From assembly GCF_033153115.1 (NCBI RefSeq), contig NW_026889792.1:4030001-4094000 (forward strand): a stretch of DNA of 64,000 bases. Reading direction: 5' to 3'. The number at the start of each line of letters is the position of its first letter. Within the stretch, counting starts at the first letter, position 1. The DNA comes from Saccostrea echinata (taxonomy: Eukaryota). The notes below the pieces were generated by a model. The model saw nothing but the letters and a program-made list of their open reading frames with translations, had not been told where the DNA came from and made no database searches. A program made the translations under genes and the position numbers. Positions 1 through 64,000 of this stretch are shown piece after piece.

Positions 1-1423
1 ACTGTATATTGAATTTATTAAATAAAAGCAATATAGTATTAACATGATTAAATGATTTACCTATGGTCGTTACCACGGTAACAACAAAGGAAAAAGCGCC
101 AATGAAATCCCACTGTGTATATACCGTCGTGTTACGTAGAGTGTTTAAAGCGAACGTAAATTCTTGGTCCACTTGACGTAGCACGTTGATTAGGTCATCG
201 TGTTTTACACAGGAATGGTTACCTTTGTGGAAAAAAGAGTTATTTCAAATATATCAAGATGGAAGATATATAAATAAAAGATGTAAATTAACAACAAGAA
301 TATATTGTAGTTTTATCTAGACGATGCTATGCATGATTTTTTTTTTTACCTCAACATGCTCAAAGCATAATGCTATCCTATACCGAGTATGTCTAGCTTA
401 ATGAGTAATCAATTAACACTCCCGTTTGAACTTTTAAATTGATTGATATACAATGTTTGGGTGCATTAACATTGTGAATATGTACATTTTGATTTAGATT
501 TTTTTTTAAAGGGGGGGGGGGTTCGAATTTTTTTATGTCTTAGACAATTTATGAAAAAAAAACTAAGCTCAACAGTCACCGGGTGGGCTGAGTGTTAGGG
601 GGAGGGATGGGCTGAGTGTTAGGGGGTGGGAGGAGGTGCCTGCATGTGTTTCAGTTGATGTAGATATATATCCATTGAATACTGGCATTGCAATGGCAAC
701 AATTATATCCCATATTTATTAACAACAAGTAAGTTATTTTCAAATTTGTGCAATATAATACTGGATATCTAAAAGGAATTTTAAAAAAAACATTGATCGA
801 ATTCACAAATAAGCCTTTACAAAACAATATGGGCTTTTACACAAGAGTTGGCGATATGTGGAATATAGATCGGTGGCTCGTAATTTATTTTTTAAAATGA
901 AATCTAAAGAAAGATTACGATTGAAATAAACTTCAAAGAACATTTCTTTTCCCCCTAAAGACACTTGCATCGACGCGAACTTATAGCAATGAAAACGCAA
1001 AATAAAAACAAATTGGTTGTGTGCGTGTTTCTACATATTTTTCATTAGCTTCCACGTGCAACTTAATTCTTATGCCTCGGAACACGTGAGTGTACGATCA
1101 TCCTTGAACTACCTTGTTTTAGATGGACAAGCATTCCAGACAATTTTAGCAAGAATACACCTATTAAGAGTATTGTTCTCCCGGATTTTACCTTAATATT
1201 TTACTTTGTGCGGAATAAAAGAAACCTATTTCTGCTACACATTAGGAGTAAATTCCTCTGAAGGACAATAGTGCGGAATTCTACATGGCAATGGTTTTTC
1301 ACATTGCGTCATTCCACAGATATAGGCTTATTACAGATAATTGAAAGGAATTCTACATATTTAAAAAAGGATGAAAAATATCAAGCTGTTTACAAGATAT
1401 AGTAATGGATATATAGTAATTAC

Positions 1424-1580
1424 CTATGAAGTTTCTAAGGAAGGCTTCTAACTGAAGGCGTCTCTCTATTTCTGGATCGCCCTCGATATGACTGAAGATA
1501 GCGGCTCCCACACACAAATACACCACCACCAAAACTAGCAGAACCACCATTCGCTTCCATCCAGGACCTTCTGACGTCAT
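1424..1580 (-). CDS. Two-pore-domain potassium channel (K2P/KCNK family), first coding exon; rest of gene lies before window start
   Basis: MTSEGPGWKRMVVLLVLVVVYLCVGAAIFSHIEGDPEIERRLQLEAFLRNFI matches the K2P M1 helix signature (YLxxGAxIFxxIE) plus cap helix; exon ends at a GTAATT donor (phase 1). Subfamily not determinable. Confidence 0.85.
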
Positions 1581-2607
1581 CCTCAAAAGTCAAACGGAAA
1601 TTAAAATTTCAAAGATGTAAACTTTTCTTAAGTTACGTCAATTCTTTGTGACATTATTCAAATGTCTCGAAAGGCAGGTGTTCCAAACATTAGTAGTTTT
1701 ATAAGAAGTGTTCCAAACGTTACTAGTTTATAAAGTACATATTTTTGTAAACAATTCTAAGGCATCGAGTCTTATTTTTTTGGAAAATACCACAATATAA
1801 AAAGGTAAATCCAACTAATTGAAAGGTTTCCATTCACTAGGTTACCCTTTTTTCTCCCAGGAATCGGGCAGGAATCGAGATCGTGGAGATTCTATCTCCT
1901 GATGTTGGCAGTGTTTCTTGTTTACGCTAGTCGTGCATATTTTCTGTTTCTGATCGACAGGCCATCTTATTCATCCAGACGTTGTCACCAAAGCCTCTAT
2001 TTATATATCTATCCCATCGCTCCGCTGATGCAGTTGATTTACCGAGTCGCTTTTATTCAATTGCATGAACAATTGTTTTCCTATGACGGCCCTGCGGCAC
2101 TCAATCAAGAGAAATTTTTAAATGGAAATGGTAGAAACACATAAAACTTGTAAGTTAAACTTAAGTATAGAAAGGTGTAGACAAGATGCTTTTTAATTAG
2201 CAAACGTACATTTGAAATTCTCTTTGAGGTTCATTATTGTAAATGCCATCACTCTATTATTTTACGGTATCTAACTACAGATGCCTCATTAAGAATTACG
2301 GGGGGAAAGTAATTAGTATTAGAGTATTCTATTCTCTCCCTCTTTTATTTGGGGGGGGGGTGCATTTGTCTTGTCTCTTGTAACAATTCAAACATTAGCA
2401 GAATAAGCCAAAATGTATTTTAATAAAAATGCATGATCCTTGAATGACTGCAGTATTAAAGTTCTAGTACATATATTTTCATGGTGTACCATTATTAAGA
2501 AGAAAATTTCTATATCACTTATTCATTTTGTAGTTGGTGATTTTTGTAAAGACGAAAATCGATGCAGTTCCCCGTTTAATTGAGGTTTTCTAAATTATAC
2601 ATTAAAA

Positions 2608-2697
2608 GTAGCTGCAGAACTGTAGCTCTCCGAAAAAAATGACAGACTCCTGTCTGTCAATTTTTTTTTTTTCGGAGAGCTACAGTTCTGCAGCTAC
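2608..2697. mobile_element. 90-bp near-perfect palindrome (foldback/MITE-like)
   Basis: gtagctgcagaactgtagctctccgaaaaa...tttttcggagagctacagttctgcagctac with attaaaa on both sides; a single arm recurs at ~43660-43700. Confidence 0.7.
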
Positions 2698-3059
2698 ATT
2701 AAAAGATACTCATACATATGGTTTTGACTGTCACGTGGTCATTTAAAAACTTCTTATATAGCTAAAATCAATTGTGTTCCGAGTTCACCAATATATCGAC
2801 AAAATTAATTACAGTTGTGGCAAGTTAGTTCATTCTCTAACCTGAGATATGTATAAATAAATAATGCACATGATTCTGACATGGTTACTAAAAAAAATTT
2901 CTCAAGAACCACTAAGCAGATTTTCACCAAACTTACGTACACGGATGAGGATATGAAGAGTAAAAAATTGTTCAAGACATTACCCTGGGACAAAGGGCGT
3001 GGTTTCAAGGTCACTTTAAAGTTGACCAAAAAATATGCTTTGATATATTGCTTACTATA

Positions 3060-4275
3060 AGGACTATGATCATCAAATCTTTTCAGTTGATGCATCTTAG
3101 GTACTTTTTTGAATTTTGCATGTATTCATTTTCAATTTGATTTTGATGCATATCTTGGAGACTTTGAAGCCTATGATCATCAAAACTTGTCAGTTTATGC
3201 ATCATGGGGCCTTGACGTGTGCAAAAAAGTGGGTCACCGGGATATGGCTAATCATTTTCGAAACATTTAAGCTCAATTATTTCAAATACTAGAGGCTTAG
3301 AATCATCAAACCTTGTAGGATGATGTATCTTGGGATCTTCAAACACATTTATTAAAAAGAAGGTCACAGTGACCTACTTTTTAAATTTTGCAGGCATTCA
3401 TTTTCAAACTGTTTTAGAGACATATTTTAAACACTTTGAAGGCTATGATCATCAAACCTTGTCAGCTGATGCATCTTAAGACCTCTAAATATTTCAACCA
3501 AAAATGGGTTACCATGACCTACTTTTCGAATTTCATGGCTATATTTAAATATTTCAGATGCCATTTGGAATAGTATCATCAAACTTTGTCAGTTGATGCA
3601 TCTTGGGTCCTCGGAGTGTGTCAACTAAAAAAGTAGGTCACTGTGACCTACTTTTGGAATTTTATGGCTTTATTTAAATATTTCAAATGCTAATTGGCAT
3701 AGAATCGTCGAACTTTGCCAGTTGATGTATCTTTGGTCTTCGGAGTTAGTCAGCTGAAAGGTTGGTCACCATGACCTACTTTTGGTATATGGCTATATTT
3801 AAATATTTTTTCAGATACAAATTGGCTTAGAATCATCAAACTTTGTCAGTTAATGTATTTTGGGTCCTCGGAGTGTATTTACTGAAAAGTAGGTCACCGT
3901 GACTACTTTTGGAATTTTATGGGTATATTTAAATATTTCAGATACTTATTGGCTTAGAATCATCAAACTTTTTCAGTTAAAATATCTTGGGTCTTGGAGT
4001 GTATCAACTGAAAAGTAGGTCATGATGACCTGAGCTTTGGGAATTATATTGTTGTATTTAAATATTTCAAATAAAAATAGGCTTAGAATCAAACTTTGTC
4101 AGTTGATGTATCCTGGATCCTCAGAGTGTGTCAATCAAAAAGTATGTCACGATGACCTACTTTTGGAATTTCAAGGCTTTACCTAAAGATATAGAATAAT
4201 AAGAGGCTTCAAATAGAAGTGATAGGTTGTACAATTCATCAGAAGAGCAATTCAAGGTCCTTGGGACTCTTGTAA
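3060..4275. repeat. Tandem array of ~127-130 bp units, Helentron/HINE-type internal satellite
   Basis: Recurrent catcaaactttgtcagttgatgcatcttggg...gtaggtcac..tgacctacttttggaatt at ~3448, 3577, 3704, 3834, 3961, 4088; family assignment is inference from bivalve repeats. Confidence 0.8.
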
Positions 4276-5358
4276 TTAACAATATATTCAATAGGGATTG
4301 TATGAAAAAGTTTAAATATGCATTAGATCAGGAAACTGTTGCACAATAATTGTCTTTCTTAGCAGAGTGATTCTTGAGATTTTTAAAATACCCCCATTTT
4401 TCACTATTTCTCCACTTTAAAGTAGACTGAGTCCTTCTTTTGAATAAATTTGAATTCACCTAGGGATACTTTCTTGAAAGTTTGTCTTAGTGTTTGAAGA
4501 TTTGAACACTTTACAGACAACATACGAAAGATGACTGACAGGAAGATGCTGAGAAAAAAATAAAAGCATCTTTAAAAAAGATGGAAGTAACCAGCACGCA
4601 CATGAATCTCAGCTTATAATAGACACTTTTCAATGAAAGATAAATTCAGATTTCAGACTACCTTAAGATGTTAAATGTGACCTTATTAAATCTCTAGCAT
4701 ATTTATTTCTATCCAGTATTCAGTCTTCTGGTCAGAGCTTATACATGTAAGGTGCCCTTGTCCCCCCGTCTACATGTTTGTCTGTTCGTCTGTTAACAAT
4801 TTTTTTCAAAACACTACAACATGTATACTTTTGATTCATGCAATTTTTATGAGACTTGGTACACATGCAAGTAGACTTCTTTATAAACTAGTATCATTCT
4901 TTTATTATTTCGACGTACAGCATTGCAATGGTTACTAGAAATAGAAAGAATGTTTCCACTTAAGCATATTGCCGTGGCCCCTTTTTCGGACCCCTCTAAC
5001 ATCATCTAATTAACTCAAATGTTAATTATTTTACACCTAACCCATATTTTGTTATCTGTGTGGTACATTATTTGCAAAAATTTACTTTGAAAACGGCGCT
5101 TTAGTTTTATTAAAGGTAATTAAAAATGCCCGCTAGTGGGTGTTAATTCCGGAATGCTGCGCTTGTCCGAGCTGGGTTTTAATTGTGTCTCATTACTATT
5201 CGGAGTAGGCGGGGCATTAAATCATCGATCGATTGAAAACATGTAAATTTAGCCAGTTATATAATGGCTTCTGGGAACTACTCAGCATATGATAAAAAAA
5301 AAAATACGCAAAAGTAAACACAAAGAACATGTAATGTTTAAACTCCTCGAGGATTAAG

Positions 5359-5362
<4 letters not shown>

Positions 5363-5407
<45 letters not shown>
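5363..5407. repeat. Poly(T) tract
   Basis: Uninterrupted T run of ~45 nt. Confidence 0.95.
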
Positions 5408-5408
<1 letters not shown>

Positions 5409-8029
5409 AAAGAGATCTTGAAGATGTACATGTACTGAGTCCCTCCCTAAATCCAGACTGTTTCCCAATTATTGGTAGGTTATCGTAGATCCTTGAAGTC
5501 ATATAGTAAATAACAAAATCTAGCAGCTTACTTAAAAAAAGAAACAGGTGAATGACATTACTTTTGTTTCGAAAATATTTTTTATTTTAAACAGGGTAAG
5601 TTGCGATCGCAATTTAAGAAACGTAAGTTGCGTATACATGGAAAATCAACACTAAATAAACCAGGTCTACTTGTACATGTAAACACACACACTTCACATT
5701 ATTTTAATGAAAAAATAAACATAATATAAAAGAAAAACAACTTCTTCTGTATTTTTCAAAAAGATTAGAGTCGTATCGAATTTTTAAAATAATACAAAAC
5801 TCTCTCACTCTCCGTAAATATACAGAATAACAAAACAAAACATTTTTTTGCGATGCTGTAGTGATATTTAATCACTAAAACAATTTTATTAATTGTATGT
5901 GTGTTTGTTTGTTTTGTTATGTCATCTTTTTTTGTCCCAGTAAGTTTTCCAGTGTAAAAAAAATCTATACGTAGTTCTACCCCTGTACCTATACATTTAC
6001 AGTCAAAAACATTTTGAGGAATGATGCTATTGCTAAGATGTAGACTATGCCTTGGAAACTCATTGAGCCCCCAAGCGAACCCCTAAATCCAAGGACTAAA
6101 ACTAAAATATCATTACATTTTGCCCGATTTAAAATTCCATAACCCTCATTAGTCAAATATTTTTCATGAATGGTAGCATCATTATTTTTTCTGTCTTCAA
6201 ATGTGGACCTAATACCTTAACAATATTAATATCCATCGGATGCCACTATTATCATTGGTTTCATGGCCGTAGGAATCATACATACCTAAAGAACTCCTTT
6301 GAAAAGTATATATTGAACTCTTTTGAAACCAATATAGCTGTAAGCTTTAATTTAAAGAATATTTTGTTAGAAAAGTAAACGGAATTTAAAAGAAGGATCA
6401 GCCTATTTTAGCCCTCTCCCTACATCAAGGTCAACGTAAATACATAATTGATATAAATAAACAAAGCAAAATTGTAGAAAATGTACCAAAAAGAAGGGGT
6501 GGGGAGAAAAATAAAAATAAAAAATACTAGTAAGCAAAATTACAGAGAAAAATAAGCAAAATTACAACAACAACAACAAAAAATACCGATAAGGAAATTT
6601 TCAAAAATTGTTAAATTTACTCACAAAATAATGAATATTTTAGCAATATTTAGCACTACTAAAAATACTGGGGAGTAAAAAATAATTCGATGTTGATCAA
6701 TTGAAAATGTAACGGTCTGAATTGCTAATCTGAGCTAAAGCGACGTGATTTATTGATTTTTTTAGTATTCACAAAGTTACCCGTGTCTACAAATCACGTG
6801 ATAAATTGGAATATTTAACAGGTCATAACGAGGTAAATGACATGTAAATAACCGTGAATAGTGAAGGAAACGGTCGGTGTTTTGTACCTTTTTTTCAAAA
6901 AGTTTACCCCGAGCGCAGGCTTGCCCAAAATTCTCCTTTAAATATGATGAATTTCCAATATTTATACACCTTCTGTCCAATACAATACGCTCACCATGTA
7001 TTACGGCTTTAAAAATCGGAATAACTTTGAATATCAAAGGAGATTTGTGAATTGCAGTGACCCCTCTTACAAAACACAGCTTCGTTCTTTATTTTTATGG
7101 ACTTTTAATTCCTGTAATTTCGCAAAGTTGCGATTTAGACATAGAAGAATCGCATTATTCATCTCATGGTACTATTTTCTATACTTTATTTTTGCGCAAT
7201 TTACCGGGGGCCACGTTTTGTACACTAAGTGCAATCATTCTTTTCTGTAAAATGCTTTCAAAACGCTAGTCCTCCAACAGCTTTGACTTGATTCAAAAAG
7301 ATTGTGTACACAATTAGACTATATTAAGATATGTAATTCTGTTCACGGGTTTTTGATTTTGACAAAGGGAGTTTCCATGGTTACTACAAATGGAACTTTT
7401 TTGTGAAATTCTTTCAAAACTCTAAATCTCGTGTAGTGTTGGTCTGATTTCATTATAATTAAGCATTGCTACTCAAGATAAATGATTCTATGTACTAGTA
7501 TATTGTTTTTTGATTTCGATCAGCGGTGTTATGTTTGCTTGTTTGGTTTTTTTTTTTTCAATCTTTTATTAAAATAGAAATTTCTGTGAAATTCTTCCAA
7601 AACGCTATTCCTCTTGGTACACTAATAGACTACACGAGATACAGTTTTGTCCGTGGGTTTAGATTTAGATGATGAGTGTTGCATAATTGTTTTATAAAAA
7701 TAGGATTTTGATGGAATTCTTCCTCTCGCCCTTCGTTTTTGGTCTAAATGTAATAAAACTTGGTACACAGGTGATCACAATTCTTGTATACTCGTGTTGC
7801 CATGCTACTAAGTTTCAAGTCCAGGTGACGCTTTCCTCTTTTATTGTAAGTACATATCAGTAGAATTACATTCTCGTTAGAGACTTCTGGTTACACAGTA
7901 TTTGTAAAACAAGTTGAAAGCAAAAGAGCATTTTAATACGAAATATCTAGTGACACCAAGAAATAGATATTTTAAAAATTCTGGATATATCAAAGCAATT
8001 TTGTTTGGTGGGTCAGGTTATACCGTTTC

Positions 8030-8322
8030 TTTATTTGCATTACGTCCCCTCAAGAGTTTTTTATTACTCATATGGGACGCCTGTGATTGTCTGTGGAGAG
8101 TTATAAATTTAGACCTGTACTTGGCACTGTCTAATAGCTAAGTTACATGAGTGAGGGATAATTTTTGTGCCATCATCTACTGCGACAAAGGTCCGCGGTC
8201 GATACAGTCTTATCCTATGGACAGGTCTCTACATCCCGCAGTAGGATTTGAACTTGCAACATTAAGATCAACTCCTTACTTCACGATTGTAGAACAAAAC
8301 ACTCTAACCACTGCACCAAGCG
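8030..8322 (-). mobile_element. Decayed tRNA-derived SINE (same family as 36605-36951)
   Basis: Reverse-strand B-box/A-box-like head (ggatttgaacttgc...ctaaccactgcacc) and body similar to the other SINE copies; boundaries approximate. Confidence 0.6.
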
Positions 8323-8804
8323 GATAAATTCAAGTTGTGGTGTTCACATACACGAAAAATAATCTATATATAGGGTGTTCTGTATATTTGTGGATCGATA
8401 AATGTCTTGCATAACTACATTTTTGGAGTTCAGGTAAGAAATGTTAATAAAATAGCCATTTACTAATAATTTGAGCCGAAATCTGTGCGGGATTGAATCA
8501 CTCCCGCACTTGCACCATTATGGAGATCCTAAGGAGTTGTAGCCCCTCCTCTCCCAAAAGGGGAGAGGACTATATTATTGCAGCTACACGCAGCCCACCA
8601 GGTTTCACTGTCCAGTGCTAATGGAGGCATGGAATCAATATAATCTGCAATCTTTTGCAACACCAAAAAAAAAAAAAAAAATGCAAGGAGATTCATATTT
8701 CATTTATTTATTTTTGAAATCATTTAGACTTTTATACATATTTCATGTTTTAACTTAACACTGGCACTATCTCTTAGTGTCACTGATTATGCTTTAAAAC
8801 AGAA

Positions 8805-9215
8805 TAACAGTCAAACAAAGACATCTCAAACTCAGTAGGACTGATATCACACTTGGAGATATCTGATGTTCAAGATATCAAAGTTAAAACTCAAAGACTT
8901 CTGTATCCATGATTATACTGAATAACAGTCAAACACGGATATCTCAAACTAAGTACATATATAACTGATATCATACGAGATATCTAAGGATTCAAGATAT
9001 CAAAGATAAAACTTTACAATTACTCTTTCAATCTTTACTAAATGACGGTCAAACCTGGATAAACCAAACTCAATAGGGCTGACATCATACTTCGAGATAT
9101 CAAAGGTTTCAAGATACTTAAGTTGAACCTTGCAATACAGTTTGGGTTGTAGACTTATTCTGAAATATCCTTGATATGTAAGATATCTGTGTTTGAATAC
9201 TGAAGTTTAATTGTA
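8805..9215. mobile_element. Cluster of tandem, decayed Tc1/mariner-type MITE ends
   Basis: Three copies of acagtcaaac...atatctcaaactca...gagatatc, similar to the intact MITE at 43285-43459. Confidence 0.55.
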
Positions 9216-10687
9216 GTCATAACACACATTCAAAATGCCTTAATTAAATATTTTTCAATTACATGTACTTTTAAGTATTGCATACAAAACAAAAAATTAA
9301 ATCGAAAGAACACATATAGATGGTACACAACTTACAATATCTTCCTGAAAGTATAGAAGCAGAGATCAGAATGGATTACTTTCAACGTACATCTGTACAT
9401 GCTAAATTTTTGCATACAATTTTTTTTGCAAATTTATCCTTCAAGGTAGCATTTAAAATTTTTGCTGTCCATCAGTCTGCAATATCAAAGTTATAGACGT
9501 GATTATTTTTGCAGTTCATTTTTTGATAATTTGACTGAAACCACAAAATTTTGCAAAAAAGTAGACAATAACAGAAATTAAAATCTCTGTTTATTAAACC
9601 TACTTCCAAAATGATTTAACAAATGAGGTATTTTTAGAGCCTCTTTAAATAAAGGAATGTGTTGTCTACTGTCAAAACTTGATATTTTGAACTCTGCAAG
9701 ATCTCACAGAAGATTTGTGATATCCCAGAGAGCGAGATATTGAAGTTGGAACGTATAAATCTTATCACAATAAGTTTGTATGACTGTGGACTGAGTTCAA
9801 CAAATTCCTGGTAGTGGATAGAACCAAACTTCTGTCCAATACCTCATTCTATTGCTATGATGTTAATTATAAGATTGGAAATTAAGTAATGAGGAATGTT
9901 AAGATTGTTGGCTTAAACATAAATTCAAAAACATGTACACATCTGCAGAAGATGGGGCATCAGTGATATGTTTGAAATATACATAGATTTAAATAAGGCA
10001 AAAAATTCACTTAATAAATGCAATAAGTTATCAGCAACAGTTGGACCTGTAAACAAACAAAAACTTTCATGTATTATTGAATGTGTTGTACAAAATAGAA
10101 GGGGGGGGGGGGGGGGGCTTGGTACAGAATAGCGGGAACAGTATGTGAAAAAGCATGATATATATTATAAATATATATATATTGAGAAAAGCTTCAGTGT
10201 CTGGCTATTTCATATTATATAAGGTTCATATAATATATGGTTCAATAAATGATGAGGATAAAATGTTTTAATAATAAAAATTCAAATTTTCAAGGTAAAT
10301 ACAGTATGATCAGTCCTCAGACAATATTAAGGAATGCCAAAATTGACTTGTTTACTCAATAATACATATTGTAGGTTTAACATATTGCATATGTTCACCT
10401 AACAGTATTAGAAATGTTATACACATCAAAATGTCTACTTCTTTATGGGACATCAATTACCACACATGATATTTATTTTTTATTATGACATAAATAAAAC
10501 CGTTCAATGACATAAAAAAAACATATGCACCATTTGAATGACATAAATATGATATCTTCATTAACATCATCAACAATCATCTATTCAGACATTTACATTT
10601 TCCTTTTTCTTACAATTAATTCTGGGTGTGAAAATGCTTGTAGAAGTTGGTGAAATACACCTTGAGTAAATGATGGTTGATCCCAAA

Positions 10688-11598
10688 GATTACTGTAAAT
10701 GACAGTAAATCCTATATGTTTACTGTAAATGACAGTAAATCCCATAGGTTTACTGTAAATAGTACATCCCATAGGTTACAGTTATCCCATAGGTTGCTGT
10801 AAATGACAGTAAATCCTATAGGTTTACTGTAAATGACAATGCATCCCATAGGTTACTGTAAATGGTAGTACATCCCATAGGTTACAGTAAATACTTGGGT
10901 TTACTGTAAATGACAGTACATCCCATAGGTTAAATGTAAATGGCAGTACATCACATAGATTACTGTAAACAACAATATCCATTGGATTGCTATAAATGAC
11001 AGTATAATCCATAGGTTACTGTAAACAACAATATACATGTATTCATTGAGTTACTGTAAATGACAGTACATCCCATAGGTTACTGTAAACAACAATATAC
11101 ATGTATCTGTTGGGTTGCTGTAAATGACAGTATAATCCACAGGTTATTGTAAACAACAATATACATGTATCCAATGAGTTACTGTAAATGACAGTACATC
11201 CCATAGGTTACTGTAAACAACAATATACATGTATCTGTTGGGTTGCTGTAAATGACAGTATATTCAATAGGTTACTGTAAACAACAATATACATGTATCT
11301 GTTGGGTTACTGTAAATTACAGTATAATCCATAGGTTACTGTAAACAATATGTATAAATGTATCCATTAGGTTGCTGTAAATGACAGTATACTCTATAGG
11401 TTACTGTAAACAATATGTATAAATGTATCCATTAGGTTGCTGTAAATGACAGTATACTCTATAGGTTACTGTAAACAATATGTATAAATGTATCCATTAG
11501 GTTGCTGTAAATGACAGTATAATCCATAGGTTACTGTAAACAACAATATACATGTATCTGTTGGGTTGCTGTAAATGACAGTATAATCCATAGGTTAC
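10688..11598. repeat. Minisatellite (~30-bp unit, ~60-65 bp dimer) in the presumed AFTPH 3' UTR
   Basis: Repeated gttactgtaaatgacagtacatcccatag / gttactgtaaacaacaatatacatgtatc; the array runs into the AFTPH stop codon. Confidence 0.9.
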
Positions 11599-11803
11599 TC
11601 TGCCTGGTGCCTTATTGGGAACATCAATACTTTAGCCTGCATGAAGGACAGATCTGGTAAAGTCTTTATGATCTTGGTGGCCTCGGCACCCAGCTTGTCT
11701 GTCTGTCTGTTTTTCTTCACTGTGCTGACCTTCAGATTAGCAAGGATGTTTTCTAATGGCTGAAGGTTTGGTTTTTGTCCGTGCATCAATTCAGAGTCAA
11801 ACA
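11595..11803 (-). CDS. AFTPH: Aftiphilin, last coding exon (7/7)
   Basis: ...TKIIKTLPDLSFMQAKVLMFPIRHQAE* matches the conserved aftiphilin C-terminus LPDLSFMxAKVLMFP; tttcAG acceptor, phase 1 consistent. Confidence 0.9.
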
Positions 11804-12164
11804 CTGAAACATTGAGGATAAGTTTATAGATATTTAGTAAAAACAAAGTGAAGTAACATTAGATTTTTTATAAATGTCAGATATCCCTGGATCTTTACAA
11901 TGTACCCGGTGTCCTATTTCTGTATTTAATACCTATGTAACTGAATTCACATCAAAATTTTCTTTCTGAAGAAGAATAATATATGTACAGATAAATTACA
12001 AACAAACAAGCACATAGTATACACTGACATTGCATTTAGGTATACAACACGTAGAAAGGGATGTGGAATAGGCCTGGGCCCTGAGTTTACCAAAAGAAAA
12101 ACATGCAAAGGCTATCATAACAATAAGTATCATGCCATAAACTGAATTTTAACCATGTTTATAT

Positions 12165-12311
12165 CAGGGTTGTCCATAAGACCCCCATCTATATTGATGT
12201 AATCCCCCGGTTACTCTGGTATTCCCCCTGATCCCCTGTTAAGGAAGGAACCCTAGACCCCCTTTTCTTTTTTAATGTCCCCTGCTATTTTAATTCTTAG
12301 GGACAACCCTG
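12165..12311. mobile_element. Short MITE with CAGGG termini
   Basis: cagggttgtccataag ... cttagggacaaccctg inverted termini; no clear TSD. Confidence 0.55.
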
Positions 12312-13697
12312 TACATGCACAGTCTTAAACTTATTTCTCCTACCCACCATTTCTATCTCTCTATCTCTTTTACATGTTTAAAGTTTTTTTTTGGTAAAAA
12401 TTTCACATCAGACTTTTTAAACACATCAAACTATACATAATGTTTATCATTTCTGACTTACATACAATTCATGTACCAGTAAACAATCTTAAAGTCATAT
12501 CTCTATAATTAATAAAGCTTCAAGCAAAGAATAAAAAAACCCAAAAATTTAAGTAATTATTCAGTCAAGCATCATAAAATATAAAATGAACTAATTATAC
12601 AGAAAAACTTTGGAATAAGGGCACTTCTAGTAAAATTAAAGAGAGGGTGGGATGTCAACCATTTTATTTTTGTTGTTGTTGTCATTGTTGGGGGTGTCTT
12701 TTTATCAAGAGTGGAGGAAGTTAATTGAATCATTTCTGATTTCTGCATAGTGGGAGGTGGGACTATCCAATGATTTTGTGTCATTGTCCCACAAAGTTAT
12801 TAAAGTATAGAAATAAAATCCTACAAATAGTCAAGAATTACAAATCCAATCAATTTGCATTTTTTTTTGAAAAAAAAAACCAACTTTTATTTGATTGCAA
12901 GAAATGTCTGCGAGTTTCACCACCTTCTTTAGCTCACGAATATTTCTTGTTGCAAACCAATGATTTGCTTGACGTGTATTTATGGTGTTTCATCAGTTGC
13001 GAAAATTAACAGAGGGGGCTGCAAATAATAGTTGGTTTACAGTAATTGCATAATTTAGTGATTTCATTCTTTAGACGAGTGGCAGTCCACCCTTCATGGA
13101 TAATTTTTTAAATGGAATGGCCCTAATCAAATCTGACAACATAAACTACCAAAAAGTTGTAAATTAATTTCCAAAGAAACACCAACACATAATAAACAAT
13201 TACACTGAGCTTACCCCAATCCCACTCTACAGTGCATTAAAAACAGGAAACATTTTAGTTGTGCATAAAGACGTAAGTACATATGGTATGTCTTTAATAT
13301 CAAAATTTAATTTTATTGTATAAAACAGTGAATATAAATGGGATATCATGGAAGGTTGATATGGACTTTTTTTCTATTATTTTAAACCCATGCTGCTAAA
13401 GGTGTGTTCCAAATAACCTATAGATATCCAAATTGTCCACTACGCTCACAAATTAATATTTACTATCTATTCTTAGTAACAAATTGTGGCATTCTACATT
13501 GGCAACCCCCTAAATAAAGAAATCAATTTTTTTTTTTAAATTATGATTGTGTATTACAATGCAAGTGAATGTATGAGTGCGTTGTTAGTAACTGATTAGT
13601 ATTTTTTGTAATATATTAAGATTTATTAGTTCTGATATTGATGAGGCCCGTAGAACGCAGACACAGATTGATCTAATGATACGGAATAAAGTCCTAC

Positions 13698-13769
13698 CTC
13701 CAGATCTGCCTCCAGTCTCTGTCTCCTGAACCACCAGGAAATCCAAGTCCAAGGACTTGCTGCTGTCAC
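13698..13769 (-). CDS. AFTPH: Aftiphilin exon 6/7
   Basis: GDSSKSLDLDFLVVQETETGGRSG contains a clathrin-box-like LDLDF; ttccAG/GTagg boundaries, 72 nt, phase 1-1. Confidence 0.85.
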
Positions 13770-13817
13770 CTGGAATAACAAAAGAGTTTAAGGTGTCTGA
13801 CCCACTTAACCAGATAA

Positions 13818-14059
13818 ATAACACTACCAGCAATCACCAATCTGATTAATATCGGATCTTTGTTACGCTTCGAAATTCTGATGTCGCTGTACAAAGATCG
13901 CCTGTTCAAGAGAGCGAATGTTCGCGAGCGCTCGCCAAAATTCCTCATACCTCCAACAGAAATGTTCGCGAGTGCTCGCACTGTTGAACAGGCCTCAGAT
14001 CTTTGTACAGCAACATCAGAATTTCGGAGCGTAACAAAGATCTGATTTTAATCAGATTG
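13818..14059. mobile_element. Mutator(MULE)-type MITE
   Basis: ~60-bp TIRs (caatctgatta...atctttgttacgct) and a perfect 9-bp TSD agcaatcac at 13809-13817 and 14060-14068. Confidence 0.85.
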
Positions 14060-40638: not shown

Positions 40639-41156
40639 GGGCCGGTACACACGGTAAAGCTTGCCTTATACGTTTTGCAGGACGTAGGGCTCTCGTGTCC
40701 ACACGTTCAGGGAAGACTTACAAGATTATATACAACATTTCCATAAATCTCACGTGTTTCCAGCATAAATAGTGCATTCAGTCATTAAAATAGAAGAATA
40801 GATTATTAGGCTTTGTAATAATTATACCAACAAGTACATTCACACTTCTTAAAAAAAGAGGAAGAGGTTGAACAGAAGCATTTGTGGATATTTTCATTAG
40901 CTTAATTATTCGAAAATACTTTGTTTTCACTTCAATCTACCCACCTGTATGGTTTGATAAAAATAGAATGACATTCATGGTTTTCATTGGTTGAGAAGAA
41001 AGTTTCAGCTAAGTCTTGTATTAAGAAATAGAACAGTGTTCTATTTGTAAGTCAGACTTGTAAGGCTAAAAACCGTGTATTAAGGGTGTACACACGGTAA
41101 GGCACTAACTTAAGTTCTATGACTTACAAGGCAAGCCTTATCGTGTGTACCGGCCC
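40639..41156. mobile_element. PIF/Harbinger-type MITE
   Basis: gggccggtacacacg...cgtgtgtaccggccc TIRs with TAA TSD on both sides. Confidence 0.88.
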
Positions 41157-42798
41157 TAAGACCATCCAAGTATTTCAGATGATGTACCGGTATTTTAGGG
41201 CAAACGTTAAGGTTTGTTGCCATTAAAAGAGGAGTTGGTGAACTCAAATACTATACAGAATGTGATACTAAAAGACATCTTGCATACAGTGACACCAAGA
41301 AACATAAAACCTTATAATCTGGAAACCTTATTGTGTTGTATCCCGTGCAAAAATATAGGTTACGATGATCTCATTTGGTATTTTATGCATATTATTGCCT
41401 TAGAAACATACTCGCTACTCTGGGCACCACCAACTCCTCATCAGTGAATGCATCACATCGTCTCAACCCACGTGCGGTCCGGAGTCGGCTTTTAGTTCTC
41501 TTCTACCAGAATCGGTGAGGATCGTATATTTTGGCCGTGGTTTGCGACGAGGAATGCATCTTAAACGTTTGTTGATCAAAATTAATTTTCAATTTTACAG
41601 ATCAATACTCATCATTAATATTTTCATCATTACGGGCTATCATTTCAAACCAAACATTCAAATCAAGTTCAAAAGTTGTGGTACAAACGATACACTTCAT
41701 CCCCAGTGCCCTGTTCTACAGATATACCACGTAAAATCGCACCAGGAAACCAAGAACAAGGTCAACAAGCCTAAATTAGAAATTAAAGGACTAGGTACTT
41801 TGAAGTTTTTACCAGGTTTTTACGACTTCTAAAGTTTATCAGTCTCTTATTTTACTTTCCATGTCAAACCTTTTTGCTATATTAGTTTGTTAAAACATTT
41901 TGTACATCACATTCTGTATAATTTCTTGAAAAAATGACACAAAATTTACTATATATAACTTTTAAACTCTTTATTTTATAAAAAAGAAAAGAAAAGAATA
42001 TATAGGTCTTTAAAAATATATGAAATAAAAACAGAGACTTGGATTAACAGCGTGAAAGTGAACACAGAGCAGAAAATTTGTCCAAACAACCAACCACCAG
42101 GAAATTCAACAGAACAAGCTGCTCACAACATGATTTAGTACATATGTACTTAGGCACTATAACTGTTCATTACAGCTTTCTTCTGTATCAATTAGGTATC
42201 TTTTATAAAAAAAAATATATATCAAGGTTACTAGAGAACAAAGAAGTCTGCAGTTTAAAATGATTATCAAATAACTTTTTATACATAATGGCTCTTTATA
42301 CAGTTACATAATGCACAACACTCCAAACCCCTGTTCTCATACATAATTGTTGGTTTACTGTTGGATAGAAAAAAATATTCTGCCCAAAAATATCTTGCAT
42401 TACAAAACATTTATGTACATCATACATGATACAGTTAGCCAGTAATATTGGTGTGCCATTTTGTAGAGGATTGTTTAACATCTCATACTAAAAATAGCTG
42501 AGCAATTATTAATGGAAGAAGGAATGACTAGGAGATAGACTAATACTGTGTGCTAAAAATATAAACTATGCACACTCTTAAAATTGAACACTTTTCCTTT
42601 GCAAATTAAGAACAAATTAATGCAATTTTTCACTTTATGATATCCTCTATGATAAAAAAAAATTCAGTTATTTAAAGCCTGAAACATGCCCTAATACTAG
42701 TGTACTAATGCTGTAAACATATATATAAAAAAATAAATGAAAAATACAGAAACAATTAATTACATTGACGACTGTAGTACTATTAAAATACCTGGTAC

Positions 42799-43016
42799 TG
42801 TAAATTCCTAAATATATGCGAGGAATAAATTAACTCCTAGTTTCACGAAAAGCACCACTCGTAAAAAATAAAATTGTGAGCTTTTATTTTTATGGTGCTT
42901 AAATGTATGTAAAATCTCTAAATCAGTTGTCCACTCGCGAATTATTGTTCTAGCAAATTGAGGTCCTATGGCCATTTCATGATATTAAATACTTGTGTAA
43001 AATAAGGAATCTACAG
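42799..43016. mobile_element. Tc1/mariner-type MITE (same family as 22321-22536)
   Basis: ta|ctgtaaattcctaaatatatgcgagg...aaggaatctacag|ta. Confidence 0.75.
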
Positions 43017-43284
43017 TAATGCCTCTAGGTAGATAAATCTGTATACACTGCTACTTAACTGTTTATAATCTATTCATAAGGACACCATTTTGTTTGTAGG
43101 TCTCAATGTAAATATGTTTTAAGTCTTTTATGTTAAAGATTTTCTATCATAATGACAGTGTGTCTCACAACACATATACATGTACCAGTATTAGTCTAGA
43201 GGAGATTTGAATGTGGGGTGCTGGTGGGGATGGGGGGAGGGGTCAGCTTTTGTGATTGTGCTTTTAATGTATACACAAATAATA

Positions 43285-43459
43285 CAGTTGAACTTCAGTA
43301 TCTCGAACATGGATATCTCGAATACCATGGATATGTCGAAGTAATTTTGAAGTCCCAACTGCATATTACTTAAGTACTTTACCCTGGATATCTCAAATCC
43401 TCAGTTATCTCGAAGTATTTTCTTGGTCCCTTCGAGTTTGACATAACGAGGTTTGACTG
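43285..43459. mobile_element. Tc1/mariner-type MITE (cagtcaaac family)
   Basis: ta|cagttgaacttcagtatctcgaac...gacataacgaggtttgactg|ta; fragments also at ~21445, 32477, 54960. Confidence 0.8.
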
Positions 43460-44392
43460 TATTACCATACTTAAATTAATTAATATATCATAACAGTCTA
43501 CAGCAGCGGAATAATTAGACAGGAAAAAATAATTTAGAATTACATGTAAATACAACACAAAAAAATACAACACATGCATTACATTTGTAATGATAAGAAA
43601 TTACAAAATTATGGGCATGATAAAAATACATTAACAATAACGCTGAAATTAGATTGCAGGTAGCTGCAGAACTGTAGCTCTCCAAAAAATATATATTGAC
43701 AGACCAAAGAGCTCTAGTACCACCCACTGAAAACAGTGTATTTACTGCACACAAAAAGTTGTGCTGGTTTCTGGATTAATTTCTCAGCTGCAAAAAAGCT
43801 CAATTAATGAAAAAAATTCCTTATCCCTCTCCTTCTGGATGAAGCATGTTGCAAAAATTGTCTTACCACTCAATATGGCAGTATTAATAGCTGAAAATTT
43901 TCAGTAGCCTCAATTTCAGGTCCAGGAGGGCTAAACTGTTATGAGCAATGTCTTGTTCTGGAAATAGTAAAAGAATATATGTATATGCTAGGAACACAAG
44001 GTTAATAATATTTTGAGATGGCAGTTTAAATATATGAAGAAATAAATAAAAAAAAACAGCACACCTTTTTGTGCACAATAAATACACAATTTCTTCAATG
44101 GGTGGCACTGTAGCTCACTAGTCATCCATCTGAATTTTTTTTGACCAGTGAAATACAGATCTGCAGCTAGATTGCAGGGTGACTTGGATTTCATTTAATA
44201 AAGAGATCATAATTTGTATAGTATCACAGTTTACAGCCTGATTATGTAATCAAGGTGGGGTAAAGTTTGAAAAACTTAAATATTCAACATCAAATACTTT
44301 TAACAAAATTTACACAAATATTTATATACATGTAACTGAAATATACTTTTTGAAGTAGACTATAATCTGCTTCATATGGAAGCACTGATTCT

Positions 44393-45816
44393 TTACTCTG
44401 CTTCATCCTGGAGCATGGAGTATTCTACATCATACTTCTTACATTCATTTTTCTTACTCCCTGAGAAATATTTACGAGCAAAACTAAAAGTAACAACCAG
44501 AACAAGTAACAAGCCAATAAAGAAAAAAATAAGCATGAACACAGATCCTGGCCAAGCCGCATCTCTGTAATTAACCTCACTGTGGACGTCAATACCCCAT
44601 ACATCATCTAACAGACTGAAAGTTTTAGTGGAGTCATGTCCTATCCCTCCAACTACATACAGTTCGTTCCATGTATTGAAAGACATGGCATCTGTTCGAC
44701 AGCTTGGATATCTTCCATTATCAAATTCATTGTCTGCTGAACCGTAACTTCCCGGGTCACTGGCTCTGTCAGATCCACCCATCCATGACCACATCTTATA
44801 GTCAAGGTCAAAGTACCAGAGGTCATTCAGAATGACATCTGGAACTTCATCAGAGATTGTCCTGGGGTCTGAAGAGGCCCCCTCTCCTCCAAACATCCAC
44901 AAGTGCCCCTCACTATCAGTCCAATGAATTGCTCCCCTCCGACATCCTGGAATATTTTTTTCATTTGCCATGCCTTTTTTGCCATAATAACCTGCCAAAC
45001 ACTTATTCGGATCCCCCATTATTTTCACCCATGCATTTTTCTTGCAGTCAAAATTCCACAGATCAGTGGAAAATCCTGAATTGTGATGAGAATCCACTTT
45101 GTTTTTGGTTTGCGTGTTTCCAGAAAACATGTACAGCTGTTCATTGTGGCCAACCCAAGCTGTTGCACCACTACGACCTGCTGGGTACGTTATCTGTGGA
45201 CGGATGATTCCTTTTCTGTGAAGTTCTGAGGAGAGTTTCTCTTGCCTCCAATTAAGATCAATAAGGCTGTATTCCCACATATCATCATACTGGTCCAAAG
45301 TCTCAGAAATGCCTCCAAAAAGCATCATTTTTGTCTGCATACACCACACAACAGCATCAGCTCTTGGATCAGGGGACTCTCCAATGCTCTCGTTTCTCAG
45401 ATTCTTTAACATTTCTGACAATGGAAGCCACTCTTTTTTCTTGAATACAAATACCCAGGTGTCTCCAAGCACCTGTTTATCCTTATTCATCCCCCCAAAC
45501 ACAACAATTAGTGTCCCAGGCACCCCGCACATTGATGCATACCTCCTTGGAACAGGTGCCCTGTTCTTATTTTTGGAAGATATATCTAAACTTTCAGACC
45601 CAGGATGTTCCAAAGTCCACTTTCTTTCCCTAACATTATATTTCCATAGATCATTTTTCATGGATGGTCGTCCATTATATATACCCTTTCCGCCAAACAC
45701 CCAAGTATTGAAAACATCTTCCTGCCAAAACGAACTTCCTCCCCGGCCACCAATGGAAGTCTTGGAGGGTTCCTGATTACCACGGCTATTTCCAAAGGCC
45801 CATCTAAATCTAATGC
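44393..45816 (-). CDS. Uncharacterised type I membrane kelch/galactose-oxidase-like beta-propeller protein, exon 2/2
   Basis: About six kelch repeats (xFGG...NDLWxY/F...W), TM segment SVFMLIFFFIGLLLVLVVTFSFA followed by RK, short tail ending YSMLQDEAE; tttcAG acceptor, phase 1. Confidence 0.88.
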
Positions 45817-46829
45817 CTGAAATAAAAATTTAAAAGTTATTTTTCTTTCTTGAACTTACATGTAAGCTAGCCTTTATAAACCTCTTTATTTTTCTTCGTT
45901 GAACTTACATGTAAGCCTTTGTAAACCTCTGAAGTTCTAAATCAGACTAGCACACTGTGAACAGGTATGCTTTATGCCTTTAATGATTAACTGCATCCCT
46001 TTTGTTCTTGAAAAGAATGTTTTTAAAAAGATTTTTCCTATATATTCCTATGGGAAACTTTGAACTCATACTGTGGCTCCAACCTAGGCCTGGGGGGGGG
46101 GGGGGGCATTTGATTTAAATAAAACAGTCTTCAGAACCAATAGCCAAACTCCCTTCCTCTCTCAGACACCTCTGCAATAGGGGCATTTGTCAAGATTTTT
46201 GACATAAAATATAATATTTAAAGGAACTGTGTGCTACACTTTAATGTCTATGCTGTTGTACACTTCTTCTAAAACAAGTTTGGATAAATAAAACATCTAG
46301 AATTTATGTCAAGTAATTTTAATTTGTATATTTTTCTTTGAATTATACAAGAATTTTCATCAAGCTTTATCGTGTTTATTTAGCTATTCACAAGGTTGTC
46401 CGTAAGACCCTGGGGGCCAGGGATGGGGTAATTGAAATGAGTAATTGTAATTTACTGTATCTGTGTGGTCACAAATCAATTGCTTTAGATAGCCCCAGAA
46501 CTTTGGGAACTTTCAGTACAAAGTCTCTCAAGGAGATGCAGCTTGAATGATGAGCAATTTAAATTACACTGCATTGTTTTCAGAAGAGTATAAATTTTAA
46601 CACTATCACTGCACCAAGGTGCAACTTTTTGTACATGCTGAAAAAATAACACATTTTAAGACAAAAAGTGTGATAAAATAGCTAAATCAAGCTATTCTGA
46701 ATAGCTTAATAAAGCTTTATAGCTAATTCAAGCTAAATAGCATAATCAAGAGACTTTGTCGGACCACAGGGGCTTGCTCCCAGCATGTGTAATAATTATT
46801 TATTTAAAAAGTAATACACAAAATCAAAA

Positions 46830-49622
46830 AATTTTTACAGGGCCTGGATATCGAATATCTGAAACATAATCCTCCATCATGTTCATGTTCTTCTTCTCCC
46901 TACAACTATAGTCCTGCTTGACACGTTATTACTGGTGACGTAAATATAGTTAATAATGAGGACCTTAGATCACTAATTTTAAAAGGTCCTAAATTTAGGG
47001 AACCCCGATCCTTCAACTCATTACTGGCGTCGGAATTTCATAAATATTATGGATTCTGTAGAGGACTACGCCAGGCGATGGGCCAGACATGAAAAAGAAG
47101 ACCTTGACACTTTGTCAGAATGGATTAAATGTATCAGATGTATGTTAAAATCACACATTAAAAGATTGAGGGGCAATATGAGAACCATCTATCCTTCTGC
47201 ATTCAATAATCCAGAAGTGAAAATAGAATTAGATAGATTACATGATCAGTATGTACTGGTCCCTGCTGACAAAGCAGGTAACAACATTGTCTTTGTTTGT
47301 AAGGATCATTATATTAAATGTATTTTAGAGGAACTTTGATTTAATTCTACAAGTGGTAATCCAACTTATACTCGTAGTTCCCTTTCTAAGGAAGAAATTC
47401 TTCAAAATCATATGTCAGTTTTGAATATTTTTAATATTCCAAACAACCAAAATGAATTTGAATTACCATATTTATATTGGATTCCGAAACTTCATAAAAA
47501 TCCTTACAAACAAAGATACATAGCGGGTTCCAGTAAATGTTCAACCAAGCCTATTTCTTTACTCCTCACTAAGATATTAACAGTGGTGAAGGAGAAACTT
47601 CAAGAGTACTGTGCAACAATATATTCGAGAAGTGGTGTAAATCAGATGTGGATACTTAAAAATTCCAAGGAACTTTTGGAAAATTTGAAATCGCAAGATT
47701 TTACCAAAATCAAAAGCTTAAAAACTTACGACTTTTCTACTTTATACACAACCATTCCCCATGATAAATTAAAGTCCAGGCTTTTTGATATAACTGACAG
47801 CTGCTTTTTCAATAAAAATGGAACTCGTAAATATACTTACCTTGCCATTGGTCATTTGCAAAATTATTTTGTTAAAAAACATTCTGATTGTACACACAGG
47901 TACTCTGAAGTTGACATTAAAAACATGCTTGAGTTTCTGATTGACAATATCTATGTGGTTTTTGGAAACCAGGTCTTCCAACAATCTATTGGAATTCCCA
48001 TGGGTACCAATTGCACCCCGTTATTAGCAGACCTTTTTTTGTATTCATATGAAGCAGAATTTGTCCAAAATCTTGTACGTGAAAAGAAGAAAACACTTGC
48101 TGTGGCCTTCAACTCGACATTTAGATATGTCGACAATGTATTGTCAATTAACAATGGCTTTTTCTGTTCTTATGTCGATACGATATATCCTGGTGAGCTT
48201 GAGATAAAAGATACCACAGAGTCTGACATATCTGTTTCATATTTGGATATTTTACTTGAAAAAGACGTTAATAGTAATCTAACAACCAAGCTTTATGATA
48301 AATATGATGACTTTAACTTTTCAATCGTCAACTTCCCTTACTTATGCAGCAATATACCTTCATCACCTGCATACGGGGTATATATCTCTCAGTTGATTCG
48401 ATACGCAAGAGCATGCTCTACGTATGCAGGGATTTATCAGTACCTTCTCAGGGGCCGAAATTCGGCCCCATTCCCAATTGAAAATGAGTTAAATTTTTCC
48501 CAATTTGGCAGTATTTTTTCCCAACTGGTGAACAATGCTTTTATATTTAATTATCTTGGAAAAACACCAAGTAAAATTGTCAGATTGCCTGTAATTTTCC
48601 TATGTTTAACTAAATTAGCAAAGGTACAGTCATAAAACATGTTTAAAAAACTCCTTAAACATCGCCGACTTTTAATCCGAATTTCCTCTGTTTTTCTGAA
48701 AATGGTGATATTGCGTAATAATATAGATTTATTAAGTTATTTCCACATACTCAATTGATCTATGAGTGAATGTTAAGAACTGTAGGCATTATTTCAGATA
48801 GAAAACATATTTTCAATGCATTTTTACATATTAAAAGGGGACTTCGAGAAAATGTGTACTTAATTAGTATAATATTTTGCAGGAGGTTTATAATCTCCAG
48901 AAACAGATTCTAATGACCTAAATTGGAATTTCATACACACATGTACTACTAATATTTGTATAGATACTTTATACTTATTGGAGTCAAGTTTAGTTATGTT
49001 AGTCTATTATTTATAAGTTATCTTGTTTGATGAAGTTGGATCAGATTTAATTGTCTGTTTAGTTGCCCAACTTAGAGTTCATGCTGAAATGTTAAATGAA
49101 TTACACCTGAATACATGATGTAAGCAAGATTTTTTATTTTTCCCAATTTCATCAAATTGCCGATAAATTTTTCCCAATTCTCAAAAAATGGCGTTTCCCA
49201 AAATAGGCTGATAAATCCCTGGTATGTACAATTTCTAAAACAAGGTAATTTATTGACAAACAAGTTGATGAAACAAGAATATCAACTGTCTCGTTTAAAG
49301 TCATCATTTCGTAAGTTCTATGGTCAATACAATGACCTTGTCAGCAAATACAATTTATCATTGAGTCAAATGCTGACTGACGTATTTCATACTAATTGTT
49401 AGGCCATTATATACACACTGAATTGTCGACGGATTTTTCCGTTATTTCCCGATCATGACAAGGTGTGACCGGTCGGCAGGGGATGCTCACTCCTCCATGG
49501 CACCTGATCCCACCTCTTATGTTTATGTTTATGTTGAGGTCCGTGTTTGCTCTGCTCCTATTTTGTATTGTTTAATGGACTTTTAAGCTTGAATACTGTT
49601 CGTTATCTCCATATATTTCATC
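46830..49622 (+). mobile_element. 5'-truncated, inactive Penelope-like retroelement of the Naiad type (RT pseudogene)
   Basis: CxC linker (PSCSC, 46880-46888), PLE RT motifs PADKA, YWIPKLHK, YDFSTLYT, GIPMGTN, FRYVDN; ORF ends at 49402 with no C-terminal GIY-YIG; two in-frame TGAs, a frameshift near 47020 and a MITE insertion. Confidence 0.88.
48427..49221. mobile_element. MITE with 5-bp TSD inserted in the RT ORF (hAT5-like by TSD length; inference)
   Basis: 14-bp TIR cagggatttatcag/ctgataaatccctg and TSD gtatg; removing it restores ...ACSTYVQFLKQGNLLTNKL... Confidence 0.9.
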
Positions 49623-50159
49623 CTAAAATAGCATTTCTTAAATCACTTCTTCAATAATTATTACATGCTGGGAGCAAGCCCCTGTGATCGGACCTGTTTA
49701 ATGGGCTCAGTGTTGATGGTTCAACCCATTTGAAATCTTAGGCTGATCTATCTTAAGTCCTGGGCCAACCTTTTTGGCTGGGGTACGTGTCATTGGGCCT
49801 AAATCTCTGTGAGCTGAAGTGTAGTTGGGCTGATGTCTGGCATCCATATGGGGAAGAAGGGGTGAAAGGTGAACAAATTACTAGTTGGAATAATATGATA
49901 GCCATCTCCATTTTTTTATTTTATGTGTGTGTGGGGGGGGGGGGCATCATTATTACTAAGCATATCAAAGAGAGATACATTATTGCAGCTAAGTTCTGAC
50001 TTGAGGTATTAACAGTTTAAAATATATTTACAGGGCAACATTTAGCGAACTATAAAAGGTACAGAAAACACTGGAAAATGTAGTTTTCGCTCCATCAATA
50101 AATAGGGGAGATTAAAGTATGTATTGAAATCAAGGAAAAAGGTTTGTTATCTTACTTAC

Positions 50160-50241
50160 CTTTAACAGAAGAAGTTGTTAAATTCAACATAAATATTACA
50201 AACATAAAAGTTCTAAAGAAATTTCTGTCGCCTGTACCCAT
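50160..50241 (-). CDS. Kelch membrane protein exon 1 (signal peptide)
   Basis: MGTGDRNFFRTFMFVIFMLNLTTSSVKG; AAG|GTAAGT donor, phase 1 joins in frame to the 45816 exon. Confidence 0.75.
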
Positions 50242-50851
50242 TTCGCAATGTTAGCTGAACGAAATCTAAAAAGTAGAGGTATTCCGATCTTAAGCTCGAG
50301 AAGCATGCTAATTGGCGTAAAATGGTCCTAAGTTGTGAAATACTGATTTTTTTTTAAATGAATATTTGATTAAGCAAATAAATAAATAAATAAATAAATT
50401 AATTAATTGATAAATGAATTAATTAATTTGCAGTAAATTTTGAAAGATAATTGAGCATTCAAGGTTGTGCATATCCCTGGTTGTTTTATTCGTTCTTTTA
50501 AATCACGGAGCAACATTCCTGACATTTTTATTGCAAAATTTTGATCAACAGTAGCGTGTCAGACGGACAACCTATATATAAATCATTATCTAACAAGCGG
50601 GAAAAAGAGAAATATAGAATGAGGACGATTTTTTAGAAGAGAGAAACATTTAAGTTCCTGTTAAAGGGTCAAAAAAGAAATCTTTAACCCCCCCCCTTCA
50701 AAAAAAAAAATAAAAATAAAATAAAAGATTAAATTAACAATAAAAGAGGGGAGGGATGTATCAATATTGTTACACAATTTTTCTCATGAGAAAAAAAATG
50801 AATCCAATGTACATAGATAAAAAAAATCATATTTGTATAAGACAATCAAGA

Positions 50852-51585
50852 AGATGGGTGAACATGACGGGCGAAAAGCCTATAGTGTGACAAACATGAA
50901 GGTGAAAAATTAAATTTCAATTATATCAAAATTTTCCTTGATATTTCATCTAACATCAAAATATACTTTATATAAAATCTCTGCAATTTGCAAAAATCCC
51001 TCAAAGATGGAAATTATTTGCCTATGAAATATTATAAACAAACTAAAGGGGGCAAAAAGAGTCATTTCCTCATACTATATATAACACTGTTTTTCGATAT
51101 GAGTGGGTCTTCGCTCCACTTTTTTGAAAGTTAATCCTCAAAGTTTGCATAAAAATAAACATTTTTGGTTACCAAAAATATGGAGCAAAGACCCACTATA
51201 CCTTAAAAATATACTTTTATGACATAACATTCGCAGCTTTTCGAGAAATACTTGAAGTCCATTAAGTCAAGGGTCATATCACAAACATGATTTAAATGCC
51301 ACTCTTCATCAGGACTTGCCTAGTCTAGTGGTTAGCGTGCTAGTCTCGAAAGAAAATGATACTCAAGATTTTTATTGCAAGGGTTCGAACCCCACAAATA
51401 CTACATTATTTTTTAGATAAAAGAATAAATATTGCCGAGAAATTTTTCCTCAGAAAAGTTTTGTTTATCATAATTTCATAGATTTAAATAATGAGAATTT
51501 TACTCTAAATACTAAATTCACAGATTGAATATGATTTTTATATATCTGAAGCTATAGGCTTTCTGCACGCTATGTTCACCCATCT
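50852..51585. mobile_element. Non-autonomous element with 14-bp inverted ends and an internal tRNA-like fragment
   Basis: agatgggtgaacat ... atgttcacccatct; tagtctagtggttagcg...gggttcgaaccc at ~51320-51393; no clear TSD. Confidence 0.5.
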
Positions 51586-52099
51586 ACTTTTACTGATAAA
51601 TGAAAGTTAAAATGACACCGAGCATTTTGTGATGTTTTTATTGTTGATATTATGTATTAAACTTGGAAAGTACCGGTAGTGCAGGAAAAAATTGTGATAA
51701 TGTACTAAACTGAGCCTCACTTGTTGATAAGAAGCATGTTCCCTTCAAAAACAGCTTGGCGAATGTAATTATTTTGTGTATTATAACCCCAGTGAGAAGT
51801 CTGGAGTTCCACAACTTCACCTTTATTTTGAGACGAATTTTGCGGGAAAACAAATCTGACATGCCACCTCAACAATTTAACCAAGGAAAGACAACTTGAT
51901 GTGCTTTGATTTGAGTGGTCACTCACTGCTGAACGAAAATTAGGGACATTTCTATGTGAAGAAACGTTCACATTGTCATATATGGGAAAACAATTAGAGG
52001 ATTTTACCCATTTATCTGACAACTTTACATAATTTCTGACTATAATTTTATAGTCGTCATTATAATGTAAATTTCTTGTTCCTTGCCATATCTTGTAAT

Positions 52100-52400
52100 G
52101 AAAAATATGAGGATAACGAATAGTGATAGATTTATAAAAATCTACAAATAATACTTTGTGAACAAGGCATGAAACACGGACCCTGGAAAATTCCAGAGGT
52201 GGGATCAGGTGCCTAGGAGGAGTAATCATCCCCTGTCGACCAGTCACACTCTCCGTGAGCCCTAAGTATTGACAAGTAAGTGTCAAATTTAGTATAAAAA
52301 CAATGGCCTAACAATTGGTATAAATATGTCACTCCAAATGCAGACCAAAGATAGGTTGCATTTGCAAAGGCCATTATAACAATAGAATTTTCGAAATGCT
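52100..52400 (-). mobile_element. Naiad/PLE 3'-end fragment
   Basis: Reverse complement of the gtgtgacc..tcg.caggggat...actcctcc..ggcacctgatcccacctc block at 49462-49516. Confidence 0.75.
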
Positions 52401-52774
52401 GACGAGGGTGTTGAAATGCCTGTAAATCAACTTATTTGTCAATATATAGCCTAGCTCGGTTTAGAAATTGATCGTAATCAGAGCATAGTAAAAAAACATT
52501 TAAAGCTTATCATTGACATAAGGATTGCGCAAGTTTTGAAAGTGTGTCATGACCTTGACCTAAGGTCATTGGGCAAGTTCAAGGTCACTGACAGAAAAAG
52601 TGTTAAATTCATTATGGTCTGTTACTCTCTGATTTGGAAGATGATACTTGACACATATACTAATGACCCGAAGGTGTGTTATGAAGGTCATAAGGGCAAG
52701 TCAAGGTCTTTCATAGAAAAAAAAGTGTAAAATGCTTTCTAATGGAGATAAACATTAGATGCTCATATACTTCA

Positions 52775-53543
52775 AACAAGAGATGTTTGTGAAAACTTAT
52801 CCCCTCCCCCAAATAATTGGAATTTTTTAAAGTCCAAGGGGCATAACTCTGTCAAAAATTGATCGATCGTTTCTGAAACAGAGCTTGACCTAGATATTTT
52901 TATGATTAACCTGTATAACAAATTTCATTTCAGTATGTGCAATCTCTGCAAAGAAAATGAACGGAAACTGCAAATAATAGGAATTTTTCAAAGTCCAAGG
53001 GGCATAACTCTGTCAAAAATTGCTCGATCGTACCCAAAACAGAACTTGATCAGATATTCTTATGATAAATCTGTATATGTACCAAATTTCATTTCAGTAT
53101 GTGCAAACTCTGCAAAGAAAATGAACGGAAACTGCAAATTACAGGAAATTTTTCAAAGTCCAAGGGGCATAACTCTGTCAAAAATTGTTCGATCGTACCC
53201 AAAACAGAACTTGACCTATGTATTCTTATGATAAATCTATGTACCAAATTTCATTTCAGTATGTGCAACCTCTGCAAAGAAAATGAACGGAAACTATAAA
53301 CAGCTGATAAATGATTGGAATTTTTCCTAAGTCCAAGGGGCATAACTCTCGACTGTCAAAAATTGCTCGATCGTACCCAAAACAGAACTTGACCTAGATT
53401 ATGTATACCAAATTTCATTTCTGTATGTGCAATCTCCGCGAAGATAATGAACGGGAACTGATGGTGGACCAACAGACAGACCAACCGACAGACAGCAGCA
53501 AAGCAATATGCCCTCCCTTCTTAGAAGGGGGGGGGGTAACAAA
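52775..53543 (+). repeat. Helentron/HINE-type element with ~165-bp internal tandem repeats
   Basis: aacaagagatgtttgtgaa 5' end; four agtccaaggggcataactct units (~52831, 52992, 53157, 53330); (caga)n; terminal hairpin ccctcccttcttagaagggggg. Confidence 0.8.
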
Positions 53544-54126
53544 ATTATTTATGTTCACAGGGTGTATTATGGTCATTTTGGCAAGTTCAATGTCACTTTT
53601 ATAAAAATGTATGATTGATCATTCCATTTTGTAGTGGAGAAACATTGGAAGCTCAATTAATCTTGGCACATCTTTCTCCTGGTAGAAAAGTATATAATCC
53701 TATTATAATCTTTATCTGATTCCGGCATTTTCAACATAGGGTTCTTGCAATATTTCCACAACAAAAATGTTCAAGACAATGCAATATAAGTGAACAAAAA
53801 TCACTGTTGTATACTTACATTGGGAAAATTGTAAAGAACGTATTCAGTTACCATGGTTACTTTATCTTGGCATTCTTGGACATCTATAATGTTGAGAATA
53901 CTTTAAACTGTGTCATTAACTGTAGATTCCGTTTCGTTTGTAGGAGCGAAATCGGCTGAAAAAAAAAAAAGAAAAAAGACCTGACACGATCGTAAAAATG
54001 AGAAATGGATACAGCAGTAATAATAACCAATACATAGTATTCGTCGCCCGGTGCATGCTTATAGGTTCTTTGCTTCAATTAGCCCATTCTTTTTGAGAAG
54101 AGAGTTCCGAAAGGTGTTTGTCAAAG

Positions 54127-54246
54127 ATGGCTGGATCTGAAAAGAAACTCGAGAGATCGAAGAGTGGACTTCGAATGATCCCCGTGTCTGACACTGACTC
54201 GAGCCCCTTTTCCCTTCCAGAACCTCCCTGGGTATCAGACGATGAG
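54127..54246 (+). CDS. ZFYVE21: Zinc finger FYVE domain-containing protein 21, exon 1/7
   Basis: MAGSEKKLERSKSGLRMIPV...SPFSLPEPPWVSDDE matches ZFYVE21 KKLVRSPSGLRMVP...SPFGLEEPQWVPD; GTAAGT donor. Confidence 0.92.
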
Positions 54247-54438
54247 GTAAGTTAAATGTGCCAGTAATGACAAAAGTAAACAGTACCGTAAACTTCATCG
54301 TATTTATGCATATAAATGTACGCCCATCATAAAAACGGGAGATTTTTTTCCCTACCAAAATGGGTAGCATTGTATTTTATCAGATCAAACCTTTGTGACA
54401 CGGTTTAATGGAATATTTTTTGTGTTTTTTTTTTCCAG

Positions 54439-54492
54439 TGCAAACAGTGTCAAAACTGCAGAGCAAAATTTGATTTCTTTAAAAGAAGAAAG
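54439..54492 (+). CDS. ZFYVE21: ZFYVE21 exon 2/7
   Basis: CKQCQNCRAKFDFFKRRK, first FYVE Zn ligands; ccAG/GT boundaries. Confidence 0.88.
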
Positions 54493-54645
54493 GTAAAGAC
54501 TATAAGAGCAACAGACGGATATGTATTCAAATATAAAAAGATTCAAAATGTTATAAATATATTGACTCTTTTTAAAAAAAAAAATTACAAGACAATCTAA
54601 GTAAAGTTACCATGTTAACTGAGATTCTCCATATTCTTGAATCAG

Positions 54646-54814
54646 CATCACTGCCGTCGCTGTGGAAAGTGCTTCTGTAATGACTGTTGTCAAGAGAAGG
54701 TGAATTTACCCAGGATGCTATTCCTGGACCCAGTCCGCCACTGCCAAGTCTGCACAGAGATTTCAAGGAAGGAGGAGGACTTCTTCGAGAAGCATTTAAA
54801 AACACTGCTGAATG
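54646..54814 (+). CDS. ZFYVE21: ZFYVE21 exon 3/7 (FYVE core)
   Basis: HHCRRCGKCFCNDCC...PRMLFLDPVRHCQVC. Confidence 0.93.
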
Positions 54815-55064
54815 GTACATTTCTCTGATATAATTACAGTTAATCTTCGGTATCCCAAACATTGATTCTCAAATACCATTTATATGTGTCAAAGGTAGTT
54901 CCACTGCTTGTATGTATTTTAATGTCTATGTTGAATCCTCGGATGTATCAAAGTTTTTTTTTCAGCCCCATTGAGTTCAAGTTAACAAGTTTTGACTGCA
55001 CTGTATATAAGGTGTAAAAATGTTTCACAATGTTGATCATGTACTGAGCATGCTGTTTTTGTAG

Positions 55065-55146
55065 GAGGTTATTTCAATGTGACTGAGTCAGATATGGGGC
55101 CAGATGAGGGATCTCTCTTCTTCCTCAAACTTTCAGCCAATCACAG
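55065..55146 (+). CDS. ZFYVE21: ZFYVE21 exon 4/7
   Basis: GYFNVTESDMGPDEGSLFFLKLSANH; phase 1-2 consistent. Confidence 0.82.
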
Positions 55147-55915
55147 GTAAAAAACACTTTTAATTGTGTCCCCTCTCAAAAAATGGTTGGAATGTTACTT
55201 TAACCCTATAATAATAAATTGCTAGTCTGTTCTTCTTTCTGCCATGAATAAAGCAGTTTTACGACTTTATTTATCATTGCCATTCACTACACCAAATATC
55301 CTTAAAGATCTGGTACCTTTTATCTGCCCATGGCAGTGTGTAGCAAGAAAAACTAATATTGCAATAGTCATAGTGACTCCCAATCCTTTTGATGTACAAA
55401 TAGGTATACCTCCTAAGTGTGCAGAAATATCTCTTACATCCAAATTAAGTCAATGAAACCTTGAGATTATAAATTTAAATTTATGTATGTGATTTTATAA
55501 TGGTGACTTATAAATCAAGTGTTGGTTCTCATCCATTTAGTGTAATATGCCTTTGAGTTATGAATATTTTGTAGAACATTGTTGCAGTAGCATATAGTGC
55601 AATCAGTATTGAGCTGGGTTAGATTATATATGTTATATATGTTAATTCCATTTAATCTTGTGTTATAAAAAGACATTCTTATATAATTTAGATCATTCTT
55701 TTAACATTTCATTGATAAGCTAAAGAAAGATTAATATTGAAGAATATTAAAGAAATTAATCAAAGCAAGAAACTGAAAATAAAAAGAAACATGAAGAACT
55801 AATTTGACTGTATTTTTAAGATATTTAAATACTGAATGCTTCTATAGATGGCACAAGACAACAAAATGATTAATGTCTTCTTACTGACCCAAAATGTTTT
55901 AAAATCTATTTATAG

Positions 55916-56013
55916 ACAGCTGCTGTTTGAGGGAGATAATGATAAACGCGAACCTGTTCAGATTGAGAAAATAGACACCTTGCAGATTCTACCATCTGGA
56001 AAGGATGAAGAAG
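55916..56013 (+). CDS. ZFYVE21: ZFYVE21 exon 5/7
   Basis: QLLFEGDNDKREPVQIEKIDTLQIL; phase 2-1. Confidence 0.82.
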
Positions 56014-57287
56014 GTGAAAAGTTTGTTTTTATTAACAACAAAGTAAAATGTCATCAAATGGTCGCTAGAATCGTGCATTTGAAAAAATTGGCAATAGAAA
56101 TGAAATTAATTTATCAATGTTTTGGCCCATAAAAAATTCCATTATACATGTCTTTTTCTGCCCCATAATGCTCCCAGGAGATGAAATTTATACAGGTAAA
56201 CTTGTAAAAACTCATTTTTGTTGTGTATTGTTGTGTTATGCTGGAGATCATTACTTGGTTAGTGTTGTGTGTATTTTCTTATGCCTTGTCACGAATATGG
56301 TCGGGGTGTACAGTGTTTGTCATGTCTGATGTCATCCATCTCTTTGTCTGTCACTTTGCAGTTAGTCCAGTTTCAAAGACACTCTTAAGATATTTTTATC
56401 AAAATTCATAAACTAGCTGATACATATTGCTAAGAGCTATTCAAGTGTGTCAGAATTTTTTGACCTTAACCCCAATGGTTTTGACTTCATTATTCATCAG
56501 TTTAAGTTTAGCTCAGCTTCAAAGAAACTATTCTAGATATTTTTATCATAACATATTCTTATACAAATTGGTGAGAGTTACTCAATTTTGTCAGAATTTT
56601 CTGACCTTGACTGACCCTGTGACCTTGAACTTTAATTTTCTCTCATTTTGCATTTTGTTATCGTGTTGAATTCCATAGAGGATTACTGAATACAACTCCA
56701 TATATGTATAAATCTGTGAGAACATTTCATCCATACCTACCTAAAATATCATGTATACATTTGCTATGTATGAAGAAAATGAATTGAAACATGGAGACTT
56801 ATGGATAGGATGGATAGGTTGAATGGATAGGATGAATGAACACTGCACACATAAAAGATGTCAAAAGACTTTTGTGGGCTACCAGGTCAGACCTCTCCAC
56901 AAACAGAAAGATTATTGAAATGTTAATATATGAACTCTTTTAAAGTTGAATACCTATCATTCTACAAACACCAAACCTGTGAGTGTTTACATGTAGGTGG
57001 AATCGGGTATCTAGTATAGATGAATTGAATCCTTTTGGAGTTTGATAGGAATTTTTATTAATTAAATAGTACACTTAAATATTTAGAAACTCATATTTTC
57101 TATAAAATACTGGCTATAACATGATGACACATTATTAGTTCACAAGGTCAAAGTTTAATAAAGCTCAAGAGGTCAAGGTTATGGGTAAAATCCCTGGATA
57201 CCTCACTTGGGCATCATTATGTATTAAATTTATGTTCATTGAATTTAGTAGAAAATTCTAAAAAAAAAATTTACATATGGTTTGAAG

Positions 57288-57418
57288 GCAACACGTTAGC
57301 AGGGGGCATTGCAATAAAATACACAGACACAACTGGAGGAACAAACATTATTAAGATGATGGTGGATAGTGGGGGAAACAAAAAGCCAGGACAGATCTGG
57401 ATTGCTGCCATGCAGAAA
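57288..57418 (+). CDS. ZFYVE21: ZFYVE21 exon 6/7
   Basis: GNTLAGGIAIKY...GQIWIAAMQK resembles GNARATGMFLQY...AWLVAMHK; GTAAGA donor. Confidence 0.85.
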
Positions 57419-58893
57419 GTAAGATTCTACGATCACTGTTGTATATATATATATGTATATATAGAGAGAGAGAGAGAGAGAAATTAAAGTGTCCAGTTTT
57501 CTTATATAAAGAAATTAAATAAATGTAAGGCAACACAGAGTTAAACATTAACATTTTCATTAATATCTGCAGAGTTTTACCCCCCCCCCCCCCCCCCCCC
57601 CCAAGGAAAACCCAAAAAAACAAAAACAGCATTTTCCTGATACATATGATATATATACACTTAAAATAGGTGACACCAAAGTAATATAGAGGGATAAATT
57701 TACCACATATAGAATATAGAGATATGCAATAAAATACTTGTACTATTTAGATAAAATTATGCAATTTTATCAAACTGCTAAGATTAAGTTAAAATATTTG
57801 AATAAAAAATGTTTTTCATTTTCTGAGTCTTATTTCTGTAATATTATCTGTTTAAAGTTTATAGAAAGGAAACATTTTAAACCGTCCATGTTCTCAGATA
57901 TCATAATGTGTTTACATTTCTCTGCAATTTGAATTTGTTGTTAATGCACACATTCTGGCTCACCGTATGGTACATGTACCTATCTACACATGTACAGTTT
58001 AGATGTTAAATTGCTTGCAGCCTCTTTAAGTTATACATGTTTATTAAATTTTTAGATTCATGTGACCTTGGTCAAATTAAAAGAGAACTCTTCTAAAATC
58101 AAAGGAAGTCCCTTGTGACTATAGGTTTTCAAAAAGAACATGTTAGATTAAATGAAGTTCCTTGTCAAAAAAAAAAAAGACCTGCCACATTGCAGGTCTT
58201 TATACTTTATTGTCAAAGGAATTTTGGTGAGACTTCAGATGATGTTCTCAATTCTTAACTAAAGCAATTGAAGAAATGATTTTATATATCCTTGAAAAAA
58301 AAATGAGTTATGAACAAAGAAAAAAAAAACAGCTCAAAAATATCAAAAAAATTGCTCAGTCCATCAAAAATCAGAAAATCCATTAAGTTTGTGATTAAAA
58401 GAACTTGACAAGATTTTTAAATTCAAAACTATAAAGAATCTTCAGATGATTGGATTGATTTACTAATGTATTCCTATCTAGTGTCTTTTAAATTTCACTT
58501 AACTTTAATTTGTTTCTTCAATTGTGTAAGTTTCATTTTTTAATATCTAAAAATGTAAAATTTACCAGATGTGATCTATATATATAAGTAGCATATATAC
58601 CTATTTTGAGTAACTTGCAAGGGAAGTAAAACTACAATCAGTCAAATAAAAATAAAAAAATGTGTAGTTTATCTCATTTAGAAAAAGTTATTTACTGATG
58701 ACATTTTGATCTGCGAATCTTTTTTCAACTAAGCAGGAAGCTAACATTGTAAATGTTTAGATGTGAATAGTACACTGTATATTCCTTCCTGTTAGTACAA
58801 CACACTGTATGTCTCTTCCTGTTTTTTTAGTTTCCTGACATTAAATTTGATCAATTTATTAAAGTTCATGCATTGTTATTGTTTTTATTGCAG

Positions 58894-58929
58894 GCATTTA
58901 AAATGGTATATGATGCAAGGGCAAAGTAA
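58894..58929 (+). CDS. ZFYVE21: ZFYVE21 exon 7/7
   Basis: ttgcAG|AFKMVYDARAK* resembles AAKLLYESRDQ*. Confidence 0.82.
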   Translation, partial: AFKMVYDARAK

Positions 58930-59209
58930 AGTTGGAAGATATCAGGGGGAGAGAAGTCAGGAAAAAAAGATCTAAAGATAGGAGATGAAGTCAAAACAGA
59001 AATACACAGTGGCATTTTATTTAATGAATCATGGGCTCTCTTGCCAGATTAGTACGTGTTGTGTCTGTGATTAAATAAGTACATGTCTATAAATACTCTT
59101 TATGTATAGAAGTATTTAATTATTCCATGTTTCATACATTTATATATGTAACTGTGATGCACATTGATGATGTACATTGCACTGTGTGTACATTTGCATG
59201 TATTTAATA

Positions 59210-59974
59210 CAGTCAAATTTCAGTATCTGGAATATGTATTTTTGAGATACATTGGGATGTCAAAGTGAGTTGTTATGTATTATGCATACATATCTCAACT
59301 TTGGTATCCAAACTCTTGAGATATCTCAAGGTTTTTTTGACAGTCCTACCATAAAACAATTAACATAAATATTTCTAACTCCTCAGATATCTCATAAGTT
59401 TTTTTATGTGATTCCTGTCACAATATAAATCTCAACTTTAACTCTGAGAGATATCTCAAGATGTTTTATCACAGTCCTGCCTCTATATAATGCTTAAGTA
59501 TTTCTTTCTCCAGAGATATCTCGTGGATTTTTGACAGTGAATCCAGTCATAATACAAATCTTTTTTTTAATGCTTTATAATACAAATCTTAAATTTATCT
59601 CAAATCTGAAATATCTCAAGGGTTTTATTTCAGTAAATCCTGTCACAATACATTTCTTAACTTTATCTCAAACCCTGAGATATCTCAAGGGTTTTTTTTT
59701 TTGTCAGTGAGTCCTGTCATAATACAAATTTGAACTTTGGTTTATCTGTAACTCTAATGCATCTCAAAGCTTTTTTTTTTTTGTGGCAATGGATCCTGTC
59801 ATAATAAAAATTTCAGCTTTTATATCTTAAACCCTGAGATATCTCAAGGTTTTTTTTGTCAGTGAGTCCTGTCATGATAATACAAATCTCAACTTTAGCA
59901 TCTCAAATTCTCACATATCTCAGTATATTTTATGACAGTCCTACCTTTTTTGAGATATAAAAGGAGTTTGACTG
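59210..59974. repeat. Tc1-type MITE with an internally amplified ~60-65 bp tandem array
   Basis: ta|cagtcaaa ... tttgactg|ta ends enclose ~10 units of gagatatctcaagg..ttttgacagt..cctgtcataataca. Confidence 0.75.
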
Positions 59975-59988
59975 TATGAACAAGGAGG

Positions 59989-59990
<2 letters not shown>

Positions 59991-60058
<68 letters not shown>
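59991..60058. repeat. (TA)n microsatellite
   Basis: Perfect TA run. Confidence 0.95.
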
Positions 60059-60059
<1 letters not shown>

Positions 60060-62791
60060 TGACATATTAACCAAATTGTTACTTTGTAAGGATAGGTTGT
60101 ACCCTATTGGTTATTGTTTTAATAAGCACAGTCACAGTCTTCATAAATGTTCATTATACATGTATTAATGAAGTAGACTAAGTTCCATTATTGTTAAACA
60201 CAAGTACTTCTATATACGTCAGAAATCTTGAGATGTATATTTTTTTCCATCCTGTGACTTGTAAGTCCAGAAAACTTGGCTTTAAAAGTTTATTTGATAA
60301 AAACTCTAATTTTTCTTCAATCTTCTTAACTAGCTGTGATGCATGCATTGTATGTTTTTGCATGACTTAGACATTCTTTTTAAGTTTAAAAAAATTATAA
60401 ACGTTTTATACAATAAAACATTTCTTTAAAAAGTGAACATAGGATCTGTAAGATGGACCAAAATAAGAGAAAATCAGTTAAAATAGCTAGGACTGTGTGG
60501 TTGTAGGTTAAATACGATTGAAATTAAGGCTATGAGTACATGTAAGAAAATGGGAGAAGCCATGTTTTAAACACTTCAAAGAGCTTGATTAAAGTTTTAA
60601 GGATGTTGACAAAACACTCATCATGAGTTGGATAGATGCATGCATTGTTAAAGTCTTCCTAATATTCAGCTGTACTTCAGAGGTGTTTAAAATGTGGGCT
60701 ACTGTGTTTTATGTACAGGTTCCTTTTTATTGTGATAGAGAATGTATTGAAAGTTGGTGCTAAACAGTAATATTGCTGTAACCGATTGAATACTGTATAT
60801 AATATTGTACATATATAGTGTAATTATTGTATATAATGTATACTTATAATTATTAATGTTAAACCATTACATATGAACTGTCATAAAAGCAATAAAAAAC
60901 ATAGGAGTTGTCAGAAAGCATTATGGGTCATGGGGTGTAATTTATCATTAATTACAAGTAAAGATAATGTTATTTATAATTAGTAGTGACTATTAGTATA
61001 CACTTTTAACACTTTAAATGTTATCTATAATTGATGTAAAATTTTTGTAATAAAATCTCGGTAAGATACATTTACATATTGTGTTACTTATCAAATTAAT
61101 TTTGCTGGAAATATTTGTCACTAGCAGAACCCCTGGATATTTAGAAAAAAAGTCTTTTGCAAGTCTGGGCAGTGGAAGATTAGAATCATGCTTTTAAATA
61201 AAACAGTGCATGCAGTGTCCACTGGAAATTTGATTAAAAATTATTGATCTGGTGTAACTTTAAACTTTGATATTGCCAGACTTTGAAAACAAGGAAAAAA
61301 GTTCACACTTAAACTTTTAAACCAGGGGTGTTAAAAGGTTCCTCACACATTTTCCACTGAGCGAACGGTGTCCTTATTGCCTTCATCAACAAACGGAAAG
61401 CTTTTTAATTTTTTTTTGGTGTTTTCTTAGCACGCTAAGAGTAAACCCCCTTCTTTCTGATGCATGTTAAATATACCAGGAAAGTCTTTTGAGAAGAGGT
61501 TGAACTGCGAAGATTAATTTCCATTAAGTCTACATGTAATGCCTGAGAATGCAAAGCAACATATGTAGACCTATGACATCCTCCAACACATACACATTAT
61601 CCTTCCTTAATGTTCACTGATACTCTGATAAGAGAGATAACTCTAAATGACATAAATGTCTATTAATAGATTTGCAAAGTTGAAGTGTCTTTTTTGTCCA
61701 ATTTTGCCCCGCAAGCTATGATATAATTATTTGTATTTTACTTATAAATTACATTTCTTTTGGAAAATCATTTTGAGCAACATTGTATGTGTGAGCAGAG
61801 GGTTTATGAACCTTAATTAAGATGCTCTTCTGTTATCTCCTGTACTGGTGTGTGCAATGTTTATGAATGATAGAAATGTTCAATTGATACCTGTAGTAAT
61901 ACGAAATTTATAGATAAGTTGATCATATTTCATGAGTTGTAAAAGAAGGACCATAAATTAGAAATCTTGTAAAATCAAGTCCATGGAAGGCATAACGCCG
62001 AAATTCGAATGAGAAACCACGCCCAAAATTAATATGGATATCATAAAAGGGAATGTACGGCATGAAATATTTCTCACTTGAATCACCCTACTCTTCTGTG
62101 AAACTTGAAGAGAGAAGGCGAAGTGCCGAAATTCAAGAGGGAAACCACACCAAAGGTTTTGCTTCAAGAAAAGAAGGGCGAAACGTTGCCCAAATGAATC
62201 ATCGTATATACGTATTAAGATATTTTTTTAAACTTTGGAATTCCTTATTTTTTAATTAACTTCAAAATCCTCACAGAAAATACAGAATACTTCTTTAATG
62301 GTATTTGAGCGTCTTCGTTATACATGACGTTCCTGTACTACGCAGTATAAAACGCTTCACCATTCATTTGCTAACTGTATAACTTTTACAATAATTTCAA
62401 CATCTTTTCTCTGTAAATACCTTCAACGTATACAAGAAAAATATGAGTCGAGCTTTTTTCTCATATTTGTTAATTCTGTTTTTAAAATATTCATAAAAAC
62501 CGGGAGTTCTACCTTCACTTATATTATTTGAAGTGACCAAAACCCTCTGACCATTTTATTTTATCTACCAAAGAGGATAAAACTTTCGTTTAAACAAATT
62601 GAATCTCAAATAGCTTTATTTCAATTTTTATTGAAAAAAGACTACCAATTGTGGGTAAGAAAGTTGAAAATTGATCTGTTAATCCCCCCCCCCCCCAAAA
62701 AAAAAAACAAACAAACAAACAAACAAACAAAAAAAACAAAAACAAACGCGCACACACAAAACAAAATAAATTCTGGAGAGTTTCCTGGCAT

Positions 62792-64000
62792 ATTTAGCTC
62801 ACCTGGTAAGAGCTATGGCTTTCATATTTCACTTGTGTATTTCTTGTGACAAGACCTTTTTTTGAGTACCATAATATCTGACCTTTTAACCTTGACCTTG
62901 GAGTTTGACCCAGTTTTGCAAAATTTTACCCAACTTTAACCTTGCCCATAACTTTTGAACAGATTGTGCTAGGGCTTTCATAATTCATGTGTAATGCTTG
63001 TGACAAGACCTTCTTTGGATATCATCAACTTTGACCCTTCGACCTTGACCTAGGAGTTTGACCTACTTTTAAAAAAAATTAACCTTGGTCATAACTTTTG
63101 AACGGTTGGAGCTTGAGCTTTCATACTTCAGATATGTAATTCTTGTGACAAAACCTTTCTTTGGATACCAGCAACGTTGACCCTTTGACATTGACCTTGG
63201 AGTTTGACCTACTTTTGGAATATTAATTAACCTTGGCCATAACTTTTAAACAGTTGGTTCTAGGGCTTTCACACTTCACCTGTGTATTTCTTATCACAAG
63301 TCCTTCCTTTAGATACCAACAATTATAGCCCATTGACCTTGGAGTTTGACCTACTTTTGGAAAATTTTACTTGGCCATTACTTTGAACAGTTGGTGCTAA
63401 GGCATTCATACTTCAAATATGTAATCCCTGTGACAAGACTTCCTTTGAAAACCAACAACTTTGACCCTTTGACCTTGGAGTTTGACCTACTTTTGAAAAA
63501 TTTTAACCTTGGCCATAACTTTTGAACGGTTGGTGCTTGGCCTTTCATATTTCACATGTGTATTTTTTGTGAGAAGGGATTTCCTTGGGCACCATTAATT
63601 TTGACCTTTTGACCTTGATGTTTGACCTACTTTTGAAAAACTTCAACCTTTTCCAAACCTTTTAATGGTTGCTGCTAGAGCTTTCTATTTCACAGTTATA
63701 TTCCTCGAGACAGGACCTTACTTTGGGTACCAACGTTTGAACAGATTGTGCTAGGGCTTTCATAATTCATGTGTAATGCTTGTGACAAGACCTTCTTTGG
63801 ATATCATCAACTTTGACCCTTCGACCTTGACCTAGGAGTTTGACCTACTTTTAAAAAAAATTAACCTTGGTCATAACTTTTGAACGGTTGGAGCTTGAGC
63901 TTTCATACTTCAGATATGTAATTCTTGTGACAAAACCTTTCTTTGGATACCAGCAACGTTGACCCTTTGACATTGACCTTGGAGTTTGACCTACTTTTGG
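62792..64000. repeat. Helentron/HINE-type satellite, ~140-150 bp monomer, continuing past the window end
   Basis: Starts tttagctcacctg; recurrent gaccttggagtttgacctacttttg units. Confidence 0.88.

Follow-up and report, generated by a model that had tools for sequence, protein, structure and literature searches.

A mollusc kelch-propeller protein with a predicted membrane anchor and kinship to bacterial long-blade kelch proteins

A gene in the window, the 64,000-nucleotide stretch of Saccostrea echinata DNA that was analyzed, encodes a predicted type I protein whose kelch propeller groups with a bacterial subfamily of long-blade secreted proteins. For this oyster gene, the structure, splicing, domain order and conservation among molluscs are established, as are its kinship with the bacterial subfamily, as judged by sequence comparison, and selection on a tail motif. 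By a modest balance of probability, we regard the protein as a capture receptor for an outside or luminal ligand that is internalized and recycled via a YxxPhi motif in its tail. The protein represents an undescribed family of a known fold. No paper describing this family is found among titles and the opening parts of abstracts (supplementary tables on horizontal transfer or expression may name the genes), and a literature search with six gene and protein identifiers also returns no paper.

Results

Gene structure and transcript evidence

The gene consists of two coding exons separated by a phase-1 intron (Table 1). The spliced frame of exons 1 and 2 encodes 501 residues with no internal stop, and an in-frame stop is located four codons upstream of the exon 1 ATG. 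The 50160/45816 exon junction is bridged in RNA-like contigs from two of four sequencing runs (X1 and X4, from two studies), and a contig of run X1 covers exon 1 up to position 50260. The contigs are taken as RNA because both runs also skip an intron in the neighboring WD40 gene; no listed run is on record as RNA. The signal-peptide exon has counterparts in three oyster orthologues, which likewise start with Met-Gly followed by a hydrophobic stretch. Moreover, a phase-1 acceptor shortly ahead of the first propeller strand is also present in the loci L128, L129, L130 and L141.

Table 1. Coordinates of the gene and its encoded features in the window
Feature	Position	Strand	Basis or content
Exon 1, coding	50160..50241	minus	Contains the first ATG and the signal peptide (predicted); length 27 codons and 1 base
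Intron, phase-1 GT..AG, 4343 nt	45817..50159	minus	Between exons 1 and 2
Exon 2, coding part	44393..45816	minus	Entire propeller, then the linker, TM helix, tail and stop codon
Six-blade kelch beta-propeller with N-terminal closing strand	44588..45814	minus	Pfam, AF2 model, fold searches
Single predicted transmembrane helix	44477..44551	minus	Hydropathy, AF2 model, family conservation
YSML (YxxPhi motif within the ~27-aa tail; acidic residues follow)	44411..44422	minus	Conservation in 24 family members

Predicted fold and membrane topology

The fold, signal peptide and transmembrane (TM) helix of the oyster protein are predicted features. In the AF2 model (pLDDT 82.8), six four-stranded blades form a propeller that is closed by an N-terminal strand and followed by a C-terminal helix. 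The blades of the oyster propeller are spaced at 66, 60, 64, 78 and 80 residues. Seven kelch-type Pfam models score above cut-off in the 501-residue protein, and kelch proteins head both fold searches with the oyster propeller, which places it in the kelch superfamily. The C-terminal hydrophobic segment has a hydropathy of 3.14 over 19 residues, and a hydrophobic segment occupies the same place in all 24 family members. The signal peptide is called solely from hydropathy and the N-termini of orthologues. Together, these features support a type I membrane topology. Two Cys residues in adjacent blades are invariant in the 24 members, and Asn157, located within a sequon, is conserved in the family; the Cys pair and the sequon fit an exoplasmic propeller domain. 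Blades 4–6 are the most conserved and retain long loops. The original prediction of a two-exon gene, with a propeller of about six blades contained in one exon and with one TM helix and a tail of about 27 residues, is borne out by these results.

Conservation of the family and its tail motif

The oyster protein is 99% identical to an uncharacterized Saccostrea protein. Named orthologues are found in nine other bivalve and gastropod species, among them Magallana gigas (XP_034326849.2), and deeper relatives exist as well. The tail contains the Tyr-x-x-hydrophobic motif that is characteristic of YxxPhi-sorted cargo, on the predicted cytosolic side. This motif, which had been proposed as a sorting-type signal, is present in all 24 family members with an invariant Tyr, 11–23 residues past the TM window, and in all 13 members that share less than 60% mutual identity. 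Identity outside the motif is ∼16% in the tail, compared with 39% in the propeller and 25% in the TM helix. Retention of the motif in every member while the rest of the tail is only ∼16% identical supports selection on YxxPhi across the family. The tail is too short to hold a signaling domain.

Kinship with secreted bacterial kelch proteins

The bacterial-type long-blade kelch subfamily is an undescribed group, defined here from alignment A4. Its members (lipoproteins and type IX secretion cargo) occur in Acidobacteriota, Bacteroidota, Pseudomonadota, Bdellovibrionota and other groups; they are uncharacterized and often automatically labeled "N-acetylneuraminic acid mutarotase". A bacterial six-blade HMM gives 187.6 bits for the oyster protein, whereas ORFs of 28 other oyster kelch loci reach at most 37.4 bits. 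Against the oyster genome, a bacterial query yields five matches, four of which lie within the two copies of the gene. For the Physella orthologue, bacterial clusters make up most of the Atlas structure neighbors in all ten rows. Atlas feature searches return only leads under 0.9, a search of representatives is swamped by long repeat proteins, and a tblastn search of plasmids and phages gives no match. In six loci, Rfam detects nothing that would indicate where they belong. A bacterial-type member is carried by one viral contig.

The bacterial and oyster proteins share an exported six-blade unit with an N-terminal closing strand, a Trp residue ending strand A, a WxW pattern in strand D and long Gly-Tyr-Gly loops ahead of blades 5 and 6. 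The bacterial relatives bear signals for export, and their tails are Ig-like or of the type IX secretion kind; they are built from near-identical 73-residue repeats, frequently arranged as several units followed by Ig-like tails. In contrast, the animal protein is asymmetric: blades 1–4 no longer have the long loop, invariant Cys residues have been gained, and a TM helix and a YxxPhi tail are present. As the blade spacings indicate, not all of its blades are of the ∼73-residue type.

Resemblance to bacteria differs among blades. It is evident in blades 1, 4, 5 and 6, whereas blade 2 scores better with eukaryotic than with bacterial models (33 vs 29 bits) and favors the eukaryotic models in all 19 sequences compared. 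Blade 3 is a tie, with a bacterial score of 43 and a eukaryotic score of 36 bits but a bacterial preference in only 6 of the 19 sequences. The repeats were originally described as bacterial-looking, which is thus accurate for four blades, inaccurate for blade 2 and undecided for blade 3. The broader claim that the protein is kin to secreted bacterial kelch proteins rather than to those of the host is supported by the HMM comparison, a core-only tree and the AU test.

In core-only trees, the animals unite with the long-blade bacteria (support 98/97 and 100/100). A grouping of the animals with other eukaryotic kelch proteins is rejected by the AU test (p = 0.002). The animal clade stands beside the bacteria in one core-only tree and is weakly nested inside them in another. 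In the first tree, which was built from 64 rows by a quick method with loops included, other eukaryotic kelch proteins branch at the base of the animal family, and a starred branch parts both from bacteria. Sixteen bacterial rows in which no run of six blade anchors could be located were removed ahead of tree building, and P0072 was also excluded. With its six-blade unit, closing strand and grouping apart from other kelch proteins, the oyster propeller belongs, on these comparisons, with a patchy bacterial subfamily of six-blade, 73-residue-repeat secreted proteins.

Comparison with characterized kelch proteins

Cytosolic kelch adaptors, including LZTR1 and KLHDC2/3/10, have the same six-blade fold and are the top PDB matches to the oyster model (LZTR1, Z 35.7, rmsd 2.6, 308 aligned; KLHDC3, Z 35.4). 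The oyster protein differs from them in its likely signal peptide and its TM helix, in the lack of a BTB domain detectable by Pfam in the 501 residues, and in its identity of at most 22%. The KLHL/KLHDC proteins are cytosolic and lack a signal peptide and TM helix, whereas a hydrophobic N-terminus and a TM helix are conserved in the oyster protein's family. Two orthologues are labeled "kelch domain-containing protein 4" and "10-like" in databases, names that look like best-hit labels.

Galactose oxidase (AA5) has seven blades and a C-terminal domain supplying a copper ligand. In the oyster protein, six blades directly precede the linker and TM helix, and the fold match to galactose oxidase is distant (Z 19.3). 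Mannose-6-phosphate receptors and TGN38 pair a ligand-binding luminal domain with a single TM helix and a short tail whose Tyr motif lies close to acidic residues. The oyster protein resembles these YxxPhi-sorted cycling proteins by analogy of layout only, and its ectodomain is unrelated to theirs.

Discussion

Origin of the propeller

The likeliest history of the gene is that early animals, or their forerunners, acquired it from bacteria long ago and that a signal-peptide exon, a TM helix and a sorting tail were gained afterwards. The gene is closer to bacterial than to host homologues, embedded in the oyster genome, spliced and expressed. The same receptor could have arisen by vertical descent from an old eukaryotic long-blade kelch lineage with many losses, the bacterial family being its sister or amplified from a eukaryotic blade; we consider this rather unlikely, although not negligible. 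The protist-like P0068 is the best match to blades 1–3 (89 bits) and the sister of the animals at 87/83 in one tree, intron-rich eukaryote-like genes with full long blades exist, and the AU test does not reject one origin within eukaryotes (p = 0.31). The long-blade family is also rare among the sampled Bacteroidota, where it occurs in one of 61 genomes, that one being the chosen centre. However, the intron-rich genes are placed together with a bacterial-type lipoprotein (97/89) and apart from the animals, and bacterial-type members spanning several phyla dominate the matches. The matches listed include no named member from vertebrates, insects, nematodes, fungi or plants, in a lossy search that missed 3 of 14 of its own query sequences. 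Very doubtful is a chimera, in which blades 2 and 3 of a eukaryotic KLHDC/LZTR1-type kelch protein were recombined into a bacterial-type propeller. The eukaryotic preference of blade 2 fits such an event, as does a match of the family profile to human LZTR1 (107 bits) that covers the N-terminal half (profile positions 35–230), but the score margins of blades 2 and 3 are small, and the eukaryotic models, being broader, may simply suit diverged blades better.

Horizontal transfer had been raised as a possibility; the bacterial kinship behind it stands, but transfer from bacteria is not proven because nesting among bacteria is not firm, blade 2 looks eukaryotic and eukaryote-like relatives, some with introns, exist. 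A fuller scenario can be drawn tentatively, with doubt slightly outweighing belief. Before the split of molluscs from a deeper animal lineage, a secreted bacterial repeat propeller would have been acquired and then domesticated as an endocytic receptor, gaining a signal-peptide exon via the still-conserved phase-1 intron, a TM helix and the invariant YxxPhi sorting tail. The intronless propeller would then have lost its symmetry while keeping binding loops on one side.

Possible function

In the proposed mechanism, the propeller ectodomain would capture a glycan or protein ligand, possibly through a surface on blades 4–6, to which the conservation and long loops of these blades point. The YxxPhi tail would be bound by AP-2/AP-1, and the receptor may cycle between the cell surface, endosomes and the TGN.

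An enzyme anchored in the membrane and facing the lumen, such as a sugar mutarotase-like or hydrolytic protein kept in the Golgi or lysosome by YxxPhi, seems improbable. His409 (22 of 24 members) and Asp410 (24 of 24) are conserved in the blade-6 loop, the fold matches include YjhT/NanM (Z 31.1, rmsd 2.5, 292 aligned), and many bacterial relatives are labeled mutarotase by JGI. The sialic acid mutarotase NanM/YjhT is likewise an exported six-blade kelch propeller, but it is soluble and has shorter blades. The oyster protein scores 44 and 39.6 bits with the NanM/YjhT models, far under their curated cut-offs of 256.35 and 416, and 30.5 bits with Pfam NANM (cut-off 45), and bacterial P0492 matches no NCBIfam model; the JGI label therefore looks like over-annotation. 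Furthermore, the non-enzymes LZTR1 and KLHDC3 rank higher by fold, and this Asp is a common feature among the bacterial blades. Quite improbable is a minimal attractin/MEGF8-like protein that, as a co-receptor, engages a membrane protein in cis and stimulates its endocytosis and turnover. The layout of an outside kelch domain, one TM helix and a short tail is shared: passages of PMC5792066 describe attractin and MEGF8 as type I membrane proteins in which an extracellular kelch propeller is combined with a short tail, and as down-regulating surface receptors. As originally noted, however, the oyster protein lacks their additional domains; Pfam finds no CUB, EGF or PSI domain in the 501 residues, a frame too short to accommodate them. 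Conservation of the TM helix is poor, and the oyster has its own, distant MEGF8-like gene, whose exon has scores of 13.3 and 17.4 bits, the latter on the bacterial six-blade HMM, and falls outside the clade, in a different kelch lineage. The tail also lacks the MGRN1-binding motif.

A capture receptor thus remains the reading that we favor, with the confidence stated at the outset. To our knowledge, attractin and MEGF8 are the extracellular kelch proteins known in animals. The oyster family is a separate lineage in bivalves and gastropods, masked by "uncharacterized" or misleading KLHDC names. If the transfer is real, a bacterial non-enzymatic surface module was turned into a trafficking receptor. 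Bacteria would in that case have contributed, long ago, to membrane traffic or microbe sensing in animals, and the gene would give a handle on a large uncharacterized family of bacterial surface proteins. Either way, the ligand of the receptor would provide a first function for a large bacterial family that is apparently mislabeled mutarotase.

Locus and haplotypes

Over ∼54 kb, the contig of the gene runs collinear with a second contig, most of the blocks being 90–99% identical, and the two gene copies are read as alleles for this reason, in preference to a gene duplication. Contamination and a pseudogene are rejected: the gene is spliced, sits among oyster genes and is present on both haplotypes, and its GC3 (0.40) is close to that of its WD40 neighbor (0.36). 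The intron contains decayed retroelement-like sequence and also carries an insertion that differs between the haplotypes.

Gene structure and expression

The gene belongs to a real, conserved and undescribed family of receptor-like proteins with a bacterial-type propeller, on which no publication was found in the literature searched at listing level. Splicing of its two exons gives an uninterrupted 501-aa frame, whose first ATG is preceded by an in-frame stop four codons upstream. The predicted 50160/45816 junction was confirmed in two of the four runs examined, from two studies and presumed to be RNA, whose contigs join the exons exactly across the intron. Both of these runs also skip the intron of the adjacent WD40 gene, which is skipped in three of three runs. 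An uncharacterised Saccostrea echinata protein matches exon 2 at 99% identity, and its database model begins 12 residues downstream of the start proposed here; the earlier start is backed by orthologues from three other oysters. As in the oyster gene, the body is free of introns in four genomic loci of relatives (L128, L129, L130 and L141), where a phase-1 acceptor sits a few codons at most from the first strand.

Features of the gene and its surroundings
Feature	Position	Strand	Remark
Exon 1	50241-50160	-	
Exon 2	45816-44393	-	
Phase-1 GT..AG intron, 4343 nt	between exons 1 and 2	-	
Decayed retroelement-like frames with reverse-transcriptase-type motifs	46983-48635	+	inside the gene's intron; presumably Penelope-like
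808-nt stretch with terminal inverted repeats	48416-49223		missing from the other haplotype
WD40 gene with N-terminal CTLH-like domain	28420-31436	+	taken to be WDR91-like
Long acidic frame with repeated DDFxDF-type and WAxF motifs	23401-25362	-	taken to be aftiphilin-like

The oyster genome contains a second gene copy on a contig collinear with the window over ~54 kb. The exon-2 frames of the copies differ at 11 codons, five of them residue-changing, and judging from these sequences the copies are read as alleles. The whole window was aligned against G000:C2:19704573-19757844 (contig C2 of the genome). The window's contig appears to be a haplotype of C2 left uncollapsed, and the assembly's gene counts may therefore be inflated.

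Protein architecture and conservation

Pfam detects kelch-type models in the protein and no BTB domain, and finds none of the CUB, EGF and PSI domains, in agreement with the original prediction. The AlphaFold2 model (14 sequences; mean pLDDT 82.8) is a propeller of six blades with four strands each, which the first N-terminal strand closes, followed by a single helix at the C-terminus. Its fold neighbours are kelch propellers (LZTR1, Z 35.7; KLHDC3, Z 35.4; YjhT, Z 31.1) with identities of 18-21%. All 24 family members share Cys112 and Cys174 (numbering of the family protein P0003), a putative disulfide pair; together with Asn157, which lies in a sequon and is nearly invariant, this pair fits an exoplasmic domain.

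Named orthologues occur in bivalves (Crassostrea virginica, Magallana gigas/C. angulata, Ostrea edulis, Pinctada imbricata, Potamilus streckersoni and Sinanodonta woodiana) and gastropods (Haliotis cracherodii, H. rufescens and Physella acuta). Five further proteins (P0038, P0045, P0388, P0390 and P0391), two clusters of which count 84 and 365 members, form the sister clade of the mollusc-containing group; our guess is that their hosts represent a deeper animal phylum. All 24 aligned members contain a TM segment and a YxxPhi motif at one aligned Tyr, the sole invariant feature of the ~27-aa tail. The motif is kept in each of the 13 members below 60% identity, in which the remaining tail is 16% and the propeller 39% identical. 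In tail shuffles the joint probability of this retention is ~1e-8, which exaggerates its significance since the sequences share ancestry. The TM helix is poorly conserved (25%), and conservation peaks on blades 5-6, including His409 and Asp410.

Relationship to bacterial propellers

The best matches beyond the family are bacterial-type repeat proteins: a named Aminicenantales protein scores 238 bits, the best named eukaryote 43 bits. Fourteen of 15 short bacterial-type members contain six blade motifs, and the remaining one has five plus a double gap. Their repeats have a median period of 73 aa and are preceded, as in the window protein, by a closing strand. A bacterial six-blade profile scores 187.6 bits against the window protein, at most 37.4 bits against ORFs of 28 other oyster kelch loci and 17.4 bits against an oyster MEGF8-like exon with EGF plus kelch (G000:C4:5868064-5869254; L056:1108-2298), which served as the extracellular kelch control. 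Four of the five matches of a bacterial query in the oyster genome lie in the gene studied. Bacterial and eukaryotic blade models were compared on 19 sequences with long loops left out, and the predicted bacterial likeness holds for blades 1, 4, 5 and 6 (18, 18, 19 and 19 of 19) but not for blade 3 (6 of 19) or blade 2 (0 of 19). Held-out eukaryotic blades prefer the eukaryotic model in 17 of 17 cases, and the reverse test agrees. In all 10 rows retrieved with the Atlas model of the Physella orthologue, the clusters are mostly bacterial (TM 0.70-0.77). Against the PDB, the profile of the bacterial subfamily scores 47 bits at best, and no member with a solved structure was found.

The bacterial-type family is large, with 3,231 representatives (animal ones counted) at E-values up to 1e-30, and spans several phyla with a patchy distribution (one of 61 Bacteroidota genomes, that one being the chosen centre). 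A 1725-aa Bdellovibrio protein (L046:3579-8756) consists almost entirely of ~24 long blades, apparently four six-blade units. A bacterial-type long-blade kelch gene is also found on a viral contig (L050:127-2130), some of whose frames look terminase-like by eye, and viral carriage is a possible route of spread.

Phylogeny and direction of a possible transfer

The result most contrary to a bacterial reading is a quick 64-row tree with loops included, in which the base of the animal family is unresolved, other eukaryotic kelch proteins attach there and a starred branch leads to the bacteria; its rows may be drawn together by long branches and shared loop loss. Careful trees were limited to core columns and took in a fourth group, short-blade prokaryotic kelch proteins. 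These trees join animals to the long-blade sequences (98/97 with 39 rows; 100/100 with 37 rows) and recover animals as monophyletic (98/97 and 98/99, respectively). A grouping of the animals with other eukaryotic kelch proteins is rejected by the AU test (p=0.002).

The trees back the tie to long-blade bacterial-type sequences more firmly than the direction of the old horizontal transfer originally raised as a possibility. Bacteria fall on one side of the 39-row tree at only 75/86 and are weakly paraphyletic in the 37-row tree. The protist-like P0068 is sister to animals in the 37-row tree (87/83), a grouping not recovered in the 39-row set, yet not rejected (p=0.36). Eukaryote-like intron-rich genes (L153-L157), in which each long blade has its own exon, are placed with a bacterial-type lipoprotein (97/89), yet a single clade uniting every eukaryotic member is not rejected (p=0.31). 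On balance, we lean towards a bacterial origin of the propeller that probably predates molluscs and possibly animals as well; transfer from bacteria is likely but unproven. PMC9218822 shows that propellers, kelch ones included, have arisen many times by amplification of a single blade, chiefly in bacteria. This explains the regular bacterial repeats and cautions that regularity alone is no proof of age. Four of the intron-rich genes (L153, L155, L156 and L157) combine bacterial-type long blades with a signal peptide and phase-1 GT..AG introns, and may reflect independent uptake followed by amplification of a blade together with its intron.

Proposed function and alternatives

A luminal propeller, a poorly conserved TM helix and a short tail with an invariant YxxPhi suggest a protein that is sorted rather than signalling inside the cell. 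AP mu subunits recognise YxxPhi motifs. When such a motif sits ~20 residues from the membrane and does not reach the C-terminus, it typically marks endocytic or TGN-endosome cycling rather than a lysosomal membrane protein. The conservation peak points to one putative ligand site on the blade 5-6 side. Bacterial relatives are exported and frequently carry Ig-like stalks, which suggests that they bind at the surface.

Three rivals remain. The protein may be an enzyme; the bacterial relatives' 'mutarotase' label has no backing from curated models. An attractin-like co-receptor would resemble MEGF8, which PMC5792066 describes as a type I protein that carries kelch repeats and is conserved in both choanoflagellates and metazoans. 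In class tests the protein qualifies as a kelch protein and fails as attractin/MEGF8, KLHL/KLHDC, NanM or galactose oxidase. The propeller may also be chimeric.

Neighbouring elements

Neither the retroelement-like frames, where many diverged copies align in sequencing runs, nor the acidic frame matches Pfam. The 808-nt stretch is likely a polymorphic non-autonomous DNA transposon. If the presumed resemblances of the WD40 gene and the acidic frame hold, two likely trafficking genes lie near the gene studied.
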